Positions 1 through 64,000 of a DNA stretch of 64,000 nucleotides are shown here, one piece after another. Positions within the stretch are counted from its first letter, which is position 1; each line of letters starts with the position of its first letter. The notes under the pieces are model-generated. The model was given only the letters and a program-made list of their open reading frames with translations. It made no database searches and had not been told where the DNA came from. The DNA is from an uncultured Clostridia bacterium (GTDB taxonomy: Bacteria > Bacillota > Clostridia > Christensenellales > Aristaeellaceae), in the NCBI GenBank assembly GCA_947596085.1, contig CANQEW010000006.1:6977-70976 (forward strand), written 5' to 3'. A program made the position numbers and the translations under genes.

Positions 1-583
1 CGGCGACGAGCATCCCATCATCCTCATGTCCGCTTATGATTGGTCGGACATCGAGCAGGAGGCGCGGTTGGCGGGCGTGACGGGATTCATCAGCAAGCCC
101 CTGTTTGCGTCCGATCTGCACCACACGCTGGAGCGCAGCCTGGGCCGCGCGGCGGAGACCGCCGCCGCGAAGCGAGAGCCGGAACAGGAATTCGTCGGCA
201 GACACATCCTGCTGGCCGAGGATAACGACCTGAACCGGGAGATCGCCGTGGAACTGCTGCAGGAGGCGGGATTCGTCGTGGATTGCGCCGAAAACGGCCG
301 GCAGGCGTGCGACATGGTGCGCCGGTCCGCGCCGGGCGGCTACGATCTGGTGCTGATGGATATTCAGATGCCCCTCATGAACGGCTACGAGGCCACGCGC
401 GCCATCCGCGATCTGGAGGATCCCGCGCTGGCGAATATCCCCATCATTGCCATGACCGCCAACGCCTTCGAGGAGGATCGGGAGATGGCGCTGAAGGCCG
501 GCATGAACGGCTATTTGGCCAAACCGGTGGACGTGGAGAAGATGATGGAGCTGCTGGGGAAGCTGTTCCGAAATGAGAATTGA
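1..583 (+). CDS. 3' end of a hybrid sensor histidine kinase: tail of one receiver (REC) domain plus a complete second REC domain; the 5' end lies outside the window
   Basis: The frame is open from nt 2 (GDEHPIILMSAYDW...GFISKPLF is the end of a REC domain). It continues with HILLAEDNDLNREI...DLVLMDIQMPLMNGYEATRAIR...IIAMTANAFEEDREMALKAGMNGYLAKPV, the canonical receiver signature. TGA at 581-583. Confidence 0.8.
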   Translation, partial: GDEHPIILMSAYDWSDIEQEARLAGVTGFISKPLFASDLHHTLERSLGRAAETAAAKREPEQEFVGRHILLAEDNDLNREIAVELLQEAGFVVDCAENGRQACDMVRRSAPGGYDLVLMDIQMPLMNGYEATRAIRDLEDPALANIPIIAMTANAFEEDREMALKAGMNGYLAKPVDVEKMMELLGKLFRNEN

Positions 584-661
584 CCGCGCTGAACGGACGA
601 ATCCCGGCGGATTCTTCAAAAAGACGGAGCCGCGCTTTGCGCCGGAGGAGCCCAGACCGTG

Positions 662-692
662 AAAAAAGGATCGCTACGCGCGACCCTTTTTT
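662..692. terminator. Bidirectional intrinsic terminator between the kinase gene (+) and gltX (-)
   Basis: AAAAAA-GGATCGC-tac-GCGCGACCC-TTTTTT: an imperfect GC hairpin with an A6 tract on one side and a T6 tract on the other. Confidence 0.6.
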
Positions 693-695
693 CGC

Positions 696-733
696 AACCG
701 AAGCCCGGAGGCGAGCGCCTCCGAGCTTCGGTT
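696..733. terminator. Second long GC-rich hairpin in the convergent intergenic region
   Basis: AACCGAAGCCCGGAGGCG / CGCCTCCGAGCTTCGGTT, an 18-nt inverted repeat with one mismatch. Confidence 0.5.
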
Positions 734-753
734 CGTTGATTGAGAACGATTTT

Positions 754-2238
754 CTATGCCAGCCGCGCCAGCGCCGCGTTCAGGCGCTCGAGCGTCTCGT
801 CCCTGCCCAGCAGATAGGCGATTTCAAACGCGCCGCCAGGGGTGGATTGCTGGCCGGAGATGGCAATGCGCAGCGGCCAGAGCACCTGGCCGTTCTTCAT
901 GCCGGAGGCGGGAATCGCGGCCATCACCACGTCGTGCAGGTTCGTTTCCGTCCAATCGGAGATGCCCTCCAGCACGGGTTTGACGAACTCCAGCGCCGCC
1001 TTCGCGCTCTCGACGGTGCTCTTCTGCTTCTTGTTGGCGAAGTAATCCAGCGGGAAGTCCGGAAGCTCCGCCAGGAAGCGCACCATGCCGGGGAGCTGAT
1101 TGAATACTTCGGTGCGGCCCTGCAGCAGCTTGCCCAGGCGATGAAAGTCGAACTTCGCGGGATCGAGCGCCTTGGAGAGCCAGGGCGTCGCCAGCTCCAG
1201 ATACTTCTCCGGGGAGAGCTTGTGGATGTACTCGGCGTTGAACCAGTTGAGCTTCGCCTGATCGAACACCGACGGGCTCTTGCTCAAGCCCTCGAGATCG
1301 AAAACTTCCTCCAGCTCCTTCAGCGTGAAGAACTCTCGCTCGCCGCGCGGGCTCCATCCCAGCAGCGCCAAGTAATTGATGACGGCCTCGGTCAGGTATC
1401 CCTGCGCCAGCAGATCCTCGAAGGATGGGTCGCCCTTGCGCTTGGACATCTTGCGCTTGATGGCGGTGGGATTGCCGTTCTCATCGGCCGGGCCCGGCAC
1501 TTCCACCATCACCGGCGTGAGGTGCACGTACTTGGGCGGCTCCCAGCCGAAGGCCTCGTAGAGAAGATTATACTTGGGCGCGGAGGACAGATACTCGTTG
1601 CCGCGCATCACGTGGGTGATGCCCATCAGATGGTCGTCTACCACGTTGGCGAAGTTGTAGGTGGGCAGGCCGTCGGCCTTGATCAGCACGTTGTCGTCCA
1701 GCGTGTCACAGTCCACCTCCACGCGGCCGTAGATCACGTCGTCAAAGCCCGCCTTGCCCTCGGTGGGGATGTTCTGGCGCACGACGTGAGGCACGCCCGC
1801 GTCCAGCTTGGCCTGAATCTCCTCCCTGGACAGATGCAGGCAGTGCTTGTCGTATTTGAAGGTCTCGCCCCGCTTCTCGGCCTCGGCGCGGGCCTCGTCC
1901 AGCCGCTCTTTGGAGCAGAAGCAGTAATAGGCGTGGCCGGAGGCGATCAGCTTTTCGGCCCACGGCCGGTAGGTGTCCCGTCGCTCGGACTGTATGTAGG
2001 GGCCGCAGGGGCCGCCCACGTCGGGACCCTCGTCGTGGGTCAGCCCGGCGGTGGCGAGGGAGTTGTAGATCACGTCCACCGCGCCCTCGACCTCGCGGTC
2101 CTGATCGGTGTCCTCGATGCGCAGTATGAACTTGCCTCCATTGCGGCGGGCGAAGAGGTAGGTGTAGAGCGCGGTGCGCAGGTTGCCCAGGTGCATGTAG
2201 CCCGTGGGACTGGGAGCGAAGCGAGTGCGTACCTCCAT
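754..2238 (-). CDS. gltX: Glutamate--tRNA ligase
   Basis: MEVRTRFAPSPTGYMHLGNLRTALY (HIGH-type motif) and a KMSKRKG (KMSKS) loop. The ATG at 2238 lies 11 nt after AGGAG. The track's TTG start at 2247 has no RBS spacing. Confidence 0.95.
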   Translation of the reverse strand: MEVRTRFAPSPTGYMHLGNLRTALYTYLFARRNGGKFILRIEDTDQDREVEGAVDVIYNSLATAGLTHDEGPDVGGPCGPYIQSERRDTYRPWAEKLIASGHAYYCFCSKERLDEARAEAEKRGETFKYDKHCLHLSREEIQAKLDAGVPHVVRQNIPTEGKAGFDDVIYGRVEVDCDTLDDNVLIKADGLPTYNFANVVDDHLMGITHVMRGNEYLSSAPKYNLLYEAFGWEPPKYVHLTPVMVEVPGPADENGNPTAIKRKMSKRKGDPSFEDLLAQGYLTEAVINYLALLGWSPRGEREFFTLKELEEVFDLEGLSKSPSVFDQAKLNWFNAEYIHKLSPEKYLELATPWLSKALDPAKFDFHRLGKLLQGRTEVFNQLPGMVRFLAELPDFPLDYFANKKQKSTVESAKAALEFVKPVLEGISDWTETNLHDVVMAAIPASGMKNGQVLWPLRIAISGQQSTPGGAFEIAYLLGRDETLERLNAALARLA

Positions 2239-2390
2239 GAATGTCAAAACTCCTTTATCGTAAAGTGATTCGCGAAAAACCGAGCGCTTTCCGCGAGGCG
2301 GGCAAGGCCGCGGTTTTCTGAAAGCCGCGATTTTTCAGGCGCGGGCTCAGGCGGCAGGCATGATTTTTCCCGCGCCTTTGCTTCGAGGAA

Positions 2391-2423
2391 ACCAAATCTG
2401 ACGTGCGCGCCGTCAGATTTGGT
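2391..2423 (-). terminator. Hairpin downstream of galM
   Basis: ACCAAATCTGACG-N7-CGTCAGATTTGGT, a perfect 13-bp stem. Only a short U run follows on the minus strand. Confidence 0.5.
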
Positions 2424-2452
2424 GGAACATGCCGCGCCTGGAGCGGGTCGCC

Positions 2453-3526
2453 TTATTCTTCGTCCGTGCAGAACGCGAATACGGTGGTGAAGTCGTACTT
2501 CTCGCCGGCGCGCAGCACGCTGTCCGGGAAGTTCGGATGGTGGATGGAGTCCGGCGCGTACTGGGTTTCGAGGCAGAAACCCTCAAAGGGCTCGTATACC
2601 TTGCCGCTGACGCTGGGATGCTTGCCGTGCAGGCTGCAGCCCGCGTAGAACTGCATGGCGGGCATGTCGGTGAACACGTCCATCACGCGTCCGCTTACGG
2701 GCGCGCTGACGCTCGCGGCAAAGCGCAGACCGATCTCCGGATCGTTGATGTTGAAGTTGTGATCCACGCCGCCGCCGTAGCGGAGCTGATCGTTCGATTC
2801 GGTCTGGTCGATCACGTTGCCCAGGCGGGTGGGATTGCGGAAATCGAAGGGCGTGCCCGTCACGTCCGCGTTCTCGCCGGTGGGGATCAGGTCGGGGTCG
2901 CCCACGGTCACGGTGTCGGCGTTGATCTCAAACACGTGGTCGAGCACCTTGCCGCTGCCCTCGCCCTCCAGATTGAAGTAGGAGTGGTTGGTCAGGCTGC
3001 ACAGCGTGTCCTGGTCGGAGACGGCCTCGTAGTGGATGATGAGCTCGTTCTCGTCGGTGAAGGTGTAGGTGACCATCACCTTGAGGGTGCCGGGGTAGCC
3101 CTCCTCGCCGTCGGGACTGATGTAGCGCAGGATCAGCGAATCCTCGCAGATGCCCTCCAGCGGCGTGGCGTCCCAGAACTTCGAATCGAAGCCCTCGTTG
3201 CCGCCGTGCAGGTGATTCTTGCCCTTCTCGTTCTTTGCCAGATGCAGCGCCTTGCCGGACACGGTGCACTCGCCGCCCGCGATGCGGTTGCCCACGCGGC
3301 CGATCAGCGCGCCCATGTAGCCGGTGCGGGGCACGTAGCCGGACACGTCGCCGAAGCCCAGCAGCACGTTGCCGAGTTTGCCGTCGCGGTCGGGGACGTT
3401 GATGGCGCAGAGGATTCCACCGTAGTTGGTGATCTCCACGGACGCGCCGGAGGCGTTCTTCAGGATGTACTTATCCGCTTCGCGGCCGTCGGGCAGTCTG
3501 CCGAAGCCGGTCTTGGTGATGCTCAT
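2453..3526 (-). CDS. galM: Aldose 1-epimerase (galactose mutarotase family)
   Basis: MSITKTGFGRLPDGREADKY...GNRIAGG...HLHGGNEGFDSKFW...FCLETQ, family motifs recognised by eye. GGAGGAGG RBS before the ATG at 3526. The upstream 146 codons of the 503-aa track ORF are shadow sequence. Confidence 0.9.
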   Translation of the reverse strand: MSITKTGFGRLPDGREADKYILKNASGASVEITNYGGILCAINVPDRDGKLGNVLLGFGDVSGYVPRTGYMGALIGRVGNRIAGGECTVSGKALHLAKNEKGKNHLHGGNEGFDSKFWDATPLEGICEDSLILRYISPDGEEGYPGTLKVMVTYTFTDENELIIHYEAVSDQDTLCSLTNHSYFNLEGEGSGKVLDHVFEINADTVTVGDPDLIPTGENADVTGTPFDFRNPTRLGNVIDQTESNDQLRYGGGVDHNFNINDPEIGLRFAASVSAPVSGRVMDVFTDMPAMQFYAGCSLHGKHPSVSGKVYEPFEGFCLETQYAPDSIHHPNFPDSVLRAGEKYDFTTVFAFCTDEE

Positions 3527-3562
3527 AGTCGTAACCTCCTCCAAGGATTTTCTTCCTATCCC

Positions 3563-3591
3563 ATGATACAACCAAATCGCCCGGATTTCAA
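3563..3591 (-). promoter_or_regulatory. Sigma-A-type promoter for galM
   Basis: Minus strand reads TTGAAA-17 nt-TATCAT, about 35 nt upstream of the galM RBS. Confidence 0.5.
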
Positions 3592-3615
3592 GCCCCCGGC
3601 GGCTTTTTCTCCGGC

Positions 3616-3644
3616 TTGACTTTGCGCGGAAGCAACGGTATAAT
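3616..3644 (+). promoter_or_regulatory. Sigma-A-type promoter for the TSCPD gene pair
   Basis: TTGACT-17 nt-TATAAT. Confidence 0.6.
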
Positions 3645-3670
3645 AAAATGTATGAAGGGGAGGAATGACT

Positions 3671-3931
3671 ATGTTTCAGTATAGAACGCACGGCACCTGC
3701 TCCCAGCAGATTCTGTTGGATATCGACGGCGACGTGATCCGCAAGGTGGAGTTCGTCGGCGGCTGCAGGGGCAACACGCAAGGGTTGGCCCGGCTGGCTG
3801 AGGGCATGAAGGTGGACGAAGTAATCGCGCGTTGCAAGGGCATCCTGTGCCAGCCGACCACGTCCTGTCCGGATCAGCTCGCGCGGGCGCTGGAACTGTA
3901 CAAGGCGGAGAGGGAGAAGGCCCAGGGATGA
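3671..3931 (+). CDS. Small TSCPD-domain protein (TIGR03905-like four-Cys protein)
   Basis: MFQYRTHGTCSQQILLDIDGDVIRKVEFVGGCRGNTQG...CQPTTSCPDQLARAL carries the TSCPD motif. The ATG at 3671 has 6-nt spacing from GGAGGA; the ATG at 3665 has none. Confidence 0.75.
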   Translation: MFQYRTHGTCSQQILLDIDGDVIRKVEFVGGCRGNTQGLARLAEGMKVDEVIARCKGILCQPTTSCPDQLARALELYKAEREKAQG

Positions 3932-4536
3932 ACCGCAGGGAAGATTCCGGAGCGAAGCGTTCATACGCGCCGAACATGGCGGCGCCGCCGAAGCGGCGGA
4001 GGAGCAACCGCGGCCTGCTGGGCGTGATACTGACGCTGGTGTTGCCCCCGCTGGGTATGATCTATCTGTGGCGCGAGGGCGTGTTCCGCACGCGCGGCAG
4101 AGTGGTGCTCACCGCTCTGGGCACGGTGATCCTGACGGTGTGGTGCGTGCTCCTGCTGCCGACGCAGCAGCTTCGAAGCGATGTGCCCGTGCCGGTGGCC
4201 CCGGCGCTGGTGACCATCGCTCCGGACGATGGTACGGCGTCGGCGCTCTCCAATCTGGACGAGCTGCTGGCCGTGCGCCAGGCGGAGCGCGACGCAGCCG
4301 CGGGCATCACGCCGGAACCCGTCGCCACCGACAGCGCGGAGTTTCTGGCGGAGCAGCAGGCGATTCTGCAGACGATCGTGTACTCGGTCTACGGCGACAG
4401 CGCGCGCTATTACCACGTCGCTCCCGTGTGCGGCACGCAGTCCAACCGCCGGGAGCTGACGATCGAGGAGGCCATGCGCAACGGCATGGGCCCCTGTCCG
4501 AACTGCAATCCGCCGATTTATGAGGGCCCGTGGTAA
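3928..4536 (+). CDS. Membrane protein (two predicted TM helices) with a C-terminal Cys-rich motif; function unknown
   Basis: The start overlaps the previous stop (ATGA) and is preceded by GGAGAAGG. Hydrophobic segments LLGVILTLVLPPLGMIYLW and VVLTALGTVILTVWCVLLL. C-terminus is YYHVAPVCG...GMGPCPNCNPP. Confidence 0.55.
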   Translation: MNRREDSGAKRSYAPNMAAPPKRRRSNRGLLGVILTLVLPPLGMIYLWREGVFRTRGRVVLTALGTVILTVWCVLLLPTQQLRSDVPVPVAPALVTIAPDDGTASALSNLDELLAVRQAERDAAAGITPEPVATDSAEFLAEQQAILQTIVYSVYGDSARYYHVAPVCGTQSNRRELTIEEAMRNGMGPCPNCNPPIYEGPW

Positions 4537-4585
4537 ACTGGTAGAATAAGACAGCAATTGTCGAATTAAAGTCATAATAATATTC

Positions 4586-4615
4586 TTGACGAACACATGG
4601 AACCAAAGCTATGAT
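4586..4615 (+). promoter_or_regulatory. Sigma-A-type promoter for the zinc-ribbon/PG-binding protein gene
   Basis: TTGACG-18 nt-TATGAT. Confidence 0.5.
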
Positions 4616-4640
4616 GTAATGTAGAATGGTTCTATGTGTT
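4592..4640. repeat. 13-nt inverted repeat bracketing the -10 box
   Basis: AACACATGGAACC (4592-4604) and GGTTCTATGTGTT (4628-4640) match at 12 of 13 positions, and TTTT follows. This is either an operator or a large-loop terminator for the upstream gene. Confidence 0.5.
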
Positions 4641-4681
4641 TTTGTATCCACGTATAAGATACGGATCGAGGAGGCCATGCG

Positions 4682-6274
4682 ATGTTTTGTTCAAAGTGCG
4701 GGAAAACCATCCACGAGAGTGACGTCGAATGTCCGCATTGCCATGCGGCAATCGGTGAAAATCGTTTTGGCGGTACCCCGTATACGTCCGCGCAGTTCGT
4801 TATTCATCCGGGTCAGAAGAAGTTTGAGCCGGTAAACGACTATACGCGCACCACTTATACTACAAAGGGAGAGACGGCCGAGGACGACAGCGCGGTGGAC
4901 AGCCGCACCACCTATCGCCCGGTATATCAGAATCGCCCGGTGCCGGAGGCCGTGAAGGCGGAGATTCGAAACGGCCTGAAGATTGAAAAGAAGAATGGCC
5001 CGAAGGTCGGCGACGTGGTGGAGGATGATGACAGCGTCGCGAACTTCATACCCGGCGTGCCGCTTTCGAAGGCCGCGCAGGAGACGCTCAGCGAGCTCGA
5101 TGAGGAGCTCAAGCCCGAGGAACAGATTGACCGCTCCCAGTTCATGAGCCGTCCGATCCAGTCCACTGGCCGCGCGGGCATCTCCCGGGATGTGAGCGAA
5201 TACATACGCCAGCTCGAGGACAATCAGAACCGCAAGGCGGCTTCGCGTCGCCGAGGCCAGAATGTCTACGACGACTACGCGCCGACCGACGAAAACTACG
5301 CGCCTCAGACCGACGAGTATGCGGAGCAGGGCGAGTACGAGGAGGGCTACGAGGACGTTGACGAGGGCGAGTACGCGTACGACGACCGCCGCTTCCCCTT
5401 CAGCGTGAGCCAGATCATCAAGATTGTGGTGGCGCTGATCGCGGTGGCCGCGCTGGCGTTCGGCCTGATTACGTGGATCCGCTACGTGCGCGGCAACCAG
5501 AGCTCCGCGCCCATCGAGGGCGTCAGCGAGTCGCTCTATGAGCAGGGCATCGAGCTGATCCGCAGCCACGCGGACAGCACCTACGTCGATTCCCTGGTGT
5601 CGACCTACGCCAACGACGGCTTGATCTCCACCACGGCGAAGATTGAGGAAGGCAAGAGCGCCATCAACGCGCTGCTGCCCGCGGAGCCCGCCGCCAACGA
5701 TCAGACCTTCATCGACGCGCTGCTGAAGATCGAGGATAACATCGGCAACGCCGTGATCATGGATGGCATCGCCCGGGCGAGCGGCAATCCCGAAGAGAGC
5801 GCCGCTTCCTCCGAAGCCAACTGGCAGCTGGTAAACGGAGCCATCACCCAACTTGAAAACGCGACGGCTGCCGCTGAGTTGACCGCGATCATCAACGGTC
5901 AGACGATCACCGTGCAGAGCGCGACGCCGCCGCCAACGGAGCCGCCCAAGACCTACAACACGCTCTCCAAGGGCGACGAGAACAGCGAGGTCATGCAGCT
6001 GCAGGTGCGGCTGTACAACCTGGGCTATCTGAACGACAACCGGGACGGCGTGTACGGCAGCAAGACGGCCACGGCGGTGGGTCTGTTCCAGCAGACCGTC
6101 GGCCTGGAGGCCACCATGATCGCCGACAACGAGACGCAGACGCGCCTGTACGCGGACGACGCGCCCTATGCGCCCGGCGCGACCACCCCGTCTCCCGCGC
6201 CCACCGCCGCGCCCACGCCCGAGCCCACGGAGGCGATGATCCAGCCCGCCGAGGCGGATGGAGACGCGGTCTGA
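4682..6274 (+). CDS. Zinc-ribbon / acidic linker / single-TM / peptidoglycan-binding-domain protein
   Basis: N-terminal CSKCG...CPHC zinc ribbon; TM segment IIKIVVALIAVAALAFGLITWI; C-terminal PG_binding_1-like LSKGDENSEVMQLQVRLYNLGYL...GVYGSKTATAVGLFQQTVGL. GAGGAGG RBS. Confidence 0.7.
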   Translation: MFCSKCGKTIHESDVECPHCHAAIGENRFGGTPYTSAQFVIHPGQKKFEPVNDYTRTTYTTKGETAEDDSAVDSRTTYRPVYQNRPVPEAVKAEIRNGLKIEKKNGPKVGDVVEDDDSVANFIPGVPLSKAAQETLSELDEELKPEEQIDRSQFMSRPIQSTGRAGISRDVSEYIRQLEDNQNRKAASRRRGQNVYDDYAPTDENYAPQTDEYAEQGEYEEGYEDVDEGEYAYDDRRFPFSVSQIIKIVVALIAVAALAFGLITWIRYVRGNQSSAPIEGVSESLYEQGIELIRSHADSTYVDSLVSTYANDGLISTTAKIEEGKSAINALLPAEPAANDQTFIDALLKIEDNIGNAVIMDGIARASGNPEESAASSEANWQLVNGAITQLENATAAAELTAIINGQTITVQSATPPPTEPPKTYNTLSKGDENSEVMQLQVRLYNLGYLNDNRDGVYGSKTATAVGLFQQTVGLEATMIADNETQTRLYADDAPYAPGATTPSPAPTAAPTPEPTEAMIQPAEADGDAV

Positions 6275-6291
6275 CGACGAAGAATGAGAGC

Positions 6292-6321
6292 GAGCGGCCT
6301 TCCTGGGAAGGCCGCTCTTTT
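6292..6321 (+). terminator. Intrinsic terminator
   Basis: GAGCGGCCTTC-ctgg-GAAGGCCGCTC followed by TTTT. Confidence 0.8.
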
Positions 6322-6338
6322 GCAAAGGAGGCGGAAAT

Positions 6339-7247
6339 ATGGGAAGGCCCATCGTCGCACTGATTTACGATTTTGATATGACGCTGTCGCCCCAGAACAT
6401 GCAGGAGTTCACCTTTCTGCCGGGCATCAACGTGGAGCCGGACGCTTTCTGGGGCGCGTGCCGGGAGTTCTCGCTGGCGCACCAGATGGACGGCATTTTG
6501 AGCTACATGTACATGATGCAGCACATGGCGCAGGGCAACATGGAGCTCACCCGGGAAACCCTGCGCGGCCTGGGCGAGGGCGTGGAGTTTTACCCCGGTG
6601 TAGAGGACTGGTTCGGCCGCATCCGCGAGATCGGCGACGCGCTGGATATGGACGTGGAACATTACATTATTTCCTCGGGATTGACGGAGATCATCGAGGG
6701 CTCGCGCATCGGACGTGAGTTCAAGGCGGTGTTCGCCGCGTCGTTCTGCTACGACGAGGCGGGCCGGCCCATTTGGCCCTCGTCGGCGGTGAACTACACC
6801 TCCAAGACCCAGTATCTCTTCCGCATCAACAAGGGCATACTGGACGTGACCAACGATGCGGACCTGAACGCCTATACGCCGGAGTACAAGCGGCGCATTC
6901 CCTTTTCCAATATGATCTACATCGCCGACGGACTGACGGACGTTCCCTGCATGAAGATGACAAAGCAAAAGGGCGGCTACTCCATCGCGGTGCACCCGCC
7001 AGGGAGCACGGAGCTTGCGGACGACATGCTGCTGCAGGGCCGCGCGGACTTTTCGGTCGAGACGGATTACACCGCCGGCAGCGAACTGGAGCGCATCGTG
7101 GCGATGCTGATGCGCCGCATACGGGCTTCGAGCGACCTGTCCGTGGAGCACGCGCTGCAGGTGCAGCGCGCGCACGGCCGTCGCGGCGAGCGCGTACCGC
7201 TGGACATTCCTCTGCGCGGCGGGTTGGACGTTGAGGAGAAGGAATAG
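6339..7247 (+). CDS. HAD-superfamily hydrolase-like protein
   Basis: N-terminal IYDFDMTLS (DxDxT motif) and later IYIADGLTDVPCM (the DD/GD motif region). AGGAGG RBS. Confidence 0.75.
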   Translation: MGRPIVALIYDFDMTLSPQNMQEFTFLPGINVEPDAFWGACREFSLAHQMDGILSYMYMMQHMAQGNMELTRETLRGLGEGVEFYPGVEDWFGRIREIGDALDMDVEHYIISSGLTEIIEGSRIGREFKAVFAASFCYDEAGRPIWPSSAVNYTSKTQYLFRINKGILDVTNDADLNAYTPEYKRRIPFSNMIYIADGLTDVPCMKMTKQKGGYSIAVHPPGSTELADDMLLQGRADFSVETDYTAGSELERIVAMLMRRIRASSDLSVEHALQVQRAHGRRGERVPLDIPLRGGLDVEEKE

Positions 7248-7379
7248 GCATGAACCCGCCCTGCGCCTTGCGAATGGAGGGATACGATAGAATTCGGCAA
7301 AAAAGTCCGCGTTTCACGTACAGACCGGCGCCGCCCAATAAAAAAATGCGCAACTTTCCGAAAGGATTTCGATGGGTCC

Positions 7380-7408
7380 TTGACAAATAGCCCTAAGAAG
7401 CGTATGAT
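7380..7408 (+). promoter_or_regulatory. Sigma-A-type promoter for the Lrp/AsnC regulator gene
   Basis: TTGACA-17 nt-TATGAT. The track ORF start at 7380 is in fact the -35 box. Confidence 0.6.
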
Positions 7409-7439
7409 ATATATGGAAAGTGACGGAGGTGTTAAACTT

Positions 7440-7880
7440 ATGGACAGCACCGATCTCAAGATTATCTCCATGTTGAAGAAAAACGCGCGCATATCGGCGT
7501 CGGCGATCGCCAAGGAGGTCGGTTTGGCCGTTTCCTCCGTAACCGAACGCATGCGCAGGCTTGAGACCCAGGGCGTAATTTTGCAGTATACCGCCATCGT
7601 GGACAATTCCAAGATCGAGGGCGGCATCACGGCCATGATCGGCATCAAGATCGAACATACCCGCTACATCGACAAGCTGGCGGACATCATCTCGAGCGAT
7701 TCCCACGTGGTTTCGTTCTACGTCCTCACCGGCGATTTGGACTATATCGCGATGATCTACGCGGTGTCCACGGAGGAATTCCGGCAGGTGCATCGCTCCA
7801 TCGCGGGCCTGGAGGGCGTGGCGGCCGTCAAGACATACTACATACTCAGCACGAAATCCAACGAGGAGCGGGGCGAGTGA
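7440..7880 (+). CDS. Lrp/AsnC family transcriptional regulator
   Basis: MDSTDLKIISMLKKNARISASAIAKEVGLAVSSVTERMRRLETQGVI (HTH) followed by an AsnC-type ligand domain. GGAGG lies about 10 nt upstream of the ATG at 7440. Confidence 0.9.
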   Translation: MDSTDLKIISMLKKNARISASAIAKEVGLAVSSVTERMRRLETQGVILQYTAIVDNSKIEGGITAMIGIKIEHTRYIDKLADIISSDSHVVSFYVLTGDLDYIAMIYAVSTEEFRQVHRSIAGLEGVAAVKTYYILSTKSNEERGE

Positions 7881-7891
7881 CCGCATTGCGA

Positions 7892-7924
7892 AAGGGGCGG
7901 GAATCCAAGCGATTCCCGCCCCTT
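7892..7924. terminator. Bidirectional terminator hairpin
   Basis: AAGGGGCGGGAATC-caagc-GATTCCCGCCCCTT, a perfect 14-bp stem between convergent genes. Confidence 0.7.
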
Positions 7925-7938
7925 CGTCTGCGCGCCCG

Positions 7939-8640
7939 TCAGAGCGTGCGCAGAAGCTTTACGCAGCGGCCCAGCACGCGCACCTCGGGCGCAGGGGCCA
8001 CGGCAGCCTCGAATTCCCGGTCGAAGGCCTGAAGCTGAATGCGCATGCCGTCCAGCTTCTGCAGCTTGCGCACGACGCGTCGCCCCTTGAACTCCACCAG
8101 CATCAGTGCGCCGTCCTGCGCGTGCGTTTCCGGCACGGTGAGCAGCAAGTCGCCCGCGTGCACGCGGAAGCCGCGCAGGCTGTCGTCCGGCGCGCGGAAG
8201 TAGAGCACCTTGTCCGGCGCGCCGCCCTCGATCTTTCCGCCGATGATCGGGGTGAGCACGTGGTCGATCACCACGCCCTTCTCGTCCATCACCGGTACGC
8301 GGCGCACCACGCCGCCCAGCGCGTCCAGCCAGGCGTCCGTGGCCTCGTCCGAGGCCTTCTGCTGCTCCGGGGGAACGCCCTCGGCGGGCAGCACGTAGGC
8401 GCGCGGCCGGGGGCGCAGCTTGACCTCCGGCTCGGCGGCGACCTCCAGCTCTGTGGAGATGGGGTTCTCCGCGCCCAACAATTTCAGGATGCGCTGGGCC
8501 TGATCGTCCGATACGATGCGCCTGCCCGATTCGATGTCCTTGATGACGTTCTCCGCCATGCCGCACTTGCGGCCCAGCTGCTTCTCCGTAAGCTTCGCGT
8601 TCAGGCGTGCCTTATGGATGGCGTCTCCCAATCGACTCAT
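7939..8640 (-). CDS. XRE-family HTH protein with a C-terminal LexA/CI-like (S24-type) domain
   Basis: MSRLGDAIHKARLNAKLTEKQLGRKCGMAENVIKDIESG (HTH_3-like). The C-terminus DDSLRGFRVHAGDLLLTV...RVVRKL resembles the Ser...Lys dyad region of S24 peptidases. GGAGGA RBS overlaps the rluD stop. Confidence 0.7.
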   Translation of the reverse strand: MSRLGDAIHKARLNAKLTEKQLGRKCGMAENVIKDIESGRRIVSDDQAQRILKLLGAENPISTELEVAAEPEVKLRPRPRAYVLPAEGVPPEQQKASDEATDAWLDALGGVVRRVPVMDEKGVVIDHVLTPIIGGKIEGGAPDKVLYFRAPDDSLRGFRVHAGDLLLTVPETHAQDGALMLVEFKGRRVVRKLQKLDGMRIQLQAFDREFEAAVAPAPEVRVLGRCVKLLRTL

Positions 8641-8644
8641 GATT

Positions 8645-9586
8645 TCATTCCTCCATATGTGTTTCGCCCTGTGAAAGCCTGCGCCGCCACTGTTGAAAGC
8701 GCGGCTCCGGAGGCGCTTCAAACAACATCTCTTCGCCGCTGCGCGGGTGGACGAAGCCGATGCGAAACGCGTGCAGGAGCTGTCCGCCGGTCACAGGATA
8801 GGGCATTTTTTTGGGCCCATAGAGGGGATCGCCCAGCAGGGGGTGGCCGATCGAAGCCATATGTACGCGAATTTGATGCGTGCGGCCGGTGGCGAGCCGG
8901 CATTCGAGCAGCGTCGCGCCCCGCAGCCGCTCCAAAACGCGCCAGTGGGTGGTCGCTTCCCGGCCGTTGGGCACAATGGCCATGCGCTTGCGGTCGACGG
9001 GATGGCGGCCGATGGGGCCGTTCACCGTGCCTGCGTCCTCGCGAAAGCCGCCCTGCGCGATGGCCAGATAGGCGCGCTGCACGGTGTGGGCCTTGATCTG
9101 CTCCGAAAGCGACGCGTGGCTGAAGTCGTTCTTCGCCACCAGGAGCAGCCCCGAGGTGTCCTTGTCGATGCGGTGGACGATGCCCGGGCGCAGCTCGCCG
9201 CCCACGCCGGACAGGTGGTCAAGCTTCCCCAGCAGAGCATTCACCAGCGTGCCATCCGGGTTGCCCGCCGCCGGATGCACCACCATGCCCGAGGGCTTGT
9301 AGACCACGGCCAGATCGTCGTCCTGATACAGAATGTCCAGCGGGATATCCTGCGCCTGCGCGCGGGCGGGCGCGGCCTCGGGCAGATCCACCCGCACCGC
9401 GTCTCCAGCCTTGAGCTTGTATCCGGCCTTGGTCTGCACGGCCGCGTTGACGCGCACATGTCCGTCGTGGATCAGCGCGCCCGCCCGGGAGCGGGTAACG
9501 CCGGCAGCCAGCGCGGCGATCACGTCCAGCCGCTCGCCGGATTCCTCTTCGGAGACGATGTGCGTTCGCTGCTTCGCCTCATCCAT
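8645..9586 (-). CDS. rluD: RluA-family 23S rRNA pseudouridine synthase (RluD type)
   Basis: N-terminal S4-like segment, HRIDKDTSGLLLVAKN catalytic motif and GRTHQIRVH. GGAGGA RBS. Confidence 0.92.
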   Translation of the reverse strand: MDEAKQRTHIVSEEESGERLDVIAALAAGVTRSRAGALIHDGHVRVNAAVQTKAGYKLKAGDAVRVDLPEAAPARAQAQDIPLDILYQDDDLAVVYKPSGMVVHPAAGNPDGTLVNALLGKLDHLSGVGGELRPGIVHRIDKDTSGLLLVAKNDFSHASLSEQIKAHTVQRAYLAIAQGGFREDAGTVNGPIGRHPVDRKRMAIVPNGREATTHWRVLERLRGATLLECRLATGRTHQIRVHMASIGHPLLGDPLYGPKKMPYPVTGGQLLHAFRIGFVHPRSGEEMLFEAPPEPRFQQWRRRLSQGETHMEE

Positions 9587-10055
9587 GGGCCTTCCTCCAT
9601 TCCGCGAGGATCACTGAAAGCACCACGAGCCCCGCGCCCACGCAGACGAAGACGTCCGCCGGATTAAACACGGCGAAGCGCACGAAGTCCAGACGGATGA
9701 AGTCGATCACGAAGCCGTAGGCGAGCCGGTCCCAGAGGTTTCCCAGGCCACCGCCGGCGATCAGCCAAAGCCCGGCGCGCTCCAGCGTTGGCGTGTCCGG
9801 ATGGGTGAGCAGATAGCCGAGCACCCCGGCGATCAGCGCTCCGGTGAGCGCGACCAGCAGCCACGGCGCGCGATCCGAGAGCATGCTGAAGGCCGTGCCT
9901 CGGTTTTCGGCGTAGGCCCAGCTCAACACGCCGGAGATGGCCGTGCGCACGCCTGCGGGTGCGAGCGCGGCGGCCGCGGCGCGCTTGAGCAGGCGGTCCA
10001 GTGCGACCACCGGCACGATCAGCCACCAGAGCCTACATCCGCGCTTCAATTTCAT
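9579..10055 (-). CDS. lspA: Lipoprotein signal peptidase II
   Basis: AENRGTAFSML, GNLWDRLAYGFVIDFI and FNPADVFVCVG motifs. Overlaps the rluD start by 8 nt. Confidence 0.92.
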   Translation of the reverse strand: MKLKRGCRLWWLIVPVVALDRLLKRAAAAALAPAGVRTAISGVLSWAYAENRGTAFSMLSDRAPWLLVALTGALIAGVLGYLLTHPDTPTLERAGLWLIAGGGLGNLWDRLAYGFVIDFIRLDFVRFAVFNPADVFVCVGAGLVVLSVILAEWRKAHG

Positions 10056-10305
10056 GAATAACCTCCGCGATGAAACCGCCGATGAGCGGTATGTTTTCGG
10101 TAATCAATCCGCGCAGCAGCACCAGCGCCGCCGCGCCCAGCACCGTAAAACCGAAGGAGAAGCCCAGCCCCCGCAGCATGCCGTAAAAGAGGTTGGTGAG
10201 GATCAGCCTGCGGCGGTTGGACACGTGCTCGACATACTCGTCCAGCCGCATTCGCTCAAGCGTGCCGATCAGCCGTTCGATCAGTCCCCGGTCGTAGTCC
10301 TTCAC
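10033..10305 (-). CDS. DUF5665-like small membrane protein
   Basis: LERMRLDEYVEHVSNRRRLILTNLFYGMLRGLGFSFGFTVLGA...PLIGGFIAEVIHEI matches the DUF5665 pattern from memory. GTG start at 10305 follows GGAGGTG. The track's upstream ATG lies inside a terminator stem. Confidence 0.65.
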   Translation of the reverse strand: MKDYDRGLIERLIGTLERMRLDEYVEHVSNRRRLILTNLFYGMLRGLGFSFGFTVLGAAALVLLRGLITENIPLIGGFIAEVIHEIEARM

Positions 10306-10371
10306 GCACCCACCTCCGGGCACAGCTTTCCCCGTTCCGGGAAAAATATGCGGACGGAACTGCCCCAGGGA

Positions 10372-10407
10372 ATCCAAACAGCCCGTCAAACAGAGTTTGA
10401 CAGGCTG
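10372..10407 (-). terminator. Terminator after divIVA
   Basis: Minus strand reads CAGCCTGTCAAA-ctctg-TTTGACGGGCTG followed by TTTGG. Confidence 0.6.
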
Positions 10408-10422
10408 CGCTGTTTCCGTGCC

Positions 10423-10971
10423 TTATTTTTGCGCGTCGTCGCCGTTCAGGAAGGCGAGCTGCTCGCTGATCAGCTTCTTGATGCTCTCCTTGTAGGAGTT
10501 GATCTTGCCGCTGAGGCTCTCAGCTTCGGCATTGAGCCGGCTCACGTTCTGCTCCGCGTTGTCCGTGATGATCTTGGCGTGCTCGTTCGCCTCGGCTACG
10601 GTCTTTTCAGCCTGTGCGCCGGCGTCTTCGACCATCTGCTTGGCCTTTTGCTGGGCCGTGGATACCGCCTCGTCGGCGATGCGCTGAGCGCTGATCAGGG
10701 ATTCGCGAATGGCGCTCTCCAGATTCTTGAAATAGCCCTTCTCATTGTAATCGGGCAACTTCTTCTCCATCTCGGCATTGGTGGCCTCGGCCGTAGCGAG
10801 GGAGGTCTGCAGTTCCTTCACCTTCTCGCTGAGGCTGTGATTCTCCTGAAGCATTGCGCTCAATTGTTCGGCCAGTTCGTCCAGAAAATCATCCACCTGC
10901 TCCACATCGTAGCCGCTCTGCTCGACGATGGCGAATTCCTTTTCCTGAATATCCTTCACGCTGATTGCCAT
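10423..10971 (-). CDS. divIVA: DivIVA-domain cell-division protein
   Basis: MAISVKDIQEKEFAIVEQSGYDVEQVDDFLDELAEQL is the canonical DivIVA N-terminus, followed by coiled coil. AAGGAG RBS. Confidence 0.9.
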   Translation of the reverse strand: MAISVKDIQEKEFAIVEQSGYDVEQVDDFLDELAEQLSAMLQENHSLSEKVKELQTSLATAEATNAEMEKKLPDYNEKGYFKNLESAIRESLISAQRIADEAVSTAQQKAKQMVEDAGAQAEKTVAEANEHAKIITDNAEQNVSRLNAEAESLSGKINSYKESIKKLISEQLAFLNGDDAQK

Positions 10972-11008
10972 TTGTATCGCTCCTTTTCTGTGAATGGTCG
11001 AGGCTGTT

Positions 11009-11764
11009 TCAGCCAGTGTATCGAAAGAGGCGTATACCCTGTCGCCCCTTGCGTGTGAGTCCATCGAAGCTCTCCACGCGCAGCCGCCCGTAGCCGCGCA
11101 CCGAGAGCAGATCGCCCTCGTTCAACTGCGCGTCGCCGCGAAGCGCTTCCATGTGGTTGCGCTTGACCAGCCCGGCCTCGATCAGCCGCTGGGTTTCGCT
11201 TCGAGAGAGTTTCAATGCCGCCGCCAATACCGCGTCGAGCCGGAAGCTGGGTGCGGTGATCCGCAGGGAAACGCCCTCCGGCGGCCGGAGTGGGGGTGCT
11301 CCGTCGAGCCTGCGCAGCCTGAGCTTCGCGCGGCCCGCGGATTCGAGGTTGGCGAGGATGTAGTCCGCCACGTCGCGATGAGCAAACAGGCAGGCGCTTC
11401 CGTCAATTTCGAGCGGCGCGATATCGCCAATGGCGTCGCGCTCGAGCCCCAGCCCCATCACCGCTCCCAGCAGATCGCGATGGCCAGGGGAGGCGTACTT
11501 GGCGTTCCAGCTGAGCTCCAGAGGGGAGAGGGGGTAGTCCTCTTCCGCAGGGGCTTCCTCCGCGTAAAAGGCGGCGATGTAGCGCTCCGCGCCCTCGTAG
11601 CCGCCCCAGAGGGCCAGCCGCGCGCCCGCGTCGCTTGCCGCTGCGCGGCAATCCGCCTCCATTGCGGGCTCCAGAAAGCGAGTGAAACACACTCCTCCCG
11701 CGTGGGCCGCCCGCAGCGCCAGTTCGCGCAGACGCTTGACCTCCAGTTCCGCTTCCGTTCCCAT
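11009..11764 (-). CDS. ylmH: YlmH-like RNA-binding (S4 domain) division-cluster protein
   Basis: C-terminal S4 motif FRLDAVLAAALKLSRSETQRLIEAGLVKRN. The start overlaps the yggT stop (TGATG). Confidence 0.85.
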   Translation of the reverse strand: MGTEAELEVKRLRELALRAAHAGGVCFTRFLEPAMEADCRAAASDAGARLALWGGYEGAERYIAAFYAEEAPAEEDYPLSPLELSWNAKYASPGHRDLLGAVMGLGLERDAIGDIAPLEIDGSACLFAHRDVADYILANLESAGRAKLRLRRLDGAPPLRPPEGVSLRITAPSFRLDAVLAAALKLSRSETQRLIEAGLVKRNHMEALRGDAQLNEGDLLSVRGYGRLRVESFDGLTRKGRQGIRLFRYTG

Positions 11765-12051
11765 CAGCGTATGGTGCGGAAGAAAGCGTACAGCAACCAC
11801 CAGAGGCGGTTGAGAACCGACAGCCCGATCAGCGCGAAAAAGCAGGTGAAGTCCAGACGCACGCCGGTCCGCGCTATCAGCCACAGGCTCAACCGGCGAA
11901 ACGGCGATATGAAGGGCTGAATGAACGTCTCAACCCAATCCACAAGCGCGTTGCGGGCGTTGAACAGCGTCAGGAACCAGTACAGCAAAATCGCGATGCG
12001 CAGTACGCTCATGAACACCGACACCGCCTGGAAAACCCTGTAAAGCGTCAT
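11764..12051 (-). CDS. yggT: YggT-family membrane protein
   Basis: 95 aa with two hydrophobic helices and a YggT-like sequence (LLYWFLTLF...PFISPFRR). Sits in the conserved position between sepF and ylmH. Confidence 0.85.
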   Translation of the reverse strand: MTLYRVFQAVSVFMSVLRIAILLYWFLTLFNARNALVDWVETFIQPFISPFRRLSLWLIARTGVRLDFTCFFALIGLSVLNRLWWLLYAFFRTIR

Positions 12052-12082
12052 GCGGGAAATCCCTCCTCAGCGCGCCAACGGA

Positions 12083-12763
12083 TCAGTAGCGCGAGTCCGT
12101 GTCGTAGGTCTCGTTCACCTCGACGCCCGAGGGCGCGATCAGATAGGTGTGCTCGGACGCCTTTCGAATGGTGGCGTGCAGCGCGAACACCGCGCCGGAG
12201 AGGGTGTCCACGGCGCGCTGCATCAGCCGCGCGTCCAGATCGTCCATCGTGAGCACCACCGTGTTGTTCAGGATCAGATTGTCGATCACGTCGCAGCAGT
12301 CCTCCAGATTGCGAAGCGAAAACATCACCGTGCGCTGGCGGCCGGAATTGCGCTGCGGCGCGCTGCGCTGAACGTCGGCCGGAGAATCCTCGAGGCTTCC
12401 GAAGCGAGAGCTGCGCGGGGTGTAATCGTAGCGGCTCGGCTGCGGCTGGCGCGGTTCGTACTGCGATTCAGCGCGGCGAGAAGGCGCGCTATTGCCACGT
12501 TGGGACGCCTCGAAGCGGCTTCGCGACGCGTTGCGCTCCATCCGGGGCGCGCGCGTAGGCGCGTAGGAAGACGTGCGCCGGGTGGTCATCGCCGTCTGGC
12601 GCTGCGGCTGCTGACGGGGCTGCTGGCGCTGCGGCGTGTAAACCGGCTGGCGGCCGTAATTGCCCGACTGATATTCATCCTCATAATAATCCTGTGGATT
12701 TTCATCGTCGACGAGGCCGATAAACTCCAGTACCTTGCCGAGGCCGCCGCCCTTCTTCGCCAT
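12083..12763 (-). CDS. sepF: Cell division protein SepF
   Basis: MAKKGGGLGKVLEFIGLVDDE..., a low-complexity Q/R/P linker, and the C-terminal SepF core VVLTMDDLDARLMQRAVDTLSGAVFAL. GGAGGGG RBS. Confidence 0.9.
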   Translation of the reverse strand: MAKKGGGLGKVLEFIGLVDDENPQDYYEDEYQSGNYGRQPVYTPQRQQPRQQPQRQTAMTTRRTSSYAPTRAPRMERNASRSRFEASQRGNSAPSRRAESQYEPRQPQPSRYDYTPRSSRFGSLEDSPADVQRSAPQRNSGRQRTVMFSLRNLEDCCDVIDNLILNNTVVLTMDDLDARLMQRAVDTLSGAVFALHATIRKASEHTYLIAPSGVEVNETYDTDSRY

Positions 12764-12791
12764 CTGTCTTTCCCCTCCGTGTTTTTCCGTG

Positions 12792-13484
12792 TTAACTCTT
12801 CCGCGGCCGTTCGCCGAACAGTGCCCGGCCCAGCCGCACCATCGTCGCGCCCTCCTGGGCGGCCACGATGCAATCCCCAGACATGCCCATGGAGAGCGTA
12901 TCGAAGGCCGTATTCTCAATCTGCTGATCCCGCAGGCGCTCGAACCAGTCCCGCGTGCGCCGGAACAGCGGGCGCAGGGATTCCGGGTCATCCGTCAGCG
13001 GCATGATGACCATCAGTCCGCGCAGCCGCAGGCCGGGCAGTTCGGCGCAGCGCCGCACGAAGGCTTCCAACTCCTCCTCGCGCACGCCACCCTTCTGGGG
13101 CTCCCGGGCGATGTTGAGCTGCACCAGCGCGTCGAGCCGCCGGTCCGCGGCCAGCGCGCGGCGGGAAAGCTCCTGCGCCAGCGCATCGCGGTCCAGCGAC
13201 TGCACCATGTCCACCCAATCGGCGATGTATTTGACCTTGTTGGTCTGGAGCGATCCGATCAGGTGCACCTGAAAGCCCGGATGGAGCCGCTCGCGCTTCT
13301 CCATGAGCTCCTGCACGCGGTTTTCGCCGATGGTATGCAGCCCCGCCTCCCAGGCGAGGTTGACCGTCTCGACGCTCTGCGTCTTGGTTACGGCGCAGAT
13401 CTCCGCGCCGCCCCACTTCGCCGACGCGTCGGCGATGCGCTCCCGCCAGACGCGGGCGTTCTCAAGGATGGTTTCTCGTTCCAT
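12792..13484 (-). CDS. yggS: YggS-family pyridoxal-phosphate homeostasis protein
   Basis: AVTKTQSVETV, GENRVQEL, HLIGSLQTNKVK and SMGMSGD motifs. Confidence 0.92.
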   Translation of the reverse strand: MERETILENARVWRERIADASAKWGGAEICAVTKTQSVETVNLAWEAGLHTIGENRVQELMEKRERLHPGFQVHLIGSLQTNKVKYIADWVDMVQSLDRDALAQELSRRALAADRRLDALVQLNIAREPQKGGVREEELEAFVRRCAELPGLRLRGLMVIMPLTDDPESLRPLFRRTRDWFERLRDQQIENTAFDTLSMGMSGDCIVAAQEGATMVRLGRALFGERPRKS

Positions 13485-13489
13485 ATCAC

Positions 13490-14671
13490 TCACTTGATGA
13501 GCACGCGCTGACCCACGTCGAGCGCGCCCTCCACCAGAGGCTGGATCAGCGCGTTCCTGCCGTCGTTGGAGAGAACCTCCACCGGGATGAACGTGCCGCC
13601 CGGCACATCGTACAGCCATACCCCCATCTGGCCGTTCTGCTCGGTGAGCGCCTTTGTGGTCACCGACAGGCCGGAGATGGTGATGCTCAGAATCGCCTTG
13701 CCCGTACGCTGATAGATCAGCGGGCCGATGGGGTTGTCGATTTCAAATACCGCCAACAGCGTGCCCGCGCCCTTCTGGACGCTGGTGACCGAGGCGGTGA
13801 AGGCCAGATCCTCATAGCCCTGAATCTGCAGGTAGTATTCCTGGCCCACGACGGGGTTCCAGGAGGGGTCCGTGTTAACGATGGCCACATACCAGCGATC
13901 CTGATTGACCAGCCGGTACACGGGGGTGGAAGCGCTCGTATTCTGGCTCAGGCTGCCGCCTGCCAGCACCGTGCGCACGTCCTGCGCGGTGAGGGAGGGC
14001 AGGTTTTCCACGCTCAGGTCGCTCTCGTAGCCGTCCGTATAGAAGGACACCACACCCGGCGACTCCGCCGTCTCCACGCGGCGCCAGGACTGAATATTGG
14101 TCATGCGGGTGTTCTCTTCCTCATAGAGGCGGGTCAGCCGCGCGTCCTCGCGGCGGTTCTGGCGCAGATACTCCTGCCGGTTGACCATCGCTGTCTCGAG
14201 CTGCTTCGCGGCCGTGAGCAGGCTGCCCCGGGTGTCGCGGTTGACCAGGTGCTTGTATTCCAGCACCATCATGTCCACGATGGTGTCATAGCGCTCCAGC
14301 GCCGCGTCCTTGATGTTGCGCAGGATCGTGTTCTTGTGGTACTCCTGAATCTCCGATCTCGTGTCCTCCAGGCGCTGCAGCAGGCGCTCGGAATAGCCGG
14401 CGGAGTAGGTGTAGGCGATGGTGTCGCCCGCGTTGACCAGCGTATTTTCCGCGGCGATGTACTCCACGCGCGCCATGGATTCGGAAGTCACCACGCTCTC
14501 GTCGCGGATGAGCACGCAGTCCATGGTCTGGGAGTATTGGGTGTTCGCCGTCATGATGACGGCCTCGCGGCTGCCGAAGTTCAGGTGTGGACGCACGATC
14601 AGAAAGGCGATCAGCAGAACGATCAGCAGAAATATGTAAAACCTGCCGGTCACCCTTCTTCTTCTGCGCAT
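13490..14671 (-). CDS. Membrane-anchored HlyD/membrane-fusion-like protein at the head of the yggS-sepF cluster
   Basis: N-terminal anchor RFYIFLLIVLLIAFLIV, a central coiled-coil-like segment and a beta-rich C-terminus. GGAG RBS before the ATG at 14671. The family assignment is tentative. Confidence 0.5.
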   Translation of the reverse strand: MRRRRRVTGRFYIFLLIVLLIAFLIVRPHLNFGSREAVIMTANTQYSQTMDCVLIRDESVVTSESMARVEYIAAENTLVNAGDTIAYTYSAGYSERLLQRLEDTRSEIQEYHKNTILRNIKDAALERYDTIVDMMVLEYKHLVNRDTRGSLLTAAKQLETAMVNRQEYLRQNRREDARLTRLYEEENTRMTNIQSWRRVETAESPGVVSFYTDGYESDLSVENLPSLTAQDVRTVLAGGSLSQNTSASTPVYRLVNQDRWYVAIVNTDPSWNPVVGQEYYLQIQGYEDLAFTASVTSVQKGAGTLLAVFEIDNPIGPLIYQRTGKAILSITISGLSVTTKALTEQNGQMGVWLYDVPGGTFIPVEVLSNDGRNALIQPLVEGALDVGQRVLIK

Positions 14672-14755
14672 AGTCCATCGCTCCGTAAACCAGAATGTTT
14701 TTTGCGGCGCAGGGCCGCGAATGGGCATAAAACCACTACTGAAAGCCTATTTTGT

Positions 14756-14784
14756 ATTATACCCGATTATTTCATTCCGTGCAA
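14756..14784 (-). promoter_or_regulatory. Sigma-A-type promoter of the division-tail operon
   Basis: Minus strand reads TTGCAC-17 nt-TATAAT. Confidence 0.6.
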
Positions 14785-14794
14785 TGATGATGTA

Positions 14795-14824
14795 TTGACA
14801 TTTTCATGCCAAAATGATTATAAT
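14795..14824 (+). promoter_or_regulatory. Sigma-A-type promoter for lgt-pncB
   Basis: TTGACA-18 nt-TATAAT, divergent from the promoter at 14756-14784. Confidence 0.6.
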
Positions 14825-14850
14825 GGGTAAAGATTCGAGAGAGGTCGTTT

Positions 14851-15762
14851 ATGATGAAGATCACCCGCGAGGCGCTCACGCTGTTCGGCTTTGAGGTGCG
14901 CTGGTATGGGATCCTGATCGCGCTGGGCGTGCTGGCGGCGGTGCTGCTGGCGAGCCGGCGGGAAAAGCGGCTGGGGCTCAGGCCCGACACCGCGCTCAAC
15001 GTCGCGCTGATCGCCGTGCCCGTCGCCATCGTCTGCGCCCGGGCCTACTACGTGATCTTCTCCTGGGACTACTACGCCGCCCACACGGAGGATATACTCA
15101 ACATCCGTCAGGGCGGGCTGGCGATCTACGGCGGCGTGATCGGCGGCGTCCTTGCGGGCTTCATCTACTGCAAGTGCACGCGCACGAGCTTCGCCGCCGG
15201 GCTCGATCTGGCCGCGCCGTCCATCGCGCTGGGGCAGGCGGTCGGCCGCTGGGGGAACTTCTTGAACCAGGAGGCCTACGGCGGCGCGGTGGCGAATCCC
15301 AAGCTGCGGTTCTTTCCGCTGGCGGTGGAGATCGAGGGCGTGGGCTGGCACTGGGCGACGTTCTTCTACGAGTCGCTGTGGTGCGCGCTGATCGTGATCT
15401 TTCTGCTGGCGATGGAGCGCAGGTGCTTCTTCCGCAGGCGGGGGGACGTGTTTGGCTGGTATCTCTTTCTCTACGCGTTGGAGCGCGCGCTGGTGGAGGG
15501 ACTGCGCACGGACAGCCTGTATCTCGGCCCGCTGCGGGTTTCGCAGCTGTTGAGTTTGGCGGCGCTGTTGATTCTGACGCTCGCGCTGGCGCGGCGCGCG
15601 CCCAGACGAGGCGCGGCGTTCGCGCTGCCGGCTTTGACCACATTGGCGCTGGGCGCGTGTCTGGCGCTTGATGCGGCGGCGCTTGCCGTGGCGGCAGCGG
15701 CAATGCTGCTGGCGCTCACGCTCTGGCTCTATACAAGGGAGACACGGATTTACGAGGGGTGA
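14851..15762 (+). CDS. lgt: Prolipoprotein diacylglyceryl transferase
   Basis: FGFEVRWYGILIALG, QGGLAIYGGVIGG and GQAVGRWGNFLNQEAYG motifs. Confidence 0.92.
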   Translation: MMKITREALTLFGFEVRWYGILIALGVLAAVLLASRREKRLGLRPDTALNVALIAVPVAIVCARAYYVIFSWDYYAAHTEDILNIRQGGLAIYGGVIGGVLAGFIYCKCTRTSFAAGLDLAAPSIALGQAVGRWGNFLNQEAYGGAVANPKLRFFPLAVEIEGVGWHWATFFYESLWCALIVIFLLAMERRCFFRRRGDVFGWYLFLYALERALVEGLRTDSLYLGPLRVSQLLSLAALLILTLALARRAPRRGAAFALPALTTLALGACLALDAAALAVAAAAMLLALTLWLYTRETRIYEG

Positions 15763-15767
15763 AAGTG

Positions 15768-17201
15768 ATGAGAAACCTGACGATGCTCACCGATCTCTAC
15801 CAGCTTACGATGATGTACGGCTACTACAAGACCGGCATGAGGGACAACCTTGCCACGTTCGACATGTTCTATCGGAGCAAGGATGAGACGACGCACTACG
15901 CCATCATGGCGGGCTTGGAGCAGCTGATCGACTACATCCAAAACCTGCGCTTCGATGAGGATGCGCTCGCGTACCTGCGCTCGCTGGGCATCTTCGACGA
16001 GGACTTCCTCAACGAGCTTCGGCACTTTGAGTTCCACGGCGATGTGTACGCCGTGCCGGAGGGTACCATCGTATTCTCCAACGAGCCCCTGATCCGCGTG
16101 ACCGCGCCGATCTTCGAGGCGCAGCTGTTGGAGACGGCGCTGCTCAACATCATCAACCATCAGACGCTGATCGCCACCAAGGCCAGCCGCGTGGCGCAGG
16201 CCGCCCAGGGCGACACGGTGATGGAGTTCGGCCTGCGCCGCGCGCAGGGCCCGGACGCGGGCATCTACGGCGCGCGCGCCGCGATCATCGGCGGCTGCAA
16301 GAGCACCAGCAACGTGCTGACCGGCCAGATGTATTCCATCCCCATCGCGGGCACCCATGCCCACAGCTGGGTGATGTCCTTCCCGGACGAAATCACCGCC
16401 TTCCGCAAGTACGCGGAGATGTTCCCCACGAGCTGCCTGCTGCTGGTGGACACCTACGATACCCTGAAGAGCGGCGTGCCCAACGCGATTACCGTGTTCA
16501 ACGAGCTGCGCGCGGCCGGGCACGAGCCGGTGGGCATTCGCCTGGACTCGGGCGATTTGGCGTATCTGAGCCGTGAGGCGCGCAAGATGCTGGACGCGGC
16601 GGGCTTCCCGAACACCAAGATCTGCGCCTCGGGCGACCTGGACGAAAATCTGATCCGCGACCTCAAGCTGCAGGGCGCATGCATTGACACCTGGGGTGTG
16701 GGCACGAAGCTCATCACCAGCGAGGACTGCCCCTCGCTGGGCGGCGTGTACAAGATGAGCGCCGAGACCGTGGACGGCCAGGTGGTGCCGAAGATCAAGA
16801 TTTCGGAAAACCCGGTGAAGATCACAAACCCCGGCATCAAGCGGCTGTGGCGCATCTACGACGGCAAGACCGGCAAGGCCGTGGCCGATCTGATCGCGCT
16901 GGAACATGAGGAATACGACACCACCAAGCCGCTGACGATCTACGATCCCGTCAACACCTGGAAGAGCATGACGCTCACGGACTACAGCATGAAGGAGCTG
17001 CAGGTCAAGATCTTCGACAAGGGCAAGCTGGTCTACGACAGCCCGAAGCTGATGGACATCCAGAAGCACTGCGCCGAGGATCTGGACACCTTCTGGGATC
17101 AGTACAAGCGCCTGCTCAACCCGCACCGCTACAAGGTGGACCTCTCCGACAGCCTGTGGATGCTGAAGAACTCCATGCTGCAGAACTACCGCAGGAATTG
17201 A
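15768..17201 (+). CDS. pncB: Nicotinate phosphoribosyltransferase
   Basis: MRNLTMLTDLYQLTMMYGYYKTGM...IAGTHAHSW...DSGDLAYLS. The start is ambiguous (GTG 15759, ATG 15768 or ATG 15783). Confidence 0.9.
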   Translation: MRNLTMLTDLYQLTMMYGYYKTGMRDNLATFDMFYRSKDETTHYAIMAGLEQLIDYIQNLRFDEDALAYLRSLGIFDEDFLNELRHFEFHGDVYAVPEGTIVFSNEPLIRVTAPIFEAQLLETALLNIINHQTLIATKASRVAQAAQGDTVMEFGLRRAQGPDAGIYGARAAIIGGCKSTSNVLTGQMYSIPIAGTHAHSWVMSFPDEITAFRKYAEMFPTSCLLLVDTYDTLKSGVPNAITVFNELRAAGHEPVGIRLDSGDLAYLSREARKMLDAAGFPNTKICASGDLDENLIRDLKLQGACIDTWGVGTKLITSEDCPSLGGVYKMSAETVDGQVVPKIKISENPVKITNPGIKRLWRIYDGKTGKAVADLIALEHEEYDTTKPLTIYDPVNTWKSMTLTDYSMKELQVKIFDKGKLVYDSPKLMDIQKHCAEDLDTFWDQYKRLLNPHRYKVDLSDSLWMLKNSMLQNYRRN

Positions 17202-17218
17202 GGCGCGTTGACGCTGCA

Positions 17219-17250
17219 GCGCCGGGCGGCTCGAACGAGCCGCCCGGCGC
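17219..17250. terminator. Bidirectional terminator between pncB and hpf
   Basis: GCGCCGGGCGGCTC-gaac-GAGCCGCCCGGCGC, a perfect 14-bp stem. Confidence 0.7.
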
Positions 17251-17272
17251 TTGCTTGAGGGGATCTCTATGA

Positions 17273-17788
17273 TTATTCCGGCTGCAACAGGCCGTAGCTG
17301 CCGTCCTTGCGGCGGTAGAGCACGTTCATGCGGTCGCTGTCCTCGTTGGTGAAGAGGAAGAAATCGTGGCCCAGCAGCTCCATCTGGGTGATGGCGTCCT
17401 CCACGGTCATGGGCTTGACGGAGAACTTCTTCACGCGCACCACGTCGTAGCTCTGCTCCTCGTAGCTCTCCGGCGCGACCTCCACCTCGGTGGGGCGGAT
17501 GCGCTTTTCCAGCTTGGTGCGATGGCGGCGGATCTGGCTCTCCAGCTTGTCAACCGCGTGGTCGATGGAGAGGTACATGTCGTTGGAGGATTCCTCCGCG
17601 CGCAGCATCACGCCGCCGGCGTTGACCGTGATCTCGACGATGTTGCGCGCGCCCTTCTGTACCTTGAAGCGAATGGTGGCCTCCGGCTCGTCGCGGAAGT
17701 AGCGCTCGAGCTTCGAAAGCTTCTTTTCGGCGCGGGATTTCAGGCTGTCGGAGACGGCCATGTCCTTGCTCGCGTAGATATACTTCAT
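17273..17788 (-). CDS. hpf: Ribosome hibernation-promoting factor (long form)
   Basis: MKYIYASKDMAVSDSLKSRAEKKLSKLERYF...; C-terminal dimerisation domain VVRVKKFSVKPMTVEDAITQMELLGHDFFLF. The upstream 106 codons of the track ORF are shadow. Confidence 0.92.
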   Translation of the reverse strand: MKYIYASKDMAVSDSLKSRAEKKLSKLERYFRDEPEATIRFKVQKGARNIVEITVNAGGVMLRAEESSNDMYLSIDHAVDKLESQIRRHRTKLEKRIRPTEVEVAPESYEEQSYDVVRVKKFSVKPMTVEDAITQMELLGHDFFLFTNEDSDRMNVLYRRKDGSYGLLQPE

Positions 17789-17865
17789 GTAAATCGCCCC
17801 TTTATGTTCAAATCGGCAATCGCGTTCGCGATTCCCTGCCGTCTTGTTAAAAATTCTACACGCTC

Positions 17866-19764
17866 TTAACGTTTTCCTGCATCCGGCGGGAATTTTTTCG
17901 CGCGGGCCGCGGATTTTGTCGCGGGCTTTCTTCCCGTCCGGCGGACGGTAAATTCGTTTTCGAAGCGCACGCCGGGGCTGGCGGCCTTCGCCGCGTCCAC
18001 CAGGAAGATCGAAAAGCGGTTGATGCCCTCCAGAAAGCGCGCCGATTTCGCGCCCCGAAGCGTGGGATCGTCGAAGCCCGCCATGGCGGAGAGCGCTCGC
18101 TCCCACTTGCCGGTGGTGGCGGCGCTGGCGATCTGTTCAGGCACGATGGAGATGAGCTTTCTTCCCTTCTCCGTGGAAAACAGCGTCTTGCCCGAACGCC
18201 TCGCGTAGCCCACCTGAATCAGCCGCTCGATGATCGCCGCCCGGGTGGCGGGCGTGCCCAGCCCGGAGTCCTTCATCTGCTCCCGCAGCGCCTCGTCCTC
18301 GATCTCTCGCCCGGCGTTCTCCATCATCTTAAGGATCGAGGCGTCGGTGTGGCGCTGGGGCGGCTTGGTCTTGCTGGCCTTGACGCTTGCCTTCTGCACC
18401 GTCCGCTTTTCGCCCACGCGCAGCTTTGGCAGCAGCGCCTCCCCCTTCTCCGGCTTGTCGCTTCCCAGCACCACGCGCCAACCCGGCCGGATGGGCGTGG
18501 AACCGGTGGACTTGAAGTCGTGCCCATTGACCCGCGTCACGAGCCTCGCCGCCTCGTACTCGTAGGCGGGGTAGTGGGCGGCGATCACCCGGCGCACCGT
18601 CAGATCGTAGAGGTTGCGCTCGTCCGGGGAGAGCCCTGCCAGATTCGGCGCCTTCTCCGTGGGCACGATGGCGTGGTGGTCGCTGATCTTGGAATTGTCG
18701 TAGAAGCGCTTGTTGTGCATGGCCGCGTCCATCTCCGGAGCGGCAACGAGCGACGCGTAGGGCTCCGGCAGCCGCGCGAGCGCCGCGCGTATCTTGGGCT
18801 GCATGTCGTCGGGCAGGTAGCGGCTGTCCGTGCGGGGATAGGTGAGCAGCTTGTGGCGCTCGTAGAGCGCCTGCGCCAGCTTCAGTGTCTTGTCCGCCGA
18901 GTAGCCGAACTTCTGGTTGGCCTCCCGTTGCAGCGAGGTCAGATCGAAGAGCTGGGGCGGAGGCACGCGCTTGCGCTCGGCTTCGCTCTCGACCACCTCG
19001 CCCTCACGCTTGACCGTCTCCACCTTCACGCGCTCGGCCAGCTCTTTGGTATCCGCGCGCGCCTCCTTCGTCTCGGGGTTTACCCAAAGTCCTTCGTAGT
19101 CGCCGAAGTTCGCGCGAATTTCCCAGTAATCCTTCGGCACGAAGTTTTCGATCTCCAAATCGCGCTTGACGATCAGATTCAGCGTGGGCGTCTGCACGCG
19201 CCCGATGGACAGGTGCGCGTTGTAGCGCAGCGAATAGGCGCGGGAGGCGTTCATGCCCACCAGCCAATCCGCGACGCTGCGGCAGCGGGCGCTCTCGTAG
19301 AGGGCGTCGTAGGCGGCAGAGGGGCGCAAATTCTCGAAGCCCTGGCGGATGGCCGCGTCGGTCATGGAGGAGATCCACAGCCGCTCCACGGGCTTGGCAC
19401 AGCCGGAGAGCTGGTAGATGTTGCGGAAGATCAGTTCGCCCTCCCGGGCGGAGTCCGTGGCGCAGATCACCGAGTCGATCTTCTGCGAGCGCAGCAGCTT
19501 GCGCACGATCTCGTACTGCTTCTTTGTGTCGGGCAGCGCCTTCAGCGGGATGTCAGCGGGCAGCATGGGCAGATCGGCCATATTCCACTTCTGCCAGCGC
19601 TTGTCCACCTCCCCGGGCTCGCAGAGGGATACCAGGTGTCCCAGCGCCCAGGTGATCACGTATTCCTCGCCGTAGAGATAACCCTCGCCGCGCTCCTTCA
19701 CGCCCAGAACCCGGGCGATGTCCCGCGCCACCGAGGGCTTTTCCGCGACGATCAACTTCTTCAT
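17866..19764 (-). CDS. topB: DNA topoisomerase III
   Basis: MKKLIVAEKPSVARDIARVLG (Toprim), ITWALGHLV, ATDSAREGELIF, SIGRVQTPTL. No TopA-type zinc-finger tail. Confidence 0.9.
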   Translation of the reverse strand: MKKLIVAEKPSVARDIARVLGVKERGEGYLYGEEYVITWALGHLVSLCEPGEVDKRWQKWNMADLPMLPADIPLKALPDTKKQYEIVRKLLRSQKIDSVICATDSAREGELIFRNIYQLSGCAKPVERLWISSMTDAAIRQGFENLRPSAAYDALYESARCRSVADWLVGMNASRAYSLRYNAHLSIGRVQTPTLNLIVKRDLEIENFVPKDYWEIRANFGDYEGLWVNPETKEARADTKELAERVKVETVKREGEVVESEAERKRVPPPQLFDLTSLQREANQKFGYSADKTLKLAQALYERHKLLTYPRTDSRYLPDDMQPKIRAALARLPEPYASLVAAPEMDAAMHNKRFYDNSKISDHHAIVPTEKAPNLAGLSPDERNLYDLTVRRVIAAHYPAYEYEAARLVTRVNGHDFKSTGSTPIRPGWRVVLGSDKPEKGEALLPKLRVGEKRTVQKASVKASKTKPPQRHTDASILKMMENAGREIEDEALREQMKDSGLGTPATRAAIIERLIQVGYARRSGKTLFSTEKGRKLISIVPEQIASAATTGKWERALSAMAGFDDPTLRGAKSARFLEGINRFSIFLVDAAKAASPGVRFENEFTVRRTGRKPATKSAARAKKFPPDAGKR

Positions 19765-19786
19765 ATCGCACTCACACTCCGCCTCT

Positions 19787-19815
19787 ATCATAGCAGTTCG
19801 CGCGCCGCCTTGCAA
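19787..19815 (-). promoter_or_regulatory. Sigma-A-type promoter for topB
   Basis: Minus strand reads TTGCAA-17 nt-TATGAT. Confidence 0.55.
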
Positions 19816-19826
19816 GCATAGGCTTA

Positions 19827-19861
19827 AACAAAAAGCGCCGGGCGGATGCGCTCCGCCCGGC
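19827..19861 (-). terminator. Intrinsic terminator of the esterase gene
   Basis: Minus strand reads GCCGGGCGGA-gcgca-TCCGCCCGGC followed by GCTTTTTGTTT. Confidence 0.8.
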
Positions 19862-19882
19862 TTCAATGAATCCGCAATGGGA

Positions 19883-20791
19883 TCAGCCCATCTTTGACTT
19901 CAGATAGTTCACGATGTCCGTGTTCGCCTGCACGCTCTCCGCCCATTCAACGTCGCTGATATTGAATACGTGCTGGAGCTGGTTCTCCTGGCTTTCGTAG
20001 CTATGCAGCTCGTGGGGAATGTTCTTCTCCGTCAGGTATTCGTCAAACATCATCGCCTCCTCATAGAGTATGGCGTCGTCCGGGGTGGTGACGATGTAAA
20101 CCTCAGGGTAGGTGGCGGGATCGATCAGCTTAAGCAGATCAACCTTCGCCATCTGCTCCTCGTCCCGGAGGACGGGCTCGATGCGTTCGGCCGCGAAGGA
20201 GCGGAAGCCCTGATCCGCGCCGACCAGCGCCAGATCGCCCATCAAGTCCACCTTCGGGCAGGTCAGCACCCACGCCTTGGGCGTATAGGAGGGCGCGGTC
20301 ACATCGAAGCTCTGCCGCAACTCCTCGTTGGAGAGCAGCAGCGCCGTCATCTCCACGATGAAGCCGCCGGCGCTGTCACCGCTGACGAAGAGGTTGTTCG
20401 TGTCGAGGTGGTATTCCTCGGCGTTATCCTCGATCCAGTGCAGCACCGTGAAGACCTCCTGGAAGAGGTTCACGAAGTCGCCACCGGGCAGGTGGGTGTA
20501 GTTGGGCGTGACCACCGCAAAGCCGTTGTCCGCATAGAACTGGCTGTGGGCCGTGTTGGTCTCCTTGGTGCCGCCAAAGAAGCCGCCGCCGTGAATTTCC
20601 AGCACGACGGGCTTGGCCGCGCCGCCCTCTTCAAAGCCAAAGACATCCAGCGTATGATCCTCGTTGCCGTCGTCAATGTAGGGGATGCTTTGGATGTAGT
20701 CCACTGCCGGAGCCTCCTCGGCTTCCGACGCGAACGCCACAGAGCCGAGGCAGAGTACGAACGCCAATGCCAGTGTGAGCACTTTCTTCAT
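19883..20791 (-). CDS. Secreted alpha/beta-hydrolase (carboxylesterase/lipase-type)
   Basis: Signal peptide MKKVLTLALAFVLCLGSVAFA, oxyanion HGGGF and nucleophile elbow GDSAGG. GGGAGAGG RBS. Confidence 0.8.
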   Translation of the reverse strand: MKKVLTLALAFVLCLGSVAFASEAEEAPAVDYIQSIPYIDDGNEDHTLDVFGFEEGGAAKPVVLEIHGGGFFGGTKETNTAHSQFYADNGFAVVTPNYTHLPGGDFVNLFQEVFTVLHWIEDNAEEYHLDTNNLFVSGDSAGGFIVEMTALLLSNEELRQSFDVTAPSYTPKAWVLTCPKVDLMGDLALVGADQGFRSFAAERIEPVLRDEEQMAKVDLLKLIDPATYPEVYIVTTPDDAILYEEAMMFDEYLTEKNIPHELHSYESQENQLQHVFNISDVEWAESVQANTDIVNYLKSKMG

Positions 20792-20850
20792 GTGCAACCC
20801 TCTCCCTTTCAAAAATGAATTTCAGACTGCTTCATACAATCCCTAATTTT

Positions 20851-20879
20851 ATTATACTGAATCATAACAAACCCGTCAA
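20851..20879 (-). promoter_or_regulatory. Sigma-A-type promoter for the esterase gene
   Basis: Minus strand reads TTGACG-17 nt-TATAAT. Confidence 0.55.
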
Positions 20880-20997
20880 GCGTCGAGAGGCCGTGCGAGG
20901 GGCGGGGGGCTTGTATAATCCGGGCGCTTGTGATAAAATGATAGCGCACGGATGGGGTTTTCATCCAAGGATTTGACGTGAAGCGGAGGGGCGTTGC

Positions 20998-21726
20998 ATG
21001 GCGCGCGCGGACTTTTCGGGCAGGGTCGCGCTGCTGACGGGCGCGGGCGGCGGCATCGGCCGCGCGCTGACCCTGCGGCTGAGCGCGATGGGCTATGCGC
21101 TGGCGCTCGTGGGCCGCAGCGAGGAGAAGCTGCGGGCCGTGGCGGAGGAAGCAAACTGCGCGCGGCCGCCGCTGCTGCTCCCGGGCGATCTGACCGATCC
21201 GGCGTTTTTGCAGGGCGTGGTGGGCCGCGTGGTGGAAAACTTCGGCAGGCTGGACGTGTTGGTGAACAACGCGGGCGTCTGCTTCGTCAAACCGCTGGAG
21301 GAGACCTCCTACGCCGAACTGGACGCCATGATGAAGACCAACGTCTACGCGCCCTACCTGCTCTGCCGGGACGCGCTCGCGCCGCTGCGGCGGTCGGACT
21401 GCGCGACGATCATCAACATCGGCTCGGTGGTGAGCCACGCGGGTTATGCCACCCAGTCCGCTTATGGCGCGGCCAAGCACGCGCTGCTGGGCATGACGAA
21501 AGCGCTGGCGACAGAGGTGTATTCGGACGGCATTCGGGTGCACATCCTCTGCCCTGGCGCGGTGAACACCGAGATGGCGAAGACCATCTCCCGGCCGGAC
21601 ATCGACATGGACGCGCTGATCTCGCCGGAGGATCTGGCGGACGTGATGGAATTTCTGCTGACGCACAGGAGCAACGCGGTGATCGACGAGGTGCGGCTGC
21701 ATCGCGTTGGCAAGAAGCCCTTCTGA
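20998..21726 (+). CDS. Short-chain dehydrogenase/reductase (SDR) family oxidoreductase
   Basis: TGAGGGIG cofactor motif, NNAG and YGAAK catalytic motif. Confidence 0.9.
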   Translation: MARADFSGRVALLTGAGGGIGRALTLRLSAMGYALALVGRSEEKLRAVAEEANCARPPLLLPGDLTDPAFLQGVVGRVVENFGRLDVLVNNAGVCFVKPLEETSYAELDAMMKTNVYAPYLLCRDALAPLRRSDCATIINIGSVVSHAGYATQSAYGAAKHALLGMTKALATEVYSDGIRVHILCPGAVNTEMAKTISRPDIDMDALISPEDLADVMEFLLTHRSNAVIDEVRLHRVGKKPF

Positions 21727-21764
21727 CGCGGCGGAACGGTTACTCCAGGAAGGAAGGTACATAA

Positions 21765-23087
21765 GTGAAACGATTGCTTTGCGCAGTGACGGCGCTCTGC
21801 CTGCTGCTCGCCGGTGTTCCGGCGATCGCCCTGACCGGGGAGGAGGCGCTGGGGCTGGTAAATTCCGATAACGCGGCTCAGAATACCAACGCGAACTATC
21901 CAACGCTCCAGAAGGGCATGATGGACGGAGACGATGCGGGCGCGTACGTGGTCATGCTGCAAAACCGGCTGGCGGAGCTGGGTTATCTGCTGGGCAGCGC
22001 GGACGGGACCTTCGGGTCGATGACCGAGAGCGCGCTCATCAACTTTCAGGCGGAGAACGGCCTGACCCCCACCGGCATCGCGGACAATATTACCCAGACG
22101 ATGCTCTACTCCACCGCGGCGAAGCGTGCGCCCACGCAGGGACAGGGCGAGGAAAACGACGTATTTCTGGTGCAGCAGCTTCTGGCGCGCTGGGGCTTTC
22201 TGGAGAGCGCGCCGGACGGCGTCGCGGGCACGAGCACCGAGACGGCCGTGGCGGAATTCAAGAGCTACATCTCCACGAATCCGATTTATGCGGCTTACGC
22301 CGCGTCCACGCCCGAGCCGGTGGCGACCCTAGCCCCCGGCGAACAGCCCATCGCTGTGGATACGCCGATCAAGAGCACTGTGGAGGTCAACGGCCAGACG
22401 GGCGAGATCACCGATCAGGTGCTCAAGTTCGTCAACGGCGAGTATCCCTTTCAGGTGTATCAGACGACGCTGCAGTCTGGAAGCTCAGGCCCGGAGGTCT
22501 GGCGCGTGCAGCGCAGGCTGCGCCAGCTCAAGTACCTGTACAAGCCCGACGGCAGCTATGGCTCGCTCACGGTGGAGGCGCTGAAGTACTTCCAGCGCAA
22601 AAATGGCCTCACGGAGACCGGCATCGCCGACGAAGCGACGCAGACGAAGCTGTTCTCCATTGAAGCGATTCCTTCGGAGGAGTATGTGTTCCCGTACCGG
22701 ATCACCTGCAGCCTCGACCAGCAGCGCGTCTACATCTACGGCTGGGATGGCGCGGGATATACCAAGGAAATCGGATCCTGCAGGTGCTCCACCGGCCAGC
22801 CCGGTTACGAAACGCCCAAGGGCATCTATCAGTCCGGCGGCAAGTGCACCTATGACGAGTGGTATTATTTCACGCAGTACGACACATACGCGAAGTACGC
22901 GACGCGCATCGTTGGCGGCGTGCTGTTCCATTCAGTGCTGTATAACAACAACAAGCAGGGCCCGACCCGCAGCTCGGTGAACAGTCTCGGCCGTCCCGTA
23001 TCCCACGGTTGCGTACGCCTGCCCGAGGAGAACGCCAAGTGGATCTTTGAAAACTGCCCCGAGGGCACGACGATCGAGATCTATTGA
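21765..23087 (+). CDS. L,D-transpeptidase (YkuD domain) with three peptidoglycan-binding repeats
   Basis: Signal peptide; three PG_binding_1-like repeats (e.g. VVMLQNRLAELGYL...GTFGSMTESALINFQ); C-terminal FHSV...SHGCVRLP catalytic motif. GTG start follows GGAAGGAAGG. Confidence 0.88.
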   Translation: MKRLLCAVTALCLLLAGVPAIALTGEEALGLVNSDNAAQNTNANYPTLQKGMMDGDDAGAYVVMLQNRLAELGYLLGSADGTFGSMTESALINFQAENGLTPTGIADNITQTMLYSTAAKRAPTQGQGEENDVFLVQQLLARWGFLESAPDGVAGTSTETAVAEFKSYISTNPIYAAYAASTPEPVATLAPGEQPIAVDTPIKSTVEVNGQTGEITDQVLKFVNGEYPFQVYQTTLQSGSSGPEVWRVQRRLRQLKYLYKPDGSYGSLTVEALKYFQRKNGLTETGIADEATQTKLFSIEAIPSEEYVFPYRITCSLDQQRVYIYGWDGAGYTKEIGSCRCSTGQPGYETPKGIYQSGGKCTYDEWYYFTQYDTYAKYATRIVGGVLFHSVLYNNNKQGPTRSSVNSLGRPVSHGCVRLPEENAKWIFENCPEGTTIEIY

Positions 23088-23120
23088 CGATCAAAATCCA
23101 TAAAAGCGAATTCCCTGAAA

Positions 23121-23154
23121 GCGCCCCCTCAAGACTGCGGTTTTGAGGGGGCGC
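23121..23154. terminator. Bidirectional terminator
   Basis: GCGCCCCCTCAA-N10-TTGAGGGGGCGC, a perfect 12-bp stem. Confidence 0.7.
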
Positions 23155-23158
23155 TGCG

Positions 23159-23326
23159 TCAGGACTGTGCGGGCGCGGTTGGCGCGGGGGTGACGCGATA
23201 GATTTCGTTGCCCACCTGAATAGGGGCGTCCTCTACCACCCAGTAGCCGCATCCGCTGAGCGCGAGCGCCAGCAGCGCGGCCAGCAGTGCCAGCAGCGGC
23301 TTCGCGCCGCGAAAGCGTCTTGTCAT
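23159..23326 (-). CDS. Small putative lipoprotein (55 aa)
   Basis: MTRRFRGAKPLLALLAALLALALSGC has a lipobox LSGC. AAGGAG RBS. No recognisable family. Confidence 0.5.
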   Translation of the reverse strand: MTRRFRGAKPLLALLAALLALALSGCGYWVVEDAPIQVGNEIYRVTPAPTAPAQS

Positions 23327-23370
23327 CTTTGAAAGCTCTCCTTCCACTCCGGGATTTTTCAGGACAAAAT

Positions 23371-23400
23371 CGCGCCGCCGTTTTCGAAAAAACGGCGGCG
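23371..23400 (-). terminator. Hairpin after the orphan isomerase gene
   Basis: GCGCCGCCGTTTT-cg-AAAAAACGGCGGCG; minus-strand ATTTTG follows. Confidence 0.55.
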
Positions 23401-23418
23401 GAACGAGAATCGACTCAC

Positions 23419-24906
23419 TTATGCGAAAGGATTCTCACTCTTGTAGTACACGCCCTTGGGCTGGTTGAACTTCACGTTCTCGATGCCCAGCATCTTCATC
23501 ACGGTGAACAGCGCCTTGCCGTTCTTGCCGAAGGCCACCGCGCCGTGGTGCGGATAGCCGTCCTCGATCAGCACGTGGCGGTAGAAGCGGTTCATCTCCG
23601 GAATCGCGAACACGCCGATGCCGCCGAAGGAGCAGGTCTTGACCGGCAGGACCTCGCCCTCGGCCACGTAGGCCTGCAGCACGCTGTCCTTGTTGGCCTG
23701 AATGCGATAGAAGGTGATGTCGCCGGGGATGATGTCGCCCTCGAGGGTGCCGCGGGTGATGTCCGGCTCGCCGCAGTTCTCAAGGCCGCGGTTCATGATG
23801 AGCTGATACTTCATCGTGCCCTTGGTGAGGCGGCACATCGGGGTATTGCCGCAGTGGAAGCCCATGAAGGTCTCGTTGTGGCGATAGGGGAACTTGCCCT
23901 CGATGCTCTCCTTGTACATATCCGCCGGGACGGAGTTGTTGATGTCCAGCAGGGTGACGGCCTCGCCGGTCACGCAGGTGCCGATGAACTCGCTCAGCGC
24001 GCCATAGATGTCCACCTCGCAGGCGGTGCAGTAGCCCATGGCGGTCAGGCGGGAGTTGACGTAGCAAGGCACGAAGCCGAACTCCGTCTGGAATGCCGGC
24101 CAGCACTTGTTGGCGAGCACCACGTACTTGGAAGCGCCCTTGTTGGCCTCGATCCAGTCGAGCAGCGTGAGCTCATACTGCGCGAGCTTCGGCAGGATGC
24201 CGGGCATCTTGTTGCCTTCGCCCAGCTCTTCCTCCATCTCCTTGATCTTGGCGGGGATGCGGGAGTCGCCGGCGTGCTCGTGGAAGGTCTTGAGCAGGTC
24301 GAGTTCGGAATTCTCCTGAATGTTCACGCCCAGCTTGAACAGCGGCGCGATGGGCGCGTTGCAGGCCAGGAAGTCAAACGGACGCGGGCCGAAGGTGATG
24401 ATCTTGAGGTTCGCCAGGCCTAGCAGCGTGCGGGCGATCGGCACGAACTCTTCGATCATGTCGGCGCAATACTCGGCGTCGCCCACCGGATACTCGGGGA
24501 TGTAGGCGTTGATACCGGAGAGCTTCAGGTTGTAGGAAGCGTTCAGCATGCCGCAGTAGGCGTCGCCGCGGTCGCTGGACAGCACGCCGATATTCTCCTC
24601 GGCGGCGGCGATGTACATGGTCGGGCCGCCGAACAGCTTGGCGATGGCGGTCTCCGGGCCTTCAGGGCCGAAGTTGCCGAGGAACACGGTCAGCGCGTTG
24701 ATGCCGGACTTCTTGATGTCCTCATAGGCCTCCATCACGTTGGCGTCGATGCCGCCCTCGATGATGACCGGGCACTCATAGATGTCGAAGCCGCGCTTCT
24801 TGAGCACCTCGACGATGGCCTTGCGGCGCTTCTCGGAAAGGGAAATCGGGAAGCAGTCGCGGCTCACGGCCAGAATGCCCATCTTGACCTGGGGAATATT
24901 GTTCAT
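23419..24906 (-). CDS. L-fucose/L-arabinose isomerase family protein (orphan paralog)
   Basis: 495 aa. Shares the RGDAYCG / RRDAYCG, FHCGN / FHCGP and C-terminal HH..V.(F/V)GK motifs with the ORF at 42638-44041. GGAGGT RBS. Confidence 0.8.
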   Translation of the reverse strand: MNNIPQVKMGILAVSRDCFPISLSEKRRKAIVEVLKKRGFDIYECPVIIEGGIDANVMEAYEDIKKSGINALTVFLGNFGPEGPETAIAKLFGGPTMYIAAAEENIGVLSSDRGDAYCGMLNASYNLKLSGINAYIPEYPVGDAEYCADMIEEFVPIARTLLGLANLKIITFGPRPFDFLACNAPIAPLFKLGVNIQENSELDLLKTFHEHAGDSRIPAKIKEMEEELGEGNKMPGILPKLAQYELTLLDWIEANKGASKYVVLANKCWPAFQTEFGFVPCYVNSRLTAMGYCTACEVDIYGALSEFIGTCVTGEAVTLLDINNSVPADMYKESIEGKFPYRHNETFMGFHCGNTPMCRLTKGTMKYQLIMNRGLENCGEPDITRGTLEGDIIPGDITFYRIQANKDSVLQAYVAEGEVLPVKTCSFGGIGVFAIPEMNRFYRHVLIEDGYPHHGAVAFGKNGKALFTVMKMLGIENVKFNQPKGVYYKSENPFA

Positions 24907-24933
24907 GTTGCATTACCTCCTCAAAAATTTATG

Positions 24934-24956
24934 ATGTGATCCATCTGGTTTCACAT
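24934..24956. repeat. Inverted repeat ATGTGA-N11-TCACAT in the 5' UTR of the orphan isomerase gene
   Basis: Perfect 6-bp arms between the predicted -10 box and the RBS. Confidence 0.5.
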
Positions 24957-24970
24957 ACGTCCACAAAACT

Positions 24971-24999
24971 ATCATAGCAGTTTTCGGCCAGTTCGTCAA
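24971..24999 (-). promoter_or_regulatory. Sigma-A-type promoter for the orphan isomerase gene
   Basis: Minus strand reads TTGACG-17 nt-TATGAT. Confidence 0.55.
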
Positions 25000-25047
25000 G
25001 CGGAAAAACAGCATCAACATGAGGGCAACTTTTTTGCCAGAGCGCAC

Positions 25048-25079
25048 AAAAAATCCGCCCGAAGCTTGCCTCAGGCGGG
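25048..25079 (-). terminator. Intrinsic terminator of asnS
   Basis: Minus strand reads CCGCCTGAGG-caag-CTTCGGGCGG (includes G-U pairs) followed by ATTTTTT. Confidence 0.7.
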
Positions 25080-25093
25080 AGTGGTTTATAGAA

Positions 25094-26491
25094 TTAGAAG
25101 TCGGCGTTTCCGGTGGTGCGGGGGAAGGGCAGCACGTCGCGGATATTGGCGATGCCGGTCAGATACATGATCATGCGCTCGAAGCCCATGCCGAAGCCCG
25201 CGTGCTCTGCGGTGCCGTACTTGCGCAGCTCCAGATACCACCAATAGTCGTCGGGGTTCATGCCCAGCTCCTCGATGCGCGCCTTGAGTACGTCGTACCT
25301 CTCTTCGCGCTGGGAGCCGCCGCAGAGCTCGCCCACCGCCGGTACCAGCAGATCCGCCGCCGCGACGGTCTTGCCGTCCTCGTTCATGCGCATGTAGAAC
25401 GCCTTGATCTCCTTGGGCCAGTCGGTCACAAACACCGGCTTGCCGAAGTGCTTCTCGGTCAGATAGCGCTCGTGTTCGGTCTGCAGATCCTCGCCCCAGG
25501 CCACGGGGTATTCGAACTTCTCGCCGGACTTCTGAAGAATGTCGATGGCGTCGGTGTAGGTGCAGCGCACGAACTCGCTGTCGCGCACGAACTTCAGGCG
25601 CTCGATCAGGCCCTTGTCCACGAAGCTGTTCAGGAAGTTCATCTCCTCGGGACACTCGTCCAGCACGGCGGAGATGATGTATTTCACCATGTCCTCCTGC
25701 AGGTCCATGTCCTCCTTGAGCGTAGCGAAGGCGATCTCCGGCTCGATCATCCAGAATTCCGCGGCGTGGCGGGGCGTGTAGCTGGCCTCGGCGCGGAAGG
25801 TTGGGCCGAAGGTATACACGTTGCGGAACGCCATGCAGAAGATCTCCGCGTTGAGCTGGCCGGACACGGTCAGCGACACGGGCTTGCCGAAGAAGTCCTT
25901 GGAAAAGTCGGTCTTGCCGTGCTCGTCGAGCGGGCGCTCGTCCGCGTCCAGCGTGGTCACGCGGAACATCTCGCCCGCGCCCTCGCAGTCGCTGCCGGTG
26001 ATCAGCGGGGTGTGCACGTAGACGTAGCCCATGTCGTGGAAGAAGCGGTGAATGGCCTGCGCCGCCACCGAGCGCACCCGGAACGCGCACTGGAACAGGT
26101 TCGCGCGCGGGCGCAGATGCTGAATCGTGCGCAGGTATTCCAGCGTGTGGCGCTTTTTCTGCAGCGGATAGTCCGCCGGGCTTTCGCCGACCACGGTGAC
26201 GCTGTCGGCCTTGAGCTCGAAGGGCTGCTTCATTTCGGGGGTGAGCGTCAGCGTGCCCACGACCTCGATGGCCGCGCCCACGCCGATGGCCTTGACGGCC
26301 TCGCGGTAGTTGGCGAGCTTCTCCGGCTCCAGGATGATTTGCAGATTGCGGAAGTAGCTGCCGTCGTTGAGCTCCACGAAGGCCAGCGCCTTCGATTCGC
26401 GCAGCGTGCGCACCCAGCCGTTGACCTTGACGTCCGGCAGATCGGTTTCGGGAATTTTCGTATACAGTTCTCGCACGAGATAGTGTTTCAT
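25094..26491 (-). CDS. asnS: Asparagine--tRNA ligase
   Basis: N-terminal OB fold [23 protein letters not shown]; class II motifs [21 protein letters not shown] and [15 protein letters not shown]. Confidence 0.95.
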
Positions 26492-26524
26492 TTCGCTTCC
26501 CTCTTTCAGCGGTATCTTTTCCCA

Positions 26525-26553
26525 ATTATAGCGCTTTCAAACGCGGATGTAAA
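26525..26553 (-). promoter_or_regulatory. Sigma-A-type promoter for asnS
   Basis: Minus strand reads TTTACA-17 nt-TATAAT. The leader is too short for a T-box. Confidence 0.55.
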
Positions 26554-26563
26554 GTTTCCAAGG

Positions 26564-27127
26564 TTAAAAGAACAGATGCTCGATCAGAATTTTCAGCCCG
26601 ATCAACATCAATATCGCGCCGCCTGCGAGTTCCGCGCGCCGCTTCCACTTCGCGCCGAACACGCCGCCCAGCCGCACGCCCAGCGCCGAGAGGACAAACG
26701 TCACCGCGCCGATGAAGCTCACCGCGGGCAGGATGCGCACCCGCAGAAATGCGAACGTGACGCCCACGGCCAGCGCGTCGATGCTGGTGGCCACCGCGAG
26801 CAGCAGCATGGTCTTCATGCCGAAGGAGCCGTCCAGCGCGTCGCCCTCATCGCCGTCCCCCAGCGCCTCGCGGATCATGTTGAAGCCGATCAGCCCCAGC
26901 AGGATGAAGGCGACCCAGTGGTCCACATGCTCGATCATCGAAGAAAAGCGTGCGCCCAGCAGATAGCCCAGCAGCGGCATCAGCGCCTGAAAGGCGCCGA
27001 AGTACGCGCCGCAGGCCAGCATATTTCGGGGCTTCACGCGCTCCACGGCCAACCCCTTGCACACCGAGACCGCGAACGCGTCCATAGATAATCCGACGGC
27101 CAGCAGAAACAGCTCCAGCGGAGACAA
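26564..27127 (-). CDS. mntP: Manganese efflux pump MntP
   Basis: (M)SPLELFLLAVGLSMDAFAVSV...SIDALAVGVTF, the duplicated MntP motif. The TTG start at 27127 lies 7 nt after GGGAGGGA. Neither track ATG (27193 or 27163) has an RBS, and both lie upstream of the predicted -10 box. Confidence 0.85.
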   Translation of the reverse strand: MSPLELFLLAVGLSMDAFAVSVCKGLAVERVKPRNMLACGAYFGAFQALMPLLGYLLGARFSSMIEHVDHWVAFILLGLIGFNMIREALGDGDEGDALDGSFGMKTMLLLAVATSIDALAVGVTFAFLRVRILPAVSFIGAVTFVLSALGVRLGGVFGAKWKRRAELAGGAILMLIGLKILIEHLFF

Positions 27128-27154
27128 GCGGACATCCCTCCCATATTTCCACTT

Positions 27155-27183
27155 ATTATACATCGCCGCGGGCGCGCCCGCAA
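27155..27183 (-). promoter_or_regulatory. Candidate promoter for mntP
   Basis: Minus strand reads TTGCGG-17 nt-TATAAT, about 28 nt upstream of the TTG start. Confidence 0.4.
27168..27181. repeat. Perfect 14-nt GC palindrome inside the mntP promoter spacer
   Basis: GCGGGCGCGCCCGC. Confidence 0.6.
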
Positions 27184-27302
27184 GCGTTTCCATTCTATGC
27201 GGCCGGCGCTATTTTCAAAGCGCTAACAGAAGAAGACTGGTAATATAAATATAAGGCTCCTATAATACGAAATGTGAGTATCAGACATTCAAAGGAGTTT
27301 CC

Positions 27303-28712
27303 ATGGAGAATCAGAACATTCAGGAAAACAAGATGGGCGTCATGCCCGTGGGCAGACTGGTAGTGACGATGTCGCTGCCGATCGTGATCTCGATGCTGGT
27401 GCAGGCGCTCTACAACATCGTGGACAGCATGTTCGTCAGCATGATTTCGCAGGAGGCGCTCAACGCCGTCTCGCTGGCGTTTCCGGCGCAGAATCTGATG
27501 ATCGGCTTCGCCACCGGCAGCGCAGTGGGCGTGAACGCGCTGGTTTCGCGCGCGCTGGGCGCGCAGGACCCGAAGCACGCCAACCGCGTGGCGCTCAACG
27601 GCGTGTTCATCGCGCTGTGCTGCTACGTGTTGTTTTTGCTGTTCGCCATCTTCGGCGCGCGGCCGTTCTTTGCCATGCAGACCACCAACGAGACCATCGT
27701 GACCTACGGCTGCGACTACCTGCTGGTGGTGTGCGGCCTGTCCTTCGGCATCTTCGGCGAGGTCATGTTCGAGCGCCTGCTGACCTCCACCGGCCGCACG
27801 ATCTACACGATGATCTCCCAGGGCGTGGGCGCGATCTTCAACATCATCTTCGACCCGATCTTCATCTTCGTGTTTAAGATGGGCGTGACCGGTGCGGCGC
27901 TGGCGACGGTGCTGGGCCAGATCGTGGCCTGCTGCATCGCCATCACCTTCAACCTCAAGAAGAACCCGGAGCTCAAGCTGCGCTTCTCGGGCTTCAAGCC
28001 GGAGTTGGACATCATCAAGGGCATCTGCGCCATCGGCGTGCCGTCCATCGTCATGGTGGCGGTGGGCTCGATCATGACCTTCCTGTTCAACATCATTCTG
28101 TTCAACTATACCAGCGGCGGCACCTACACCCAGAACGTGTTCGGCGTGTACTTTAAGCTGAACAGCTTCATCTTTATGCCGATCTTCGGCGTGAACAACG
28201 GCGTGGTGCCCATCATCGCCTACAACTACGGCGCGCAGAAGCGCGCGCGCATGATGCAGGCGATCAAGATCGGCATGGTGATCGCCGCGTGCCTGATGGC
28301 GCTGGGCACGCTGATCTTCCTGATCTTCCCGGGCCAGCTGCTGGGCATCTTCATCCAGAACGCCTCGCCCGAGGAGGTGCAGACGATGCTTTCCATCGGC
28401 AAGCCGGCGCTGCGCATCATCTGCTCGCACTTCATCATCGCTTCGGTGGTGATCTCCTTCAACACGGTCTTTCAGGCGTTGGGGAAGAGCATCTACGCGA
28501 CGATTACCGCCACCTGCCGCCAGCTTGTGATCCTGATCCCGGTGGCCTACCTGCTGGCGCGGCTCGGGCAGAGCGTGGGCAACGACAATCTGGTGTGGAT
28601 CTCCTTCCCGATCGCGGAGACGAGTGCGCTGATCGTGGGGCTGATCTGTTTTAGGAAGGTGTACAAAGACATCATCTCCAAGGTGGGAGACGAGGGCTTG
28701 CAAGCGGCCTAG
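27303..28712 (+). CDS. MATE-family efflux transporter
   Basis: 469 aa with 12 hydrophobic segments. N-terminus PVGRLVVTMSLPIVISMLVQALYNIVDSMFVS is typical of the MATE/NorM family. AGGAG RBS. Confidence 0.9.
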   Translation: MENQNIQENKMGVMPVGRLVVTMSLPIVISMLVQALYNIVDSMFVSMISQEALNAVSLAFPAQNLMIGFATGSAVGVNALVSRALGAQDPKHANRVALNGVFIALCCYVLFLLFAIFGARPFFAMQTTNETIVTYGCDYLLVVCGLSFGIFGEVMFERLLTSTGRTIYTMISQGVGAIFNIIFDPIFIFVFKMGVTGAALATVLGQIVACCIAITFNLKKNPELKLRFSGFKPELDIIKGICAIGVPSIVMVAVGSIMTFLFNIILFNYTSGGTYTQNVFGVYFKLNSFIFMPIFGVNNGVVPIIAYNYGAQKRARMMQAIKIGMVIAACLMALGTLIFLIFPGQLLGIFIQNASPEEVQTMLSIGKPALRIICSHFIIASVVISFNTVFQALGKSIYATITATCRQLVILIPVAYLLARLGQSVGNDNLVWISFPIAETSALIVGLICFRKVYKDIISKVGDEGLQAA

Positions 28713-28733
28713 CACACGAAAGGATGGAAACCA

Positions 28734-29453
28734 ATGGGGGATTCCAACGCGAAGTGGTTTGCGCGCGGCCTGCGCGCGGGCGTGCCAATCGGATTGGGCT
28801 ACTTTGCCGTGGCGTTCACGCTGGGCATCGCCGCCCGGAACGCGGGCTTCACGGCATTTCAGGCGGCGCTGACCAGCTTTCTGATCAACGCCTCGGCGGG
28901 CGAGTTCGTGGGCTTTTCGCTGATCGCGGCGGGCGCGGGCTATCTGGAGGTGGCCATCATGGAGCTGGTGGCGAACGCGCGCTACCTGTTGATGTCCTTC
29001 TCGCTGAGCCAGAAATTGAGGCCTGAAACGGGCATACTGCACCGGCTGCTGATCGGCTGGTACGTTACCGACGAGGTGTTCGGCGTTTCGATTTCCGCGC
29101 CGGGGTATCTGAATCCCTTCTACACATACGGCGCCATCGCGCTGGCCTGTCCGGGCTGGGCGTGCGGCACGTTCCTGGGCGTGATGCTGGGCAACATCTT
29201 TCCGGCAAGCGTGGTCAGCGCGCTGTCGGTGGGGTTGTACGGCATGTTCATCGCCATATTCGTGCCCCCGGCGAAGGAATCGAAGATCGTGCGGGCGCTG
29301 GTGCTGATCTCCATGGCGGCGAGCTTCGCCTTCGCGCGCATACCACTGTTCGACGGCATCTCCTCGGGCGTCAAGACCATCGTGCTGACGGTGGCGATTT
29401 CCGCGGCGGCGGCGGTGCTGTTCCCCATTCGGGAGGTGAAGCGGGATGCGTAG
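28734..29453 (+). CDS. azlC: AzlC-family branched-chain amino acid exporter subunit
   Basis: GLRAGVPIGLGYFAVAFTLGI...LINASAGEF pattern. Paired with the downstream azlD. Confidence 0.85.
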   Translation: MGDSNAKWFARGLRAGVPIGLGYFAVAFTLGIAARNAGFTAFQAALTSFLINASAGEFVGFSLIAAGAGYLEVAIMELVANARYLLMSFSLSQKLRPETGILHRLLIGWYVTDEVFGVSISAPGYLNPFYTYGAIALACPGWACGTFLGVMLGNIFPASVVSALSVGLYGMFIAIFVPPAKESKIVRALVLISMAASFAFARIPLFDGISSGVKTIVLTVAISAAAAVLFPIREVKRDA

Positions 29454-29757
29454 CGGAAACGTGTATATCTACATCGCCGTGATGGCGATCGTGACCTATC
29501 TGATCCGCGTGCTGCCGCTGACGCTGGTGCGCAGGGAAATCAAGAACGTCTACATCCGCTCCTTTCTGTACTATGTGCCCTACGTCACGCTGGCGGTGAT
29601 GACCTTTCCGTCCATCATGGACGCGACGGGCAGCCAATGGTCGGGCCTCGCGGCGCTGCTGGTGGGGCTGGCGCTGGCGTGGAGGGGCGCAAGCCTGTTC
29701 AAGGTGGCGGTCGCCTGCTGCGCGACGGTGTATCTGCTGGAGCTGATCATTTTGTAA
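29446..29757 (+). CDS. azlD: AzlD-family branched-chain amino acid exporter small subunit
   Basis: 103-aa hydrophobic protein (VTYLIRVLPLTLV). Overlaps the azlC stop by 8 nt. Confidence 0.8.
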   Translation: MRSGNVYIYIAVMAIVTYLIRVLPLTLVRREIKNVYIRSFLYYVPYVTLAVMTFPSIMDATGSQWSGLAALLVGLALAWRGASLFKVAVACCATVYLLELIIL

Positions 29758-29810
29758 GCTTGGCGCGCCGCGGCCGGGAATGCCGCGGATGGAATTTATG
29801 GGAAAGAGCG

Positions 29811-29838
29811 GGCCGTCCGGACATGCGTCCGGGCGGCC
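29811..29838. terminator. Bidirectional terminator hairpin between azlD and ilvA
   Basis: GGCCGTCCGGAC-atgc-GTCCGGGCGGCC, 12 bp with one G-T pair. Confidence 0.55.
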
Positions 29839-29854
29839 TTAAAGTTTCAGGGCT

Positions 29855-31042
29855 TCAGTTTACGATCTTGTAGCCCTCCTCGGTGAGCCTGCGCCGAATC
29901 TCGCGAATCTGATCGAAGTCGCGGGTCTCCATGCCCAGGTAGAGGAAGCAGGAGGTGATGGCCATGTTCGCGTCGCTGCGCTCGTGGCGGACGTTGACGA
30001 CGTTCGCGCCGCACTCGGACACGATCTGGCTCACGCCCAGCAGCTGGCCCGGCTTGTCCTCCAGCGCGATCTGCAGCATCGTGTTGCGCCCGGCGGTCAC
30101 CAGGCCGCGCGTGATCACGCGCGAGAGGATGTTGACGTCGATGTTGCCGCCCGAGATGATGCACACCGCTTTCTTGCCTTCGATGGGCAGCTTGCCGAAC
30201 ATCGCCGCCGCCACGCTGACCGCGCCCGCGCCCTCGGCGATGAGCTTCTGCTTCTCGATCAGCGCCAGGATCGCCGCCGCGATTTCGTCCTCGCTGACGG
30301 TCACGACCTCGTCCACGTACTTGCTGACGATCTCGAAGGTCGTATCTCCCGGATGCTTGACCGCGATGCCGTCCGCGAAGGTTCGAACGGTCTCCAGCGT
30401 GATCGGCTCGCCCCGCTTCACGCTCTCCGCCATGCTGGGCGCATTCTCCGCCTGCACGCCGTAGACCTTGACGCTGGGATTGAGGTTCTTGATGGCGTAG
30501 GCCACGCCGGAGATCAATCCGCCGCCGCCCACCGGGCAGATCACCGCGTCCACGTCCGCGAGCTGGTCGAGAATCTCCAAGCCGATGGTGCCCTGACCAG
30601 CGATCACCTCATCGTCGTTGAAGGGATGAATAAAGGTCATCCCCGTCTCCTGCTGAAGCTGGCAGGCGTAGTTGTAGGCGTCGTCGTAGGCGCCCTTCAC
30701 CAGCCGCACCTCCGCGCCCAGCGCCTTGGTGGATTCCACCTTGGAGATCGGCGCGCCGTCCGGCATGCAGACGACGCTGCGAATGCCCATGCGCGACGCC
30801 GCCAGCGCCACGCCCTGGGCGTGGTTGCCTGCCGAGCAGGCCACGATGCCCGCGTCGCGCTGCTCCTGCGTCAGCTGGCTGATCTTGTAGTACGCGCCGC
30901 GCAGCTTGAAGCTGCCGGTGAGCTGAAGATTTTCGGTCTTTAAGTACAGCCCGTTCAGATTCGGGGCGTGGATGAGGTCGGTCTTGCGGGCCACCTGCTT
31001 GAGCACGAAGGCGGCGTGGTAGATTTTGTCGAGCGTGACCAT
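29855..31042 (-). CDS. ilvA: Threonine ammonia-lyase (threonine dehydratase) with a C-terminal ACT-like domain
   Basis: PLP motif SFKLRGAYYK, plus SAGNHAQGVA and GGGGLISG. Confidence 0.9.
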   Translation of the reverse strand: MVTLDKIYHAAFVLKQVARKTDLIHAPNLNGLYLKTENLQLTGSFKLRGAYYKISQLTQEQRDAGIVACSAGNHAQGVALAASRMGIRSVVCMPDGAPISKVESTKALGAEVRLVKGAYDDAYNYACQLQQETGMTFIHPFNDDEVIAGQGTIGLEILDQLADVDAVICPVGGGGLISGVAYAIKNLNPSVKVYGVQAENAPSMAESVKRGEPITLETVRTFADGIAVKHPGDTTFEIVSKYVDEVVTVSEDEIAAAILALIEKQKLIAEGAGAVSVAAAMFGKLPIEGKKAVCIISGGNIDVNILSRVITRGLVTAGRNTMLQIALEDKPGQLLGVSQIVSECGANVVNVRHERSDANMAITSCFLYLGMETRDFDQIREIRRRLTEEGYKIVN

Positions 31043-31048
31043 GATTCG

Positions 31049-31070
31049 TTATTCTCCCTCTCTCTATTTG
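31049..31070. repeat. Left copy of a 22-nt imperfect direct repeat flanking the low-GC islet
   Basis: TTATTCTCCCTCTCTCTATTTG against TTATTCTCTTCCTTTCTGTTTT at 33607-33628: 16 of 22 identical, and the first 8 are identical. Confidence 0.4.
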
Positions 31071-32083
31071 ACTGCAATGTGGTTTGTGAATAGTTCCGGA
31101 TATTTATTTTTCATGTATTCGGAGTATTTTTCCGCTCCCTTTCGATTTAAGTGGGTGGAATCTCCAAAATAGGTATTATCATAAAAACACAGGTCCGTGT
31201 TTACAGTTATTTCCGGGTAATCGCGCTGTATGCCCTTCATATAGTTAGAATAATCCAGCAGATAATTCTCATGACAAGCCTCGTAAGTTGCTTTATTCAT
31301 CGGCAGTGTATCGATAATGACGTTTATTCCTTCGTGAATGCACAACTCAATCATTTTACGAAAATAGTTGTCTAATATATCCGTCGGTTCAAAGTCCGTA
31401 TAGTCTGCCTCCGGGTTCACTGCATCACAGTATTCCAGTTTTCCAAAGCTTGCATAACCTTTGAAAGAACTCAGATTCTGATACATTTCAGCGTTAATTT
31501 TATAGCGATTTTCCCGAACCATTTTGAGAAGCGCTTTGAGGAATGTCTTTCCGTACTTGTTTACGGAATATATTCTGTATAGCAACAATTGCTTATAAAA
31601 GTCCTTTGTGATATGATCTGTATCGTCAAAAGCAGATGCAACCGTATAAATATCTTTCATTTCTGAATCGGACATTCGGTGAAAATATACGCTTCTTGTC
31701 CACAGTGTTTCGGATTCGAAAAAATGAAACGGAGCATAAGAAATAATTACCGTCTGTGGCGCATCATGGTTCCCCAGATATTCTTTAAAATAATAATAGT
31801 TTTCCAGCGGGGACGTTCCACCCAATGAAAAATTGTAAGTATCATCGGACAGAAGCCACGGACAGTATGCGGCTTTTGCCTTGGAATCTCCAATAATAAC
31901 AATGCGGTTGTAATCTGTGCTGTTTTGGACATAGTCCTTTTGCTGCTGATACATTGCGTATTCGCCGTCGAAAAAATACATAGGATATTTTGACATAGCA
32001 ATGGGTACCACTGCGGAAAAAACGATTATGGGCACCATAAATAACGCAAGTTTAAGCGTAAAGTTTTTCAGCGTTCGTTTCAT
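31064..32083 (-). CDS. SGNH/GDSL-like (DltD/AlgX-type) membrane-anchored protein, partner of the MBOAT
   Basis: N-terminal TM helix; IIGDSKAK (block I Ser), SLGG (block II) and GDSTHLN (the D-x-x-H block). GAGGTG RBS. AT-rich codons. Confidence 0.6.
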   Translation of the reverse strand: MKRTLKNFTLKLALFMVPIIVFSAVVPIAMSKYPMYFFDGEYAMYQQQKDYVQNSTDYNRIVIIGDSKAKAAYCPWLLSDDTYNFSLGGTSPLENYYYFKEYLGNHDAPQTVIISYAPFHFFESETLWTRSVYFHRMSDSEMKDIYTVASAFDDTDHITKDFYKQLLLYRIYSVNKYGKTFLKALLKMVRENRYKINAEMYQNLSSFKGYASFGKLEYCDAVNPEADYTDFEPTDILDNYFRKMIELCIHEGINVIIDTLPMNKATYEACHENYLLDYSNYMKGIQRDYPEITVNTDLCFYDNTYFGDSTHLNRKGAEKYSEYMKNKYPELFTNHIAVK

Positions 32084-32097
32084 CCGGTATCACCTCA

Positions 32098-33603
32098 CTA
32101 AAACTGAAAATAAACAAACTCAGAACCCGTTTGAAGCGAGAAGAAAAACACCAAGAATATGGCAAGATAATATAGCGTCCATCTGATCGCGATGGATCGT
32201 TTCGTCACCAGTTCCTGATTGTTCTTTCCCGCATATTGCCTGAGGTCGCAGACGATTTGCAAACAAATAATCAGGCAGACAACAAGAAATGTTTTCGATC
32301 CACCAAAATCGGGCATGCAATTCCGCAAAGCGCTGAGTTGATTTCCAATTCCGTTCCAGATGAATGCTCTTTTATACATGTAAAAAGTTTTTGCGAGACT
32401 GTCTGCACGGAAAGCAATGTTGCCTATGCTTACCAGAATAAATGTCCGCGCGATCTGGAACGCATTCCAGATGATGTTTTCGTCCTGAATGCGAAGCTTA
32501 TGTTTGATTTTAATAAAAGCAGGTTTGAATACCTGTCCTGAAACAATGACAATCCAGAAAAACCAACCCTCGCCGATCATGTATTTCCAGGAACTTCCGT
32601 GCCAGATTCCCATCAGCGTCCAAACCACAAACATGGCGACATAGGTCGGTATTTTTTGCGCAGCTTTTCCCCATTTGTTTTTAAGATTTTTGCTGGCTTT
32701 TTTGAACGCTTTCGTCCACAAAATATGGTACATCACATAGTTCCTCAGCCAGGCGCCGAGGGTTATATGCCATCGTTCCCAGAATTCCTGCACGCTTTTC
32801 GACAGGAATGGAACATTGAAGTTTTCGGGAAGAATGATACCGAAACACTTCGATATGCCGATGATAATATCCATACATCCCGAGAAATCAAAGAACAGTT
32901 GAATCATGAAGATACATGCTGAAATTAAAACCCACGGGCCCGAGAACAGATCCGTATTGTCAAACATTGCGCTCACAATTATTGCGATGTGGTCTGCCAC
33001 AATCACTTTTTTGAGGAGTCCCCATAGCGCGCGGCGCATACCGGACAATACTCTATCGTAATCAAAGCGATGCTCTTCAAAGAGCTGTGTGCCGGTCTGA
33101 GAATACGTGCATATTGGGCCCGAAACCATTTGCGGGAAATACGTGACAAACAGCAATAGTTTAAGCGGATTCTTTTCCGGCTCAAATACTCCTTCATAGC
33201 AGTCGATAAGATAGGAGATAACCTGGAGAGTATAATAACTGATCGCCAGGGGAGCTATCCAATGAACGTCGGCTACGTTCTTCTTTATCCAATAATTGAA
33301 CGTACCAATAAACATATTCGTATATTTGAGGACGGCAAGCAATCCGACATTCAGAACTAGTACAAGCACTAAGGCAAGACGCTTTTTCCGTTTGCTGTCG
33401 GTTTTTTTGAAATACAATGCCGCGCCCCAAACCGTAAACACGCTTACCAGAATATAAATAAACGTATAGGGTTTTGCGGTCACAAAGTAAAAGATCAAGC
33501 TGTCCGCCAAGAGCACAAGCCACTGAACCTTGTGCGGTACGCGCCAGTAGATATATAAACTAATGCCAACAAAGGCAAAATAGATAAATGATGTGATATC
33601 CAA
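32098..33603 (-). CDS. MBOAT-family O-acyltransferase (AlgI/DltB/PatA-like)
   Basis: 501 aa, polytopic. FWERWHITLGAWLRNYV and the WHG region carry the conserved MBOAT His. TTG start at 33603 follows AGGAAGAG. Confidence 0.9.
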   Translation of the reverse strand: MDITSFIYFAFVGISLYIYWRVPHKVQWLVLLADSLIFYFVTAKPYTFIYILVSVFTVWGAALYFKKTDSKRKKRLALVLVLVLNVGLLAVLKYTNMFIGTFNYWIKKNVADVHWIAPLAISYYTLQVISYLIDCYEGVFEPEKNPLKLLLFVTYFPQMVSGPICTYSQTGTQLFEEHRFDYDRVLSGMRRALWGLLKKVIVADHIAIIVSAMFDNTDLFSGPWVLISACIFMIQLFFDFSGCMDIIIGISKCFGIILPENFNVPFLSKSVQEFWERWHITLGAWLRNYVMYHILWTKAFKKASKNLKNKWGKAAQKIPTYVAMFVVWTLMGIWHGSSWKYMIGEGWFFWIVIVSGQVFKPAFIKIKHKLRIQDENIIWNAFQIARTFILVSIGNIAFRADSLAKTFYMYKRAFIWNGIGNQLSALRNCMPDFGGSKTFLVVCLIICLQIVCDLRQYAGKNNQELVTKRSIAIRWTLYYLAIFLVFFFSLQTGSEFVYFQF

Positions 33604-33606
33604 GTA

Positions 33607-33628
33607 TTATTCTCTTCCTTTCTGTTTT
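33607..33628. repeat. Right copy of the 22-nt imperfect direct repeat flanking the islet
   Basis: See the feature at 31049-31070. This copy overlaps the last codons and the stop of the DUF815 gene. Confidence 0.4.
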
Positions 33629-34920
33629 CCCGCGATATAATTGATAAACTGCTGCGCCGTGCGGCCAGATATGCCGCCGTGGCGAATCTCCCAGGTGTTG
33701 GCCGCCGCGATGAGCTTGGCGTCGTCCATCTCGACGCCTTCGCGCTTCGCGATGCCGCGCACGATGTCGTGGTACTGCCGGCGGTCGGGGTTCGAGTAGT
33801 TGATGGCGCAGCCGAAGCGCGCCGCCAGCGACAGCCGCTCCTCCATCGTATCCGAGCGATGCACGTCGCCGTTGAACTCCATATCGTTCCGGTCGTTCCA
33901 CGTCTCGCGAATCAGATGCCGCCGGTTGGACGTGGCGACGATCATCACGTTGTCCGGCCGCGTCTCCACGCCGCCCTCGATCACGGCCTTGAGGAACTTG
34001 TACTCCACTTCGTTCTCCTCAAAGGACAGGTCGTCGATGAAGAGTATAAAGCGGTAGTTGCGGTTTTTGATGCGGGCGATCACGTCCGAGAGCAGATGGA
34101 ACTGATGCTTGTACAGCTCGATCATGCGCAGGCCCCGGGACTGGTATTCGTTCAGCGTGGCCTTTACGGAGGTGGACTTGCCCGTGCCCGCGTCGCCGTA
34201 GAGCAGCATGTTGTTGCAGGGCCGCCCGGAGACGAACGCCTCCACGTTTTCACGCAGCTGCGCCTTCTGCGGCTCGTAACCGATCAGGTCGTCGAGCACC
34301 ACCGCGTCCACGTTGTTGATGGCCAGGAATTCGGCGCCGCCCTTCTTTTCGCGGATGCGGAACGCCCGGTTCAGGCCGAACATGCCCACGCCCCAGTCGC
34401 GGTAGTGGCCGGTGACGAGATCGAAGATCTCCTGCGCGTCCTTCGCCCGCTCAATCGCCGCGCTGAGTTCGCGCACGCGCTCGCTGACGCTGCGATAGTA
34501 GAGCTGCGCGCGCTTGGGAATGGCGCGGTAGTGGGTGAGCACGGTGAAGCAGTCGATGCCGAGGTCGGCCTCGATGGGCGCGAAGTCGAAGTCGAACAGC
34601 TCGCGGAAGATGGCGAAGTCGGCCAGTGCGAAGTGGTTGACAGAGCCGTCGCTGGCGCCCGCGCGTTCGGCGGTGAGGCTGAACGAGTTCTCGTGGGTGA
34701 CGAGCACGAAGGTCAGGTAGTTGTGCCAGAGGTTCGTGTCGAAGCCGTAGAGCGTCGCCACGTCCAGTATGCGCTTGACTTCGGCGTATATCCTGCGCAC
34801 CAGCTCCGGCTTCTCGCACGCGCCGTGCTCCCAGTCGTAGAAGATGTCCGACAGCTTCATCAAAATGCTGTCCGGCTCCAGGCTGCCGTAGAGCAGCAGC
34901 CGCGCGGTTTCGCGGTACAT
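33607..34920 (-). CDS. DUF815-type P-loop ATPase (AAA-like); function unknown
   Basis: Walker A LLYGDAGTGKST, Walker B FILFIDDLSF, then ATSNRRHL. Confidence 0.8.
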   Translation of the reverse strand: MYRETARLLLYGSLEPDSILMKLSDIFYDWEHGACEKPELVRRIYAEVKRILDVATLYGFDTNLWHNYLTFVLVTHENSFSLTAERAGASDGSVNHFALADFAIFRELFDFDFAPIEADLGIDCFTVLTHYRAIPKRAQLYYRSVSERVRELSAAIERAKDAQEIFDLVTGHYRDWGVGMFGLNRAFRIREKKGGAEFLAINNVDAVVLDDLIGYEPQKAQLRENVEAFVSGRPCNNMLLYGDAGTGKSTSVKATLNEYQSRGLRMIELYKHQFHLLSDVIARIKNRNYRFILFIDDLSFEENEVEYKFLKAVIEGGVETRPDNVMIVATSNRRHLIRETWNDRNDMEFNGDVHRSDTMEERLSLAARFGCAINYSNPDRRQYHDIVRGIAKREGVEMDDAKLIAAANTWEIRHGGISGRTAQQFINYIAGKQKGRE

Positions 34921-34943
34921 GGTATCAGTCCCCTTTTATCGTC

Positions 34944-35696
34944 TTACAGCCTTTTTTCGATTTCCTTCCACGCGTGGGTGGTGAGGCAGCTCTTGTCCAG
35001 GTCCTTTGTCAATCCATCCCACAGGGCATACGGCATCGTCAGAGACAGGCAATTCGCCAGCGCCGCCCGCCGCTGGGATATATCGAACAGGCCCATCACC
35101 GCCATCGGCCGCTCTCTTTCGATCTGATCCACCGCGTACACAATGGAGTGACAGGCCGCCCCGAAGGGGGCGATGGTATTGAGCGCCTCGCCGTTGTGGG
35201 AACCGAACATGGTGACCAGCGCGGAGAGCTGATCCGGCTGCGCGAGGATGAAAACCACATCAGGGCTGCGCACTTCGTGCCATCTGCTTATGGGAGCGAA
35301 TACGACGCGGGGATACCCCTTCTCAGAAAACGGCACAGCATTGCGCCACTTCAAAGCGAGCTCTTCCGAGCAGAAGAACCGCTCCCCGTATTTCATTTGT
35401 TCCGGCATCTGTGGCGACGCATTCTCCCCAAAGCCCTGGGAGAGCATCTTATGGATGTTCGGGTTTCTCCGGGTAAATCCGTCGCCAAAGCAGCACCCAG
35501 TCGCGCCGCCCGGACAGTTGCAGCTTTCCTCATCCATGGAAACGATTTTTCCTTTGGAAGCCGCCATCAGAAGCGGAACAACGCAATTCCTCTTATCCGG
35601 GGATGCGTCCAAATCGCAGACAGCACTGGTATTCCCCAGAAAAATACCCACCGGCTCCCATTGGAGATGCAGCAAATTTAACAATTCTTTTTCCAT
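34944..35696 (-). CDS. DUF169-domain protein; function unknown
   Basis: WEPVGIFL..., a Cys-rich CNCPGGATGCCFG segment and general DUF169 similarity from memory. GAGGAG RBS. Confidence 0.7.
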   Translation of the reverse strand: MEKELLNLLHLQWEPVGIFLGNTSAVCDLDASPDKRNCVVPLLMAASKGKIVSMDEESCNCPGGATGCCFGDGFTRRNPNIHKMLSQGFGENASPQMPEQMKYGERFFCSEELALKWRNAVPFSEKGYPRVVFAPISRWHEVRSPDVVFILAQPDQLSALVTMFGSHNGEALNTIAPFGAACHSIVYAVDQIERERPMAVMGLFDISQRRAALANCLSLTMPYALWDGLTKDLDKSCLTTHAWKEIEKRL

Positions 35697-35757
35697 CGTA
35701 GAATTCTCCTCGCAAATTGTGCCGGGCCGTTTCCAAACAAACGGGAAGTTACATGCT

Positions 35758-36609
35758 TCATTCCTTAACCAGTTCGCCGACCATCGCCCCGCCGATGATG
35801 CAGAGCGCGCCCACGATTTGAAGCGTCGTCATTTGCTCGCCCAACAGAAGCGCGGCGAATACGACGGCGGACAGCGGCTCGAGGTAGCCGCAGATGGCGA
35901 CCGTCTGCACCGGCAGCTTCGCCAGCGGGGAGAAGTACAGATAGCAGCCGATGCCCGTGTTGACGACGCCGAGGACGAGAATCCATCCCCAGGCCCCGCT
36001 GGGAACGTGGATGACGAACGCCTGCTTCACCCCGACAAAGACCACGACCGTCAGAAAGCTGACCGTCAGCTGGATGACCGAGTTCTCCAGGCCGGTGATC
36101 CCCTCGGACTTGCGGTTGAGCGTCACCATGAAGGCGTACATGATTGCCGACATCGCCCCGCAGAACAAGCCCCAGGCATTGCCCGCGCCCGCCAGCCTTC
36201 CGTTGACGAGCAGGATGCCGATCAGGACGATTGCGAAGCCCGCGATCTTGGGCTTCGTCAGCCGCTTCTGAAACAGCAGCGGCGATAGAATCATCACGAT
36301 GACCGGGCCGCAGTAGTACAACAGCGACGCAAAGCTCACGCCGATCTGCTGATAAGCTTCATAGAGGAACATTCAACTGGTTCCCATGGCGACGCCGGAG
36401 AGTGCGATCAGAAGCGCGTCCCTTCCGTGTCCCTTCAGGTGAAACCTGTTCTTCCCCAACAGAAACAGCGCGATCAGCAGGATGCTGCCGATCATGGTTC
36501 GGAGAAAGACGATCTCATAGCTGCCGAGGGGAATATTGCTTGCGACGATGCCGTTCAATCCAAACAGCAGCAGCGCGCAGAGATATTTTGTAAGGGCTTT
36601 CTTATCCAT
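35758..36609 (-). pseudogene. EamA/DMT-family transporter interrupted by one in-frame TGA (codon 36375-36373)
   Basis: Track ORFs 36373..36642 and 35758..36372 are contiguous in one frame: ...SGVAMGTS-TGA-MFLYEAYQQIGVSFASLLYYCGPVIV.... Together they make a typical 10-TM EamA protein of about 283 aa. Confidence 0.75.
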
Positions 36610-36733
36610 GGCTTGTTGTATCCGTCTCGTTCGAACGCACAACGCCCGGAAAACAGACGCAGAAATCTGGCGCTCGGACTTATGGCGCCAGATTTCGCGC
36701 TTCGAACCAAGTCGCCTTTAGAAACGCAACGCA

Positions 36734-36770
36734 GGACTTTGGCCCCTTGCGTATATGGGGGCCAAAGTCC
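36734..36770 (-). terminator. Hairpin downstream of ilvC
   Basis: GGACTTTGGCCCC-N11-GGGGCCAAAGTCC, a perfect 13-bp stem with no clear U tract. Confidence 0.45.
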
Positions 36771-36812
36771 ATCGCTTCAGCGCGGCAGCAGGTGGCCGCC
36801 GGCCCCGCCGGC

Positions 36813-37832
36813 TTAGTTGGAGGCGTTGTCCAGATCCTGGTCGTTCTTCCAGAGCATCTGTTCGCGGAGTTGCTTGCCGATGATCTCCATCGGATGCTGG
36901 GCCAGCTGCTCGCGCTTGGAGTTGAAGAAGGTGCGGCCGTTCTTGTTCTCGGCGATCCACTTGCCGGCGAAGGTGCCGTCCTGGATGTCCTTGAGCACCG
37001 CCTTCATGTTGGCCTTGGTCTGCTCGTAGGGCAGGACGCGCGGGCCGGACACATACTCGCCGTACTCGGCGGTGTCGGAGATGGAGTAGTTCATCGCCGC
37101 GATGCCGCCCTTGTTGATCAGATCCACGATCAGCTTCATCTCGTGGATGCACTCGAAGTAGGCGTTCTCGGGGGCGTAGCCCGCCTCGACCAGCGTCTCG
37201 AAGCCGCACTTCATCAGATCGACCACGCCGCCGCAGAGCACGGTCTGCTCGCCGAACAGGTCGGTCTCGGTCTCGTCGTGCATGGTGGTCTCCATGATGC
37301 CGGCGCGCGCGCCGCCGATGCCCGCGATGTAGGCCAGCGCGATGTCCTTGCAGTGGCCGGAGGCGTCCTGCTCCACGGCGATCAGGCAGGGCACGCCCTT
37401 GCCCGCGACGTACTGGGAGCGCACGGTGTGGCCCGGGCCCTTCGGCGCGGCCATGAACACGTCCACATTGGCCGGGGGCACGATCTGCTTGTAACGAATG
37501 TTGAAGCCGTGCGCAAAGGCGATGGCCTTGCCCTCGGTCAGGTAGGGAGCGATGTCCTTCTTGTACATGTCGGCCTGGGCCTCGTCGTTGATGAGGATCA
37601 TGATGATGTCGGCCGCCTGCGCCGCCTCAGGCACGGTCATGACCTGGAAGCCGTCCTTCTCCGCTACGGGCCAGGACTTGCCGCCCTTGCGAAGGCCGAC
37701 GATGACGTCGCAGCCGGAGTCGCGCAGGTTCAGCGCATGGGCGTGGCCCTGGGAGCCGTAACCGATGATCGCGATCTTCTTGCCGGTGAGCTTGTTGAGG
37801 TCGCAGTCCTTCTCATAGTACATTTTTGCCAT
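36813..37832 (-). CDS. ilvC: Ketol-acid reductoisomerase
   Basis: [40 protein letters not shown]. The ATG at 37832 lies 7 nt after GGAGAG. Confidence 0.95.
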
Positions 37833-38364
37833 AGTCAAACTCTCCTTTTTCCTTGGTCTGCTCGTCGATGGTGTATTGTCCCCGCTCCAGTGCCATCATG
37901 CCGGTGCGCACCAATTCGAGGATTCCAAACTCCCGAAGGAGGTTTTGGATCGCTTCCGCCTTGCTTTCGTCTCCAATGACGGCAAGGGTGATGGAGGATA
38001 TGGACACGTCGATGATCGACGCGCGGAAGATGTTCGCAACCTGAATGATCTCATTGCGAACGTCGCTGGTCTGCGCCAGCACCTTGAACAGCACCAGCTC
38101 GCGCCGGATGGAATGCTCGGGCAGCAGGCGCTTGACCGAGTGCACGCAGATCAGCTTGCGCAGTTGGTTGGACAGAAGCCGCGTCTGCTTTTCGTCCGCC
38201 ATCACCTCGATGGTGATGCGGGAAACCTTGACGTCGTCCGTGGTGCCCACGGCCAGCGATTCGATGTTGTAGCCCTTGCCGGAGAAGAGCCGCGCCACGC
38301 GGGAGAGCACGCCCGCCTCGTTGTCCACAAGCACGGCCAGGGTCTGCCTCTTGATCTCGTTCAT
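37813..38364 (-). CDS. ilvN: Acetolactate synthase small (regulatory) subunit
   Basis: ACT domain [32 protein letters not shown]. The 3' end overlaps the ilvC start by 20 nt. Confidence 0.9.
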
Positions 38365-38378
38365 TGCGCGTTCCTCCC

Positions 38379-40085
38379 TCAGTGAATCATAAACTCGGTG
38401 ATGTGGCTGCCGCCACCCACCATCGGGCGAACCATCTCGTCCATATAGACGGCGACGTCGATCACGGAGCCCTTGTCGCTCTCCAGCGCCGCCTTGAGCG
38501 CCGTCTCAAAGTCCTCCACGTTATGGACGCGCCAGCCGTTCAGCCCGTAGGCCTCGGCGAGCTTTACGAAGTCGGGAGCGCGATCCAGCGTGGTCTGGGA
38601 ATAGTGCTGCTTGTAGATCAGCGTCTGCCACTGGCGCACCATGCCCAGCGTTCCGTTGTTGAACAGCACGGTGATGATGGGCAGCTTGTAGTACGACTCC
38701 GTGGCGAGCTCGTTGCAGTTCATGCGGAAGGAGCCGTCGCCGGTGACGTGCAATACAATCTTGTCCGGGTTGCCCGCCTGCGCGCCGATGGCCGCGCCCA
38801 GGCCGAAGCCCATGGTGCCGAAGCCGCCGGAGGTCACGAGCTGGCCGGGATAGTCGAAGTGGAAGTGCTGCGCCGCCCAGATTTGGTGCTGGCCCACGTC
38901 GGTGGTCACGATGGTGTCCTGCGGCAGAATGCGCGCGATGGAGGAGAGCACTTGGCCGGGGGTCAGGCGGTCCGCCACCTGGTCGTAGACGGTCTCGGTC
39001 GGGAAGGAGAACACGTACTTCTTCCACTCGCTGTGGTCGAGCTGCTCAATTCGTTCGAGCAGGAGCTGCAATACGCGCTTCGCATCGCCGATGATGTGGT
39101 GGTCGGTCTGTACGTTCTTGTTGATCTCCGAGCGGTCGATGTCGATCTGCACGATCTTGGCGTTCTGCGCGAAGCTCGAGGGCTTCAGCGCCACGCGGTC
39201 GGAGAAGCGGCAGCCCACGGCGATCAGCAGATCACACGCGTCCACGGCCATGTTGCTGGCCTGGGAGCCGTGCATGCCGATCATGCCGGTGGTCAGCTTG
39301 TTGCGGCCGCGGAAGCCGCCCGCGCCCATCAGCGTGATGGCCACGGGGGCGTCGATCTTGTTGGCGAAGGTTTCAAATTCCCAGTGCGCGCGGCTGCGTA
39401 CCACGCCGCCGCCGCAGATCAGCAGCGGCTTCTTCGCGGCGTTGATCATCTCCACCAGCTTGTCGATGTCCTTGTAGTCTGGCTCGGGGGCCTTGAAATT
39501 CTGCGACGAGCGCTTCATGAGTTCCCCCAGCTTGCCGCTCATGCCGTGGCTGTGGCGGTCGAGGGGTTCATATTCGGCGCTCTCGGCGGTCACGTTCTTC
39601 GGAATGTCCAACAGCACCGGGCCGGGGCGGCCGCTGCGGGCGATGGCGAAGGCCTCGCGCACGGTGTCGGCCAGATCGTCCACGCTGCGCACCAGATAGT
39701 TGCACTTGGTGATGGGCATGGTCACGCCGGTGATGTCCACCTCCTGAAAGGAGTCCTTGCCGATCAGGTCCACGCCCACGTTGCAGGTGATGCACACGAT
39801 GGGGGAGGAGTCCATGTAGGCGGTGGCGATGCCGGTGACCAGGTTGGTCGCGCCGGGGCCGGAGGTGGCGAAGCACACGCCCACCTTGCCCGTGGAGCGG
39901 GCGTAGCCGTCCGCGGCGTGGCACGCGCCCTGTTCGTGGGCGGTCAGAATGTGGCGCACGCGGCCCTCGTAGTTGTAAAGTTCATCGTAGACGTTCAGAA
40001 TCGTGCCGCCCGGGTAGCCGAAGATCGTGTCGACCCCCTGTTCCAAGAGGCACTCCATCAGGATCTTTGCGCCGGTCATTCGCAT
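38379..40085 (-). CDS. ilvB: Acetolactate synthase large subunit
   Basis: MRMTGAKILMECLLEQGVDTIFGYPGG...ATSGPGATNLVTGIA...; the ThDP motif region GGFGTMGFGLGAAIGA...GDGSF. Confidence 0.95.
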   Translation of the reverse strand: MRMTGAKILMECLLEQGVDTIFGYPGGTILNVYDELYNYEGRVRHILTAHEQGACHAADGYARSTGKVGVCFATSGPGATNLVTGIATAYMDSSPIVCITCNVGVDLIGKDSFQEVDITGVTMPITKCNYLVRSVDDLADTVREAFAIARSGRPGPVLLDIPKNVTAESAEYEPLDRHSHGMSGKLGELMKRSSQNFKAPEPDYKDIDKLVEMINAAKKPLLICGGGVVRSRAHWEFETFANKIDAPVAITLMGAGGFRGRNKLTTGMIGMHGSQASNMAVDACDLLIAVGCRFSDRVALKPSSFAQNAKIVQIDIDRSEINKNVQTDHHIIGDAKRVLQLLLERIEQLDHSEWKKYVFSFPTETVYDQVADRLTPGQVLSSIARILPQDTIVTTDVGQHQIWAAQHFHFDYPGQLVTSGGFGTMGFGLGAAIGAQAGNPDKIVLHVTGDGSFRMNCNELATESYYKLPIITVLFNNGTLGMVRQWQTLIYKQHYSQTTLDRAPDFVKLAEAYGLNGWRVHNVEDFETALKAALESDKGSVIDVAVYMDEMVRPMVGGGSHITEFMIH

Positions 40086-40110
40086 GTGTTCATCCTCCTC
40101 CGTCGTTTAA

Positions 40111-40148
40111 GAAAAAGCCTGCCGTCTAAAAGTTAGACTTGCAGGCTT
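40111..40148 (-). terminator. Intrinsic terminator inside the ilvB leader (attenuator)
   Basis: Minus-strand RNA AAGCCUGC-A-AGUCUAA-CUU-UUAGAC-GG-CAGGCUU followed by UUUUC (14 bp). It ends about 25 nt before the ilvB ATG and just before the GGAGGAGG RBS. Confidence 0.75.
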
Positions 40149-40207
40149 CACGAACATCCCTTTGATTTTTCGTTCGAGCCGAACCCGGATTTCTCCGGGC
40201 AGCCGGA

Positions 40208-40330
40208 TCAGCGGACCGGCGATTGCAGGACATAACTTTTAGCATTATCCCCCAGCGTGCTAAGTCGCAGGGGCAGGATAATGCCGACAAGCAGGTCCAG
40301 TACAGCGATACCAATGATCCAAGCGTTCAT
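40208..40330 (-). CDS. Candidate ilvBNC leader peptide (40 aa), below the track's ORF length cutoff
   Basis: ATG 40330 to TGA 40208 encodes MNAWIIGIAVLDLLVGIILPLRLSTLGDNAKSYVLQSPVR, in which 17 of 40 residues are Ile, Leu or Val. GGGAG lies 9 nt upstream. The ORF sits between the promoter and the attenuator terminator. Confidence 0.4.
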   Translation of the reverse strand: MNAWIIGIAVLDLLVGIILPLRLSTLGDNAKSYVLQSPVR

Positions 40331-40361
40331 CGTTTCCAGCTCCCATCGGTTCTGATTTTGC

Positions 40362-40390
40362 ATTATAGCATGGGGGTGTTACGATGTCAA
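40362..40390 (-). promoter_or_regulatory. Consensus sigma-A promoter of the ilvBNC leader
   Basis: Minus strand reads TTGACA-17 nt-TATAAT, a perfect consensus, about 270 nt upstream of ilvB. Confidence 0.65.
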
Positions 40391-40411
40391 CGACTTTACA
40401 TGAATTTATGG

Positions 40412-40429
40412 TTTTCGGTGAACCGAAAA
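40412..40429. repeat. Inverted repeat between the divergent ilv-leader and aldo/keto-reductase promoters
   Basis: TTTTCGG-tgaa-CCGAAAA, perfect 7-bp arms. Confidence 0.5.
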
Positions 40430-40444
40430 AGCTGCGACGTGCGC

Positions 40445-40473
40445 TTGTCCGCGATGGTGGTTCGTGCTATAAT
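40445..40473 (+). promoter_or_regulatory. Promoter for the aldo/keto reductase gene
   Basis: TTGTCC-17 nt-TATAAT with an extended -10 (TGcTATAAT). Confidence 0.5.
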
Positions 40474-40526
40474 GAAGATGAATTTGAAACTGAATTCAAC
40501 ATGACAAAAAACAGGAGGGACGAAGC

Positions 40527-41528
40527 ATGAATTACGGACGGATCGACCATGTGGACAGGCCCGTTTCCCGCATCGTGTTCGGAACTGCGACGCCGAAGAT
40601 GTTCGCGGCGTTTCGCTCGGTTTACGAGGACGCGCCGGACTTCTCCCAGCGCCTCGAAGCGGCGTTCGAACTGCTGGACGCGGCCCGTGAGGCGGGCATA
40701 AACTGCTTCGACTGCTCCGATCACTACGGCGAGGAGCCGCTGGGCGAGTGGCTGGAGGCGCGCGGCGTGCGAAACGAAGTGGTGATTCTCACCAAGGGCG
40801 CGCACCACAACCGCTGGCGCAAGCGCGTGACGGATTTTGACATCCTGCACGACGTGCACAACTCGCTGGCGAAGCTCAAGACGGATCACATCGAACTGTA
40901 CCTGCTGCACCGGGACGATCCCGCCGTGCCGGTGGGACCGCTGATGGACGCGCTGAACCGCTGCGTGGACGAGGGCAAGCTGGGCGCGATCGGCGCCTCC
41001 AACTGGACCGTCGAGCGCATGGAGGAGGCCAACGAGTACGCCGCCAAGCACGGCATGCGCGGCTTTACCGTGGCCAGCCCGAACTATGGCCTGGCGGAGC
41101 AGGTGGCCGATCCCTGGGGCGGTGGCTGCGTCAGCATCTCCGGCCCGGAAAACCGGCCGGCGCGGGAATGGTACGCCCGGAACCACATTCCGATATTCGC
41201 CTATTCTTCGATGGCGCGCGGCCTCTTCTCCGGCCGGGTGCGCGGCGGCGAACCGGAGAGCGCGAAGGCCGTCATGGACGAGCCCGGCCTGAAGGGCTAC
41301 GCCTGCCCGGCGAACTTCGAGCGCCTGCGCCGCTGCGAAATTCTTGCGGCGGAGAAGGGCATGACGGTGCCGCAGATCGCCATGGGCTGGCTGTTCAGCC
41401 AACCGCTGGACGTGTACGCGCTGGTTGCCACGGGCCGGCCAGAGAACGTGCGCGCCAACGCCGAAGCGGCGAACGTCCGCTTAAGCGAATCGGAATGCCG
41501 ATGGCTCAATCTGGAGGCCGAACGCTGA
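40527..41528 (+). CDS. Aldo/keto reductase family oxidoreductase
   Basis: FDCSDHYGEEPLGEWL, ILTKGAHH and ELYLLHRDDP carry the AKR catalytic Asp/Tyr/Lys/His context. AGGAGGGA RBS. Confidence 0.9.
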   Translation: MNYGRIDHVDRPVSRIVFGTATPKMFAAFRSVYEDAPDFSQRLEAAFELLDAAREAGINCFDCSDHYGEEPLGEWLEARGVRNEVVILTKGAHHNRWRKRVTDFDILHDVHNSLAKLKTDHIELYLLHRDDPAVPVGPLMDALNRCVDEGKLGAIGASNWTVERMEEANEYAAKHGMRGFTVASPNYGLAEQVADPWGGGCVSISGPENRPAREWYARNHIPIFAYSSMARGLFSGRVRGGEPESAKAVMDEPGLKGYACPANFERLRRCEILAAEKGMTVPQIAMGWLFSQPLDVYALVATGRPENVRANAEAANVRLSESECRWLNLEAER

Positions 41529-42453
41529 ATACAAATTGATGAAAGAACGGCGCTGCCGCGTTCCGCGGCAGCGCCGTTTCTGGTATCGCGTCCCTGCGGT
41601 GCGAGCGCTCGTCCGCGCCGTGCAGCGCGCGATAGCGGCGCGGCGACACTCCCGTCAGCCGGCCGAACACGGTGATGAAGTAGTTGTAGTCGGCATAGCC
41701 GCAGGCCTCGGCCACCTGAGTGATATTGAGCTCCGGCCGGGTGAGCAGCAGCTGCTTGGCGTAGTCGATGCGCTTCTTTCGGATGTGTCCGGCGATGCCC
41801 ATGCCGTAGTTCTGGTTGGAAAATTCGTACAGCGCCGTGCGCCCGATGTGAAAGCGCTTGCAGATGTCGCCCGCGTTGATGTCCTCGGTGAAGTGCTGGG
41901 AGATGTACTCGTCGATCTGCACCTGCAGCGGCTGCTGTTTGAGCGTCACCATGCGGTCGAAGTAGAGATAGGAGGCCACCGCGTCGAGAATGTGCGACGC
42001 GGAGAGGATGTATCCCTCCTCCATGTCCGGCAGGCCGTCGATCAGCGCGCCCAGCTTTGCCTCGTCGAGGCCGTAGCGGCGGCAGGCGTTCAGAATCGCG
42101 CGGCGCCCCATTTCCCGCTCGGGATAGCAGAACAGGTGGCCGAAGGCGGCGTAGGCCACGATGATGTTGCCCATGAACACCGGCGAGACGGCCTCCGTCA
42201 GCCCCGCGTGGCAGCGGTAGACATAGGGCGCGCGCATCGCCAGCGCCCGGCGGCAGGCTTCCCGGTCGCAGCGATGGCACTCCGCCTCGGCCTCGGAATT
42301 TTCGCGAATGAAGCGGCAGATCGGCGCGATGCGCTCGGGGTAGGAGGCGATCTCCTTGAGCGAATCGTCGAACACGGTGATGCGGACTTGCGTGAGGTTG
42401 TAGAAGTCCCGCAGCAGGGCGTTCAGCTTGACAAAATCAAAGGATGAATACAT
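41506..42453 (-). CDS. AraC-family transcriptional regulator with an N-terminal PocR-type sensor domain
   Basis: N-terminus FYNLTQVRITVFDD...CRFIRE...CHRCDREA...YRCHAGL (PocR-like). C-terminal double HTH GRTALYEFS...ITQVAEACGYADYNYFITVFGRLTGVSPRRYR. GAGGTG RBS before the ATG at 42453. The 3' tail overlaps the AKR gene by 23 nt. Confidence 0.85.
   Translation of the reverse strand: MYSSFDFVKLNALLRDFYNLTQVRITVFDDSLKEIASYPERIAPICRFIRENSEAEAECHRCDREACRRALAMRAPYVYRCHAGLTEAVSPVFMGNIIVAYAAFGHLFCYPEREMGRRAILNACRRYGLDEAKLGALIDGLPDMEEGYILSASHILDAVASYLYFDRMVTLKQQPLQVQIDEYISQHFTEDINAGDICKRFHIGRTALYEFSNQNYGMGIAGHIRKKRIDYAKQLLLTRPELNITQVAEACGYADYNYFITVFGRLTGVSPRRYRALHGADERSHRRDAIPETALPRNAAAPFFHQFVFSVRPPD
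41546..41578. terminator. Strong bidirectional terminator hairpin lying inside the 3' tail of the AraC ORF
   Basis: AACGGCGCTGCCGCG-ttc-CGCGGCAGCGCCGTT, a perfect 15-bp stem with A-rich and T-rich flanks. Confidence 0.7.
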
Positions 42454-42472
42454 TGCGCGCCACCTCGCTTCC

Positions 42473-42501
42473 ATTATAATATGACACTGAAGAATTGTCC
42501 A
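42473..42501 (-). promoter_or_regulatory. Sigma-A-type promoter for the AraC/PocR regulator gene
   Basis: Minus strand reads TGGACA-17 nt-TATAAT. Confidence 0.55.
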
Positions 42502-42637
42502 GAAAAAGCGGACGGAATCCAAGAAATATGAACGCACGCATATATCTTCCCCCGAAAATGTTTGTTAAGATATGATTATAAGGAAAACCGGAAAGGATCC
42601 GGAGAGATATTCATCATTCAGCGAGGAGGAAAACACG

Positions 42638-44041
42638 ATGCACAAGAAGATGACATTCGCGCTCTGCTTCGGCAACCGCGGCTTCATGCCGGGCGAGCTG
42701 ATTCTGGGCGCGCGCGACGATATGGTCAAGGCCGTGACCGACGCGGGCTACGACTACATCATGATGGACGCGGACGCCAGCCGCTACGGAGCGGTGGAGA
42801 CCCGCGCCGAGGGCCGGCAGTACGCCGCGTGGCTCAAGCAGCACGAGGGCCAGTACGACGGCGTGATCTTTTGCCAGCCCATCTTCGTGGACGAAAACGG
42901 CGCGATCACGGCGCTGCAGGACGCGGGCGTGCCGATTCTGATGCAGGCCTACCCGGATGAGATCGGCAAGATGGACTTCGCCCACCGGCGCGACGCCTAC
43001 TGCGGTAAATTCTCCGTGACGGATGTGTTCACCCAGTACAGGGTGCCGTTTACGGTGATGAAGCCCCACGTGGTGCATCCGCTGAGCCCGAAGTTCGCGC
43101 AGAATTTGAAGGACTTCGCGGCGATCTGCCGGGTGGTCAACGGCATGAAGCGCTTCAATCTGGGCTGCATCGGCGCGCGCACCACGGCCTTTAAGACCGT
43201 GCGCTTCGATGAGATCGCCATGCAGAACCACGGCATCAACGTGGAGAGCGTCGACCTCTCCGAGCTGATGAACATGGTGGCGGAGATGAAGGACGACGAT
43301 CCCAGGGTCGCGGCCAAGATGGCGCATCTGGAAGACTACACGGATTTCTCCGGCGTGCCTGCGCCGAACAAGCTGACGCTCGCCAAGATCGGCTGTGTGC
43401 TGGATTGGTACATCGAGGAGTACCAGCTCGACGCGCTGGCGCTGCGCTGCTGGAACGAGATGGAGACCTACATGCGCGTCTGCCCCTGCGTGCTGCTGTC
43501 CGATCTGAACAACCGCGGCATCGCGGCGAGCTGCGAGATCGACATGTGCTCGGCCATCACCATGCGCGCCATGTGCCTGGCCAGCGAGGAGCCCTCCTGC
43601 GTGCTCGACTGGAACAACAATTACGGCGACGACGAGAACAAGGTCGTGCTCTTCCACTGCGGCCCGGTGGCCCAGAGCCTGATGACCGGCAAGGGGCACG
43701 TCACCGAGCACAAGATGTTCGCCAAGAACGACCCCGGCAGCGGCTGGGGCTGCAACGAGGGCCGCATCGCGTCCTTCCCGATGACCTACTCCAACTGCCA
43801 GACGAAGGACGGCAAGATCGTGGTTTACGCGTCCGAGGGGAGGATCACCGACGATCCCATCGAGGACGGCTACTTCGGCTGCGGTGGCGTGGCGGAGATC
43901 CCGGAGCTGCAGGACAAGCTCATCAAGCTGGCGCGCGGCGGCTTCAAGCACCACACCAGCGTGGGCAAGGGCCATATGAAGGACGTGCTCAAGGAGGCGT
44001 TCACCACCTACTTGGGCTACGATTGGGTGGAGATCGACTGA
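42638..44041 (+). CDS. L-fucose/L-arabinose isomerase family protein (first gene of the sugar cassette)
   Basis: MHKKMTFALCFGNRGFMPGE...RRDAYCGKFS...FHCGP...; 467 aa. GAGGAGGA RBS before the ATG at 42638. Confidence 0.8.
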   Translation: MHKKMTFALCFGNRGFMPGELILGARDDMVKAVTDAGYDYIMMDADASRYGAVETRAEGRQYAAWLKQHEGQYDGVIFCQPIFVDENGAITALQDAGVPILMQAYPDEIGKMDFAHRRDAYCGKFSVTDVFTQYRVPFTVMKPHVVHPLSPKFAQNLKDFAAICRVVNGMKRFNLGCIGARTTAFKTVRFDEIAMQNHGINVESVDLSELMNMVAEMKDDDPRVAAKMAHLEDYTDFSGVPAPNKLTLAKIGCVLDWYIEEYQLDALALRCWNEMETYMRVCPCVLLSDLNNRGIAASCEIDMCSAITMRAMCLASEEPSCVLDWNNNYGDDENKVVLFHCGPVAQSLMTGKGHVTEHKMFAKNDPGSGWGCNEGRIASFPMTYSNCQTKDGKIVVYASEGRITDDPIEDGYFGCGGVAEIPELQDKLIKLARGGFKHHTSVGKGHMKDVLKEAFTTYLGYDWVEID

Positions 44042-44105
44042 CGTCGACTGTGCCCCGCCGTCCGGTTTGCCGCCGGGCGGCGGGCGCGCGCGAAGGAGAT
44101 AAATT

Positions 44106-45605
44106 ATGATCAGTCTTGGCGTGGACATCGGCGGAACGGGCGCGAAGTGCGTGGCGTTTCGCGACGACGGCGCGCAGCTCGCGCTGAGCTACTGCGAATA
44201 CCCAAACCCGCCGGGGAAGGTAAACCTCGACGCGGAGGTATTGGCGGAGTCGGCGCTGCGCGTCATACGGGAGTGCGCGGAGGCGCTGCCGGATAAGGGC
44301 GAGGTGGCGGCGGTCACGGTGTCGTCCTTCGGCGAATCCTTCGTGCCGGTGGACGAGGACGGCAGGCCGCTGACGGATGTCATCATGTACTTCGCGGATT
44401 CGTCCTCGAAGGAATTCGACGCGGTGGTGAACCGCGTGGGCGCGGAGCGCTTCATGGAGATCGCCCGCGTCAAGCCGGATGCGTCCTACTCGCTGGCGAA
44501 GATGCTCTACACCTGCTCGCTGCCGGGCGTGAAGGCGTGGAAGTTTCTGCTGATCGCGGGCTTCATCTGCTACCGCCTGAGCGGCGTGGCGGCCACGGAC
44601 GTGTCGCTCGCCTGCCGGACGCTCCTCTACGACGTGGAGCGCAGGCATTGGTCGGAGGAGCTTCTGCGCGCCGCGGGGCTTCGCGCGGACATGATGCCCG
44701 ACGTGTATGAGACGGGCTCGGTCATCGGCGAATTGAAGCCGGATGTGGCGGCGGAACTGGGGCTTCCCGCCGGCGTGAAGGTGGTCATCGGCGCGCACGA
44801 TCAGATCGTGAACGCGCTGGCCTGCGGCGTGCGCGAGCCGGGCGACGCGATGGACGGCACCGGCACCACGGAGTGCATCGAGCCGCTGTTCGCGGACATT
44901 CCGCGAAACATGGAGTTTATATCGGAGAACTACGCCTGCGTGCCCTACGTGGACGGGCGGGGCTACGTGACCTACGCCTACAACCTCTCGGGCGGCGCGG
45001 TGGTGCGCTGGTATCGGGATCAGCTCGCGAAGCACCTGCGCGACCGGGCGAAGGCCGAGGGCGTGAGCATCTACGACATTCTCAATCGCGAATGCCCGAG
45101 CGAGCCGGGCGAATTGATGGTGCTCCCATACCTGCAGGGCCTGGGCGGCACGCCGGACATCCAGGTGAACGCGCGGGGCGCGTTCTGGGGCGTGTCGATG
45201 GACACGGACCTTCCGCAGATCTACCGGGCCATACTGGAGGGATTGAGCTTCGAAATGGCGTACAATCTGGAGAAGCTCGAATACTACGGCATCGGGCCAA
45301 AGCGATTGTACGCTTGCGGCGGCGGCGCGAAGTCCAAGGTGTGGCTGCAGGTGAAGGCCGACGTCTGGAACCGGGAGATCCTGCCCGTGGAGACGGAGGA
45401 GACCGGCGCGCTGGGCAGCGCGATTCTGGGCTTTGCCGCGGTGACGGGAGAGCGGGATCGCTGCGCGCTGGCGCGGAAATATTTGCGCATCGGCGAGCCG
45501 GTGCGCCCGATTCCCGAGCATGTGGAAATCTACCGCGGGAAGTTCCGCGAGTTCAAGCGGCTGCGCGCGCTCCTGCTGGATTTCCAGAAATCGAAGGAGG
45601 AGTAA
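44106..45605 (+). CDS. FGGY-family carbohydrate kinase
   Basis: GVDIGGTGAKCV N-terminus and the C-terminal YACGGGAKSKVWLQVKADVWNREI...GALGSAILG FGGY signature. Confidence 0.85.
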   Translation: MISLGVDIGGTGAKCVAFRDDGAQLALSYCEYPNPPGKVNLDAEVLAESALRVIRECAEALPDKGEVAAVTVSSFGESFVPVDEDGRPLTDVIMYFADSSSKEFDAVVNRVGAERFMEIARVKPDASYSLAKMLYTCSLPGVKAWKFLLIAGFICYRLSGVAATDVSLACRTLLYDVERRHWSEELLRAAGLRADMMPDVYETGSVIGELKPDVAAELGLPAGVKVVIGAHDQIVNALACGVREPGDAMDGTGTTECIEPLFADIPRNMEFISENYACVPYVDGRGYVTYAYNLSGGAVVRWYRDQLAKHLRDRAKAEGVSIYDILNRECPSEPGELMVLPYLQGLGGTPDIQVNARGAFWGVSMDTDLPQIYRAILEGLSFEMAYNLEKLEYYGIGPKRLYACGGGAKSKVWLQVKADVWNREILPVETEETGALGSAILGFAAVTGERDRCALARKYLRIGEPVRPIPEHVEIYRGKFREFKRLRALLLDFQKSKEE

Positions 45606-45609
45606 ATCA

Positions 45610-46509
45610 GTGAACACGAAGGAAGTCGTATTGAAGGCCCTGGCGTTGAAGAAGTGCATTCCGGCGTTCAACGTGCCGCATACCCCGATGGTGAAGCCCA
45701 TCGCGGAGGCGATTCGGGACGAGAACAGCGTGGCGATGATACAGGTGGCGCGCGTCGAGTGGGAGAAGATGGGCGCGATTTCGATGGAGCGCTCGGCGGA
45801 GGAGTACGCCAAGTACGCCAACGCGCATACGCTTTTGCACCTCGATCACATTCCCGTGATCGACGAGGATTTCAAGCGGGTCGATTACCTCTCGCTGATC
45901 GAGCGCGCGATTCGCGCGGGCTTCCAGTCCGTGATGATCGACGGTTCGCGCCTTCCGCTGGAGGAGAACATCGCCGTGACCGCGGAGGTGGCTGCCCGGG
46001 CGCACGCGGCGGGCATCCCCTGCGAGGCGGAGCTGGGCGCGGTGATGGGCCATGAGGCCGAGGTGCCGCCTTACGAGGAGATCTTCGCCAAGAAGATGGG
46101 CTTCACGAAGCTGGACGAGGCGACGCGTTTCGCCAAGGAGAGCGGTTGCGACTGGCTCTCCGTGGCGGTGGGCAACATCCACGGCGCGGTGGCCGAGGCC
46201 GTGCGCAATCAGAAGAAGCCCGAAGCGAAGCTGGACGTGGCGCACATCGCCGATCTTTCGAGGGTGACGGGCATCCCGCTGGTGCTGCACGGCGGCTCCG
46301 GCGTGAATCACCAGTGCCTGCTGGACGCCATCGGCGCGGGCATTGCCAAGATCAACGTGGGCACCGAGCTGCGCCAGACCTACGAGGCCGCGCTGGCCGC
46401 GTCGAACGGCGATATCGAGGCGGCGCGCGACGCGCTCTACCGCCGCACGCGCGATTACATTCACAACTATCTCTACAATGGCGATCTGATGGACGCGATT
46501 TCCAAATAA
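45610..46509 (+). CDS. Class II fructose/tagatose-bisphosphate-type aldolase family protein
   Basis: LLHLDH, MIDGS, CEAELG, VAVGNIHG and LVLHGGSG motifs of the class II FBA family. GTG start at 45610 lies 7 nt after AAGGAGGAG. Confidence 0.88.
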   Translation: MNTKEVVLKALALKKCIPAFNVPHTPMVKPIAEAIRDENSVAMIQVARVEWEKMGAISMERSAEEYAKYANAHTLLHLDHIPVIDEDFKRVDYLSLIERAIRAGFQSVMIDGSRLPLEENIAVTAEVAARAHAAGIPCEAELGAVMGHEAEVPPYEEIFAKKMGFTKLDEATRFAKESGCDWLSVAVGNIHGAVAEAVRNQKKPEAKLDVAHIADLSRVTGIPLVLHGGSGVNHQCLLDAIGAGIAKINVGTELRQTYEAALAASNGDIEAARDALYRRTRDYIHNYLYNGDLMDAISK

Positions 46510-46526
46510 ATCGCGCCGAACGAATC

Positions 46527-46563
46527 GCGCCGCGCGGCCCGGCAGGGCTGCGCGGCGCTCTTT
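46527..46563 (+). terminator. Terminator after the sugar cassette
   Basis: GCGCCGCGC-N14-GCGCGGCGC followed by TCTTTC. Confidence 0.6.
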
Positions 46564-46587
46564 CAATGTCTTTTCATAAGAAGGGGT

Positions 46588-48018
46588 TCACATCTCGGAG
46601 TCGTCCAACACGTGGGCCTTGATGAGGTTGGTGGCCACGCTCAATCCCAGCGGCACGCCGGCGGTGATCACGATCGTGTCGCCGTTTTGGGCGATGCCCT
46701 CCTTGCGGGCGACCTCTGCGGCGAGGGAGAACACGCGGTCGGTGGTGTTGATCTCCCCGGTGAGGAAGGGCAGCACGCCCCAGCTGATCGCCATCTGGCG
46801 GCGCACCTTCTCGTGCATGGTCATTGCCACCACCGGGCAGGCGGGGCGGAAGCGCACGATCATCCGGGCGGTGTGACCCGTGGCGGTGGCGGTGACGATG
46901 GCGGCGGCATCCAGATCCTTGGCCGTCAGGCAGCAGGTGTGGGTGATGGCGTCGTTGATGTTGGGGTCGGGCGTGATGCGGTTCATCTGGAAGTTCTGCC
47001 AGAAGTCGATGGAGCTCTCCGCCTCGGTGACGATGTTGTCCATGGCCCGCAGCGCCTCGAGGGGATACCTGCCGCTGGCGGTCTCGCCGGAGAGCATCAC
47101 GCAGCTCGTGCCGTCAAACACAGCGTTGGCCACGTCGGAGACCTCCGCCCGGGTGGGCCGGGGATTGCGCATCATGGAATCCAGCATTTGGGTGGCAGTG
47201 ATCACGGGCTTGCCCTGCTGCAGTCCCTTGCGGATCATCAGCTTTTGCAGATGCGGCACCTTCGCGGCGGGAATCTCCACGCCCAAGTCGCCGCGCGCCA
47301 CCATGATGCCATCCGCGGCGGCGAGGATTTCATCGATGTTGTCCACGCCCTCCTGGTTTTCAATCTTGGCGATGATGCGGATGCGCTCGCCGCCATTTTC
47401 GCGCAGGAGCTTACGGATCGCCTCCACGTCGGAGGCCTGGCGCACAAAGGAGGCGGCGATGAAGTCGAAGTCGTGCTCGATGCCGAAGCGGATGTCGCCC
47501 ACGTCCTTTTCGGTCAGCGCCGGCAGGTGGATGTGCACGCCGGGGATGTTGATCGACTTGTTGGCCGAGAGCGTTCCGCCGTTTTCCACGGTGCAGAGGA
47601 TATCCGCGCCCCGAATCTCCCGCACGCGGATGGAGATCAGGCCGTCGTCGATCAGAATCTGCTGGCCGGGGCCGACCTCCTCGTGCAGCTTCGGGTAGGT
47701 CACGGAGACGCGGCTCGCGTCGCCGGGCACGTCCTCGGCGGTCAGCGTGAAGCTGTCCCCGACGTGGAGCTCCACGGTCTTCGTCGCGAAGCCGCGAATG
47801 CGGATCTCCGGGCCCTTGGTGTCGAGGATGGTGGCGACCGCGCGGCCCATGGAGTCCCGAATGTTGGTGAACATATTTAGCCGCCGGAGCTGCTCCTCGT
47901 GGGTGCCGTGCGAGAAGTTGAAGCGCGCGGCGTTCATGCCGCCGCGAATCAGCGCGTGGATGAGGTTTGGGTCGTCCGAAGCGGGCCCCAGCGTGCAGAC
48001 GATCTTGGTTCTTCTCAT
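46588..48018 (-). CDS. pyk: Pyruvate kinase
   Basis: MRRTKIVCTLGPAS...ARFNFSHG...DTKGPEIR...MVARGDLGVEIP. GGGAGGAA RBS. Confidence 0.95.
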   Translation of the reverse strand: MRRTKIVCTLGPASDDPNLIHALIRGGMNAARFNFSHGTHEEQLRRLNMFTNIRDSMGRAVATILDTKGPEIRIRGFATKTVELHVGDSFTLTAEDVPGDASRVSVTYPKLHEEVGPGQQILIDDGLISIRVREIRGADILCTVENGGTLSANKSINIPGVHIHLPALTEKDVGDIRFGIEHDFDFIAASFVRQASDVEAIRKLLRENGGERIRIIAKIENQEGVDNIDEILAAADGIMVARGDLGVEIPAAKVPHLQKLMIRKGLQQGKPVITATQMLDSMMRNPRPTRAEVSDVANAVFDGTSCVMLSGETASGRYPLEALRAMDNIVTEAESSIDFWQNFQMNRITPDPNINDAITHTCCLTAKDLDAAAIVTATATGHTARMIVRFRPACPVVAMTMHEKVRRQMAISWGVLPFLTGEINTTDRVFSLAAEVARKEGIAQNGDTIVITAGVPLGLSVATNLIKAHVLDDSEM

Positions 48019-48085
48019 GGATGGTTCCTCCCGTTGACAGTCGATCTCTTCATCGAACCGGAATGGCTGAGCGCTTTCCTCAGGT

Positions 48086-49258
48086 CTATCCGCGGATCGC
48101 CCGCTCCAGCCGCTCGAGCGCTTCCCGCAGCGTGGCACGGGGGCAGCCCAGCACGATGCGCTGGAACTGCGCGCCGCATTCGCCGAAGATCGCGCCGGAG
48201 TCCAGCCACAGCCGGGCCTTTTGCGCGATCAGTTCCTCCAGTGCCTCGGGCGCGAACCCCAGCGCGGAGAAGTCCACCCAGGCGAGGTAGGTGCCCTCCG
48301 GCTCCACCAGCCGAAGCTCCGGCAGGCGCTCGCGCAGGAAGGCGCGCAGGTAGTCGAAGTTGCCGAGGATGTACTGGAAGCACTGCTCGAACCACTCCTC
48401 GCCCCCGGCGTAGGCGGCGCGGCAGGCAGCCTGGCCCAGCAGGTTCGGTCCGTCGGCGCCGCAGCGGCGCATCTCCGCCTCGAAGCGCGCGCGCGTCTCC
48501 GCGCCGGGAATCCAGATGTTGGAATCCTGCAGGCCGGCTAAGTTGAATGTCTTGCTGGGCGCGGTGCAGACGATCGCGCGCTCGGCCATCTCCGGCGCGG
48601 CCTTCAGGAAGATCGTATGCGGATGCCCCGGGTGGGCGAAGTCGCAGTGAATTTCGTCGGAGGCCACGTATACGCCGCGCGCGGCGCAGATGCGGCCGAT
48701 CTCGCGCAGCTCCGCCTCCGTCCAGACGCGTCCCACCGGGTTGTGCGGGCTGCACAGAATCAACAGCTTCGCGCCGCTCTCGTCCAGCGCGCGCTCAAAG
48801 CCGGCGAAGTCGATCTCGTAGCGACCATCCCGGTAGATCAGCGGATTTTCGACGATGCGGCGGCCGTTTTCGCGAACCACCCGGTAGAACGGCGCGTAGA
48901 CCGGCGGCTGGATGAGCACCGCGTTGCCGGGCTCGGTCAGCGCGCGCACCGCCATCGCCAGCGCGAACACCACGCCGGGGGTCTTGACCAACCATTCGGC
49001 CTCGGGCCGCCAGCCGTGGCGGCGCTCGAACCAGCCCGCGACGGCCTCGTAATAGCCGCCCTTCATGTCGCTGTAGCCGAATATGCCGTGCCGGATGCGC
49101 GCGGCGAGCTCATCCAGCACCGGCTGCGCTGCGGGAAAGTCCATGTCCGCCACCCACAGCGGCAGCGCGTCCTCGGGAATTCCCTGCCCAGCGGAGGGAT
49201 CAAACTTGATGCAGTCGGTGCCCCGGCGTTCGATCACCTTGTCAAAGTCGTAGCGCAT
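48086..49258 (-). CDS. MalY/PatB-type PLP-dependent C-S lyase (aminotransferase class I/II fold)
   Basis: MRYDFDKVIERRGTDCIKFD...LWVADMDF...SPHNPVGRVW...APSKTFNLAGL. Confidence 0.88.
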   Translation of the reverse strand: MRYDFDKVIERRGTDCIKFDPSAGQGIPEDALPLWVADMDFPAAQPVLDELAARIRHGIFGYSDMKGGYYEAVAGWFERRHGWRPEAEWLVKTPGVVFALAMAVRALTEPGNAVLIQPPVYAPFYRVVRENGRRIVENPLIYRDGRYEIDFAGFERALDESGAKLLILCSPHNPVGRVWTEAELREIGRICAARGVYVASDEIHCDFAHPGHPHTIFLKAAPEMAERAIVCTAPSKTFNLAGLQDSNIWIPGAETRARFEAEMRRCGADGPNLLGQAACRAAYAGGEEWFEQCFQYILGNFDYLRAFLRERLPELRLVEPEGTYLAWVDFSALGFAPEALEELIAQKARLWLDSGAIFGECGAQFQRIVLGCPRATLREALERLERAIRG

Positions 49259-49295
49259 GATGTTGCCTCCATATCGTTTGTATCGTGACGATTCA

Positions 49296-49324
49296 AGCAT
49301 ATTCCCAACGGCGGCGCTTGTCAA
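49296..49324 (-). promoter_or_regulatory. Sigma-A-type promoter for the patB-like/pyk pair
   Basis: Minus strand reads TTGACA-17 nt-TATGCT. Confidence 0.55.
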
Positions 49325-49369
49325 GCCGGGAAGCGAAAAAAGCCGGGCGAAGGCCGCGCGCGCGGCAGG

Positions 49370-49398
49370 TTGACAAATTTACACAGGCGGCGTATACT
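49370..49398 (+). promoter_or_regulatory. Sigma-A-type promoter for the DHHW-like gene
   Basis: TTGACA-17 nt-TATACT. The track ORF start at 49370 is the -35 box. Confidence 0.55.
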
Positions 49399-49453
49399 GA
49401 AACATCAGATGACCGCCCGCGAGGAGCGGCCCGCCGAAGGGGTATACTGCTTT

Positions 49454-50695
49454 ATGGAGACGGACAAGCAAAACAAGCTGCAATTCCGCATCGACATCGT
49501 GTTGACGGTGCTCTTCATCGCCATGATCTTCTTCTTTCCGATCACCACCGCCATCTTCAAGGACGGTCTGATCGGCCGCGCCTTCTACATGCGCTACATC
49601 AGCCAGTATCTGGAGGACTCCGACGATTACACGCCCTTCGAGCTGGTGGAGGCGGCCATACACTCCTGGGACAACTTCATTTCCACGAATCTCTACGGCA
49701 CGGAGACGCTGGGAAAGATCAGCTCCACGTTCCAGTACGCGCTGGGCAAGAAGCTGGTGAGTTCGGGCAACACGCAGATGATCCGCCTGAACACCGGCCA
49801 CCTGTACGATTTGCAGAGCGAGATGTCCATGGACTCCGCGCGGGACGACATCATCTCCATGCGCGCCATCGTGCCGGAGGACACGCCGTTTCTGTTCGTA
49901 TACGAGCATCCGACCATCTACGACTACGACGCCCAAATGCCCAAGGGTTACGAATTTCTGGATTTCAGCCGGCAGGAGGCCGACGAGATCGTGGGCATGC
50001 TGCGCGAAGCGGGCGTGGACGTGATGGACAGCCGCGACGTGCTGCCTGCCACGGGGTTGCCGCTCGAGGACTACCTGATGTACACCGACCAGCACTGGGC
50101 GACCAGCGCGGCCATCCTCATGGCGCAGGCGATTTCCGAGCGTGCGGAGGAGGTTACGGGCGTGGATTTGCCTTCGGAACGGCTGGATCTGGATCAGTTC
50201 GAGACGACGGTATATCCGAAGCTGTTCATGGGCAAGTACGGCCAGCGCGTGGGCACGCTGGTGATCGATCCGGACGACATCGTCACCTACAAGCCGAAGT
50301 ATGATACGAACATTCACTTCCAATCGAGCCGCAAGACCATCGTCACCGATGTTGAGGGCCCGTTCGATGAGGTGGCGCTGCGCCGGGAGGTGTTGGAGCC
50401 CGAGCCCGGCAAGAGCTGGAACATGCGCGCCTACATGGACTACGGCCTGACCGAAGAGTACGACGTGCTGACCAACGAGGACGGGGCGGACTGCACAATC
50501 CTGCTGCTCAAGGATTCGTACAGCGCGCCGATCGGGCGCTTCCTGTCGCTGGTGGCGGACGAGGTGTACTCGGTGGACATGCGTCAGTACGCGGTCGGCA
50601 CGCTGGACGACTGGGTGAAGAAGTACGACCCGGACATTGTGGTGGTGGCCTACAGCCTGCAGATGCTCCGAGACGAGATGTATGAGTTCGAATAG
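49454..50695 (+). CDS. DHHW/AlgJ-like membrane-anchored protein (putative glycan O-acetylation accessory protein)
   Basis: N-terminal TM helix IVLTVLFIAMIFFFPI. YTDQHWATSAA resembles the family-defining DHHW motif. KDSYS occurs later. The start was chosen downstream of the predicted promoter. The family call is from memory. Confidence 0.55.
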   Translation: METDKQNKLQFRIDIVLTVLFIAMIFFFPITTAIFKDGLIGRAFYMRYISQYLEDSDDYTPFELVEAAIHSWDNFISTNLYGTETLGKISSTFQYALGKKLVSSGNTQMIRLNTGHLYDLQSEMSMDSARDDIISMRAIVPEDTPFLFVYEHPTIYDYDAQMPKGYEFLDFSRQEADEIVGMLREAGVDVMDSRDVLPATGLPLEDYLMYTDQHWATSAAILMAQAISERAEEVTGVDLPSERLDLDQFETTVYPKLFMGKYGQRVGTLVIDPDDIVTYKPKYDTNIHFQSSRKTIVTDVEGPFDEVALRREVLEPEPGKSWNMRAYMDYGLTEEYDVLTNEDGADCTILLLKDSYSAPIGRFLSLVADEVYSVDMRQYAVGTLDDWVKKYDPDIVVVAYSLQMLRDEMYEFE

Positions 50696-50709
50696 AGGAA
50701 GCGCAAGGT

Positions 50710-50743
50710 GAAGCGCCCGTGGCACGATCGCCGCGGGCGCTTC
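50710..50743. terminator. Bidirectional terminator
   Basis: GAAGCGCCCG...CGGGCGCTTC, extendable to about 14 bp, followed by AATTTGT. Confidence 0.7.
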
Positions 50744-50756
50744 AATTTGTATAAGC

Positions 50757-51578
50757 TCAGCTCTGGAATTCGCCGATGCCGGACACCTCGGCGGGGCCGG
50801 TCATGTAGATGTGGCCGTCGTCCCGCCACTCATTGTGCAGCGTGCCGCCGGGAAGGAGCACGTCCGCGCGCCGGTTCAGCAGCCCCATCTCCGCGCCCGC
50901 CGCCAGCACCGCGCAGGAGCCGGTGCCGCAGGCCAGCGTCGGGCCCGCGCCGCGCTCCCAGACCGCCACCGTCACGGAATCCGGCCCGTCCAGTTGGCAG
51001 AATTCGATATTCGCCTTCGCCGGAAACAGCGGATGGTGTTCCAGCTCTGGGCCAAGGCGCACGAAGTCCTTGCGCTCGGGAAAGATGTCGAAGGTCACGG
51101 CGTGGGGATTGCCCATGGACACGCAGAAGAACTCCACCACGCGCTCGTCGAGCGGGATGCGCACGCGGTTCGTCTCCGCCGCCACGGGAATGTGTTCGGG
51201 CCGGAACTCCGGCGCCCCCATGTCCACGGTCGCGGCCACGGCGACGCCGCTCTCGATCCGCAGGCGGATGGGCTTCACGCCCGAGAGCGTGTCGATGGTC
51301 ATGTCATCCTTTTTGCAGATGTTGTTGTCGTAGAGGTACTTCGCCACGCAGCGGATGCCGTTGCCGCACATTTCGGCTTCGGAGCCGTCGCTGTTGTAGA
51401 TGCGCATCGACGCGTCCGCGCAGTCGCTGGCGCCGATCAAAATCAGCCCGTCCGCGCCGAAGGCGAAGCGCCGCTCGCAGACGCGAATGGCGAGATCGGC
51501 GGGATCGTGAATGGCGTTGTGGATGGCGTCGACCACGATGAAATCGTTGCCGAGGCCGTGCATCTTCGTAAAGCGCAT
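50757..51578 (-). CDS. dapF: Diaminopimelate epimerase
   Basis: MRFTKMHGLGNDFIVVD..., MCGNGIRC and ACGTGSCA (the two catalytic Cys motifs). Confidence 0.95.
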   Translation of the reverse strand: MRFTKMHGLGNDFIVVDAIHNAIHDPADLAIRVCERRFAFGADGLILIGASDCADASMRIYNSDGSEAEMCGNGIRCVAKYLYDNNICKKDDMTIDTLSGVKPIRLRIESGVAVAATVDMGAPEFRPEHIPVAAETNRVRIPLDERVVEFFCVSMGNPHAVTFDIFPERKDFVRLGPELEHHPLFPAKANIEFCQLDGPDSVTVAVWERGAGPTLACGTGSCAVLAAGAEMGLLNRRADVLLPGGTLHNEWRDDGHIYMTGPAEVSGIGEFQS

Positions 51579-51588
51579 GGGAACCTCC

Positions 51589-52800
51589 TTACGCGTCGGA
51601 TCGCGATGTCAGCAAATGATAGAGAACCTCGGTCATCGCGTCCATATCCTGAACGGCGATGCACTCGAAGCGGCCGTGAGCGTTCATGCCACCGGTGGCG
51701 AGATTCGGGCAGGGCAGGCCCATGAAGGACAGCCGCGCGCCGTCGGTGCCGCCACGGATGGGCGTGGCGAAGGGCTCGATGCCTGTGGCCCGGTAGGCCG
51801 CCTCCGCCCGCCGCAAGACATGCGGATACTTCTCCATGATCTCGCGCATGTTGTAGTAGCTGTCCTTCATCCGGCACACCGCGCTATCGGGGCTGTACTT
51901 TTCGTTGATTGCTTCGGCGGCGCGAAACATGGTTTGCTTGCGCTCCTCGAACTTTGAACGGTCATGATCGCGCAGAATGTAGAGGGAGCGGGCATGCTCC
52001 GTCTCGCCCGAGACCGAGCAGAGGTGATAGAATCCCTCGTAGCCATCCGTGTGTTCCGGACGCTCGGCAGCGGGGAGCAGAGAATCGAACTCCATCGCCA
52101 GCAGCGCGGCGTTGATCAGCTTGCCCTTGGCGCTGCCTGGGTGTACGCTGCGGCCATGGAACTCGACGACCGCCGAGGCGGCGTTGAAGTTTTCGTACTC
52201 GATGCTGCCCACCTCGTCGCCGTCCACGGTGTAGGCGAAATCCGCACCGAAGCCCGCGACGTCGAAATGATCCGTTCCCCGGCCGATCTCTTCGTCCGGC
52301 GTAAAGCCGACGCACACCTTTCCGTGGGGCGCGCCGCTGGCGAGCAGCCGCTCGCAGGCGGTCAGAATCTCGGCGATTCCGGCCTTGTCGTCAGCGCCCA
52401 GCAGCGCGTTGCCGTCGGTGACGATCAGATCCTTGCCCGTGCGGCGCGCGAGCTCGGGGAAGTCCGCCGGATCAAGCTGGTCGCCGCTTTCCAGGCGAAC
52501 CATTTTGCCATCGTAGTTTTCAACAATCCGCACATGTATGGGAACGGCGGGAACATCATCCACGGTGTCCATGTGCGCAATCAGGCCGATGGCGGGGAAG
52601 CCCTCCGCCGTGGCGGGGATGGAGCCGTAGACGTAGCCAAATTCGTCCATCCGCGCGTCGTGGATGCCCATGTCGAGCATCTCCCGAACCAGCGTCCGGC
52701 CGAGGACAAGCTGACCGGGGGTGCTGGGACAGGTTCCGCGCGCCTCGTTGGAGGCGGTATCAAATTGAATATAGCGCAAAAAGCGCTCGTGCGCGCGCAA
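51589..52800 (-). CDS. pepT: Peptidase T (tripeptide aminopeptidase, M20B)
   Basis: (M)RAHERFLRYIQFDTASN...IAHMDTV...GADDKAGIAEI...PDEEIG...GGTDG. The TTG start at 52800 lies 6 nt after GGAGGA. The upstream 231 codons of the 634-aa track ORF overlap glcK and are shadow. Confidence 0.9.
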   Translation of the reverse strand: MRAHERFLRYIQFDTASNEARGTCPSTPGQLVLGRTLVREMLDMGIHDARMDEFGYVYGSIPATAEGFPAIGLIAHMDTVDDVPAVPIHVRIVENYDGKMVRLESGDQLDPADFPELARRTGKDLIVTDGNALLGADDKAGIAEILTACERLLASGAPHGKVCVGFTPDEEIGRGTDHFDVAGFGADFAYTVDGDEVGSIEYENFNAASAVVEFHGRSVHPGSAKGKLINAALLAMEFDSLLPAAERPEHTDGYEGFYHLCSVSGETEHARSLYILRDHDRSKFEERKQTMFRAAEAINEKYSPDSAVCRMKDSYYNMREIMEKYPHVLRRAEAAYRATGIEPFATPIRGGTDGARLSFMGLPCPNLATGGMNAHGRFECIAVQDMDAMTEVLYHLLTSRSDA

Positions 52801-52802
52801 GG

Positions 52803-53756
52803 TCAATCCTCCTGCCGGCCCAACATGGCCGCGCCGATGATGCCCGCGTCGTTGCCGAGTTTCGCCAGCTCCACGCGCGCGTAGGGCATGGCCTTGTAGA
52901 ACACCAGCTTCGGAAGCAGCGCGTTCACCTTGTCCAACAGGAACGCGCCTGCGTGGGATACGCCGCCGCCCAGCACGATGATCTCCGGATCGTAGAGGTT
53001 GATGAGATTGACCAGGCCCACGCAGAGGTGGTGGATGTAGTTGTCGAAGATCTCCGAGCAGTGGGGATCGCCCTGCTTGGCCAGGTCGATCACGGTGCGC
53101 GCCTCGATCTTGGCCAGATCGCCGTCCACCGCGGAGGCGAGCGCGCCGTTGGGCTGGGACATGGCGAGGCGGCGTCCCTCCCGGATCAGCGCGGAAGCGC
53201 TGGCGTAGCGCTCCCAGCAGCCGCGGTTGCCGCAGGTGCAGAGCTCGCCGCCGGCCACGGTGATCATGTGGCCGATCTCGGTGGCGACGCCGTGGGGGCC
53301 GACGAACACCTTGCCGTCGAGCACCACGCCGCCGCCCACGCCGGTGCCCAGCGTGACGAACACGGAGCTTCGCACGCCGGAGCTCACGCCCGCGATGGAT
53401 TCGGCCAAGCCCGCGGCGGTGGCGTCGTTGGTCACGTAGACGGGCTTGTCGATCTCCTTCTGCATCAGTTCCACCAGCGGAACATCGTGCCAACCAAGGT
53501 TGGTGCAGAAGGGCACGCGCCCGGTGCGCGGGTCCTGAATGCCGGGAATGCCGATGCCGACGGAGCAGATCTCGTTGAGCGCGTGGCCGCTGCCGCCCAG
53601 CACGCTCAATGCGAGCTGCGCCATGTCGTGAATCACGGCCTCGTGACCGCGCTCGATGCCGGTGGGGCAGCTGGACTTGCAGAGTATGTTGCCGCTTTCG
53701 TCGACGACGCCCGCCTTCGCGGTGGTGCCGCCCACGTCGATTCCGATGTAAAGCAT
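52803..53756 (-). CDS. glcK: ROK-family glucokinase
   Basis: MLYIGIDVGGTTAKAG..., GTGVGGGVV and HMITVAGGELCTCGNRGCWERY (ROK zinc motif). Sugar specificity is inferred. Confidence 0.85.
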   Translation of the reverse strand: MLYIGIDVGGTTAKAGVVDESGNILCKSSCPTGIERGHEAVIHDMAQLALSVLGGSGHALNEICSVGIGIPGIQDPRTGRVPFCTNLGWHDVPLVELMQKEIDKPVYVTNDATAAGLAESIAGVSSGVRSSVFVTLGTGVGGGVVLDGKVFVGPHGVATEIGHMITVAGGELCTCGNRGCWERYASASALIREGRRLAMSQPNGALASAVDGDLAKIEARTVIDLAKQGDPHCSEIFDNYIHHLCVGLVNLINLYDPEIIVLGGGVSHAGAFLLDKVNALLPKLVFYKAMPYARVELAKLGNDAGIIGAAMLGRQED

Positions 53757-53795
53757 ATCCGTTTCCTCCGAAGTAGTTTTATATATAGATTTACA

Positions 53796-54743
53796 TTACA
53801 TATTGAAAAGTTCGTCGTCGCGGTCCTCCTCCGCGCGCTGGGCGAGGGCGATGCTGCGCTGGGCGAGATCCTCCACGGCGCTGTAGCCCATCTGCTTCTG
53901 ACGGAAGTTGCGCGCGGCGACCTCCAGCACCACGGCCAGGTTGCGGCCCGGATGGATGGGCAGCAGCAGCGAGGGAATCTTCACGCCCAGAATCTCGATG
54001 TACTTGTCCTCCATGCCCAGGCGGTCGTACTCCTTGCCGTCCTGCCACAATTCCAGGTGAACGTGCATGTTGATGGTCTTGCGGCGCTGCACCGCGCCCG
54101 CGCCGTAGATGTTCGCCACGTTGATGATGCCCACGCCGCGAATCTCCATGAAGTGGCGCACGCGCTCGGGCGATTCGCCCTCCAGCAGATTTTCGTTCAG
54201 GCGGCGGATCATCACCACATCGTCGGCCACGAGCTGATGCCCGCGCTTGACCAGCTCCAGCGCCGCCTCGCTCTTGCCCACGCCGGAACTGCCGGTAATG
54301 AGCATGCCGGCGCCGAATACGTTCACCAGCACGCCGTGGCGCGTCTCCCGGGGCGCGAGGCAGTTGTTCAGGTAGTGGATCAGCTCCAGCTCGAAGCGGG
54401 TGGTCTGCTTCTCGGTGGAGTAAATCGGGATGCGGTGCGCCGCCGCGAGGATCAGCATCTCGTCGAAGCAGGGAATGCCCCGGCAGATGATGATGCAGGG
54501 CAGCTTGTAGTTGAACAGCTTCGTCAGCCGCGCGCGCCGGGTGCTCTCGTCCAGACTGGAGAGGTAGGTCATCTCCACCAGACCCAGCAGCTGCGGGCGC
54601 TCGTAGGCGAAGAAGTCCCAATAGTCGGCCAGTTGAAGGCCCGGCCGCGTGGAATTGCTCACCTCGATGGGTAAGTATTTCAAATTGGCGTCGTAAATGC
54701 GCTTGAGGCCGAGGGCCTCCACGAAATCCTTCTCGCGGATCAT
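53796..54743 (-). CDS. hprK: HPr kinase/phosphorylase
   Basis: Walker A GSSGVGKSE, plus LVADDVV and EIRGVGIINV signature. Confidence 0.93.
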   Translation of the reverse strand: MIREKDFVEALGLKRIYDANLKYLPIEVSNSTRPGLQLADYWDFFAYERPQLLGLVEMTYLSSLDESTRRARLTKLFNYKLPCIIICRGIPCFDEMLILAAAHRIPIYSTEKQTTRFELELIHYLNNCLAPRETRHGVLVNVFGAGMLITGSSGVGKSEAALELVKRGHQLVADDVVMIRRLNENLLEGESPERVRHFMEIRGVGIINVANIYGAGAVQRRKTINMHVHLELWQDGKEYDRLGMEDKYIEILGVKIPSLLLPIHPGRNLAVVLEVAARNFRQKQMGYSAVEDLAQRSIALAQRAEEDRDDELFNM

Positions 54744-54785
54744 GTCTGCAACCTCCCTGTGGTGCGCCGGTGATGTTCGGTTTCT

Positions 54786-54814
54786 ATTTTAACGTATTTT
54801 GGCCGTGGTTGCAA
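54786..54814 (-). promoter_or_regulatory. Sigma-A-type promoter of hprK-glcK-pepT-dapF
   Basis: Minus strand reads TTGCAA-17 nt-TAAAAT. Confidence 0.55.
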
Positions 54815-54891
54815 GAGAAAAGCGCCGCGAGGAGGTGTTTTTCGTGCCCAGAACGCGGATAATAAGAAAAACGCGAAGGGGGAGAGGCGGA

Positions 54892-56034
54892 ATGGACGAG
54901 CGAAAGCCGCGCTTTTCGCCGCGCAGGGCGCTGTTTTCGGCGGGCTATTACGCGGCGAACGCGGTGTATCAGGGCTATATGAGCCTGTTCTATGCGGGCC
55001 TTGGCTTCAACAGCGCCCAGCTCGGCGGCATCAGCGCGTCCACCGCCGCCGCCGCGCTCGCCGCGCAGCCCGGCTGGGGAATGCTGGGCGACCGCTCGCA
55101 AAGCCGAAGAAAGCTCCTGTGCCGGTTGAGCCTGCTGGCCGCCGCGGCGCTGCCGCTGGCGCTGCTGCGCCGGTCGTTCGCCGCGCAATTGTTCACGGCG
55201 ATGCTGTTCTACGCCTTCTTCTGCGCTCTGCTGCCGCTGGGGGACGCGATTCTGCTGGAGGCGGACGGCGGCGCGTTCGGCGGCTATCGCCTCGCGGGTG
55301 GTGCGAGCTTCGCGCTGAGCGGCGCGGCGGTCGGCGCGTTGCTGGGCAGAACCGGGCCGGAGTACGCGGTTTGGATCGCGGCGGGGCTGCTGCTTCTGAC
55401 GGCCCTGGCGGCGCTGCTGCTGCCCGAATCCCCGGGAAAGCAGCGGAGGGAGCGCGTCGGCATGATGGCGCTTCTGCGCGACAGGGAGCTTTTGCGGATG
55501 CTGCTGTTTCTGCTGCCGGTGCAAACCACGATGGGCTTCTTTTATACCTTCTACGCGCCTTACTTTCAGGAACTGGGCGGAAGCTCCGCGATGCTGGGGC
55601 TGGGCTATCTGCTCTCGTCGTTGAGCGAGGCGCCGTACCTGCTGCTCAGCGGGCGCGTCTACCGCCGCTTCGGCGCGGCGCGGCCGATGTGTGTCTCGGC
55701 GCTGATACTTGCGGCGCGGTGGCTCGCGCTGGGGCTCGCGCCGTCGGCGGGCGTGGCGCTGGCGAGCCAGCTTCTGCACGGCGGCGGCTTCATCGTGATG
55801 TCCGTCTCCATGGCTTACTGGATCGCCGACCGCGTCACGCCGGAGCTGCGCGCGTCGGGTCAGGGTCTGTTGAACATGGTCGCGTTCGGCGCGTCGCGCA
55901 TCGCGGGCAACCTGGGCGGCGGACTGCTGGCGCAGGCCGTGGGCCGGGACCGCGCCTTTCTCGCCGGCGCGGGCGTCTGCGCGCTGGCGTTGTGCGCCTT
56001 CGCGCCGTGGGCGTTTCGCAAAAAGGAGAAATGA
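54892..56034 (+). CDS. MFS-type transporter (12 TM); substrate unknown
   Basis: Hydrophobic 380-aa protein with the MFS loop motif GMLGDRSQSRRK. GGGGGAGAGG RBS before the ATG at 54892. Confidence 0.75.
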   Translation: MDERKPRFSPRRALFSAGYYAANAVYQGYMSLFYAGLGFNSAQLGGISASTAAAALAAQPGWGMLGDRSQSRRKLLCRLSLLAAAALPLALLRRSFAAQLFTAMLFYAFFCALLPLGDAILLEADGGAFGGYRLAGGASFALSGAAVGALLGRTGPEYAVWIAAGLLLLTALAALLLPESPGKQRRERVGMMALLRDRELLRMLLFLLPVQTTMGFFYTFYAPYFQELGGSSAMLGLGYLLSSLSEAPYLLLSGRVYRRFGAARPMCVSALILAARWLALGLAPSAGVALASQLLHGGGFIVMSVSMAYWIADRVTPELRASGQGLLNMVAFGASRIAGNLGGGLLAQAVGRDRAFLAGAGVCALALCAFAPWAFRKKEK

Positions 56035-56064
56035 GGAGGGCTGCCCCTCGCGGGCGGCCCTCCT
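56034..56064. terminator. Hairpin between convergent MFS and amidohydrolase genes
   Basis: AGGAGGGCTGCC-N7-GGCGGCCCTCCT, 12 bp with one G-T pair and no strong T tract. Confidence 0.5.
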
Positions 56065-56075
56065 CGGTCAAAGCG

Positions 56076-57296
56076 TCAATTCGCGGCCTTGGCGCTCTCC
56101 TCCAGCCAGCGCATGGCGATCCACGCGTAGCAGGCGCTGCCGGGAACCAGGGCGGCCTCGTCGAAGCTGGTTTTGGGGTTGTGCAGCGGATAGTTGTGGC
56201 CGTCGGCGGGCTGGCCGGCGGCGAGCGCCAGCATGATGGAGGGCACCTCGTGACTGATGGCCGCGAAATCCTCCGAACCCGTGGAGCGAGACACGGAACT
56301 GCCCGCGATCTGCGCCGCGCCGAACACCTTGCCCGGCCCCAGCAGCTCCTCCACATAGCCCTGCACCTGCGCGCTCATGTTCGCGTCGTTCAGCAGCGTG
56401 GGGCAGGAACCGGCCATGGTCATCTTCGCGCTGGCGCGGAAGGTGGCGGCGGTGCCCTCGCTGATTTCGCCGACCCTGCGGCGGATGCGGTTGAATACCT
56501 CGTCGTCGTAGGCGCGGAAGTTGCCGCGGATCAGCGCGGTGTCCGGGATGACGTTGGCGTTCGCGCCGGAGGAGATCATGCCCAGCGTCAGCGCGGCGCT
56601 CTCGGCGATGCCCAGCTCCCGGGCGTTGATCTCCTGCAGGCCTAGCACGATGTGCGCGGCGACGCTGATGGGATCGACGCCGGTGTTGGGCATCGCGCCG
56701 TGCGCGCCCTTGCCTTGGATGTCGATGCGGAACATGCCCGCCGCCGGGGCGCTGACCCCGGGCGCGGAGATGATGACCGTGCCGGTGGGAATGGGCTGGT
56801 TGGTCATCACGTGGAACATCATCGCGGCGTCCACTTTGGGGTTCTCCAACACACCCGCGTCGATCATGTCCCGCGAGCCCTCGATGGGCTCCTCCGCCGG
56901 CTGGAACATCAGCTTCACCGTGCCGCGCAGCTCCGCCTCGTGGGCTTTCAACAGCCGCGCCGCGGTCAGCAGCATCGCCGTGTGCATGTCGTGGCCGCAG
57001 GCGTGCATCGCGCCCGACGCGCAGGCGTAGGGCAGGCCGGTCTCCTCCCGGATGGGCAGGCCGTCCATGTCCGCGCGCAGCAGGAACACCTTGCCCGGAT
57101 TGCCCAGCGTGCAAACGATGCCGCGCCGTCCGCAGGATTTCGGTTCGAGGCCGATCTCCTCGAGCTTCTTCCACACATAATCATAAGTTTCTTTCAGTTC
57201 AAAGCCGACCTCGGCGCGCTCATGAAGCGCGCGGCGGTCCGCGACGCAGATGGATTCGAGCGCGCGCGCCTCGTTCAATAAAGTTTCGTTGGTCAT
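56076..57296 (-). CDS. M20-family amidohydrolase (N-acyl-amino-acid/hippurate hydrolase type)
   Basis: LRADMDGLP, MHACGHDMH and GTVKLMFQPAEE motifs. GGAGGTG RBS before the ATG at 57296. Confidence 0.88.
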   Translation of the reverse strand: MTNETLLNEARALESICVADRRALHERAEVGFELKETYDYVWKKLEEIGLEPKSCGRRGIVCTLGNPGKVFLLRADMDGLPIREETGLPYACASGAMHACGHDMHTAMLLTAARLLKAHEAELRGTVKLMFQPAEEPIEGSRDMIDAGVLENPKVDAAMMFHVMTNQPIPTGTVIISAPGVSAPAAGMFRIDIQGKGAHGAMPNTGVDPISVAAHIVLGLQEINARELGIAESAALTLGMISSGANANVIPDTALIRGNFRAYDDEVFNRIRRRVGEISEGTAATFRASAKMTMAGSCPTLLNDANMSAQVQGYVEELLGPGKVFGAAQIAGSSVSRSTGSEDFAAISHEVPSIMLALAAGQPADGHNYPLHNPKTSFDEAALVPGSACYAWIAMRWLEESAKAAN

Positions 57297-57330
57297 GATT
57301 TGCACCTCCATACTCCAATTTTTGTAGAAT

Positions 57331-57359
57331 ATTATAGCGCGATTTTGTGGAAATTGCAA
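57331..57359 (-). promoter_or_regulatory. Sigma-A-type promoter for the M20 amidohydrolase gene
   Basis: Minus strand reads TTGCAA-17 nt-TATAAT. Confidence 0.55.
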
Positions 57360-57389
57360 TTTACATGGACTCGTGAATTTTCCACAAAA
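57343..57389. repeat. Perfect 11-nt inverted repeat overlapping the promoter spacer and -35 box
   Basis: TTTTGTGGAAA (57343-57353) and TTTCCACAAAA (57379-57389), 25 nt apart. Confidence 0.6.
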
Positions 57390-57409
57390 CCGGCGGAATC
57401 CGCGCTCCC

Positions 57410-58243
57410 CTAAGCGGATCGCAGCCCGTGCAGGAGTTCGATCTCCCGGCGGTAGCCCTCCAACTCGTTGGGCGTTTCCAGATAGAAGGGCAGATCCCGC
57501 AGCGCGGGATGGTTGACGACGCGGGCGAGCGCGTCGAGCCCGATCTGGCCCTCGCCGATCTTCTCGTGGCGGTCCTTGCGGCTGCCCGGAGGATTCTTGC
57601 TGTCGTTGAGGTGGATCGCGCGCAGGCGGCCGAGGCCGATGATCCTGTCGAACATCTCCAGAACACCGTCCAGATCGTTCACAATGTCGTAGTCCGCGTC
57701 GAACACGTGGCAGGTGTCCAGGCATACGCCGATGCGTTCGGGGCGCTCGACGCGGTCGAGGATCGCGCGCAGTTCCTCGAAGCGCCCGCCCACCTCGCTG
57801 CCCTTGCCGGCCATGGTTTCGAGCAGCACCGTAGTGCCCATGCCGTCGAACATCGCTTCGTTCAGGGATTCGGCGATCCGGGCGACGCCCGCCTCCACGC
57901 CCTGCCCTACGTGGCTGCCGGGGTGCAGGTTGTACATGGCGCCGGGGAAGTGCTCCAGCCGCTCCAGGTCCTCCCGCAGCGCGCGGCGGGCGAATTCCAG
58001 CGTCTGCGGCGCGGCGGCGCAGGGATTGAGCGTGTAGGGCGCGTGGGTGAGCGGGGTCGCGAAGCCGCGCTCCGCGATCAGCGCGGACAGCGCCGCTGCG
58101 TCCCCGGCGTCGAAGGGCTTGACGCTTCCGCCCCGGGGATTGCGCGAGAAGTATTGAAACGTATTCGCGCCGATGGACAGCGCCTCCTCGCCCATGTGCA
58201 GATAGCCCTTGGTCGAGGACAGGTGGCAGCCGATATAGAGCAT
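57410..58243 (-). CDS. nfo: Endonuclease IV (deoxyribonuclease IV)
   Basis: MLYIGCHLS..., NLHPGSH, VLLETMAG, VCLDTCH and HLNDSK metal-ligand motifs. AAGGAGG RBS. Confidence 0.92.
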   Translation of the reverse strand: MLYIGCHLSSTKGYLHMGEEALSIGANTFQYFSRNPRGGSVKPFDAGDAAALSALIAERGFATPLTHAPYTLNPCAAAPQTLEFARRALREDLERLEHFPGAMYNLHPGSHVGQGVEAGVARIAESLNEAMFDGMGTTVLLETMAGKGSEVGGRFEELRAILDRVERPERIGVCLDTCHVFDADYDIVNDLDGVLEMFDRIIGLGRLRAIHLNDSKNPPGSRKDRHEKIGEGQIGLDALARVVNHPALRDLPFYLETPNELEGYRREIELLHGLRSA

Positions 58244-58254
58244 GGGGAACCTCC

Positions 58255-59085
58255 TTATGAATCGCTTTGACAGGCGGGGCAAAACACGCTGCTCCGACCG
58301 CCGATGACGGTGCGGCGAAGCGCTTCCCCGCAGACCGGACAGGGCTCGCCGCCATGTCCGTACACCCGTAAAAACGGCGTGTTGCGGTAGTCCTGCCCGC
58401 GGGCCGCCAGGTATTCTTCCGGAGAAATGGCGTTCTTTTCAGTGAAAAAAACAATTCTCTCTGGAATCGCTCTCGCGAGGCGCGCCCACTCCTCCGCCGT
58501 CAGGTCGCGCGCGGGGCGGGAGGGGCGAATGCGCGCCGCGAACAGAATCTCGTCGGAATAGATGTTGCCGATCCCCGCGACCACGCTCTGATCCAGGAGG
58601 CACTCCTTGACGGATCTCCTTCGCCTTCCGAACGCTTGCATCAGGGTCTCGGCGGACAGCGCGGGATCCGTCGGCTCCATACCCAGCTTCTCCATGCCGC
58701 TGTACGCGTCCGCCTCGCCCGCGCCGATCAGCCAGAAGCGCCCGAAGCGGCGGGGATCGGAAAAGCGAAGCTCCCGGCCATCGTCCATCTGGAAAATCAA
58801 GTGCGTGTGCCTCTCCGCGGGCAGATCGGCGGGGGTCAGGAGCAGGCAGCCGGTCATGCGCAGATGGAGGATGATCCGGTCGCCGCTCGCCAGGCGCAGC
58901 GCGAGAAATTTCCCGCGCCGCTCCACGCGGTCGATCGTCTGCCCCGTGACGCGGGCGCAAAATTCCTCCGCGCCGGGATGGGCGACGATCTCCGGGCGGT
59001 TTGCATCGACGCGCCGGATGGTCAGCCCCCGAATCTGCGGTTCCAGCACCCGCCGGATACTTTCCACTTCCGGAAGTTCAGGCAT
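58255..59085 (-). CDS. mutM: Formamidopyrimidine-DNA glycosylase
   Basis: MPELPEVE N-terminus, H2TH region and C-terminal zinc finger CPVCG...FCPACQ. Confidence 0.93.
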   Translation of the reverse strand: MPELPEVESIRRVLEPQIRGLTIRRVDANRPEIVAHPGAEEFCARVTGQTIDRVERRGKFLALRLASGDRIILHLRMTGCLLLTPADLPAERHTHLIFQMDDGRELRFSDPRRFGRFWLIGAGEADAYSGMEKLGMEPTDPALSAETLMQAFGRRRRSVKECLLDQSVVAGIGNIYSDEILFAARIRPSRPARDLTAEEWARLARAIPERIVFFTEKNAISPEEYLAARGQDYRNTPFLRVYGHGGEPCPVCGEALRRTVIGGRSSVFCPACQSDS

Positions 59086-60250
59086 AATTTTTCACTCTCC
59101 CGATCCTTCGATAAGCCCATTCCAGCATGGCGATGTTCAAGACGGCGAACACGGTCAGGTACAGCGGCATGATCCCAATTCCCACCGCGTGCTGGAGCCT
59201 GCCGAAGATCATGGGCATGAACGTGCTGCCCACATAGGCGGAGGCCATTTGCAGGCCGATGGCCGCCGCACTGTACTTCTTTCCAAAGTTGGCGGGGGCC
59301 ATGTGCTGAATCGCCGGATAGATCGGCCCCATGCCCGTTCCGGCGATCAGGAATCCGATGGCCGCGACGACATAGCCCTTCAGCGGCAGGAAGATGAGGG
59401 CGATTCCCGCGAGCTCCACCGCGACGCCAATGCGGATGAGTCTCCGGTCGCCCAAGCGATTGGATATGAAGCCGGAGATCAGCCGACCCAGCATCAGTCC
59501 GCCGAAGATCAGCGAGCCAAAGGAGGCGATCAATTCGGCGCTCATGCCCTGCCGAGTCCCGGCAAAGTAGCTGGATGTCCATAAAAAGCAGGTGGCCTCG
59601 CCCGCGCAGTAGGCGAAAAACGAAATCAGCGTCAATACTACGCCGGGAACCTTCAGCGTCTCGCCGATTCCGGCGCTCCCCTCGGACTCCTGCGCGTTAC
59701 GTCCCTGGCCGCGCTTCCAGAGCGGGAGAGAGAGGATGCATACGGCCAGTATGCCCATCTGGAGATACGCCGTCCAGCGGTAGCCCTCGTTCCAGCGGGC
59801 GTATTTCAGCGCCAGCGCCATGACGTTGGGGCTGATGACGGCTCCCAGGCCATAGAAGCAGTGCAGAAAGTTCATCACCGACGAGGAATAGTGGCTCGCC
59901 ACGTAGTGGTTGAGGGAGGCGTCCACGCTCCCCGCGCCCAGCCCGTAGGGTATGGCGAAGAGAAACAGCATCCAATACCGCGCCGCGCAGGAGAAGCCCA
60001 GCAGCCCGGCCACGGTCAGGGCGGTCGAACCGATCACGATCCAGCTCGTGGGAAGTTTTTTGATCAGCTTTGGGCTGAGCAGCGCTGACAGTATGGTCAT
60101 GGCGGAGATGGTCATGGAGACGTAGCCGGCGTAGGACGAGGGCACCCCAAAGGCGACCTGCATGGTGGGCCACGCGGACCCCAGCAGCGAATCGGGCAGA
60201 CCGAGGCTGACAAAGGCGAGATAGATGACTGCGATCAGGAGAGATGCCAT
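59078..60250 (-). CDS. MFS-type transporter; substrate unknown
   Basis: 390-aa polytopic protein starting MASLLIAVIYLAFVSLGLPDSLLG. Overlaps the mutM start by 8 nt. Confidence 0.8.
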   Translation of the reverse strand: MASLLIAVIYLAFVSLGLPDSLLGSAWPTMQVAFGVPSSYAGYVSMTISAMTILSALLSPKLIKKLPTSWIVIGSTALTVAGLLGFSCAARYWMLFLFAIPYGLGAGSVDASLNHYVASHYSSSVMNFLHCFYGLGAVISPNVMALALKYARWNEGYRWTAYLQMGILAVCILSLPLWKRGQGRNAQESEGSAGIGETLKVPGVVLTLISFFAYCAGEATCFLWTSSYFAGTRQGMSAELIASFGSLIFGGLMLGRLISGFISNRLGDRRLIRIGVAVELAGIALIFLPLKGYVVAAIGFLIAGTGMGPIYPAIQHMAPANFGKKYSAAAIGLQMASAYVGSTFMPMIFGRLQHAVGIGIMPLYLTVFAVLNIAMLEWAYRRIGRVKNYA

Positions 60251-60391
60251 AGCGGATGCGTCCTTTCTTGTGGATTTTTGATCTTCTGAATTGAAATGGA
60301 TATTCCCTTGCGGCGCATCGAAAGGGCACACCCTTCCGTCGTGGCCGCCGCGCCGCGAACGCCGCTGCGCTTCATGCGGGACTGTCATTCA

Positions 60392-60421
60392 GGGCGGTGG
60401 GGAAACCAGTCCCCGCCGCCC
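60392..60421. terminator. GC-rich hairpin about 95 nt downstream of the PG-binding protein gene
   Basis: GGGCGGTGGGGA-N6-TCCCCGCCGCCC, 12 bp with one G-T pair and no U tract on either strand. Confidence 0.4.
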
Positions 60422-60515
60422 GTTCAAAATCCGCTCCTGAAAGCCCGAAGGGAATTCAGCGCTTCGCGTCATTCCGCTCGCGGGAAAACAGGATTTCACA
60501 TCGACGCGTCCGCGC

Positions 60516-62483
60516 TTAAAACATCGCCATGCGGGCGCTCCTGGGCGGGAACAGCGCTTGGAGCGTCTTGCTCTCGGGTTCTCCGCTCGGATGGGGCAGG
60601 ATGTCGTTGTCGTTCTGGAAGTGCTTCACGGCCAGCCAGGTGGTGTCGTCGTACTTCTTGCTCACTTGCTTCTTCTTCATGTAGCCCAGGTCCACCAGCC
60701 GCTGCTGCAGCACCTTGACGCCGCGCGACAGGTTGAAGGAATCCCAGCCATAGCTGCTCGCGTCCAGATTATTGTTCATCCAGCGCACCATGTCCACCAA
60801 CACGGAGTCGTCCATGCCGTTGGGCAGATCCTGCGTGCCCTCGCGGGAGCTCTTGTTGCCGCTGTCCTTCTTCGGCGGGGTGTACTCGGGCGCGCCCTTG
60901 GCAAAGAGCTTCTTGAGAGTATGCGCGCCAGCGATGCCATCCGCGGAGAGTCCCGCCGCCTTCTGGAAGTTCTGCACGGCGGACTTGGTGGACTTGCCGT
61001 AGATGCCGTCGGCCTTGCCACCGAGCCAGTTGAGCGCCTTCAGACGGGATTGCATCACCGCAACGCGGTAGTTGCGGTCACCGCTCTGGAGCTGCACGTA
61101 GGGGTCATAGTCCGGGATGGAGTTCGGGTCGTCGCGCAGCCGCACCAGCAGATCGTGGGTGACTACGCCGTCCTGGCTCATGCCCAGGTCGCACTGGAGG
61201 AACTTCACGGCGTTGACGGTGTTCGAACCGAAGATGCCGTCGGCCTTGCCGGCGGGATAGCCGTGGTCGTCGAGCAGCTGCTGAAGCTCGAACACGTCGT
61301 CACCGCGGGAGCCCTTCCACAGATCGGGATAATCCTGCTCCGGCGTGGGGTCGGGGGCGGGTTCAGCGGTAGGGGCCTCGGTGGCGGCGAGCAGGGGCGT
61401 GCCATCGATGACCTCGGCGGGCAGCTCCACCGGCTGCACCTGCGCCTCGACGGCGCTGACGAACTCCGCCGTGCCGGACATGCCGCCCTCGTCGTAGATC
61501 AGCAGATCCGGCGCGGAGTAGCACAGCGTGGGCAGCGACACGGAGGAACTGACGTTGGCGAAGCTCTCCAGCACGCCGGAGAGGGCGCTGTAGCGGTAGA
61601 TTTCCCGGCTGGCGCCGATGGCGTAGACCATGCTGGTGCCGTCGGTGACGAGCTGCGGATACATGGCCTCGTTGAAGTTGCCAATCTGACGGGAGCCCTG
61701 TTCGCCGTAGTTGTAGGCCATCAGCATCGCGCCGTTCTCCGTGCCGCGCAGATAGTAGACCATGCCGAAGGCCGCCGCCGCGGCCTGCACGCCCTGATCG
61801 ATGGTCACGAGATCGGTCTGCCCCTTCAGGCGCATCGACAGCGTGCCCGAGCCGTCGAGGATTGTTTCAAAGGCGGCGTAGGCGTCCACCGCATTGGCCG
61901 AAGCCGGGGCGGAGGTAACAACGTTTACCTCGTTGGCCACGCCCGTGCCGGGGTGGTAGAGGAAGACCGAGCCGTCCAGGAACGCGTACACGCCGTCCAC
62001 GCTCTGCGCGAGCGCTTCGATGGGGCTTTCAAACTCCACGGCCTGCTGGAAGCCACCCTGATAGGGCAGGTAGCCCATCAGCGCATTGGCGTTGGATTGA
62101 TCGACGTAGTAGATCACCGCGTCGTTTTCGATGCCCACCGCGTCGCCGATGATCCAGGCGATGGCCCGGGGCGTGGCGTCCTCCTGGGTGAGATTGAGCT
62201 GCCACAGAATCGACGCGCCCTGGGTGAAGGAGTGCTGGTTTTCCTCATCCACGGTGGTGAATACCAGCCGCGTCATGTCGCCGTAGAGCACGGAGCGCAC
62301 CGGCATTTCCAGCAGCGGCGCGATACTGTCCGAGCGGTAGGGATAGTTGTTCCAACCGACGAACACGCTGAAGTCGTTCTCGCGCACGGCGAGCGTCGCG
62401 CCGTCGGCGTGGATCGCGGCCAGCGCCTCTAGCGGACAGATCAACAGCGCCAGAACGAGCAGGGTGGACAAGAATCGTTTCAT
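60516..62483 (-). CDS. Secreted protein: unknown N-terminal domain of about 380 aa plus three C-terminal peptidoglycan-binding repeats
   Basis: Signal peptide MKRFLSTLLVLALLICPLEALA. Three PG_binding_1-like repeats (DDVFELQQLLDDHGY..., VAVMQSRLKALNWL..., VKVLQQRLVDLGYM...). AGGAGG RBS. Confidence 0.75.
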   Translation of the reverse strand: MKRFLSTLLVLALLICPLEALAAIHADGATLAVRENDFSVFVGWNNYPYRSDSIAPLLEMPVRSVLYGDMTRLVFTTVDEENQHSFTQGASILWQLNLTQEDATPRAIAWIIGDAVGIENDAVIYYVDQSNANALMGYLPYQGGFQQAVEFESPIEALAQSVDGVYAFLDGSVFLYHPGTGVANEVNVVTSAPASANAVDAYAAFETILDGSGTLSMRLKGQTDLVTIDQGVQAAAAAFGMVYYLRGTENGAMLMAYNYGEQGSRQIGNFNEAMYPQLVTDGTSMVYAIGASREIYRYSALSGVLESFANVSSSVSLPTLCYSAPDLLIYDEGGMSGTAEFVSAVEAQVQPVELPAEVIDGTPLLAATEAPTAEPAPDPTPEQDYPDLWKGSRGDDVFELQQLLDDHGYPAGKADGIFGSNTVNAVKFLQCDLGMSQDGVVTHDLLVRLRDDPNSIPDYDPYVQLQSGDRNYRVAVMQSRLKALNWLGGKADGIYGKSTKSAVQNFQKAAGLSADGIAGAHTLKKLFAKGAPEYTPPKKDSGNKSSREGTQDLPNGMDDSVLVDMVRWMNNNLDASSYGWDSFNLSRGVKVLQQRLVDLGYMKKKQVSKKYDDTTWLAVKHFQNDNDILPHPSGEPESKTLQALFPPRSARMAMF

Positions 62484-62510
62484 ATGGCGGAACCTCCTCT
62501 GAGATATTTA

Positions 62511-63992
62511 TTATTGAAGCCCATTTGATTCAAACGTAAAGCCGCAGATCAGCCGCCGGGGCGGCTCGTTCAGCCGGAAGCGCAGCAGGTAGCAGCCGCC
62601 GGGGAAGGCCGCTCCGCCAGAGATTTCGGCGAATTCCGGAAGCATGTCCGCGTCCCAGCTCACGTCCACCGGGCCGAGGCGCACGCCGTCGGGCAGGGGC
62701 TCGGGACGCTGGACTGTGACGAAGCGGAATTCCAGCTCCCGAACCGCTTCGGTGAATTCGAACGCATCCACCAGGCGCACGGTGCCGTCCCCGCGCATGG
62801 CGATCAGCGTGCGTTGATAGGCGGCCAGAGGGCAGTTGTCCGCGTAGGCGTCAGTGAGATCGGCGCTCATCAGGTCGCGCTCCCGTCCGAAGTCCGTGTC
62901 GGCGGGCACCGAGGGCACGTGGCGCGCCGGCGTGCGGCCTTCGATCAGCGGCAGGTTGTGCACGATCCCACCCGCGTCCACGAGCACGGGTTCGTTTCCG
63001 CAAAACAGCGCCACGTCTCCGGCATTCGCGCGGGAACCTGAACCCGCGATGGCGGCGCAGAGTGCGTCCACGCGGCAGACCATCAAACGGCCCATGTCGG
63101 CGCGCGCCGGACGGGCGGGCGCGGCGGTCTCGTCGCGCGCGGCGCGCATGTATTCCATGCTCAGGACGCGCCCGTTCAGGCTGAAGCAGGGGCGGGGATC
63201 GCTACGGTCGAGCCACGCGCCCAGCGCGCAGAGCTCCCGGTCGCGGGTCAGATAGCCCAGGCGGAACAGATCCATACCGGCCACGTCGGGGCGCATGTCC
63301 TCCCCGTCGGGATCGAAGAAACAGTCGCCAGCGAGCCAGGGAACGAACACGCCGTCCAGCCAGACGTCCGACGGGCATTCGTTGGTGAGGTCGAGCTCGC
63401 CCCGGGTGAGCCGCTTGAGCAGCCGTGCGAGATCCGCCAGCGCGCAGGCATCCGCCACACGTTCCGCCAGCGGCGCGCTCCCCGGGTCCGGACGGGCACA
63501 GAGCCTGTCTAACAGTCGAAGCAGCACCTTTACGGGCTGCTGGCGGCGGGAGGGATTGCGCTCCATCAGCAGGCAGGCGATCAGCAGGTCGCTGAGGATC
63601 AGCGCCGGGCACCTGCCCCCGCCGAGCATGAAGGGGTAGTCCTCCTGCGCCAGCAACGGAGAGAACAGCCGCCGGCGCACTTCGCCCGAGAGCAGGCCGG
63701 GGATGCGCGGATCGCGCTCGATGAGTTTCGCACGGTGGCGGCGCAGCGTCCAACCCAGCAGCACGCCGGTCTCAGCGGCCTGTACGTCGATGGTAGGATG
63801 GGCGGGATCGTCGAAGCCGTCGGAATCCTCCGACCAGCGTCCCTCCTCGCAGATCATCGAGATCAGATCGACGATTCGGTCCAGCGCGGCGGCGTTGGGT
63901 TCCACCCAGAGAAAGGCTTCGAGCTGCTCGCGGCGCTCCCGCTGGACGCGCGCCCAGCGATCCGGATGCGCGAGGCGCTCGGAGAGAGGCAT
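62511..63992 (-). CDS. Heparinase II/III-like (polysaccharide-lyase-fold) protein; tentative, and possibly extending beyond the window edge
   Basis: 493-aa ORF. The N-terminal half resembles the alginate-lyase/heparinase II/III N-domain as recalled from memory. The frame is still open in the 8 nt upstream of the ATG at 63992, so the true start may be outside the window. Confidence 0.4.
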   Translation of the reverse strand: MPLSERLAHPDRWARVQRERREQLEAFLWVEPNAAALDRIVDLISMICEEGRWSEDSDGFDDPAHPTIDVQAAETGVLLGWTLRRHRAKLIERDPRIPGLLSGEVRRRLFSPLLAQEDYPFMLGGGRCPALILSDLLIACLLMERNPSRRQQPVKVLLRLLDRLCARPDPGSAPLAERVADACALADLARLLKRLTRGELDLTNECPSDVWLDGVFVPWLAGDCFFDPDGEDMRPDVAGMDLFRLGYLTRDRELCALGAWLDRSDPRPCFSLNGRVLSMEYMRAARDETAAPARPARADMGRLMVCRVDALCAAIAGSGSRANAGDVALFCGNEPVLVDAGGIVHNLPLIEGRTPARHVPSVPADTDFGRERDLMSADLTDAYADNCPLAAYQRTLIAMRGDGTVRLVDAFEFTEAVRELEFRFVTVQRPEPLPDGVRLGPVDVSWDADMLPEFAEISGGAAFPGGCYLLRFRLNEPPRRLICGFTFESNGLQ

Positions 63993-64000
63993 GAAGCGCG

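Follow-up and report, generated by a model that had tools for sequence, protein, structure and literature searches.

The 64-kb stretch of DNA analysed here (the window) belongs to a Clostridia bacterium of high GC content from the rabbit gut. Between a DUF815 ATPase gene and ilvA it contains a block of markedly lower GC content. The evidence supports this block as an insertion, namely a foreign, horizontally acquired AT-rich fragment in the DUF815/ilvA junction. The fragment carries an MBOAT acyltransferase and a DltD-like SGNH partner, and this cargo is supported as an acyl relay matching the one known for envelope polymers, with the activity predicted. The account as a whole, an illegitimate insertion delivering an MBOAT–SGNH acyl relay with carrier-fed ancestry, is one that we hold to be highly probable. 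Although gene transfer of this kind is ordinary, the present instance is unusually well documented: it is a base-pair-resolved natural case of an uncultured gut bacterium acquiring surface-modification genes without mobile-element machinery. Feature coordinates are listed in Table 1.

Table 1 Features of the inserted fragment and its junctions, in window coordinates.
Feature	Coordinates	Strand	Details
DUF815 AAA-type ATPase, upstream host gene	33607..34920	-	PF05673, E=1.7e-91
Inserted fragment	31064..33621	-	2,558 bp, GC 0.411; ends good to about ±3 nt
Insert left end, AAAGGAAGAGAATAA+TAC	33604..33621	-	includes left GAGAATAA
MBOAT acyltransferase, 501 aa, TTG start	32098..33603	-	PF03062, E=5.8e-12
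His335 codon, catalytic MBOAT histidine (GIWHGSS)	32599..32601	-	aligns with DltB WHG histidine; invariant in 24 homologues
C-terminal FVYFQF, residues 496-501, FXYXXF acyl-shuttle motif with Tyr498	32101..32118	-	read from sequence
Partner, 339 aa: N-terminal membrane helix and extracytoplasmic SGNH domain, DltD-like fold	31064..32083	-	predicted model and conserved residues
Predicted catalytic residues of partner: Ser67, Asp308, His311	31883-31885, 31160-31162, 31151-31153	-	
Last 8 codons and stop of partner (F TNHIAVK, stop)	31064..31090	-	resembles DUF815 C-terminal tail
Native DUF815-stop/ilvA ribosome-binding module, AGAGAGGGAGAATAACGAATC	31043..31063	-	kept upstream of ilvA ATG; includes right GAGAATAA
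ilvA, threonine ammonia-lyase, single ACT-domain type, downstream host gene	29855..31042	-	TIGR01127, 486 bits, cut-off 378.75

An AT-rich insertion between DUF815 and ilvA

The GC content of 300-nt windows over 31100-33650 was 0.37-0.46, and that of both sides 0.59-0.66, in agreement with the 37-47% that an earlier sequence-only reading had assigned to 31064-33603; its hand count of about 70% for the ilvA flank was too high (0.644 by computation for the ilvA gene). The switch to AT-rich codons described in that reading was also evident, with GC3 values of 0.524 for the MBOAT gene and 0.426 for the partner, against 0.917 for ilvA, 0.895 for DUF815 and 0.936 for ilvC. The host genome as a whole has 62% GC and the insert 41%. 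No second AT-rich islet was found, every other 1-kb bin of the window having a GC content of at least 0.57.

The order DUF815–MBOAT–partner–ilvA recurred in four independent ENA assemblies at 99.8-100% identity, and unitigs from raw run X1 covered 30609-31828 and 33322-34132 with 0 mismatches, crossing both junctions. The insert is therefore genuine and not an assembly artefact. The source metagenome had low coverage (about 3-6x), which leaves a mis-assembly fusing two organisms, like an old vertical, non-ameliorated arrangement, a bare possibility; we consider either extremely improbable, since both junctions are crossed as described and the pair is missing at this site in relatives of every sampled distance with downstream sequence.

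Comparison of relatives for DUF815/ilvA adjacency without the insert, as had been proposed, revealed empty junctions at every phylogenetic depth sampled. Among 80 species-representative loci, ilvA lies 7-35 nt after DUF815 in 18 and the pair is present in none. In two of the three closest relatives found (L092, L093 and L094; DUF815 identity 84-87%), ilvA or the next gene begins 1 nt past the DUF815 stop, and the contig of the third, L094, ends with an ATG in that same position. The ilvA products of the window and of the empty-site contig L092 share 364 of 395 residues. In rabbit-gut runs, contigs from related organisms pass from 31059-31063 to 33622-33624, so that 2558-2562 nt are left out, and at least 8 different empty-site joints, with 2558-2592 nt skipped, were recovered from runs X5, X6, X8, X9 and X10, where the depth was about 0-6 over the insert versus 20-170 over the flanks. 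Together with a composition like that of low-GC relatives and the DltD fold of the partner, these empty sites bear out the earlier proposal of a horizontally acquired MBOAT and SGNH/DltD-like pair wedged between DUF815 and ilvA. The acquisition had further been called recent. It is younger than the divergence from relatives whose flanks are about 85-97% identical, and the insert showed zero polymorphism among four samples; the nearest sampled relatives of the cargo, however, reach only 68-73% DNA identity, so the recency is relative.

The pair is tightly packed, with gaps of 3 nt between DUF815 and MBOAT (33604-33606), 14 nt between MBOAT and partner, and 21 nt between partner and ilvA (31043-31063), the two outer values as read previously. 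ilvA is the final gene of a co-directional run, AzlD/AzlC following on the opposite strand. Likewise in line with the earlier reading, no integrase or transposase was found in the insert or among the neighbouring called genes (AzlC/D, MatE, MntP, EamA and DUF169), and no tRNA in the whole window. The gene arrangement suggests that expression of the pair has been captured by the host operon: the four genes stay co-directional, and transcription towards ilvA would have to pass through the cargo.

Junction sequences and route of entry

The 22-mers bordering the insert are identical at 16 of 22 positions, including the first 8, as had been counted, and had been tentatively attributed to duplication or recombination of the DUF815-stop/ilvA-RBS junction. 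The right copy is indeed that native module, the same sequence occurring as AGGGAGAATAACGAATC-ATG in empty-site contigs of runs X5, X6 and X9. The left copy lies within the insert and arrived with it, so target duplication does not explain the 22-mers. The real junctions are 8-15 nt from the 22-mers and have about 2 nt of microhomology. Empty-site alleles part from the window after ...GGAAAACA(G/A) at 33622. One empty-site contig seemingly joins 31063 directly to 33622; 2 nt fit both sides, and intervening letters are possible.

At the DUF815 end, the left end of the insert now provides DUF815 with its last four codons (KGRE) and stop, and MBOAT with its ribosome-binding site. The native C-terminus of relatives, ..GKQ REGE or ..GKQ VEGE before the stop, thus reads ..GKQ KGRE in the window. 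Relatives of the pair in cassettes elsewhere (see below) carry GGAGGAATAATTT ahead of the same TTG start. At the ilvA end, DNA homology to these cassette relatives stops at about 31090-31100, and the C-terminal tail of the partner is abnormal compared with its homologues, FTNHIAVK being absent from 52 of 52.

We propose that the 2,558-bp foreign AT-rich piece entered the last codons of the DUF815 gene, which in relatives abuts or overlaps the ilvA start, by illegitimate, microhomology-level recombination without an element-encoded recombinase. The fragment's own stop/RBS module now ends DUF815, with the native RBS left before ilvA. A tight junction has in this way been entered with the upstream gene given a new stop codon and the downstream RBS untouched.

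The similarity between the two ends of the fragment and the target raises the alternative that it arrived as a circle through a single Campbell-type crossover. The joined insert ends (TTC ACA AAC CAC ATT GCA GTC AAA TAG / AAA GGA AGA GAA TAA) would then imitate the DUF815 tail over 42 nt (target TTT ATC AAT TAT ATC GCG GGA AAA CAG / AGA GAG GGA GAA TAA), with crossover mid-mimic at AAA-YAG-A. The two match at 27/42 nt, in register and in frame; without the shared 8-mer the match is 19/34 (shuffle p=5e-4), a value equalled by only 8e-5 of window 34-mers. In addition, the tail FTNHIAVK, so atypical of the partner family, fits the DUF815 motif F[IV]N[HY][ILY]AG, and the leftmost 15 nt of the insert, counted by inspection, agree better with the native target (11/15) than with the end of the upstream gene in relatives' cassettes (7/15). 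However, chance similarity is inflated here, because both sequences are stop/RBS modules rich in purines. The insert has no recombinase, and of about 90 MBOAT loci sampled, not one has a DUF815 neighbour as a possible source of the foreign tail. A linear piece with 2-nt microhomology accounts equally well for the clean empty site. We therefore regard entry as a circle as unlikely, and retain illegitimate recombination of the fragment as the working route.

With integrase-free islets formed by illegitimate or homology-facilitated illegitimate recombination, the insertion shares sharp compositional borders, the lack of a recombinase or tRNA, the lack of a perfect target duplication, joint microhomology of about 2 nt and a clean empty site in relatives. 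It differs from them in that the fragment, although it lies in the final codons of a gene, has left that gene with an open reading frame by providing a new tail and stop, and in that its joined ends mimic the target. With a classical genomic island or mobile element it shares the compositional anomaly and the empty site in relatives; it differs in having no integrase, transposase or tRNA, and its flanking repeats are imperfect (27/42), with shared 8-mers of different origins.

The MBOAT acyltransferase and its DltD-like partner

Both sequence and an AlphaFold model (pLDDT 88.8) identify the MBOAT as DltB-like with extra C-terminal helices. In phmmer searches it matched DltB 6BUG (E=3e-21), and the top PDB folds for the model were DltB 8JEM/6BUG (E~1e-13, TM 0.60-0.78), while its score against the DltB equivalog TIGR04091 (164.6 bits) did not reach the cut-off of 375. 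The C-terminal acyl-shuttle motif, of the kind described with its relay mechanism in PMC12148441, has Tyr498 and F501 invariant among 24 homologues and lies in a tail that is flexible in the model (residues 493-501, pLDDT <50).

The partner gave no Pfam match, even at E<=10 and with DltD PF04914 and PF07611 included, and no NCBIfam match; sequence-level searches of the PDB found no match either, and a profile search against it retrieved no DltD. Its model (pLDDT 93.9; helix at residues 2-32) gave DltD structures as the best Foldseek PDB matches (6O93 with E=1.9e-5, 6PFX, 7DXM and 3BMA), followed by other SGNH hydrolases, the likeness to DltD being at the level of fold (TM 0.40-0.45). Residues G65-D66-S67, G88, N263, D308 and H311 (GDS, DxxH) are invariant in 35 homologues. 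Of these 35, 13 match PF07611 (DUF1574; best E=2.9e-9) and one matches DltD (E=3.6e-4). DUF1574 belongs to the SGNH clan and is a family without known activity (PMC9487903). The partner belongs to a large unannotated family that appears remotely related to DUF1574.

By analogy with PatA/PatB and DltB/DltX/DltD, we propose that a phosphopantetheine thioester in the cytoplasm gives up its acyl group, which His335 passes on to Tyr498 in the MBOAT's own tail at the outer membrane face. The membrane-anchored partner would receive the acyl group on Ser67 of its putative Ser67-Asp308-His311 triad and then esterify a hydroxyl of a cell-wall polymer. Such a relay could change the surface chemistry of one lineage among many close rabbit-gut relatives. 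Surface chemistry affects lysozyme and cationic-peptide resistance, phage receptors and immune recognition.

Two-gene MBOAT and SGNH units are shared by PatA/PatB (peptidoglycan O-acetylation in Gram-negatives), AlgI/AlgJ/AlgX and Bacillus PatA1/PatB1. These pairs and the one in the window have in common the invariant MBOAT histidine, the fused C-terminal FXYXXF and a separate membrane-anchored SGNH transferase with a predicted Ser-Asp-His triad; the relay from thioester to Tyr to Ser to polymer is presumably common to them (PMC12148441). The window partner, however, lies outside the PatB, AlgX and DHHW families, its best fold being DltD, and the window MBOAT is nearest DltB, its orthologues being carrier-linked and not free-standing acyl-CoA users. 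In the Dlt pathway of teichoic-acid D-alanylation (DltA, DltC, DltB, DltX and DltD), the MBOAT finds its best match in DltB, by sequence and by structure, and the partner its best structural match in DltD; the partner likewise has an N-terminal membrane anchor, and relatives of the window pair have a small carrier protein just upstream. In contrast to that pathway, the carrier DltC is absent from the window in six frames and DltA is absent among the adjacent ORFs (DUF815 and ilvA), the MBOAT scores far under the DltB cut-off, the MBOAT carries the shuttle motif as a fused part, in place of a DltX microprotein, and the loader of the relatives is FkbH-type instead of an adenylating ligase.

Related cassettes and the acyl donor

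For both genes, the closest relatives occupy the final two positions of cassettes whose first genes encode an FkbH-type loader and a carrier protein of 82 aa. The MBOAT shares 74-77% of its residues with these nearest relatives, which lie on contigs of 41-48% GC, and the partner 55-58%. At the DNA level, the stretch that begins 9 nt before the TTG and extends to about 31100 shows 68-73% identity to contigs with 41-45% GC. The insert thus agrees in composition with its low-GC relatives. The BLAST search suggested earlier for a donor lineage accordingly found low-GC relatives; with a best DNA identity of 73%, the true donor is not among the sampled lineages. In L085-L088 the pair comes after FkbH_N and PP-binding genes, and in L089-L091 and L095-L097 after the HGD/BcrAD genes of an L085-type cassette, so that the pair ends an FkbH–carrier protein cassette in every close relative with visible upstream context. 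The window pair shares with the L085-L088 genes their order, the TTG start (kept in all close relatives), the upstream stop/RBS layout and collinear DNA homology. A literature search found no published description of cassettes combining FkbH, carrier protein, MBOAT and a DltD-like protein. Here, L085-L088 carry them, as do between a quarter and a third of 80 metagenome loci. The insertion thereby leads to such FkbH–carrier–MBOAT cassettes in co-resident low-GC gut Clostridia.

The window MBOAT and partner are orthologous to the last two genes of these cassettes and represent only the relay half. Neither FkbH (PF21211) nor a carrier protein was found in the window by six-frame tblastn, nor any homologue with profile HMMs (24 FkbH and 28 ACP sequences) at E<=10; the HGD-D/BcrAD/GcvH/LplA/glyoxalase tailoring genes of L085-type cassettes are also missing from the 64 kb. 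The module is therefore incomplete compared with all close relatives, which have the FkbH loader and carrier protein. Since those relatives end FkbH/carrier cassettes, the ancestral acyl donor was most likely an acyl-carrier protein. The present donor could be a carrier protein encoded elsewhere, acyl-CoA, or none, and the move of the relay half of a Dlt-like system without loader and carrier makes this a natural experiment on a possible change of donor in MBOAT–SGNH pairs.

Cut off from its loader and carrier, the pair could be inert, with a donorless MBOAT that persists because it is recent and leaves read-through to ilvA unblocked. This fits the carrier-protein context of the close relatives, the missing cassette genes, the alteration of the partner's C-terminus by the insertion event, and zero polymorphism in the insert, which would mean no time for decay. 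On the other hand, the ORFs of 1,506 and 1,020 nt are intact, with all catalytic residues and the shuttle motif present, and the absence of loader and carrier applies to the 64-kb window only. Moreover, of 80 MBOAT loci that are more distantly related, 21 have FkbH and 25 have an ACP within 8 kb; more than half have neither nearby, so unlinked or other donors are common. Inertness is possible, if on the doubtful side.

Alternatively, the pair may be self-sufficient as an O-acetyltransferase dependent on acyl-CoA, probably acetyl-CoA, in the style of PatA/PatB or AlgI/AlgJ, which need no carrier protein. Acyl-CoA and acyl-ACP offer the identical phosphopantetheine thioester. The MBOAT has a PatA/AlgI-type build, with about 500 aa, FXYXXF fused on extra C-terminal helices and no separate DltX, and, according to PMC12148441, MBOATs with the fused motif use acyl-CoA. 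Its nearest neighbour by sequence and fold is nevertheless DltB, the carrier-protein-dependent member, and its 74-77% orthologues directly follow a carrier protein, so that ACP-linked fused-motif MBOATs exist. We find a switch to acyl-CoA conceivable though unlikely, and a carrier-fed ancestry remains the preferred reading. One more far-reaching and quite improbable extension would make the pair an active stand-alone offshoot of an undescribed carrier-fed (FkbH-loaded, three-carbon hydroxy-acyl) MBOAT–SGNH class, served by an unlinked carrier or switched to acyl-CoA. It would have to be read through to ilvA and may be in the run from the ilvBNC leader, tying surface acylation to branched-chain amino-acid supply, and it would move as a promoterless circular cassette targeted to the junction, its joined ends mimicking the DUF815 tail.

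Insertion and empty sites at the DUF815/ilvA junction

GC content drops to 0.37-0.46 across about 31100-33650, against 0.59-0.66 on either side (300-nt windows), and at 1-kb resolution this region is the sole stretch of the 64-kb window below 0.57. GC at third codon positions is 0.52 in the MBOAT gene and 0.43 in that of its partner, a 339-aa membrane-anchored protein, versus 0.92 in ilvA, 0.90 in DUF815 and 0.94 in ilvC. Both measures confirm the sharply bounded low-GC block of the sequence-only reading. Its other observations also held: gaps of 3 nt between DUF815 and MBOAT and 21 nt between partner and ilvA, and no integrase, transposase or tRNA, with no tRNA found anywhere in the window and no recombinase gene near the insert.

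Features of the insertion locus and of related cassettes
Feature	Location	Strand	Detail
DUF815 AAA-type ATPase	33607-34920	minus	PF05673, E=1.7e-91
MBOAT	32098-33603	minus	TTG start; PF03062
Partner, 339-aa ORF	31064-32083	minus	no Pfam/NCBIfam match
ilvA	29855-31042	minus	TIGR01127, score above cut-off
Inserted DNA	31064-33621	minus	2,558 bp, GC 0.411
FkbH-carrier-MBOAT-partner unit	L086:5872-10509
Longer cassette with seven extra genes	L085:417-10515

The low-GC block is not an assembly artefact. Four contigs, each from a separate ENA assembly, encode the identical MBOAT protein, all with the order DUF815-MBOAT-partner-ilvA and 99.8-100% identity to the window, and mismatch-free unitigs from a rabbit gut metagenome (run X1) cover 30609-31828 and 33322-34132, spanning both junctions.

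Relatives were compared at the same site. Among 80 species-representative loci with a DUF815 homologue (61-77% identity), ilvA starts 7-35 nt past DUF815 in 18, and none carries the pair. In two of the closest relatives found (contigs L092-L094; DUF815 identity 84-87%, GC 61-62%), L092 and L093, ilvA or the next gene lies 1 nt past the DUF815 stop; L094 ends in an ATG at the position matching that start, and the L092 ilvA is 92% identical to the window's. Five further rabbit-gut runs (X5, X6, X8, X9 and X10) have flank depths of 20-170 and insert depths of 0-6, and at least eight different contigs from them link 31043-31063 to 33622-33641 with 0-35 other letters between. One X6 contig shows an apparently direct 31063-33622 joint, in which two letters fit either side and intervening letters are possible; on the coding strand it reads ...GGA AAA CAG|AGA GAG GGA GAA TAA CGAATC ATG (ilvA). 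An abundant X9 allele reads ...TTC ATC AAC TAC ATC GCA GGA AAA CAA GTA GAG GGA GAA TAA CGAATC ATG. These joints therefore set the limits of the inserted DNA. The DUF815/ilvA junction is highly variable among relatives, and the pair occurs in the window's lineage only.

The junction has features of its own. DUF815 abuts (1-35 nt apart) or overlaps ilvA in 18/80 species-representative Clostridia loci and in the closest relatives (L004-L014, L018, L019, L022-L024, L030, L063, L092 and L093), and ilvC lies just upstream of DUF815 in the window and in L002. The conservation and translational coupling of this neighbourhood hint at a DUF815 role tied to branched-chain amino-acid synthesis. Junction nucleotides differ even between close relatives, with at least eight alleles in the rabbit-gut runs. 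The three nearest GTDB representatives (L001-L003; DUF815 identity 75-77%, GC 62-65%) lack ilvA in the 2-6 kb of downstream sequence covered; in L002 (7330-8745), where ilvC is directly upstream, DUF815 is followed by an NYN/OST-HTH ribonuclease-like gene and a thioesterase. The gene downstream of DUF815 has been exchanged on more than one occasion.

The MBOAT-partner pair and cassettes of its low-GC relatives

Residues 119-357 of the MBOAT aligned with DltB, a stretch that takes in the WHxxL region and the catalytic His (GIWHG, His335), and His335, Tyr498 and Phe501 are invariant in 24 MBOAT homologues. Its structural model (pLDDT 88.8) matched DltB best (E ~1e-13, TM 0.60-0.78), with about 100 extra residues of C-terminal helices and a flexible FVYFQF end, which corresponds to the FXYXXF acyl-shuttle motif. 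In the Dlt system this motif sits on DltX; in PatA it forms part of the MBOAT itself, and its Tyr becomes auto-acylated before passing the acyl group to the SGNH partner (PMC12148441).

The modelled partner (pLDDT 93.9) has an N-terminal helix at residues 2-32, and the GDS (Ser67), Gly88, Asn263 and DxxH (Asp308, His311) positions are invariant. Fold comparison placed DltD structures first (6O93, E=1.9e-5; then 6PFX, 7DXM and 3BMA), followed by other SGNH hydrolases, and provides the sole link to solved structures, as single-sequence and profile searches of the PDB returned nothing. The partner has no Pfam match of its own, and 13/35 of its homologues match DUF1574, an SGNH-clan family without known activity. 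Judged by sequence it is nearly an orphan, yet it belongs to a large family, with 7,201 representatives at 50% identity (E<=1e-3). In both sequence and structure the pair belongs with the bacterial MBOAT-SGNH acyltransferase pairs. It differs from the Dlt pathway proper: the window MBOAT scores below the DltB model cut-off, its shuttle motif is fused, and no DltA was found among the adjacent ORFs and no DltC in the window.

What the window itself displays is the parts list alone; by analogy with the published relay, we infer a three-step transfer. In this pathway, His335 would shift the acyl group to Tyr498 from a phosphopantetheine thioester on the cytoplasmic side, Ser67 of the partner would receive it, and the partner would finally esterify a wall polymer. 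The scheme is weakest at the donor: a carrier protein is present in every close relative with visible context, and neither FkbH nor a carrier was found in the window by tblastn or by profile HMMs at E<=10. For the window's pair we weigh about equally a carrier protein that is unlinked, a donor of the acyl-CoA type, and inactivity of the pair.

The nearest homologues (MBOAT 74-77% and partner 55-58% identity) lie on contigs of 41-48% GC, most of them in the ERZ27249xxx run of ENA accessions, as are three of the window's own contigs. At the DNA level the insert is 68-73% identical to the contigs tested (L085-L091), starting 9 nt before the TTG and ending near 31100. In rabbit-gut run X9, some fragments match parts of the insert at 88% identity or more, and one of these fragments extends upstream into L085-type sequence. 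In L086-L088 the pair closes a four-gene unit of FkbH (PF21211 plus a HAD phosphatase region), an 82-aa PP-binding protein, MBOAT and partner. L085 carries, between carrier and MBOAT, genes for a GcvH-like protein, a pyridine-nucleotide disulfide oxidoreductase, LplA, two HGD-D subunits, a BcrAD activator and a glyoxalase-fold protein, and the end of this longer cassette is present in L089-L091 and L095-L097; it has the look of an MBOAT pathway that is fed by a carrier protein and includes tailoring on the carrier. Among 80 more distant metagenome MBOAT loci (L098-L177), 21 have an FkbH homologue within 8 kb and 25 have a carrier, often directly before the MBOAT. The best description of the window pair is a relay half that has become detached from an FkbH/carrier-fed cassette.

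Our literature search found no paper joining FkbH with MBOAT/DltB or envelope acylation, nor relevantly with teichoic acids, and no published description of FkbH-carrier-MBOAT-DltD-like cassettes. The finding in the window is solid and instructive, not surprising; the most interesting link is to these undescribed cassettes, which lie outside it.

Variation was also seen within the MBOAT lineage. Contigs L089 (2112-4923), L090 and L091 encode an MBOAT 75% identical to the window's with a different partner, a 319-aa protein that has a weak DltD Pfam match and no similarity to the window's partner. Downstream of it are a Transposase_mut fragment, a ParE/RelB pair and a Schlafen/AlbA_2 gene. This MBOAT lineage therefore shows both exchange of partners and a mobile setting.

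Border sequences and route of entry

The two border 22-mers are, as first described, 16/22 identical with the first eight positions identical. The right GAGAATAA (31049-31056) is part of a native module, AGGGAGAATAACGAATC-ATG, which is found in empty sites and acts both as the stop of DUF815 and as the ribosome-binding site of ilvA. The left GAGAATAA (33607-33614) lies within the insert, and cassette relatives have GGAGGAATAATTT ahead of the same TTG start, comprising the upstream-gene stop and the MBOAT ribosome-binding site. From these comparisons, the repeat is two stop/RBS modules of separate origin. The proposal that the 22-mers arose by duplication at the DUF815-stop/ilvA-RBS junction, as a target-site duplication, was rejected, the right copy being native and the left having come with the insert. 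As a consequence, DUF815 has four foreign codons and a foreign stop at its end (AAA GGA AGA GAA TAA), and the protein ends in KGRE* in place of the native REGE*/VEGE*.

Other routes were considered. Site-specific insertion as an integron cassette was dropped on inspection of the junctions, which have no attC-like palindrome, no GTT core and no nearby integrase. For a plasmid or phage vehicle, tblastn gave identities no higher than 30% against plasmids and 36% against phage-labelled gut contigs. The idea that a duplicated DUF815 tail diverged in situ was rejected on the 36% divergence between copies, set against an unpolymorphic insert and flanks about 85-97% identical to empty-site relatives. 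The event belongs to a known kind, the insertion of a small islet without an integrase.

The partner tail FTNHIAVK* (31064-31090) resembles, in frame, the DUF815 C-terminal tail (33607-33648), and the joined insert ends mimic the target. The partner ends in ...PELF-TNHIAVK*, and 52/52 homologues end 0-6 residues after the conserved Phe, with N[HY]IA absent from the tails of all 52; DUF815 proteins have the C-terminal pattern ...QQF-[IV]N[HY][ILY]AG.... Joined in frame, the insert ends read FTNHIAVK*KGRE*, and the target tail reads FINYIAGKQREGE*; 27/42 nt match, or 19/34 without the shared 8-mer (shuffle p=5e-4), with the crossover in mid-match. Entry of a circle by a single crossover with the target would leave such in-frame mimicry; however, no recombinase is present, and no sampled MBOAT locus adjoins a DUF815 gene that could have been the source of the foreign tail. 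We regard a circle as a minority prospect, about one chance in four.

Expression and variation among assemblies

All genes from ilvC through ilvA point the same way, and the next ones beyond ilvA run towards it. With the insert in place the gaps are 3, 14 and 21 nt, and a ribosome-binding site is retained ahead of each gene; read-through from DUF815 to ilvA across the cargo can therefore reasonably be inferred. A promoter/terminator scan, which had no discriminating power, gave counts at the shuffled-sequence level and nothing terminator-like between the genes.

The insert has zero single-nucleotide differences in the three other assemblies, and its third-position GC is inside the range of the low-GC relatives. 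The insertion is later than the split from lineages with flanks about 85-97% identical. The flanks of the three assemblies carry clusters of 7-12 differences per contig, mostly synonymous, which might be patches recombined from abundant relatives in the same community, or the product of mixing in low-coverage assembly. In L082, L083 and L084, these clusters lie at 33795-33928 and 34847-34864 (DUF815) and at 29890-29912 (ilvA). Upstream of DUF169, an EamA transporter gene (35758-36642) is called as two ORFs of 89 aa and 204 aa in one frame, and gene calling splits it in the same way in L081 and L082, which are independent assemblies.

Follow-up and report, generated by a model that had tools for sequence, protein, structure and literature searches.

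A putative ribosome-mediated attenuator family upstream of ilvBNC in rumen and gut Clostridia

Introduction

The operons ilvGMEDA and ilvBN of Escherichia coli and Salmonella are controlled by leader-peptide attenuators (ilvL and ivbL, respectively; cited in PMC5794164). For the ilv genes of gut and rumen Clostridia, the regulators usually invoked are T-boxes, CodY or ppGpp riboswitches. Leader peptides in place of T-boxes were noted in Firmicutes in 2010 (PMC2965389). Ribosome-mediated attenuation by a leucine-rich ilvD leader peptide has experimental support in Staphylococcus aureus (PMC5794164), as does the branched-chain amino acid (BCAA) attenuator Rli60 of Listeria, which has a 13-aa peptide (PMC5864092). 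Attenuators have also been predicted in Lactococcus (the leu-ilv leader) and Streptococcus, as cited in those two papers (PMC5794164, PMC5864092). For Corynebacterium, leader-peptide attenuation of ilvBNC is known (PMC10272879, PMC11857589), and the Corynebacterium ilvB-II uORF, the ilvB-OMG motif and the Leptospira ilvB motifs have been read as attenuators (PMC10272879, PMC11109978, PMC8632094).

Here we describe the leader of ilvBNC in a 64-kb stretch of Clostridia DNA, referred to as the window, and its relatives in other genomes. Like ilvL and ivbL, this leader combines a short ORF dense in Ile, Leu and Val (I/L/V) with candidate 1:2, 2:3 and 3:4 hairpins and a terminator before the first BCAA gene. 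Unlike them, it is carried by Clostridia and has an antiterminator that would nucleate on the terminator loop, and Rfam, Pfam and NCBIfam reveal no sequence relation between them. With the attenuators of Bacilli it shares a predicted ribosome-mediated control of ilv/leu genes in a Gram-positive host and a locus that is free of a T-box. Those attenuators lie ahead of ilvD or leuA operons and their peptides are shorter, whereas the present family precedes ilvBNC, encodes peptides of 29-46 aa, has no sequence relation to them and is known from sequence alone.

The conserved uORF rich in BCAA codons and the terminator 5' of ilvB also recall the ilvB-II, ilvB-OMG and Leptospira ilvB motifs, but these belong to other lineages, have other sequences and are set apart by motif strings and by Rfam; the string GCURAAAGU is absent from the supplementary alignments of PMC10272879. 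The T-box (RF00230) acts at the same gene and position with the same terminator/antiterminator output. However, it senses tRNA charging directly, which would here be sensed via the ribosome, and the leader is devoid of Stem I, a specifier loop and the T-box sequence.

The initial annotation of this DNA regarded peptide-mediated BCAA control as unusual for the clade. For Firmicutes in general this is overstated because of the precedents in S. aureus, Listeria, Lactococcus and Streptococcus, where such leader peptides have been shown or predicted in Bacilli. The part that stands is narrower: a predicted leader family of Clostridia that alternates with T-boxes at orthologous ilvB genes is new. 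The mechanism would be of a known kind, and the family itself appears to be undescribed. Our literature search found no description of this Clostridia leader family, a result that is not conclusive given the many subscription journals outside its coverage.

Results and Discussion

Architecture of the ilvBNC leader

All attenuator features of the ilvBNC leader are on the minus strand, and their layout reads as that of a classical 1:2 / 2:3 / 3:4 attenuator. From the promoter to the end of the operon they are as follows.

40362..40390, minus strand: sigma-70-type promoter TTGACA-17-TGcTATAAT, match 12/12
40340..40344, minus strand: Shine-Dalgarno (SD) sequence GGGAG of the leader ORF, 9 nt 5' of the ATG
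40208..40330, minus strand: leader ORF, 40 codons plus stop, I/L/V-rich in codons 5-26
40276..40285, minus strand: segment 1, the 5' arm of P1, GGCAUUAUCC, codons G16-I17-I18-L19 (MFE fold)
40251..40275, minus strand: apical hairpin of P1, with CGACUUA at codons R22-L23
40221..40250, minus strand: segment 2, the P1 3' arm GGAUAAUGCU and then GCUAAAAGUUA...UGCA, predicted partner of segment 1 or segment 3
40151..40207, minus strand: variable spacer with local hairpins, conserved neither in sequence nor in length
40124..40150, minus strand: segment 3, the terminator 5' arm and loop (duplex prediction and covariation)
40109..40148, minus strand: intrinsic terminator, a bulged 14-bp hairpin plus UUUUUCUU (MFE fold and RNAalifold)
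36813..40101, minus strand: regulated genes with the ilvB ribosome-binding site; Pfam confirms ilvB, ilvN and ilvC
40101-40094, minus strand: ilvB ribosome-binding site GGAGGAGG
40085-38379, minus strand: ilvB, with its ATG at 40085
38364-37813, minus strand: ilvN
about 37838-36813, minus strand: ilvC

The promoter is made up of TTGACA (40390-40385), a 17-nt spacer and TATAAT (40367-40362), with a TG extension at 40370-40369. No second 12/12 match occurs in the 64-kb window, and none was found in 100 shuffles. In relatives, an extended -10 element resembling TGCTATAAT is found again 5' of the leader ORF. Transcription of the leader probably starts near 40355. The leader of 277 nt has a fold that is more stable than that of its shuffles (z = -3.4).

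The terminator consists of AAGCCUGCAAGUCUAA-CUU-UUAGACGGCAGGCUU followed by UUUCUU and is present in the MFE fold; a simple terminator scanner missed the hairpin only because of the bulge. It lies between the leader ORF and ilvB, with its U-tract 25 nt 5' of the gene, and a promoter scan of the interval between terminator and ilvB returned no promoter-like site. The initial annotation had listed a perfect TTGACA-17-TATAAT upstream of ilvB, a 40-codon I/L/V-rich ORF with GGGAG, and a 14-bp hairpin with a U-tract before ilvB; all three hold up at the places given. Comparative data show that these elements do not occur together by chance.

The leader ORF and its peptide

The leader ORF terminates with TGA at 40210-40208 and encodes MNAWIIGIAVLDLLVGIILPLRLSTLGDNAKSYVLQSPVR, a peptide with 17 I/L/V among its 40 residues (5 I, 8 L, 4 V). 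A 51-aa version with an in-frame ATG at 40363 was rejected: this start lies inside the -10 box and is therefore expected to be absent from the transcript.

Comparison of related leaders shows that the ORF is under coding constraint. In an alignment of 31 leaders (A1), where the coding frame was taken as the one containing GCU-RAA-AGU, this frame runs without a stop through 20 or more codons in 31/31 and begins with an ATG preceded by an SD-like purine motif in 29/31. Of the two remaining frames, one is open in 5/31 and the other in 3/31, and neither has an ATG with SD in any leader. Gap runs are divisible by three in 91 of 92 cases within the ORF, versus 41 of 89 in the spacer after the stop. 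In about 40 related leaders the reading frame persists together with its SD and ATG, indels leave it intact and the I/L/V run stays dense, which answers positively the question of small-ORF conservation raised in the initial annotation.

The leader thus holds an ORF with SD and start that could be translated, and it is enriched in codons for the operon's own amino acids, with I/L/V making up on average 35% of leader peptides versus 22% of IlvB. The best 12-residue stretch has 7-11 I/L/V residues in every one of 34 peptides (9 in the window), and a random 40-mer with the composition of IlvB would have at least 8 in a 12-residue stretch with a probability of ~0.015.

Attenuators typically use rare regulatory codons. 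In the window's clade, ATT accounts for 68% of the Ile codons in the leader versus 6% in ilvB, GTA (Val) for 39% versus 5% and CGA (Arg) for 61% versus 2%, and in other clades CTA (Leu) accounts for 46% versus 1%, a usage that is partly confounded by RNA-structure constraint on the same nucleotides.

Among the family peptides, which have 29-46 aa (for example MHFAYALNSIIIVSIILVLVVKNAKNSAKSYALSCKAMEF and MAFACANIIVAILSAILILIVRVVRENEDSAESCALICKAEEHPAV), only the I/L/V run and the residues whose codons build conserved RNA helices are kept, and the rest varies freely. The conserved nucleotides AAUAAUGCUAAAUGUUAUG stand in a different frame in the Evtepia clade, and the peptide still has NILAVSIIGVLLVVVV. 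Since segment 2 there keeps its nucleotides in a shifted frame, the conservation of the C-terminal 'NSAKS' elsewhere is at the RNA level. At the peptide level, the requirement is the I/L/V run. Six of eight peptides were present in a protein collection by exact look-up, none with an informative name, and gene callers had predicted the ORF in several assemblies. A profile search of five family peptides against Pfam and NCBIfam at E<=10 gave no relevant match, ilv/ivb/leu leader peptides included.

Alternative pairings of the leader RNA

In the MFE fold of the window, P1 pairs 40285-40276 with 40250-40241. The consensus of this helix is AGCAUUAUUCU (codons S/G-I-I-L) paired with AGAAUAGUGCU, and many leaders have in addition an outer helix, P0, formed by GCAUAAUU with AGUUAUGC. 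The 5' strand of this putative anti-antiterminator (1:2) overlaps the regulatory codons, and its apical string CGACUUA is nearly invariant within the window's own clade. Among the 31 leaders, P1 is 89% paired with double changes at 7 of 11 pairs, and the terminator is 90% paired with double changes in 8 of 13 pairs. Jointly, P0, P1 and the terminator are 86.7% paired, versus 35-42% when the partners are slid, and 19 of their pairs have changes on both sides; 0 of 500 shuffles attain the observed values. The terminator is the RNAalifold consensus, with 9 covarying pairs. Run on a MAFFT alignment, RNAalifold returned the terminator alone, neither P0/P1 nor the antiterminator; the pairs of the latter two were specified explicitly and then counted.

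Segment 2 could instead pair with segment 3. Its part GCUAAAAGUUA (40243-40233) has its complement in the loop and inner stem of the terminator, and in the window 40242-40233 would pair with UAACUUUUAG (40135-40126) and 40227-40224 with UGCA (40143-40140), in a 2:3 duplex predicted at -16.2 kcal/mol. An alternative structure sequestering the terminator 5' arm, which the initial annotation had proposed to look for, was found in this covarying pairing of segment 2 with the loop and inner stem. Across the family, the consensus GCURAAAGU(U/C)(A/G), right after the P1 3' arm, complements (U)AACUUUYAG in the loop and inner 3' stem of the terminator, and this core helix is 98% paired in A1. Compensatory changes in 39 leaders comprise A-U to G-C (22 vs 16 sequences), U-A to C-G (L048 and L049) and A-U to U.G (5 Evtepia-clade loci), and only two single mismatches occur in the 8-bp core; the covariation is limited to 3-4 columns because most positions are invariant. 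In RNAduplex predictions the helix continues, by way of GCC:GG and UUGCA:UGCAA (CUGCA:UGCAG for the window's clade), until it takes in the entire 5' arm of the terminator. The parts of the leader exist and are conserved, the ORF is coding-constrained, and all three pairings covary.

A '5'-arm mimic', in which CCUGCAA after segment 2 would pair with the terminator 3' arm, was considered and rejected, as it cannot nest with the helix between segment 2 and the loop. The likeness of CCUGCAA to the 5' arm is due to (C)UGCA(G), a near-palindrome that pairs with this arm and lengthens the antiterminator.

The antiterminator (2:3) would be exclusive of the terminator (3:4), in part through shared bases and in part through geometry. 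In L066 and the Evtepia clade, segment 2 finds its target almost exclusively in the loop of the terminator. The loop helix has 9-11 bp and is separated by 0-2 nt from the 3' arm; therefore, by geometric reasoning, both helices cannot fully coexist. The predicted energies of the two states are comparable, at -12 to -26 kcal/mol for the 2:3 duplexes and -15 to -30 kcal/mol for the terminators. In full-length equilibrium folds the terminator wins in 23-24 of the 31 leaders, as would be expected of a kinetically controlled switch. When a ribosome footprint was masked over segment 1, the number of leaders with the antiterminator in their nascent-RNA folds rose from 5/31 to 16/31; the antiterminator is absent from the footprint-masked MFE in 15/31. 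The window's P1 overlaps the 2:3 core by just 1-2 nt, which leaves the competition to weaker P0-like pairs. Here the antiterminator is present in the nascent-RNA MFE even when there is no ribosome, and discrimination must therefore be kinetic or via a ribosome covering segment 2.

Distribution of the family and alternation with T-boxes

A search with IlvB, taking one genome per species, yielded 80 loci and, with the window, 81 ilvB upstream regions. All 80 loci are from metagenome-assembled genomes of Clostridia from rumen and gut, and their IlvB is 69-88% identical to that of the window. The hosts include Christensenellales- and Oscillospirales-type organisms, Acutalibacteraceae and Evtepia. 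Based on motif and nhmmer searches, the same leader is present in about 40 of the 81 upstream regions, corresponding to about 40 species-level genomes; owing to the shared ancestry of the sequences, such counts are not independent events. The element occurs exactly once in the window. A metagenome scan by DNA pattern, for which ilvB was not required, gave 8 stretches, only 3 of them true members, and the 2 members with sufficient context were both directly upstream of ilvB. Every copy of known context is located immediately 5' of ilvB.

The initial annotation had not recognised a T-box here, and Rfam agrees. Rfam 15 had no match at gathering score in the whole window, and the leader searched at E<=10 matched only SAM-III and MEG8, with the T-box and ppGpp riboswitch models unmatched. 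Both are chance matches; that of SAM-III is on the other strand and scores 14 bits against a gathering score of 45. Seven family members gave nothing at E<=1. In contrast to the leader, 8 of 20 related loci without it carry an RF00230 T-box (95-102 bits) just 5' of the orthologous ilvB (L016, L017, L019, L021, L024, L031, L032 and L034), a positive control showing that the model performs well in these organisms.

This patchwork of T-boxes and leader peptides at ilvB in Oscillospirales/Christensenellales could reflect recent, repeated sensor replacement. Because close relatives have a T-box at the same gene, the locus would be a natural example of two tRNA-charging sensors interchanged. Leader-peptide attenuators gain a well-supported family, with covariation in three alternative helices, and the element would be suitable as an Rfam family. 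In genome annotation, the small ORF should not be called a hypothetical protein. The leader also offers a handle on the BCAA regulation of uncultured gut anaerobes.

Proposed mechanism and alternative readings

We consider it very probable, from the comparison of sequences and predicted folds, that the leader is a ribosome-mediated BCAA transcription attenuator of ilvBNC. Peptide-mediated attenuation was also the reading of the initial annotation, which had named covariance models and ORF conservation as computational grounds on which it might fall; the results on both support it. It would sense how much charged tRNA is available for Ile, Leu and Val. The strong promoter would fire and the 40-codon ORF would be translated during synthesis of the leader, the ORF region folding into a long hairpin with the I/L/V codons in its 5' arm (segment 1) and GCUAAAAGUUA in its 3' arm (segment 2). 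When BCAAs are abundant, the ribosome would pass segment 2 and reach the stop codon, or the hairpin would re-form behind it, and segment 2 would be unavailable. The terminator 3:4 would then form and transcription would stop before ilvB. When BCAAs are scarce, the ribosome would stall on the rare I/L/V codons in segment 1 and release segment 2, which would capture segment 3 before segment 4 is made, and the polymerase would enter ilvBNC. Translation of the ORF, ribosome stalling and BCAA-dependent read-through are steps that we infer.

The main rival to a ribosome-mediated attenuator is a structured RNA switch whose reader would be a protein, a tRNA or a small molecule (such as ppGpp or a BCAA), in which the ORF would be tolerated and would not be the sensor. 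Such a switch could explain the nucleotide-level conservation, extending to wobble positions, of segment 2, both arms of P1 and the terminator loop, and why the apical CGACUUAU is nearly invariant in the window's clade while the stem shifts register, like a recognition loop. The CUU-A in the apical string is reminiscent of a T-box specifier, and both ppGpp riboswitches and T-boxes are known 5' of ilvB in Firmicutes (PMC10272879). However, the coding constraint disfavours this reading, as an untranslated switch has no need of a conserved frame, SD and ATG or of frame-preserving indels. Moreover, the apical region is wholly different between clades and always encodes I/L/V, no conserved multi-helix junction or aptamer-type pocket was seen, and Rfam recognised neither the leader (E<=10) nor the seven family members (E<=1). 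We regard a switch read by another factor as unlikely. It is also highly improbable that segment 2 and the terminator loop pair in a pseudoknot that belongs to the OFF state and helps to stabilise or position the terminator. L066 and the Evtepia clade, where the target is almost entirely loop and not stem, would suit a pseudoknot, but the 9-11 bp loop helix with its 0-2 nt link makes full coexistence geometrically impossible. In most leaders the pairing also reaches the inner stem and the outer 5' arm (GCC:GG, UUGCA:UGCAA), and segment 2 has segment 1 as a further partner, which is the classical competition.

A different possibility is that the ORF is a gene in its own right, with a terminator of its own, whose product is a small hydrophobic membrane peptide; read-through into ilvBNC would then be incidental or constitutive. 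The hydrophobic core is transmembrane-like, and the prediction of the ORF by gene callers in several assemblies is what such a gene would give. Yet the I/L/V run alone is kept, the C-terminal part is frame-shifted in the Evtepia clade, and no Pfam or NCBIfam family was matched. The ORF invariably adjoins the 5' end of ilvB with no promoter between them, and a covarying pairing between coding region and terminator would be superfluous for a stand-alone gene. We give an independent peptide gene almost no credence.

The ribosome-mediated attenuator might carry a second layer, for example a site of programmed pausing or arrest, or a loop for a trans-acting factor, and, as a separate matter, T-box and leader sensors might have replaced each other repeatedly at ilvB; to this extended picture we assign a low probability. 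The apical CGACUUAU encodes Arg-Leu-Ile in very rare codons and, with the capture of the terminator loop, is a possible mark of such a second layer.

A T-box and a probable leader-peptide sensor upstream of orthologous ilvB genes

Upstream of ilvB in eight related Clostridia (loci L016, L017, L019, L021, L024, L031, L032 and L034) we identified a canonical T-box, scoring 95-102 bits. In these loci the T-box lies ~90-330 nt upstream of ilvB, the place that the leader-peptide element (the I/L/V-rich small ORF and terminator) occupies in the window. Thus, the two sensors alternate at orthologous ilvB, and do so within the same orders.

Variants of the leader in relatives

The leaders of the Evtepia / Ruminiclostridium MAG clade (L059, L064, L067, L070 and L075; at ~2700-2990) place the conserved nucleotides of segment 2, the strand that pairs either within hairpin P1 or with the terminator 5' arm and loop, in another reading frame of the leader ORF. 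Their larger terminator loop holds the antiterminator target, and the antiterminator pairing is preserved by a double change from A-U to U.G. Locus L073 (~2780-2960) is a weak member of the leader family, in which a P1-like region and a terminator are present. No complement to segment 2 is evident in the L073 terminator loop, and this leader may have degenerated or been rewired.

Within the window's clade, the string CGA(C/A/G)U(U/C)A, which spans Arg-Leu/Ile codons and includes the very rare codon CGA, is nearly invariant, and the apical stem around it shifts register. The window has CGACUUA at 40261-40267, and loci L001-L012 carry this string too. The string is absent from other clades. Its conservation could reflect rare-codon pausing or a recognition loop.

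Genes flanking the leader

Upstream of the leader, the following features were identified:

40445-40473, plus strand: divergent promoter-like site TTGTCC-17-TATAAT with TG, 5' of the aldo/keto reductase gene
40527-41528, plus strand: aldo/keto reductase gene
41506-42537, minus strand: PocR/AraC-type regulator, next after the aldo/keto reductase gene

A weak SAM-III-like match near the divergent promoter-like site (14 bits, against a gathering score of 45) was dismissed as chance.

Downstream of the leader, a mechanical ORF listing gives ilvC a TTG start and a 26-nt overlap with ilvN (37813-37838). Translation of ilvC probably begins instead at one of the ATGs that lie a few codons further downstream ([11 protein letters not shown]...). 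Just 3' of ilvC, an EamA-family transporter occupies two minus-strand ORFs (36642-36373 and 36372-35758), divided by an in-frame TGA at 36373-36375 (minus strand; '...GTS*MFLYEAY'). The split points to a pseudogene or else to a sequencing error; our guess is that the TGA stands in for a Trp codon.

Positions 30001-34000 of the window have a G+C content of 0.47-0.52, compared with ~0.62 elsewhere, and may have been horizontally acquired. This stretch includes:

31064-32083: ORF with no Pfam match
32098-33603: MBOAT acyltransferase
33607-34920: DUF815/AAA ATPase gene, partly inside the stretch
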